Assembly (NCBI GenBank): GCA_964373695.1
Contig: CAYJVT010000016.1
Span: 1-16,994 of the forward strand
Direction of reading: 5' to 3'
DNA length: 16,994 nt
Origin: an uncultured archaeon
Lineage (GTDB): Archaea; Aenigmatarchaeota; Aenigmatarchaeia; GW2011-AR5
Positions 1-16,994 of this stretch are shown one piece after another; position 1 is the first letter of the stretch, and each line of letters begins with the position of its first letter. The position numbers and the translations under genes are program-made. The notes beneath the pieces were generated by a model, which was not told the origin of the DNA, made no database searches, and saw only the letters and a list, made by a program, of their open reading frames with translations.

Positions 1-1
1 C

Positions 2-26
2 CAAAAGACTTTGAAAAAGTCTTTTG
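2..26. repeat. Perfect inverted repeat, 11-bp stem with GAA triloop
   Basis: CAAAAGACTTT (2-12) GAA AAAGTCTTTTG (16-26). It lies downstream of the minus-strand ORF ending at 136. Confidence 0.9.
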
Positions 27-36
27 AGCAAAAGCA

Positions 37-56
37 GTGGAATCTGCAGATTTGAG
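37..56. repeat. 20-bp direct repeat, copy 1 (palindromic core AATCTGCAGATT)
   Basis: GTGGAATCTGCAGATTTGAG, identical to 7531-7550. Confidence 0.9.
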
Positions 57-135
57 GATATCACAAAGAGGCTTCTGAGATGATAAAGATGTAGAAACCG
101 ACATCTTCAGATGCCGGAGATGTAAACATCTTTGC

Positions 136-432
136 TCATTCCTTCATACTGTAAGCCGCAATAGATTTTTCTTCCAGGTAATTACTGGCGGACAGCCTGA
201 CTCCGTAGAACATCAGATATTCATGGGGCATATTTATGGAGTCAACGACGCTTCTGGCGTATCTTTCAGTGCCCCGCCAGCCTTCGACTTCCTCGGCCGT
301 CCTAAGCTGGGAGTTTTCAAATAAATACCCGCCTGCATTAAGAGCTGCAAGAGCTCCGGCAACGACCAGCGCCTTTCTGAGCCCGTTCATTCCATAATGA
401 TAACGTTCCACGGCTTTTATAGTTTCTATCAA
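136..432 (-). CDS. Small hypothetical protein with one hydrophobic segment
   Basis: 98-aa ORF from TTG, co-directional with the HAD gene. ATG at 390 (MNGLRKALVVAGALAALNAGGYLF) is an equally plausible start and gives an N-terminal signal/anchor. Confidence 0.6.
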   Translation of the reverse strand: MIETIKAVERYHYGMNGLRKALVVAGALAALNAGGYLFENSQLRTAEEVEGWRGTERYARSVVDSINMPHEYLMFYGVRLSASNYLEEKSIAAYSMKE

Positions 433-456
433 CCCATGATGTAATGAATAATTTGG

Positions 457-1065
457 TCAGGTGAAAAGCACCTCAAGCTCCTGGACGGAACTTACAATGT
501 AATCCGGATTTTCCCTTTCGAGCTTCTCCCTTGAATGAAGGCCCCACGTCACAGCCACCGTTTTCACTCCTGCCTCCTTTCCCTCTTTCATGTCACCTAC
601 CGTATCGCCGATGAAGTATATGTCCTTCCCATGGAACCTCTTCCTGATGGAGGACAGCTTTTCCACCTTGCTCGTGCCCTTGTCGCCGCCAAGAATTTCT
701 TTTATATGGCTGATGCCGTTTTCCGCCAGGTTCTTTTGCACCGACGCCGTGACGTTGGACGTCACTATGATTATTTCGTTCTTATCAGAAAGGTATTCGA
801 GCATCTCTTTCGCGCCTGGAAAGAGGTGTATTGTTTCCTTCCAGCAATTCTCCATGAAATCCTTCAGCAATTCGGGTATCATCTCCCTTTTCAATCCAAG
901 CTCGACCGCCGTCTCGTAGAAATTCTTACCGAACAACTTGCCATATTCCTCTACATCTTTTACAGGAGACAGTCCGTACTTATGGCAGAGCCTGTTGAAT
1001 ATTTTCACATGAGTTTCAGCAGAGTCCGATATGACGCCGTCGAAATCGAAGACTAGGATTTTCAT
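457..1065 (-). CDS. HAD-superfamily hydrolase (phosphoglycolate phosphatase-like)
   Basis: Motif I FDFDGVISDS, motif II IVTSN, motif III Lys (KGTSK), motif IV FIGDTVGD. ATGA overlap with the stop of the upstream gene (1062-1065). Confidence 0.92.
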   Translation of the reverse strand: MKILVFDFDGVISDSAETHVKIFNRLCHKYGLSPVKDVEEYGKLFGKNFYETAVELGLKREMIPELLKDFMENCWKETIHLFPGAKEMLEYLSDKNEIIIVTSNVTASVQKNLAENGISHIKEILGGDKGTSKVEKLSSIRKRFHGKDIYFIGDTVGDMKEGKEAGVKTVAVTWGLHSREKLERENPDYIVSSVQELEVLFT

Positions 1066-2789
1066 CGCTTTCTCTTTCTTTTTGAAGCATTAATGCCTTT
1101 TCGCAGAATAACTCTTCGCCCTTTGGACATTTTCCTCATGAAGAGAAGACCGGCTAAAAGCGCTGCAAGGAAGACAGCAATGTAGGCTATATTGTCCATG
1201 AATACTCTTACCACGCTTCCTGTTATGTAGTTCTCATTCTCTGCCTGAAGGCGGCTTTCAGGCACCGGCGGCTCTGCATATTTGCCTTCATCCGCAGCCG
1301 GCGGGGCCGGCTCCGATTCGGGCTGAACGGTATTCTTCGTTTCGTTCTTCACGGTTTCATAGGCCTTTGACTCGTTCTTCTTGATTATGGCAGGACCCCC
1401 GAAAGAGCTCTTCGGAGACGGGGCGAAGTTGCCGCTTCCGCCGCCGCTTCCGCCACCTGATGGCACAGACTGCGGTTCGGGTTGGGGCGCATCGCCGACC
1501 TCGTAAACGGTGAAGTGCTCAACCCTGAAGACGAGGATGCCGTTCCCGTAGCTTATTATCCGGCATATTTCCTCGGGGCACGGCCTGCCGTTCTGCTTTA
1601 TGACGGGGCTAGACGCCTCTATATTGTAGAGAGTAATTATTGCGCTCCTGTTCAGGTGCTGCATGAATTGGGTGTCTATTTCGACGCGGTTCCTTGATAT
1701 GTTTATGTACCTCTCCATCTCCTGCACGGCGGTAAGGTCTATCGGCTCGTCAAAGACGAGCTTTCCCACGGAGGACCTTTCAATGGTTATGTTGGTCGCA
1801 TTGGCAAGGTCCTGGACATTGCTGTAATTTATGCTCATGGTCGTCCGGGGCATCACAACGATGTAATTTTTCCCCGAAAGGTAAGTCTTGTTCATGTATT
1901 CGCACGAGACGCCCCACCAGTAATAGCCCTTTTCCATGTAAGCTTCGCTCTGGACGCTCTGGTTCCTCAGACTGACGGAGCAGGTACCGTTCGATGCGCT
2001 GAATAGGAACGTATGGTTGCCTTCGAGCACCACGCTGTTGTTCCGCGGATAGACGAGGCTTATTTCAACGCTTGCTGTCTGGTTCGCGGCAGGAGGCGGA
2101 CTTGCATATACATTGAACGTGCTCGACGCAGTGTATTCGCCGTCGCTGGCATTTATCGTATGCGTGCCGTTGTACGGATATGAAACAGGCGTCAGCGTCG
2201 CCGCACTGCCCGATATGACTATGGAAATATTGCCGTTGCCGTCTGCAGTGAACGCAAGCGTCTCGTTGTCCGAGAAGTATTCCGAGAGGTTGAGCGAATA
2301 AGAGCCGCTGTATTCCATCACTATGTCAGGCATGTCTGTCAGAAGCATGGGCGGCTCGTTCTCATATTCATCAGTCTCGTTCTCGAACGTCCTGTTGCCC
2401 GAGGACAGCTTCCCGTAATAAATTACATAGGTTATAGACGTCGCGTTCTTCTTCTTGTCGGCCTTGCTATAAATGACGTTGTCAAATTCCACTGTCGCCT
2501 TTTTGCAGAAGCCGTCCTTGTATTTCTCCTTCGTCGTCGTGAAGTTGACGGCGGCCCCGTCCTTCATGGTGACCAGAATACCGTCTTTGCACGAGCCGGG
2601 CCTGAAGCTCTCGAACTTTATATTCTTGCTGAGCTCCTTCTTCACCGAGGTCGAGTTGAGCTCCGTTTCGTAGGCATAGCCGTCCGAAATGAGGAATCCT
2701 GCGAGGTTGGAGGAAAGGTACGAAGCCGCTAGAAGGAAGGCAAGTATGGCCGCGTACTCGAGTATGTGTATCTCTTCCTTCTTCTTCAT
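1062..2789 (-). CDS. Cell-surface glycoprotein with N- and C-terminal TM segments and Ig/cadherin-like domains
   Basis: N-terminal hydrophobic helix and a cadherin/Ig-like segment (LNLSEYFSDNETLAF...TINASDG). Contains a CPEEIC disulfide-type motif, a Pro/Gly/Ser linker, a C-terminal TM (IAYIAVFLAALLAGLLFM) with a basic tail, and many N-X-S/T sequons. Confidence 0.8.
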   Translation of the reverse strand: MKKKEEIHILEYAAILAFLLAASYLSSNLAGFLISDGYAYETELNSTSVKKELSKNIKFESFRPGSCKDGILVTMKDGAAVNFTTTKEKYKDGFCKKATVEFDNVIYSKADKKKNATSITYVIYYGKLSSGNRTFENETDEYENEPPMLLTDMPDIVMEYSGSYSLNLSEYFSDNETLAFTADGNGNISIVISGSAATLTPVSYPYNGTHTINASDGEYTASSTFNVYASPPPAANQTASVEISLVYPRNNSVVLEGNHTFLFSASNGTCSVSLRNQSVQSEAYMEKGYYWWGVSCEYMNKTYLSGKNYIVVMPRTTMSINYSNVQDLANATNITIERSSVGKLVFDEPIDLTAVQEMERYINISRNRVEIDTQFMQHLNRSAIITLYNIEASSPVIKQNGRPCPEEICRIISYGNGILVFRVEHFTVYEVGDAPQPEPQSVPSGGGSGGGSGNFAPSPKSSFGGPAIIKKNESKAYETVKNETKNTVQPESEPAPPAADEGKYAEPPVPESRLQAENENYITGSVVRVFMDNIAYIAVFLAALLAGLLFMRKMSKGRRVILRKGINASKRKRKR

Positions 2790-2795
2790 TGTATA

Positions 2796-2810
2796 TATAT
2801 TACCCTGACT
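2796..2810. repeat. 15-bp intergenic direct repeat, copy 1 (possible regulatory site)
   Basis: TATATTACCCTGACT, identical to 6773-6787. Confidence 0.6.
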
Positions 2811-2853
2811 TCAATTAATATTTTTGCGCCCCGGCAAGCAGCGACGCAAAGAA

Positions 2854-3225
2854 CTATTCCCTTTTTATCTTCCTGACGGCCTCTTCCATCTCGTTCATGT
2901 CCTGGAGCCTCTCGGCCGACGACAGCCGCCTCTCAATGATGTCTATGTCGCCGGAAATCCTCTCGCTGAGCTCCTCAATATACTTCATCTTCTGCGACAG
3001 GTCGTCTATTTTTTCCCCCAAGGCCTCGATGACGGTTTCCATGGATTTCGCGGCCCCGTGGAGACCATCGAGCCTCTTTTCGAGCTCGGCGTCGTTCGCA
3101 TAAAGCTTCTCTATCTCGCCGGAAACGGCGTCAGAATACTCGGAATTTATGGACTTGACCAGGCGTCCTACCCTCTCGTTTATGTCCGCCTGCTCCTTCA
3201 GAATCCTCCCGGCATCCTGGACCAT
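2854..3225 (-). CDS. Hypothetical coiled-coil protein
   Basis: 123 aa, E/K/D/R-rich with heptad-like I/L spacing. Co-directional with its neighbours. Confidence 0.75.
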   Translation of the reverse strand: MVQDAGRILKEQADINERVGRLVKSINSEYSDAVSGEIEKLYANDAELEKRLDGLHGAAKSMETVIEALGEKIDDLSQKMKYIEELSERISGDIDIIERRLSSAERLQDMNEMEEAVRKIKRE

Positions 3226-3288
3226 GATAATTATTGTCTTCGGGTATTTTTATTGCAATGCCAAATTACGCAGGAAATGCGTGCGTGA

Positions 3289-4734
3289 TTACCTTCTTTC
3301 CCCGGCACCCTCTATCTGCAGGAAAGGGTGCGGGCCGCCTATGCAATAGGTGCACAATTGGCTTCGCGGGACACCGCTCCTCTCGAACGCGCGAAGCATG
3401 CCTTCAGCGGACAAAAAATACACCTCATCCACTCTCATCAGTTCCGCAATCTCCGCCAGAGTCCTGCCTCTTGCTATAAACTGGTGGTCAGGCGGGCTTT
3501 CCGTCGGCGGCATGTCGACGCCGAACTCGCATCCCCTGGGCACGCCGTCGTCCCCTATGATGCCTATCATCGGAGTATAATTAAGATAGACTATGCCACT
3601 CACGCCCGCCTCGTAAAGAAGGTCTATGCCGCGCCTGGAATTGTTCCCTCTTATGGTGCTGTCGTCCACAACCACGACCCTTTTCCCCCGCACGTCGGCC
3701 TCGTCAAGGATGTGAAGATTCTCGCCTATGGAGTCTTCCCTCTCTCTGCCGCTGGAGCCCATGAAAGAGCGCTCCCCCCGGAGCTTATAGAAGACGCTTT
3801 CAAAAGGCTTTCCAGTTCTTGCGGCGTAGACTTCGGCAGCCGGCTCAGGACACCGCGGCATGAACGTCACAATGTCGGCATCCGTTACGGGATGCTCTTC
3901 AGCCAGCGCAGAGCCCAGGGCCTGCCTCACCGTCCTCACGCTAACCCCGTCCATCACCGAATCCTTGTCGGCAATGTAATTGTATTCAAAGAAGCACCGC
4001 CTCAGCACGGCGTCGGCGGCTTTTTCGCATCTCATCTCCCCGTTCGGGGCCAGGTAATAGATTGTCCCGGGCTCAAGGTCCCTCCTGAATTCCCCATGGC
4101 CTTTCCTGAACGCTATATCTTCAGACGCAACGCCGTATTTGCCGTCCTTGTAACCCAGGACTCCGGGCTTTATTCCCGTCCTATCCCTCATGACTATAAC
4201 ATCTTTCATATCTTTCCTGGAAATATCCGCAATAGCCATCGTGTAAGCGCCCGGAATGCTATTCATCAGGCCCCTTTCACCTATTTCCTTGTAGATATGA
4301 AGCAGGGCCTCGGTGTCGGAGCCACTTCTCAGGAGCGCCCTGTCGACCCCGGAAAGGTATTCGGCGCTGACCTGCCCGTTGTGAACGACCGCCATCTCAC
4401 AATCTCTTATTATAACATGATTCTCCTTGTCGATGAACGTCCCGCCTATTACATGGGGATGCGCGTCTTCCAGAAGCATGTCCTTCCTTCCCCGCGTAGC
4501 GTATCTCACGTGCCCCATGTATGTATGATAGTCGCCGCTTCTGAGAAGTTTATACAAGTCCCCGAGGTCGATGGTGGCAACGGTGCCCCTCCACTTGACG
4601 ACATCTATGGTGTCGCCGATGGCGGCGATGCCTGCTGCCTCCCTTCCCCTGTGCTGCAGGTCGCCGATGAAAGAATAAGCGTCATTCAGGCTGTGGGTCA
4701 CGCAGAATCCGCAGTTGTGGTCTACTTCGTACAT
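3289..4734 (-). CDS. purF: Amidophosphoribosyltransferase (glutamine PRPP amidotransferase), propeptide- and Fe-S-containing type
   Basis: Short propeptide then the Ntn nucleophile Cys (MYEVDHN|CGF). Motifs LQHRG, GHVRYAT and PRPP-binding VVVVDDS. Four Cys sit at the Fe-S ligand positions of B. subtilis-type PurF (RCFFE, GCEFG, CTYC). Confidence 0.9.
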   Translation of the reverse strand: MYEVDHNCGFCVTHSLNDAYSFIGDLQHRGREAAGIAAIGDTIDVVKWRGTVATIDLGDLYKLLRSGDYHTYMGHVRYATRGRKDMLLEDAHPHVIGGTFIDKENHVIIRDCEMAVVHNGQVSAEYLSGVDRALLRSGSDTEALLHIYKEIGERGLMNSIPGAYTMAIADISRKDMKDVIVMRDRTGIKPGVLGYKDGKYGVASEDIAFRKGHGEFRRDLEPGTIYYLAPNGEMRCEKAADAVLRRCFFEYNYIADKDSVMDGVSVRTVRQALGSALAEEHPVTDADIVTFMPRCPEPAAEVYAARTGKPFESVFYKLRGERSFMGSSGREREDSIGENLHILDEADVRGKRVVVVDDSTIRGNNSRRGIDLLYEAGVSGIVYLNYTPMIGIIGDDGVPRGCEFGVDMPPTESPPDHQFIARGRTLAEIAELMRVDEVYFLSAEGMLRAFERSGVPRSQLCTYCIGGPHPFLQIEGAGERR

Positions 4735-4785
4735 TTGCTTTCTATAAGCTAGATTTCCCCTGTCTTTTTATCCTGTTTGTCCCAC

Positions 4786-5610
4786 TTACCGCTTTCTCTT
4801 CTTGGCTTCGATGTAGAAGAAGGTGGTGGCGGATTCCTTGAATACCTGCGCGAATCCCATGATGAACGCGGACACCAGGCCGCCGGCGAATATCTGCGAA
4901 AGGCTGTCCCTGACGGCCCCGGCTATGGAAGGCCCGGCTCCCGTTTCAAGGTTTGAAAGAATGGCAGCTATCACCGGCCATGCCGCCACGAGAAGCGGTA
5001 TCATCGCGACTATGAAGAGCGCGAAGGAAACTATCGCCAGCAATACCCAGAAGAGCACGGTGTCAAGCTTCCTTGACATGAAGACATTGTAGCTGTCCTT
5101 TATCGAATCGACGGTGTTTTTCCTTGAAACCACGACTGACTGGAGGACCACCAAGAACACCCAGGTGATGACTATCATGAAGAACCATCCCACGAAAGGT
5201 ATTGCACTAAGGCCGGTGCTGATAATTTTTACTATTATGATGGCTCCCAGAAGGCTCAGATATCTTCCCCTGAAGGCCTTCCTGCTGCCACTGAGGGACA
5301 GCCCTTTCCCGTTGTAAAAGGCTTTGGCATTGTCTATTATGATTCCCCTGACGTAAACGTCAAGAAGGAAGACCGCAATCGTTACGAAGACCAACAGGAC
5401 GAAGAATGACGACAATGAAACAGCTATATCAAGCGGAACGCTGCCGGCCGCCGAAAGCATGCCGTACTGCGAAAGGAAATTCATGGCCGAGTCGGCAAAA
5501 GCCGTGAACAGTATCAGGAACGGCATGAGAAGCAGGAAGAAAGGCGCTATCCTTCTCCATTCAAGAGAATACTTCCATGCCCTGGAGAATATTTTCCCGA
5601 GAGGTACCAT
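4786..5610 (-). CDS. Multi-pass membrane protein of unknown function
   Basis: 274 aa with about 6 hydrophobic helices and a basic C-terminal tail. Confidence 0.8.
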   Translation of the reverse strand: MVPLGKIFSRAWKYSLEWRRIAPFFLLLMPFLILFTAFADSAMNFLSQYGMLSAAGSVPLDIAVSLSSFFVLLVFVTIAVFLLDVYVRGIIIDNAKAFYNGKGLSLSGSRKAFRGRYLSLLGAIIIVKIISTGLSAIPFVGWFFMIVITWVFLVVLQSVVVSRKNTVDSIKDSYNVFMSRKLDTVLFWVLLAIVSFALFIVAMIPLLVAAWPVIAAILSNLETGAGPSIAGAVRDSLSQIFAGGLVSAFIMGFAQVFKESATTFFYIEAKKRKR

Positions 5611-5631
5611 AATTACCTATTCCGGGAGCGG

Positions 5632-5670
5632 TATATAAAGGTAAACAGCCTGTGAGCAACCTTTTTTATA
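5632..5670. promoter_or_regulatory. Divergent archaeal TATA boxes
   Basis: Minus-strand TTTATATA (5632-5639) lies ~22-29 nt upstream of ATG 5610. Plus-strand TTTTATA (5664-5670) lies ~20-26 nt upstream of ATG 5690. Confidence 0.6.
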
Positions 5671-5689
5671 GCAGGCAGCAGATATTCTT

Positions 5690-6313
5690 ATGGCATTAAC
5701 AGTGTTGGATGTAAATGTTCTTTCAAACATTATAGTTATTTTCAGCTGCCTCTTCTTGTTCTACAAATGGAGGATAAAAAACCACAGGTTCGCGCTTAAT
5801 TTTGTAATTATTGCATTTGTATTCTTAGGCGTTCTTCTGATAGAATTTCTTGATGCGTCAGAAAACAGCTTTTTCCTGTTAGTGGCTATACTTTCAATAA
5901 TCTTCACGGCATCTCTTGCCTACGCATGCACATGCCTGCTGAAAGAGTGCAGGCACATCCTAGTAGTATTCGCCCTGTATGCTCTTGTTCCGGTATTCTT
6001 GGCTTTTGAAAACACCCCCGTTAATATTTTGTTCTTCATACGCGTCATCGGATATGTAATACTCATACCGTTTTTCATGATGCTTTTCACTGTCAGAAGA
6101 AAGGAAATCAGGATTTTTTCCCTGTTGGGCGTCAGTGCCGTTAGCATGGGCATGCTTTTTCTCGGCACCGTGATAACGAACCCGCATCTGCGCGAGCTTA
6201 TCCCTTGGTACATAATAAGGATTATATTTGCCGCGATGTTTCTGATTCTCGCTCATTTTTCAATACATATGCATGACGGTGTTCTGAATCACAGAAGGGG
6301 AAAAAGGAAATGA
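5690..6313 (+). CDS. Integral membrane protein, about 7 TM helices
   Basis: Seven hydrophobic stretches in 207 aa. ATGA overlap with the next gene (6310-6313). Confidence 0.8.
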   Translation: MALTVLDVNVLSNIIVIFSCLFLFYKWRIKNHRFALNFVIIAFVFLGVLLIEFLDASENSFFLLVAILSIIFTASLAYACTCLLKECRHILVVFALYALVPVFLAFENTPVNILFFIRVIGYVILIPFFMMLFTVRRKEIRIFSLLGVSAVSMGMLFLGTVITNPHLRELIPWYIIRIIFAAMFLILAHFSIHMHDGVLNHRRGKRK

Positions 6314-6759
6314 AAGGCGACGAAGACAGCATATATTTTGTTGCAATTTTATTTACATTTATAATAGGCCTTTCGGCATTGTACGTATTTTATATAGAAC
6401 TGGGAAATTCGAAAACGCCTGAAAGTGAGGCAGACATGATAAAGGATTATATTGGCATTCCGGATGAAATAATCGAAAAGATAAGCACAAGCAGGCAGCT
6501 GCAGGCCTCGCTTGAATTTGGGGGTTTTCTCGAAGGAACCAACGGCATCATCATAAGGAATGCCGGGGATGTCCCCCTCTCGGGCTTTGGCTTTTTTACT
6601 GACGGACAGGAAGTCTCCACCTTCATATCACCCGACGTGCTTTTCCCGGGCTCTTATGGAATAATACTTCTTGATGACACTGCATGGAACAGCATTTCAG
6701 ACAAGAAATTCACCCAGATAAGCACGAGACAGGGCGTAAGGCTGTTTATCAGGAAATGA
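6310..6759 (+). CDS. Single-TM protein, possibly archaeal type IV pilin-like
   Basis: MKG followed by a hydrophobic helix (degenerate class III signal). The C-terminal IIIRNAGDVPLSGF..TDG..LFPG resembles archaeal pilin/flagellin-like beta domains. Confidence 0.45.
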   Translation: MKGDEDSIYFVAILFTFIIGLSALYVFYIELGNSKTPESEADMIKDYIGIPDEIIEKISTSRQLQASLEFGGFLEGTNGIIIRNAGDVPLSGFGFFTDGQEVSTFISPDVLFPGSYGIILLDDTAWNSISDKKFTQISTRQGVRLFIRK

Positions 6760-6772
6760 CTTCTAAATAGCT

Positions 6773-6787
6773 TATATTACCCTGACT
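6773..6787. repeat. 15-bp intergenic direct repeat, copy 2
   Basis: TATATTACCCTGACT, identical to 2796-2810. It overlaps a plausible TATA element of the gene at 6801. Confidence 0.6.
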
Positions 6788-6800
6788 ACAAATAACTATT

Positions 6801-7448
6801 ATGCTGTACTGCAGGAAATGCAAGGCCAAATATTTCAAGGACGACATCAGCGTATGCAAGTTCTGCGGAGGGGATGTCGTTGATGGCGAAGATTTCTATT
6901 CAAAACACCTAAGATTCCGCTTCCCTATCCCAGACAGCGCCTTCATGAAGGCTCTGATATTCGTTACAGCTATTATTGTAGTCATATCCCCGCTGCTCTT
7001 TTATTCGCCAACCGGCGCTGTTGTGCAAAAAACATGCCAAGAAGTTGAGGAGCGATATATTGATGAGGTGCCGTATGAAACTGACACCGTTTACAGCTAT
7101 TATCCGAAATACAATATACTGGGCTCTTCTATGACGGAGCAGTGGAGCAACCAGCTTGGCGTATATTACAATTACAGCGTGACCCTTGAAAACATAGATT
7201 CAGAGGACTACTATTATACAGTCCAATTCATACTGGACACCTCAAACCACGGCAAGCTGAGCAGCCTTGTAAAAAAGCCTTTAAAGAACGGCAGCGCAGA
7301 TATATTCGAGGCGTATTTCGACACTGATTTGAATGAAAAGGTTGACGGCAAGTTCGTGGTCTTTCCCGAGCCGGTGCAGAAGACAGGCAAAGCGATAAAG
7401 ATAGAGAACAGGCCCATGACAAGGAAGGTGACAAAATGCGATACGTGA
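6801..7448 (+). CDS. Zinc-ribbon, single-TM protein with a C-terminal beta-rich domain
   Basis: N-terminal CRKC...CKFC, then a TM (ALIFVTAIIVVISPLLFY) and a beta-rich remainder. Confidence 0.8.
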   Translation: MLYCRKCKAKYFKDDISVCKFCGGDVVDGEDFYSKHLRFRFPIPDSAFMKALIFVTAIIVVISPLLFYSPTGAVVQKTCQEVEERYIDEVPYETDTVYSYYPKYNILGSSMTEQWSNQLGVYYNYSVTLENIDSEDYYYTVQFILDTSNHGKLSSLVKKPLKNGSADIFEAYFDTDLNEKVDGKFVVFPEPVQKTGKAIKIENRPMTRKVTKCDT

Positions 7449-7496
7449 TTTCACCCGGAATCGTTTTTTGCTTTCTCGCTCCGGCTTTTAGCATCC

Positions 7497-7540
7497 CAGA
7501 TTCCACCTCCTAACCATCGTTTTAAAAATGGTGGAATCTG
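7497..7540. terminator. Inverted repeat between convergent genes (possible terminator)
   Basis: CAGATTCCACC (7497-7507) and GGTGGAATCTG (7530-7540) form 11-bp arms between stops at 7448 and 7585. Confidence 0.4.
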
Positions 7541-7550
7541 CAGATTTGAG
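7531..7550. repeat. 20-bp direct repeat, copy 2
   Basis: GTGGAATCTGCAGATTTGAG, identical to 37-56. Confidence 0.9.
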
Positions 7551-7584
7551 TGCATTTATTGCAATAAAAGATATTTCCAGACGG

Positions 7585-9668
7585 TCAGGACTCCGTCTTC
7601 ACAATTATCTTCTCGATTTCCTTCACTTCTTTCCTTGTCTTTGACCTGCTCCTCAGGTACATTATTATGAAAGTGACGACAACCGAGCCTGCTAAAATTA
7701 TTATCGTTTGTATATATGTAGACTGCTGCTCTGAAGGCAATTCGGGTATTTTTTCTATCGTTATGACCTGCTCTATGGAGCTGTAAACAAACGGCGCCGT
7801 CGTATTGACGATTTTCTTGACACTATAGGTCACATTCCTCTGCTCAAAAGGCAGCATGTTCAAAAAAGTGAACTCAACTATCGGGTCGGGCTGTATTATC
7901 CTTGAAGGCTTCTGGGAGAACACTATTTCATCCACGCTGGAAGCGATGGATTTGTCTATTTTCTCCACCACGCTCAGCGAAGTGGCGGGCGTTTCCTTGT
8001 TCCTGACTTTTATCACGAAGCTTGTTTCGCCCTCAAGCTCCTTTATTTCCGCGCTCTTTGTTATCACGAAATCAAGCTGCTCCGACTGTTCCAGTGAGCT
8101 TACCCTGAGCATGAAAATGAAATCTCTCGTGAAATCGGCGTTCTGGAAGCGGATTTTGGTCTGATAATTCCCCGGTATGGCATTGGGCGGGATATTTATA
8201 ACAATGGCAAGATAATTCGACTGCTTTCCTTCAACGGAAAACGACGGATTGGAAACGGAAAACCATTCAGGCGGTATGCCTTCAACCGACACCGCAATAT
8301 CATTTACAGCTTCATCAGCGGGGTTGAATACGCCGATACTTTCCGCCCTCTGCTCACCCGGCGAGACTTCCACCAGGATGGGCATGCTTATGAACTGGAG
8401 GAATTCAGACTGTGTCGTGTCCTCGCCTATCGCAAACACCGACAGTCCTGTTAATTCAGCTTCATATGTTATTGCCGAAGCGCTTTCTGAAACCAGCCTC
8501 GTCCTCATAACAGACCATTGGTCGCCGGAGTATCTTTTCAGCACGACATTGTTCTTCTGCAGGGAATTGTCCTGAACCCATTTCTTTGCAACTTCGAACT
8601 TGACTTTAGCCCCCCTGATATTGTCCTCTTTCAGCCCCTCGTACTTCACTTCAAGGTACTGGTAAACCTTTCCTTCTACTTTTTTTTCTACAGACGCGGG
8701 CTGCTGGTCTGATTTCGTGACCTTTATCTCCACATTGCTTGCGGCATTTTTTACATCAAGGCTGATTTCCTTTATCCCGACATTTTCATTGCTTATTTTT
8801 ACAATATTCGGCTTTTCTGCGGACAATGTTTGCACTATAACGGAAGTTGACACAATGACATTTGCCTTCGTTTGGGTCGTTAAAGATGCGCTTGTGGAAG
8901 TATCGGTAGCGGTTGTGCTGGAAGCCGAAGAAGGCGGGGTCAATATTGTAAGTGTGGACGTCCTGTTTGGAGTTGCGAAAGTGTTGTTGTTCCTGTCGGT
9001 AAAGGTGATGTATGAAACTGTTATATAGTTTCCGGCGGCGGTGCTGCCGACGTTGAATACCAGCGTATTGTACTGAAGCAATGAAAGGGTGGTATTGCCC
9101 TGTATCGTTGTCGCAAATCCTTCCCTTGAAAACACCAGTGTCCCGCCGGAATTGAATATCTTTATCGCCGGAATTATCTGCGACGAGACGTTGCCCACAT
9201 TCCTTGCCGTCAGCTTGAAATACGCCACGGTGCCTTGATACACGCTTTCATCGTTCGAAAAGCCTGATAATTCGACCAGGCCTGCATACACCCTTTTGAA
9301 GACTGATATGCCAGGGAAGCCGTCCCTTGTGATGCTTATAGATATGTTGTAATATCCAAGCCCTCCGAATGTGTAATTCAGCGTGTAATTGTTAGTCCCT
9401 GTCTGGTTTACCGTAAAAGAATTGAAGCTGCCTGTAGGAGGCGTTATAATAAAACTAACCGTCGCATTTACCACAGGATCATCAAACGTATCCACTAGTA
9501 TGACGGATATCGTACGATTGCCGGTGCTGTCAATGTCGTCAGGGCTGAACGTTGCGCGCATCGCCTTATCGCCTGATATGATTTTTACAGGCACGGAAAC
9601 TGATGCCGCAAAAGATATTTCAGCAACAATTGTCACGCATAAAAACAGAAAAAAAAATTAGTTTTCAT
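7585..9668 (-). CDS. PGF-pre-PGF domain cell-surface protein; signal peptide out of frame at an A9 tract as sequenced
   Basis: PGF-pre-PGF-like domain (VYQYLEV...VKFEVAKKW...VVLKRY..DQW...TGLSVFAIG, ~8420-8845), Ig/NEW3-like domains, and a C-terminal TM with basic tail. The track ORF (7585-9636, GTG) lacks a signal peptide. ATG at 9668 plus one extra T in the tract gives MKTNFFFLFLCVTIVAEISFA|AS in frame. Confidence 0.85.
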
Positions 9669-9689
9669 CATAAGTATTCGTTTGTATAA

Positions 9690-9737
9690 CTGCGGGCTAA
9701 AGCCCGCAGCCTGCAAAGAAGCTTTGCTTCTTTGCAG
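9690..9737. repeat. Two adjacent perfect hairpins
   Basis: CTGCGGGC-TAAA-GCCCGCAG (9690-9709) and CTGCAAAGAAGC-TTT-GCTTCTTTGCAG (9711-9737, 12-bp stem). Confidence 0.9.
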
Positions 9738-9851
9738 AAAAGCCATAGTATCCATACTCTCTGCAGATAAAGAAACCGCCTGCAAATCCGGGATATTATT
9801 TTGCGCATCTGGTGTAAAAATCCTCGGCATCATATTTACCATCCATCTTAG

Positions 9852-10790
9852 CTACTTTATATCGGCTATTATCCTCACGTAAGGCCTGCCGCCCACCCCT
9901 GACGCGGCATCATTGTATTTCGTCAGGTATTGCCTTGTCCATTTCAGGCTGTATTCCTTCGGCGGCGCCGAGGGGTTTATCCCGATGACGTACCTGCCCT
10001 TGGGCGTTTCGGGCATGACCTTTATATGTATAAGGACCTTCACTGTCCAGTTGTAGCCGAATATGGGATTCACGGGCTCCAGGAGGAACACTTCAGGGTT
10101 TGTCGTAACTTCAAAGTAATTCTTTATCTGGTCAGGCGACTGCGTCACGTTGAACTGCGTCCCATTAAGGTCCTGGTTAGGTATTACCGAGCTTTCGGGA
10201 AACACCACTTCCATTTTCGTGCCCTGATACGTTTCAACGAGCCACGAAGTATGGAAAAAGCTTGCAACAGTGAAGTCATCGCCGGGCGATGCTTCCACAC
10301 CTATGTCACCCGGGTAAGCGCCATATCCTATCCCATAAAATCTCCCCGCGGTCGGGTTTGCTATGATATCTATCTTCTCCTCAAAAAGCGGGTAAAACTC
10401 CGGCTGCTTCCAGTATTTTTCCTCTAATGTGACAAGGTCGGTTAACCTGCCGGCATAAATAAGCAAATCTATAACATAGAAATCACCGGGAAACGGCGGA
10501 AGATTTTTGTAGACCACAGGCGGCAGGTAGTCGGGCCTCGTCCTTTTTGCATTTGCCGCATCGAATTCCGCCTTTATCTTTTCATCGATGGTCCCGTATT
10601 TTTTCACGGGCTGGGGATTGCCAAGCATGCTATAACCGATAAAAGCAGCGACAAAAACGACGGCTACAAAGGAAGCTGCAATATATTTGGCCCTGCTTTT
10701 TTTGGCAACTATAATCTGGTGACCAGCGGAAACTTCGGTTTTTGAATTTTGTTTATCAGACTGCTTCTTCGATGTTTTTTTATCTTTCAC
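9852..10790 (-). CDS. Membrane-anchored surface protein 'A', paralog of 11825-12502
   Basis: GTG start 6 nt after the SD-like GGGGTTGA. A charged N-tail precedes one TM (IAASFVAVVFVAAFIGY). Shared motifs with A': NLPxFPxDFY, KQPEFYP, GAYPxD, FFHxSWxVxTYQG, NPSAPPKE, RPYVRI. Confidence 0.85.
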   Translation of the reverse strand: MKDKKTSKKQSDKQNSKTEVSAGHQIIVAKKSRAKYIAASFVAVVFVAAFIGYSMLGNPQPVKKYGTIDEKIKAEFDAANAKRTRPDYLPPVVYKNLPPFPGDFYVIDLLIYAGRLTDLVTLEEKYWKQPEFYPLFEEKIDIIANPTAGRFYGIGYGAYPGDIGVEASPGDDFTVASFFHTSWLVETYQGTKMEVVFPESSVIPNQDLNGTQFNVTQSPDQIKNYFEVTTNPEVFLLEPVNPIFGYNWTVKVLIHIKVMPETPKGRYVIGINPSAPPKEYSLKWTRQYLTKYNDAASGVGGRPYVRIIADIK

Positions 10791-10863
10791 TGCCAGTCAA
10801 CCCCATGTTGATAATTATATTCTAAATGTAAATATTTAAGTTAAAAATCCCGTGCTTAATCAC

Positions 10864-11108
10864 AAGTCAAGCTTCGCTTGACTTTGATCCTTCAAAGAGC
10901 GCAGCTCTTTGGGGTGTTGAAATTGCTTTGCAATTTCACACATTCACAGAAGCCTTCGGCTTCTGATGAAAAGGCGGCGGCTTGTCTGCAAAAGAGCTTT
11001 GCTCTTTTGAGATGCCAAAGAGCAAAGCTCTTTGCACATATGTGACCAACTTGTGCAATCCTTGAAGGAATAAAATTCCTCCAGGTTCTCAGAGAACTTC
11101 GTTCTCTG
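10864..11108. repeat. Array of eight perfect triloop hairpins (non-coding)
   Basis: Hairpins: 10864-10884 (loop TTC), 10893-10911 (GCA), 10918-10938 (TTT), 10947-10965 (TTC), 10989-11009 (TTT), 11016-11034 (AAA), 11066-11080 (AAA), 11090-11108 (TTC). Stems are 6-9 bp. A palindrome CACATATGTG lies at 11035-11044. Confidence 0.92.
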
Positions 11109-11157
11109 CAGATATCCTAAATATTAAGTTGGTCAGCTATAACAGCAAGAAAACTGC

Positions 11158-11757
11158 TTACCCTGCTTTGCTTGTATGCACAAGATTAACAGTCGTATCA
11201 GTGCCAATTGCAACGCTGCTGTAATCCGCCCACAGCCAGACGTTCCTGTAGGAGCCGACACCGTTCACGCTCATGTTTGCAACTGTCGCGTTTGTAGCAA
11301 GAGTGACGTTAGCGCATCTTGTAGTGCCGTTTGTGAAATTAAATCCGTTATTAGCCGTGCCAGTGCAGCTGGTTTCCCATGCCCCGTCAGCCCATCCAGC
11401 CTTCACAGTAACGCCCGAAGGCAAAGCTGCCGTGAAGTTTATGGTCATGTTAAGGTATACATTTCCCGTGTTAGTGTAGTTAAATATCGGAGAAGTGGAA
11501 GTTTGCGTATCGCCTCCAAGATTGGATGCATTTATCTTATTGCCAGTTGTCACCGTTGCGTTGAACTGCAATGTCGTCGTCGTCGACCCGCTTGAATAAG
11601 ATGTGGAGTTGTTGCCGGGGACGGACAGCGTGAAGGCGAGAGATGTCGGCAGCAAAAACCTTACAGGCGTTGTTATGGTGTCTGCGAATACGACGCCGAT
11701 GGCGATTAAAAAGAATAGAAGAATAACCAGATACTTATTTTTGACCATCTTATCCAC
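11158..11757 (-). CDS. Secreted, putatively N-glycosylated 'B' protein (candidate fibre/S-layer subunit)
   Basis: Signal peptide ending VFA|DT; ATG at 11748 after GAGTGG is the likelier start. About 12 N-X-S/T sequons, two Cys, and no C-terminal anchor. The mature region aligns with the C-terminal ~160 aa of 12517-15165. Confidence 0.85.
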   Translation of the reverse strand: MDKMVKNKYLVILLFFLIAIGVVFADTITTPVRFLLPTSLAFTLSVPGNNSTSYSSGSTTTTLQFNATVTTGNKINASNLGGDTQTSTSPIFNYTNTGNVYLNMTINFTAALPSGVTVKAGWADGAWETSCTGTANNGFNFTNGTTRCANVTLATNATVANMSVNGVGSYRNVWLWADYSSVAIGTDTTVNLVHTSKAG

Positions 11758-11812
11758 TCAATAATCGCTTATTGCCTACGAAATTCCTGTTTATAATTAT
11801 GCCAGAGGATAG

Positions 11813-11827
11813 TATATATACTTTTTA
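11813..11827 (-). promoter_or_regulatory. BRE/TATA-like promoter upstream of gene B
   Basis: The minus strand reads TAAAAAG-TATATATA, about 65 nt upstream of ATG 11748. Confidence 0.55.
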
Positions 11828-12502
11828 CGCCCCTACATCAACCTGAATGCGCACGTAAGGCCTGTCAAGCCCGCCGAAGAATTCTATGTAAGGCCTGTAT
11901 TTCTGCGACCACTCGGTGCTTTTTTCCTTCGGCGGCGCCGAGGGGTTGAGACCTATGGTATAATTTCCTGAAGGCGCGTTTTTTGACCTTATCCTGACAA
12001 TGACTTTTTGCGCCCACTGGTTATCGAATTTTGGGTAATTCGGCCCCAACACCAAATCATTTTTATCCAGCGAAATATCAAAGTATTCCGGAACAGGATT
12101 TATTATATTCAGCCTCATGCCCTGATAAGTCTGCACAGACCATGAAGAATGGAAAAATACCGTTACGTTCACCTCACCATCGCCCCGAATATTTGTTGTC
12201 CTATCGGCGGGATAAGCACCTATTCCAAGAATGCTTGCCCTGTCCGGAACAGGATTCTTGAACGTATCCACGCCGGAAGTTTCCCATGTGGGATAGAACT
12301 CAGGCTGCTTGTAATAGCTTTCCGTTGCCGAATCCGATATGAAATTTTCCGCCTGAAAATCGACAAAATAGAAATCCAAGGGAAAATCAGGCAGGTTTTC
12401 AAATATAGCTCTGTCAAGAGCGTATTCAGGCCTTGAAGGCGTCTGGCTTACGCAGCCTGATGCAAGGATTACTGAAATCATGATTAAGCAAATAGTTTTC
12501 AT
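11825..12502 (-). CDS. Predicted lipoprotein 'A-prime', paralog of 9852-10790
   Basis: MKTICLIMISVILASG|C is a lipobox-type signal. The remainder aligns along its length with the C-terminal domain of A. Confidence 0.85.
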   Translation of the reverse strand: MKTICLIMISVILASGCVSQTPSRPEYALDRAIFENLPDFPLDFYFVDFQAENFISDSATESYYKQPEFYPTWETSGVDTFKNPVPDRASILGIGAYPADRTTNIRGDGEVNVTVFFHSSWSVQTYQGMRLNIINPVPEYFDISLDKNDLVLGPNYPKFDNQWAQKVIVRIRSKNAPSGNYTIGLNPSAPPKEKSTEWSQKYRPYIEFFGGLDRPYVRIQVDVGA

Positions 12503-12516
12503 AATTAACCCGTTTC

Positions 12517-15165
12517 TTATCCGACGATGCTGTCCTGGTTGAGGTTTACCGTGCTGTCCGTGTTGACAGGAACGCTGCCGTTATAATCAGCCCACAGCCA
12601 GACGTCCCTTGCCTTTCCAAGCCCGGAAGTCGATATATTCGCGACTATTGTCATATTGGTCGTTGCTGTAATATTTGCGCATGAAGTTGTGTCTGTAAGA
12701 TTTATGGCGGTGCAGGATGGCTGCCAAGCAGTGTCAGACCAGCCTGCCTTCACGATGACGCCGGAAGGCAGCGCAGCCGAAAAATTAAGCGTTACATTGA
12801 GGTATATGCTCCCTGTGTTATTGTACCTGAATATGGCAGTGGTCGCTGTCTGGACAGCCGTGCCGCCGGCAACATTCGTGGCGTTGACCTTTTTGGCATT
12901 CAAATCGGTCGTATTGAAAATGATTGCCGTGGTCGTCTGCGTCGTGTTGAATATTGTGCCATTAGGCGCAGGTATCGAAAGGGTATATGAAAGGTCTTGG
13001 GCCGAGGCTATGCTGACATTGAATCTTTCTGTAGCGTTGCTGAGCATAAGAGACCAGTTTGAAGTGAAATTTACGTCAAACACCCACAGCGTCCCGATGT
13101 CGCCAGTCGCATTCACTGTCCAGTTGAGCGAGCAGTTTTGCCTATGGGAAAGAGAGCCGCACGTCAGGTTTGAGGGCGTCCAGAAAGGCGTGGCGCCGGA
13201 GAAGGTTTGGATGATGACGTCGGGCAATCCGCCTGAGGTTGAGTTCCTCCTAATACTGCCGTTGACCTGTTCACATACCACAGTGGGGTTGAGATTATCA
13301 ATAGGAGTGCACTGCACAGAAGCGTTGATAGTAAAGTTACTGAGCTGACTTACATTGTATGTAGTGCCTCCAGCAGGCCCCACAAGCGATACATTAAGGT
13401 AGCCGAATGCCTGGCTCACGCTCAGGTTGTTGCTTGAAGCATTATTGTTAAGCGCGAGATTTCCTATAGGAAGCGAGTTGGTGGCATTGCACTGGATGCG
13501 CAAAGAGTAGTTTATATGAGGCTTTGTGGCATTGACCTGGAAAACAAAATTGCTTGAGTTCAAATTGGTGAGATTTTTTATATAATACGACGAGACGTTG
13601 GCATATACCGCCTCCGCGTTTGACGTTGTTATGGTCGTGAACGAGACGTTGTCTGTGGAGTTCTGCAGGAATATTGTGAGCGCTGATGACGTGCCGTTGA
13701 TGGACTCGCATGCGCCTGTTACGGTAGCGGATTCGTTTCCTGTAAAAACAGTATTTTTGCTCGCTATGGTGATATTAGCCTTCAGGATGGGCTTCTGAAG
13801 AGTCCTTTTGTACGCAAAGGATGCAGACTCGTTGCCGGTTAAGGCAGTCTGGGTGGCTGTTCCTATGGCAAGCGTGTTGTGCCACACTGTGTTATTGAAC
13901 GGCCTCAGGCACACGTTGTTTGCGGCTCCCTGCGATATGGTTGTTGCCATCGCCCTTGAGCTGTTGAAGGGGTCCTGCTGCATACTCACCCAGTTCACGT
14001 TCGCGCCGCAGCCTGTTACAGATGCACGTACAGTATATGTTCCTGTGTCGCATGTTGTATTGTTGTTGCAGTCTACAGGGCCGAAATCGGTGTCGCCTGC
14101 CGTGCCTGTACCATACAGGATAACGCCGGCGCTGTTCATCGCATTTCCCGTGCCGTTATAGAAGCCGGAGGCTATGTCCCTTGTTACCAATGTTTCTATC
14201 GCGGCGTCTGGCTCTGCGCCAGCCCCCCACCTAGTGCCGTTCCAGTGCCACACGTCAAGGTCCAAGCCGCCGTCAACACTGGAATATAATATCCTGTTTG
14301 AATCCACATCAGAGGCCAGGGAAATCCACTGTATGCTTGCGGCGAGCGTCAGAGCGCCTGCAGGCAGGGTTATGTTACTTTCCCATCCTGTGCCGTTCCA
14401 TATCCTCGTGTTACCTCTTGTTGGCACGTCTTCTGCCCATGCAACCATCATACGCCTTGTCTTTCTTTCAGGCGCTATGTCAAATATCTGCTTCGGGGTT
14501 GTGACCTCAGCTGATATAGTGAGGTTTATCGTATTACCCCATGTTGTCCCGTCCCATATCTGGGCGCATATATCGGCTGTCGTGACATTGTAACCCACAA
14601 ATGTGATATTATTTGAACCGGGCTGCGATTCAACGCGGACCCAGCTCGGCCCGCCGACGCAGGTGTCCTGGGCCATCTCCGTTTGGCTGCCCCACACCGC
14701 GCCGTTCCATATCATGTAAGTGCCGTTCGTATTCTCCCCCGGAGCGCCGGTCCCGTTCTTGAACACAGCCAAAGCACGGCCTGTAATGTTCTCGTATGCG
14801 ATGTCAAAAGCCCTTCCTCTTGCATTAAATTTGCCAACCCTTGACACGTTTATCATGTTGCCCCATGTGTTATCGTAGCCGTTATAAACTGCAAAAAATA
14901 TGTCGCTGCTGTTGTCCATCGCCCCAAGGATAGCCTCGTCTCTTACTGGATTTGTCACGACCTTGAGCCACTGGACCTCGCCAGCCATCGTAAGCCCCGT
15001 AGACTTCTGCTCGCTGAAATCCGTCCCGTTCCAAATCCTGTATTGTGGAACGTGCATAGAGGCGGTTTTGTTCACGTATACGACAATGCCCTCGGTCGCA
15101 TGAACTGCGCCGGCAACAAGCAAGAAAAACCCCATTAACGCAAAAATCTTACACGCTACTCTCAT
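12517..15165 (-). CDS. Large secreted glycoprotein 'B-prime': predicted beta-propeller, Ig-like domains and a C-terminal B domain (candidate adhesin)
   Basis: Signal peptide ending AVHA|TE. Recurrent W(N/D)GxxW repeats in the N-terminal ~450 aa. The C-terminal domain is homologous to B (NTGxxYLNxTxNFxAALPSGVxVKAGW...VWLWADY). No membrane anchor. Confidence 0.85.
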   Translation of the reverse strand: MRVACKIFALMGFFLLVAGAVHATEGIVVYVNKTASMHVPQYRIWNGTDFSEQKSTGLTMAGEVQWLKVVTNPVRDEAILGAMDNSSDIFFAVYNGYDNTWGNMINVSRVGKFNARGRAFDIAYENITGRALAVFKNGTGAPGENTNGTYMIWNGAVWGSQTEMAQDTCVGGPSWVRVESQPGSNNITFVGYNVTTADICAQIWDGTTWGNTINLTISAEVTTPKQIFDIAPERKTRRMMVAWAEDVPTRGNTRIWNGTGWESNITLPAGALTLAASIQWISLASDVDSNRILYSSVDGGLDLDVWHWNGTRWGAGAEPDAAIETLVTRDIASGFYNGTGNAMNSAGVILYGTGTAGDTDFGPVDCNNNTTCDTGTYTVRASVTGCGANVNWVSMQQDPFNSSRAMATTISQGAANNVCLRPFNNTVWHNTLAIGTATQTALTGNESASFAYKRTLQKPILKANITIASKNTVFTGNESATVTGACESINGTSSALTIFLQNSTDNVSFTTITTSNAEAVYANVSSYYIKNLTNLNSSNFVFQVNATKPHINYSLRIQCNATNSLPIGNLALNNNASSNNLSVSQAFGYLNVSLVGPAGGTTYNVSQLSNFTINASVQCTPIDNLNPTVVCEQVNGSIRRNSTSGGLPDVIIQTFSGATPFWTPSNLTCGSLSHRQNCSLNWTVNATGDIGTLWVFDVNFTSNWSLMLSNATERFNVSIASAQDLSYTLSIPAPNGTIFNTTQTTTAIIFNTTDLNAKKVNATNVAGGTAVQTATTAIFRYNNTGSIYLNVTLNFSAALPSGVIVKAGWSDTAWQPSCTAINLTDTTSCANITATTNMTIVANISTSGLGKARDVWLWADYNGSVPVNTDSTVNLNQDSIVG

Positions 15166-15250
15166 CCAATCACAATCTCTTTGTGATTATTATGCACAAG
15201 AACAAATTAAGGTTTTCCCGCCGCATTTGAAGCATGAAACATCTTTTTCA

Positions 15251-15258
15251 TCTGCAGA
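15251..15258. repeat. TCTGCAGA palindrome, one of five intergenic copies
   Basis: Other copies at 43-50, 7537-7544, 9760-9767 and 11105-11112. Confidence 0.7.
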
Positions 15259-15270
15259 AAATATCAACAT

Positions 15271-16044
15271 TCATCGTTTCCCAACATGGAGAAGCCCTGC
15301 GATTTTGCCGATAAACCCCTCATCGTCTTCAAACAAAAGGCTCCCCTCAGCCATAAAATCGGAAAGATGCCTGAAGCATGCGTTAATCCTGCGGGATTTG
15401 GCGATGGCAGGCGTCTTTTCCACGAGACTTTCCATGACCTTCTCGTTGAATGGTATGGAGGCTATGACAGGCAGTCCGACCATTCTTTCCACTTCCCTCT
15501 TTTTTATCTCGTACTTTTTGTTTCTTACCATGTTGAGCACAACACCAAGCGGCTTGATGTGAAGCTCCTCGCAGAGCTTCCTGCACTTTATCAAATCAGC
15601 AGTGCTGTGCACTATAGGGTTCGTGACAAGCAATGCCTCATGCGCCGCTTCAAGCGTTATAAGGGATTCACGATTGAAGCCAGGCGACGAGTCGAGTATG
15701 ATAAACTCGTATTTATCCAATATTCCGGAAAGCTTTTCCTTTACGATATGCCAGTCAACATCTTGCAAGTCCTCGAGCTTGAGCGATGCCGGTATTATAC
15801 TTATGCCTGATGGATGCTCGTATATGGCTTTTTCTATCGGTATATGACCTTTTAATGCGTCATTGAGCGTTGCCGGCGTTGAGTAGATGCCAAGATAAAG
15901 ACCTACATGAGACGTCGTGATGTTGCAGTCAACGACAAGCGTCTTCTTGCCATGGTACTTGTGCAATGCAGCGGCTAGATTTATTGAGACTATCGTCTTC
16001 CCTACGCCGCCCTTGCCTGAAATTACGCCTACAACACGCGACAT
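15271..16044 (-). CDS. minD: MinD-family P-loop ATPase (archaeal MinD-like)
   Basis: Deviant Walker A SGKGGVGKT, LVVDCN, IILDSSPG and GVVLN motifs. C-terminal amphipathic helix FIGKIAGLLH. Confidence 0.88.
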   Translation of the reverse strand: MSRVVGVISGKGGVGKTIVSINLAAALHKYHGKKTLVVDCNITTSHVGLYLGIYSTPATLNDALKGHIPIEKAIYEHPSGISIIPASLKLEDLQDVDWHIVKEKLSGILDKYEFIILDSSPGFNRESLITLEAAHEALLVTNPIVHSTADLIKCRKLCEELHIKPLGVVLNMVRNKKYEIKKREVERMVGLPVIASIPFNEKVMESLVEKTPAIAKSRRINACFRHLSDFMAEGSLLFEDDEGFIGKIAGLLHVGKR

Positions 16045-16068
16045 TAATTATAGATTGTTGCACGGGGG

Positions 16069-16075
16069 TATAAAA
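16069..16075 (-). promoter_or_regulatory. TATA box for minD
   Basis: Minus-strand TTTTATA 25-31 nt upstream of ATG 16044, preceded by AAAGCA. Confidence 0.5.
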
Positions 16076-16082
16076 TGCTTTA

Positions 16083-16802
16083 TTACCCGAAAGTGAAGGT
16101 GTACAGCCGGAACTCGCCGGCGGGGATGAGCTCTATCAGATGCGTTCCCGAAAGCGGCGAGGAGACCAGGTTGTAGAGCCGCTCCCCGTCTATATCGGCA
16201 TACGTCCTGCCGGCTTCCTCCGCGATATCAGAGCCTTTGTCGCGGACAGGCTTCCTGTCCAGAAGGATTTCCGCCCTTCCCAGACCGGCGGCGACTATGT
16301 TGACGTCCTTCGCAAGGTATACTAAGGAGAGCTTTGCGTCCGACACGGCCTCCATGCTGTCCGGGCCGTTCTTCCACATGCACTCGAGATATACAAGGTT
16401 GGGCTGGGCGACCCCCGTCCTTGAATAAACGACAGCTTCTCCCGGGCGGAAGCCCTCCGCGTTGCCCAGGGGCTGGCGGGCGAAGTTGTAGCCCAGATAC
16501 AATTCAGGCGTGCCGACATTGCGCTCCTCCGCGCTCCCGTTCACCATGGGAAGCTTCAGGCCGAGCAGATGCTGTATCACCTTCTCGGTCTCCTCGTAGC
16601 CGCCCTCGCCTATGTGGTCGTAGACAATGCTACCCTCCTTGTCAATAATATATTTCCTCGGCCAGTAGCTGTTCCCGTAAGCGCGCCACATCGCATAATC
16701 ATTGTCCATGGCAACCGCGTACTTTATGCCGAATTTGTCCACCGCCGCCCTGACGTTGCCCTCGTCCTTCTCGAAATCGAACTCCGGCGTGTGCATGCCT
16801 AT
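16083..16802 (-). pseudogene. 5'-truncated DipZ-like thioredoxin-family protein (redoxin C-terminal half plus DipZ C-terminal domain), no CxxC
   Basis: IGMHTPEFDFEK, DNDY..W..YGN.YWP..YIID, TPELYLG and terminal LYTFTFG match DipZ-type proteins. The WxxxCxxC segment expected upstream is absent. The track's first codons (from 16832) overlap the hicA tail. A shorter protein from ATG 16796 is possible. Confidence 0.65.
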
Positions 16803-16818
16803 ATGAAATGACAACCAA

Positions 16819-16994
16819 TCAAATTTTTTCATTCAATTCTTCTTTAGAAATTCCAGCTTGTTTCAGTATGGCGTTCAGAGTCCCTTTCTTGAGAACTTTA
16901 TGCAAAGGGACTGAAAATACGACCTTATCTCTCTGCAAAACAACATGCTGCCTTTTTGCCGTATTGGATGATAATCAAAATGTTTATTGGCTTT
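16819..16994 (-). pseudogene. hicA: HicA-family toxin, 5'-partial, with a 1-nt frameshift as sequenced
   Basis: One frame gives KANKHFDYHPIRQKGS (16994-16947). The shifted frame gives HVVLQRDKVVFSVPLHKVLKKGTLNAILKQAGISKEELNEKI* (16947-16819). Together they restore the HicA RQKGSH...VPLH...GTL..IL.QAG pattern. Confidence 0.8.

Follow-up and report, generated by a model that had tools for sequence, protein, structure and literature searches.

We describe a locus of a small-genome (DPANN) archaeon that, in our reading, encodes a Sec-dependent, N-glycosylated surface fibre, for which we propose assembly by donor-strand exchange (we put the probability of this reading at roughly 0.6). The gene set is conserved and resembles the adhesive pili that bacteria build with chaperones. 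The locus lies in the window, by which we mean the whole 16,994-nucleotide stretch of archaeal DNA that was analysed. Five ORFs (MinD, B', A', B and A), all on the minus strand, had been described from the DNA alone as co-directional genes built around a duplicated two-gene module, [B'-A'][B-A], and their coordinates, their strand and both paralogies are confirmed. These five genes are real, but the unit does not end with them, since it runs on downstream into a sixth gene, F2 (7585-9636). The features of the locus are as follows.

15271-16044, minus strand: MinD, a MinD/ParA-family P-loop ATPase of 257 aa with a deviant Walker A motif (GKGGVGKT) and a C-terminal tail that looks amphipathic.
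12517-15165, minus strand: B', an 882-aa secreted glycoprotein and putative tip adhesin.
12517-13005, minus strand: the C-terminal B module of B', with 53% identity to B.
11825-12502, minus strand: A', a 225-aa putative lipoprotein and candidate dedicated chaperone for B'.
11813-11826, minus strand: a putative TATA-like A/T-rich box (AAAAAGTATATATA), read from the sequence, immediately past the stop codon of A' and ~60 nt upstream of where B starts.
11158-11757, minus strand: B, a 199-aa Sec-secreted, unanchored, sequon-rich beta-sandwich protein and putative major fibre subunit.
11644-11682, minus strand: the mature N-terminus of B (DTITTPVRFLLPT), a putative donor strand.
10863-11108, no strand assigned: a hairpin array of eight perfect triloop hairpins, between B and A.
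9852-10790, minus strand: A, a 312-aa type-II membrane protein and candidate chaperone or assembly factor for B.
9633-9671, minus strand: a short leader ORF (MMKTNFFFCFYA, then stop) that ends in a T9 run.
7585-9636, minus strand: F2, a 683-aa surface protein and putative base anchor.

The paralogy is clear at the level of alignment. B aligns with the last 160 aa of B' (E 4e-44; 53% identity over 164 aa), and A and A' share 36% identity over 230 aa (E 2e-41), in line with the shared domains of ~160 and ~200 aa that had been proposed for the two pairs. A' starts 14 nt past B'. None of the four proteins has a Pfam family at E <= 0.1 or any family in NCBIfam, and an Rfam search of the window returned nothing. 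As had been noted, B is small (199 aa), unanchored and rich in sequons: it has a Sec-type signal peptide (cleaved between VFA and DTIT, with no [KR]G-type site before the hydrophobic stretch) and carries 60 sequons per 1000 aa. The corresponding density is 41-103 in B', against 6.8 in long ORFs genome-wide, and an STT3/AglB oligosaccharyltransferase is encoded in the same genome.

The AF2 monomer model of B (pLDDT 87.7) has an N-terminal strand (aa 26-35), then a low-confidence linker and then a sandwich. Its best structural matches are the Csu pilin CsuA/B (Z 6.7), EcpA (6.5), BPSL1626 (5.6) and self-complemented FimA (5.3), all of them weak, with Z < 8 (below the confidence level of the tool) and Foldseek E >= 6.5e-3. 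Donor-strand pilins take the top three places in two independent rankings, and VIA gave weak matches between B and archaeal-type or TasA-like subunits (AbpA 7ueg, Z 4.9; TasA 8aur, Z 4.9; cannulae 9h8b, Z 4.8). A profile of B run against all PDB sequences found nothing below E 3. Among close homologues the mature N-terminus is the most conserved stretch of the protein. B is a putative major fibre subunit, and its N-terminal strand a putative donor strand.

The wider B family (212 representative clusters) comes in two architectures, namely proteins of ~175-240 aa and proteins of 400-2338 aa in which the B module sits at the extreme C-terminus. The long type accounts for 31 of the best 150 family representatives, and in 26 of these 31 the module ends <=20 residues from the C-terminus. 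This division recalls the pilin and tip-adhesin pattern of chaperone-usher and WxL pili.

B' belongs to the long type. It consists of a Sec-type signal peptide (aa 1-23), a head (aa 24-470) with a WNGxxW motif at a period of ~52 aa, a sequon-rich middle and the B module (aa 721-882), and it has no anchor. The conserved N-terminal strand of B is missing from this module, for HMM matches begin only at profile position ~30-37. B' itself matched nothing in Pfam or NCBIfam, and the Pfam scan of its long homologues brought up stray Ig or propeller repeats and nothing else; the heads of these proteins vary from clade to clade. The suggestion that B' is a tip adhesin with a propeller head divides in two. 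Its architecture, in which the head varies and the pilin module at the C-terminus does not, supports a tip adhesin as judged from the protein sequences, whereas the basis of the propeller is the 52-aa repeat motif, and its fold is not established, as the BNR/propeller leads that Atlas gave for the head are weak (0.88-0.91).

Both A-type proteins are membrane-tethered, as had been claimed: A' has a lipobox-like LASGC, and A consists of a Lys-rich cytoplasmic tail, a TM helix at its N-terminus and the A domain. The AF2 model of A' (pLDDT 92.7) combines a helical subdomain with a PapD/MSP-like Ig sandwich. Foldseek returned 84 matches to this model at E<=1e-3, led by MSP and the chaperone-usher chaperones FaeE, Caf1M and CfaA (E 1e-5 to 4e-4), and VIA gave Z 7.3-8.7, with EcpB and WxLIP among the matches; YadV, SafB and CupB2 were also matched. 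Three of these chaperones (CfaA, Caf1M and EcpB) are among the four reported for ElrE. On this model A and A' are supported as having the PapD-like fold of pilus chaperones, at fold level only, since this sandwich is a common Ig-type fold shared with MSP, ASH and Calx-beta domains and with the C-terminal domains of proteases. A' carries a single Ig domain beside its helical subdomain, against the two-domain L-shape of the chaperone-usher chaperones. The profile of A gave nothing significant against PDB sequences; its best row, CFA/I subunit E, reached only E 0.45 and was treated as chance.

Across genomes the A and B families travel together. Among 343 genomes of the phylum that were scanned, the cassette is patchy (15 of 343), yet 13 of the 15 with either domain hold both, and wherever both occur they are adjacent. 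When A alone served as the seed, 40 loci were obtained, and 50 of their 55 A genes directly adjoin a B-domain gene; the B-A order is kept in 38 gene pairs, and the partner families are syntenic across Micrarchaeota- and Iainarchaeota-type genomes. The sequence-only reading had named separate occurrence of the two domains as evidence against itself, and this concern is removed by their co-occurrence and synteny. The modules [B'-A'] and [B-A-F2] recur together, divergently or on separate contigs, which fits one helper per subunit type.

The region between B and A is occupied by the hairpin array (eight perfect stems of 8-9 bp, each closed by a 3-nt loop; fold z = -7.9). This had been taken for a structured 3' region of B and, as such, a sign of its abundance. 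The array is real, but it is a dispersed multi-copy repeat of the genome inserted between the two genes: copies detected with blastn lie on contigs C28 (96.6% over 148 nt), C10, C7, C34 and C22, often at contig ends, the array is covered 2-8 times as deeply as its flanks in four public runs, and it is a point at which Logan contigs break. We considered a conserved 3' element of B and discarded it, as the orthologous B-A spacers lack the array and are unstructured (z -0.8 and -0.4). It is thus uninformative on the abundance of B. The earlier interpretation of the locus as a fibre is supported in part: largely right, but incomplete in having missed F2 and misread this array.

F2 carries a PGF-pre-PGF domain (TIGR04213, 2e-27), a NEW3 Ig-like domain (NPCBM_assoc), a C-terminal TM helix and a basic tail. 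It was left out of the sequence-only reading, although it is the best candidate for a base subunit. In each of the 12 loci compared in the first set a homologous gene follows A, and the second locus set contained 18 B-A-F2 modules. Its N-terminal strand, ASVSVPVKII, resembles that of B, and across 10 clades the mature N-termini of the two proteins covary by lineage (282 vs 187 +/- 18; reached by none of 200,000 permutations); a control with the N-termini of B and B' gave no such covariation. Such lineage-wise mimicry of the B strand is what would be expected of a base anchor. F2 is therefore best viewed as a putative base or terminator subunit, to which its sequence gives both an anchor and a B-like strand.

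In the present genome the start of F2 is disturbed. The leader ORF at 9633-9671 ends in T9 (A9 on the plus strand, 9649-9657), and one extra T would bring a Sec signal peptide, which F2 orthologues carry, into frame with the 683-aa ORF. The A9 form is the version found in contigs of four runs from two studies; none of the runs listed as containing the stretch is an RNA run. Because the frameshift cuts off the signal peptide, this genome may fail to export its proposed anchor.

From these elements we propose the following route of assembly. B' (adhesive head and C-terminal B module) and B (strand and module) would be exported and their signal peptides cleaved, and the freshly exported B modules would be held at the membrane by the tethered PapD-like proteins, A' serving B' and A serving B. 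The N-terminal strand of each B would then complete the sandwich of the preceding subunit, giving a polymer B'-(B)n, of whatever length, with B' at the distal tip. F2, which shares this N-terminal strand and has a TM helix at its C-terminus, would insert last; the fibre would thereby end and be fixed in the membrane, where MinD, if present, would probably position or regulate the base. Such a fibre would likely serve to attach the episymbiont to host cells or surfaces.

The pairing and fold data can also be read as non-polymeric display, in which A-type proteins act as a dock that binds the B module and tethers B', while B and F2 form a short finite complex and no fibre is made. We give this a modest chance, well under even. 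The strict one-to-one pairing of B-domain and A-type genes would suit it, as would the Ig-like A fold, which is a general protein-binding module, and polymerisation is itself a prediction. A payload-free B would have no obvious role in such a scheme, yet it is the most conserved member, and with its strand and module it could in principle self-polymerise. The F2 N-terminus, in mimicking that of B, likewise suggests a chain rather than a dock.

It is quite improbable, in our view, that the N-terminal motif shared by B and F2 instead directs sorting or processing, for instance by being recognised by a modifying enzyme or by A acting as an enzyme-like factor, and that the proteins are glycoproteins associated with the envelope or S-layer. 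The invariant polar and aromatic motifs of A (YYKQPEFYP and GxGAYPAD) could form an active or binding site, and covariation reveals a shared constraint but not its nature. Against this, the Foldseek and VIA structure searches detected no enzyme fold in A, the model shows the motif as a beta-strand that packs against the sandwich of B, and the best matches of B are pilins, not S-layer proteins.

The MinD protein matches ParA, CbiA and AAA_31 in Pfam and scores 187.1 bits against minD_arch of NCBIfam (TIGR01969), under the curated cut-off of 201.75; it is one of just two paralogues in the genome. A MinD gene lies <=6 kb from the cassette in 10 of 13 loci, and in family f9 and at locus L013 its start/stop overlaps the neighbouring gene, but most Iainarchaeum loci have none. 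Its proposed membership of the unit thus holds for several lineages and is not universal. Families f9 and f37 have a HerA/FtsK/CedD-like ATPase fused to the F2 anchor behind its TM helix, followed in one operon by a coiled-coil protein (for which Atlas and NCBIfam gave coiled-coil-type matches only) and then MinD. This arrangement is the argument for regarding the cassette as the outer part of an ATP-driven apparatus for transfer or uptake of DNA or other macromolecules, with the fibre as conduit or tether. We consider that very unlikely: with these queries neither the HerA-type ATPase nor the coiled-coil protein was found in the window's own genome (91% complete), and both are missing from most Iainarchaeum loci, which marks them as accessory rather than core.

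The cassette could also be what is left of a virus or mobile element, in which case B would be a capsid-type protein with a jelly roll. This idea draws on the patchy distribution and on weak Foldseek rows to picornavirus-type capsid proteins (E >= 0.05, TM 0.2-0.3), and we reject it because Foldseek against BFVD (predicted viral protein structures) gave no match at E <= 0.001; moreover, Sec signal peptides, sequons and membrane anchors point to cell-surface proteins, and the neighbourhood contains neither an integrase nor any other viral gene.

The sequence-only reading of the fibre found that it matched no canonical system. This is now outdated, as donor-strand pili with membrane-anchored chaperones were described in 2026 in Bacillota and in CPR bacteria, and these Elr/WxL and Pam pili are the closest analogues. 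The Elr/WxL pilus, reported as confined to Bacillota (bioRxiv 10.64898/2026.10.17.759780), also has a small pilin made of an N-terminal donor strand and an incomplete sandwich, as proposed for B. Its tip adhesins carry variable payloads mounted on a C-terminal pilin module that stays the same, a membrane-anchored PapD-like chaperone is encoded beside the pilin, the base subunit is separate and there is no usher; A' matches the solved WxLIP structure (9i1y, Z 7.5). Unlike that system, the A and B families have no Pfam match to WxL, DUF916 or DUF3324 (E <= 0.1), A is anchored N-terminally (TM helix or lipobox) rather than C-terminally, a TM helix of the base itself, rather than sortase and cell wall, would keep it in place, and the host is an archaeon with N-glycosylated subunits.

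The Pam pilus, reported as exclusive to CPR bacteria (PMC13278184), likewise belongs to an ultrasmall episymbiont and has no trans-envelope machine, and its Sec-exported Ig-like pilins are joined by strand exchange. Compared by description only, its two membrane-anchored PapD-like chaperones, PamC and PamD, recall A and A', and the terminator/anchor PamR, which has a strand at its N-terminus and a TM helix at its C-terminus, recalls F2, whereas Pam pilins are two-domain and its chaperones are two-domain and C-terminally anchored.

Among classical chaperone-usher pili (Fim, Pap, Csu, Ecp, CFA/I), B would stand to B' as FimA to FimH. These pili share with the locus a C-terminal pilin module and a PapD-superfamily helper, and they supply the best matches of B (CsuA/B, EcpA, BPSL1626, FimA). 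Here, by contrast, there is no outer membrane and no usher, and the helper is a single-Ig, membrane-tethered protein; no protein of the window matched Usher, PapD_N or PapD_C, and none has sequence similarity to Fimbrial. Type IV pili and archaella differ as well. B has no class III signal peptide, and the PilB/FlaI-type ATPase and prepilin peptidase are absent from the window's proteins, as had been remarked before.

The donor-strand filaments already known from archaea (Sulfolobus threads (PMC9715654), Pyrobaculum bundling pili, Pyrodictium cannulae and haloarchaeal tafi) likewise consist of beta-sandwich subunits that are exported by Sec or Tat, heavily glycosylated and linked by N-terminal strands, and the high sequon density and AglB found here match that heavy glycosylation. 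Their likeness to B in structure is weak (Z 4.9 to AbpA, 4.8 to cannulae), and B has no sequence similarity to their subunits. What sets the present locus apart is a PapD-like partner gene beside nearly every subunit gene. Cannulae are described as chaperone-free, and for the threads the authors leave the assembly route open between spontaneous assembly and unknown machinery (PMC9715654). The archaeal filaments compared here have no identified assembly chaperone, and no helper-dependent fibre of this kind has been described in archaea so far.

We also entertain, as a speculation that is probably wrong, a broader view in which chaperone-guided donor-strand pili have a third instance in Archaea, independently evolved or very anciently shared, serving the grip of DPANN archaea on their hosts, with some bases fused to a HerA/CedD-like ATPase alongside MinD. 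If that were true, no earlier donor-strand fibre would have been coupled to a motor in the cytoplasm, which could serve, for example, regulated assembly, retraction or exchange of DNA or cargo with the host.

Should the fibre reading itself prove true, the principle of assembly by membrane-anchored chaperones would be extended to Archaea, by way of unrelated and unannotated protein families. Host attachment in DPANN archaea is largely unknown, and the locus would give testable candidates for the organelle by which these episymbionts attach, among them adhesin heads of high variability. The cassette is widespread in Micrarchaeota and Iainarchaeota, and would add two or three new protein families for annotation.

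The cassette lies on contig C16 of a 1.02 Mb, 60-contig genome that is 91% complete and of a size typical for DPANN archaea, and its genes and spacer are arranged as follows.

15271-16044, minus strand: MinD, 257 aa
12517-15165, minus strand: B', long protein with a C-terminal B module, 882 aa
11825-12502, minus strand: A', membrane-tethered paralogue of A, 225 aa
11158-11757, minus strand: B, short secreted subunit, 199 aa
10791-11157: spacer between B and A, 367 nt
9852-10790, minus strand: A, membrane-tethered protein, 312 aa
7585-9636, minus strand: F2, gene after A and putative base anchor, 683 aa

These coordinates confirm the duplicated B/A gene module described in the sequence-only reading, as do the identities between B and the final 160 aa of B' (53%, E 4e-44) and between A and A' (36% across 230 aa, E 2e-41). 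The genes listed in that reading stand, but the unit is bigger than the 9852-16044 proposed there, which left out F2. None of A, A', B and B' matched Pfam or NCBIfam at E <= 0.1. B and B' each carry a Sec-type signal peptide; a lipobox-like LASGC marks A', its Cys being kept in most close homologues, and A combines an N-terminal TM helix with a Lys-rich tail. Sequons are enriched 9-15 times, and the genome encodes an STT3/AglB gene.

Several neighbouring genes were also recorded. At 1062-2789 (minus strand) the window encodes a surface protein of 575 aa that has 24 sequons, a signal peptide and, at its C-terminus, a TM helix. It also contains a Nup98/96-type autopeptidase S59 domain (PF04096, 1.7e-8), and a homologue of the protein adjoins the cassette in comparison genome G026. 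Beside the cassette at 5690-7448 (plus strand) are three small genes with no Pfam match, whose products are a 7-TM protein of 207 aa, a protein of 149 aa and a zinc-ribbon/TM protein of 215 aa; in the two related genomes of the window's family, homologues of the first two adjoin the cassette, and a homologue of the third does so in one (G032).

The best-supported reading of the cassette is a chaperone-type donor-strand fibre (probability about 0.6), with a proposed tip, shaft and base plus helper proteins. This sharpens the surface-fibre interpretation made from sequence; the hairpin argument that accompanied it falls away, and its gene range has to be widened. Polymerisation, a chaperone activity of A and an anchor role of F2 are what we infer here. 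The B model (from 67 sequences; pLDDT 87.7, pTM 0.81) has, after the signal peptide, a beta-strand at aa 26-35, a low-confidence linker and an eight-stranded sandwich. Compared with 48,161 PDB representatives, it matched a Csu pilin best (Z 6.7), with further donor-strand subunits at Z 4.7-5.5 (BPSL1626, CS17, the PapG pilin domain, AbpA, TasA, cannulae and CooA), and re-ranking of the Foldseek top 1000 placed EcpA (6.5), BPSL1626 (5.6) and self-complemented FimA (5.3) in the lead, all of these lying below the Z of about 8 that is the tool's safe level. EcpA was also the best Foldseek match (E 6.5e-3). The predicted resemblance of B to donor-strand pilins is thus a consistent lead and not proof. 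In the A' model (from 65 sequences; pLDDT 92.7) a small helical subdomain is joined to an Ig sandwich that spans aa 90-225. Among the 84 Foldseek matches at E <= 1e-3, major sperm protein, HYDIN's PapD-like domains and three pilus chaperones (FaeE, Caf1M and CfaA) took the lead, and VIA Z scores of 8.7-7.3 went to ASH/PapD-like domains, WxLIP of Enterococcus, EcpB, YadV, SafB and CupB2. The modelled fold is that of the PapD-like superfamily, and also a common Ig-type sandwich.

An exhaustive search with the B profile gave 212 representative clusters at E <= 1e-3. Among the best 150 of these, about three quarters are proteins of ~120-240 aa and 31 are proteins of 400-2338 aa with the module at the extreme C-terminus, ending <=20 residues from it in 26. 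With the A profile, 96 clusters were recovered, all of them devoid of Pfam domains. Homologues bear the names Candidatus Micrarchaeota, Iainarchaeum/Diapherotrites and Gugararchaeum. Across 343 genomes of the phylum, B occurs in 15, A in 15 and both in 13, the exceptions being incomplete genomes, short contigs or weak matches; the expected co-occurrence and synteny were borne out, as the genes are adjacent in all 13, in the order long B', short B, A. A second set of 40 loci came from scanning 185,579 species genomes, seeded on an A motif alone, and here 50 of 55 A genes lie directly beside a B-domain gene; the two loci lacking such a neighbour are truncated by the end of their contig. The genes fall into two recurrent modules, [long B' - short A'] and [short B - longer A - F2], which sit next to each other (the window's arrangement), diverge, or lie on separate contigs of one genome. 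A quick tree, weakly supported at depth, suggests that A and A' in Iainarchaeota are old sister clades and that A' of the window's family is a separate, younger duplication. In G026 a beta-lactamase-family gene (PF13354, 1e-45; L011:8816-9757, minus strand) with an N-terminal TM helix sits between A' and B. Cassette contigs filed in MAGs labelled Chloroflexi and Thaumarchaeota (L024, L041, L056) are most likely binning contamination by DPANN contigs.

F2 in the window is a PGF-pre-PGF/NEW3 protein. The gene after A encodes a large ectodomain rich in Ig domains, together with a signal peptide and, at the C-terminus, a TM helix that has a basic tail; genes of this type follow A in each of the first set's 12 comparison loci and in another 18 modules, and their products are homologous between lineages. 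The mature N-terminus of F2 resembles that of B in the same genome.

N-termini of B and F2 from the same locus
Window: B DTITTPVRFLL; F2 ASVSVPVKIIS
L027: B ADFAETAVFFF; F2 ADFTETATFFN
L034: B ANQQTTTMTWVV; F2 ANGQNTTTTWVV
L015: B ATVLTVVHFNV; F2 EDIRTLILFNV
L020/L021: B AVEWTET[L/I]LYF; F2 NLEWIQGNIYY (L021)

Same-locus and permuted pairings were compared across 10 B clades (< 40% identity), every clade being represented by one member. The same-locus similarity sum was 282 against 187 ± 18 when permuted, a value reached by 0 of 200,000 permutations, and in 7 of 10 clades the best match to the B N-terminus was its own F2. The same test gave no signal for B and B' N-termini (117 against 124 ± 9). 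The N-termini of B and F2 are therefore under a shared, lineage-specific constraint, which would follow if a single B-module groove received both of them, or if both bound a single helper. In two lineages the B profile also marginally matches the start of F2 (E 0.002). Of the new evidence, this covariation speaks most strongly for a strand-donation chain in which F2 would be the membrane anchor. The main rival, a non-polymeric display complex, appears rather unlikely by comparison with the donor-strand fibre.

A frameshift at a T9 run (plus-strand A9, 9649-9657; leader ORF 9633-9671) detaches the F2 signal peptide from the ORF in the window, and one added T would restore MMKTNFFFLFLCVTIVAEISFA ahead of ASVSVP, as in orthologues. 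As A9 is present in all contigs from four runs (two studies), it is not a one-off assembly error, although a minority A10 form could escape contigs. The frameshift could reflect phase variation or be fixed.

The spacer between B and A contains eight perfect 8-9 bp stems with 3-nt loops and folds far more strongly than shuffled sequence (z -7.9). This had been taken as a 3' structure of B, befitting an abundant major subunit. However, blastn located the same series on contigs C28 (96.6% over 148 nt), C10, C7, C34 and C22, frequently at contig ends; read depth across the array is 2-8 times that of its flanks in four public metagenome runs, and contigs break there. The array is a copy of a dispersed genome repeat and the orthologous spacers of two related genomes are unstructured (z -0.8 and -0.4), so it lends no support to B being an abundant transcript, and the argument from the hairpins was wrong. 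Together with window 10863-11108, these copies form a dispersed family of serial perfect triloop hairpins, with stems closing on C-G and loops of GAA, AAA or GCA, which breaks the assembly at many contig ends and may be MITE-like or REP-like.

Two pili described in 2026 offer the closest parallels. The Pam pilus, reported as exclusive to CPR bacteria, has strand-exchange pilins, membrane-anchored PapD-like chaperones (PamC, PamD) and PamR, an anchor that has a strand at its N-terminus and a TM helix at its C-terminus (PMC13278184). The Elr/WxL pilus, reported to be limited to Bacillota, uses a DUF916/DUF3324 chaperone anchored in the membrane (Foldseek matches CsuC, CfaA, Caf1M and EcpB), a base subunit, and tip adhesins whose C-terminal module is invariant (bioRxiv 10.64898/2026.10.17.759780). 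Cannulae, by comparison, are explicitly described as chaperone-free. The archaeal cassette, as read here, follows the logic of both pili part for part, although the protein families are unrelated by sequence. It also differs in its helper, with an N-terminal anchor and one Ig domain, in a base with its own TM helix, and in its archaeal host. A full-text literature search (DPANN with donor strand; PapD with archaea) found no description of such a cassette.

The cassette core is B', B, A (with or without A') and F2. MinD is one of only two such paralogues in the window's genome. Within the first set, 10 of 13 loci have a MinD gene <=6 kb from the cassette; MinD also follows F2 in three further loci, and its start/stop overlaps the neighbouring gene in L013 and in family f9. 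An ATPase of HerA/FtsK type (Pfam DUF87, 6e-13; best NCBIfam model CedD, 5e-11, far under its cut-off) is fused to the F2 anchor, behind the anchor's TM helix, in families f9 and f37, and after this gene come those for a coiled-coil protein, for a small membrane protein with NEW3 and for MinD. MinD is missing from most Iainarchaeum loci, and searches of the window's 91% complete genome found no copy of the ATPase or of the coiled-coil protein. MinD and the ATPase are therefore accessory. The fusion to a cytoplasmic HerA/FtsK/CedD-like P-loop ATPase was noted at L016:12964-18495 and in equivalent stretches of L017, L019, L020, L021 and L015, where the coiled-coil protein (~525 aa), a small SP-NEW3-TM protein and MinD follow with overlapping stop and start codons. 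If read so, the anchor-ATPase fusion in these relatives would link the base of a donor-strand fibre to a translocase-type motor.
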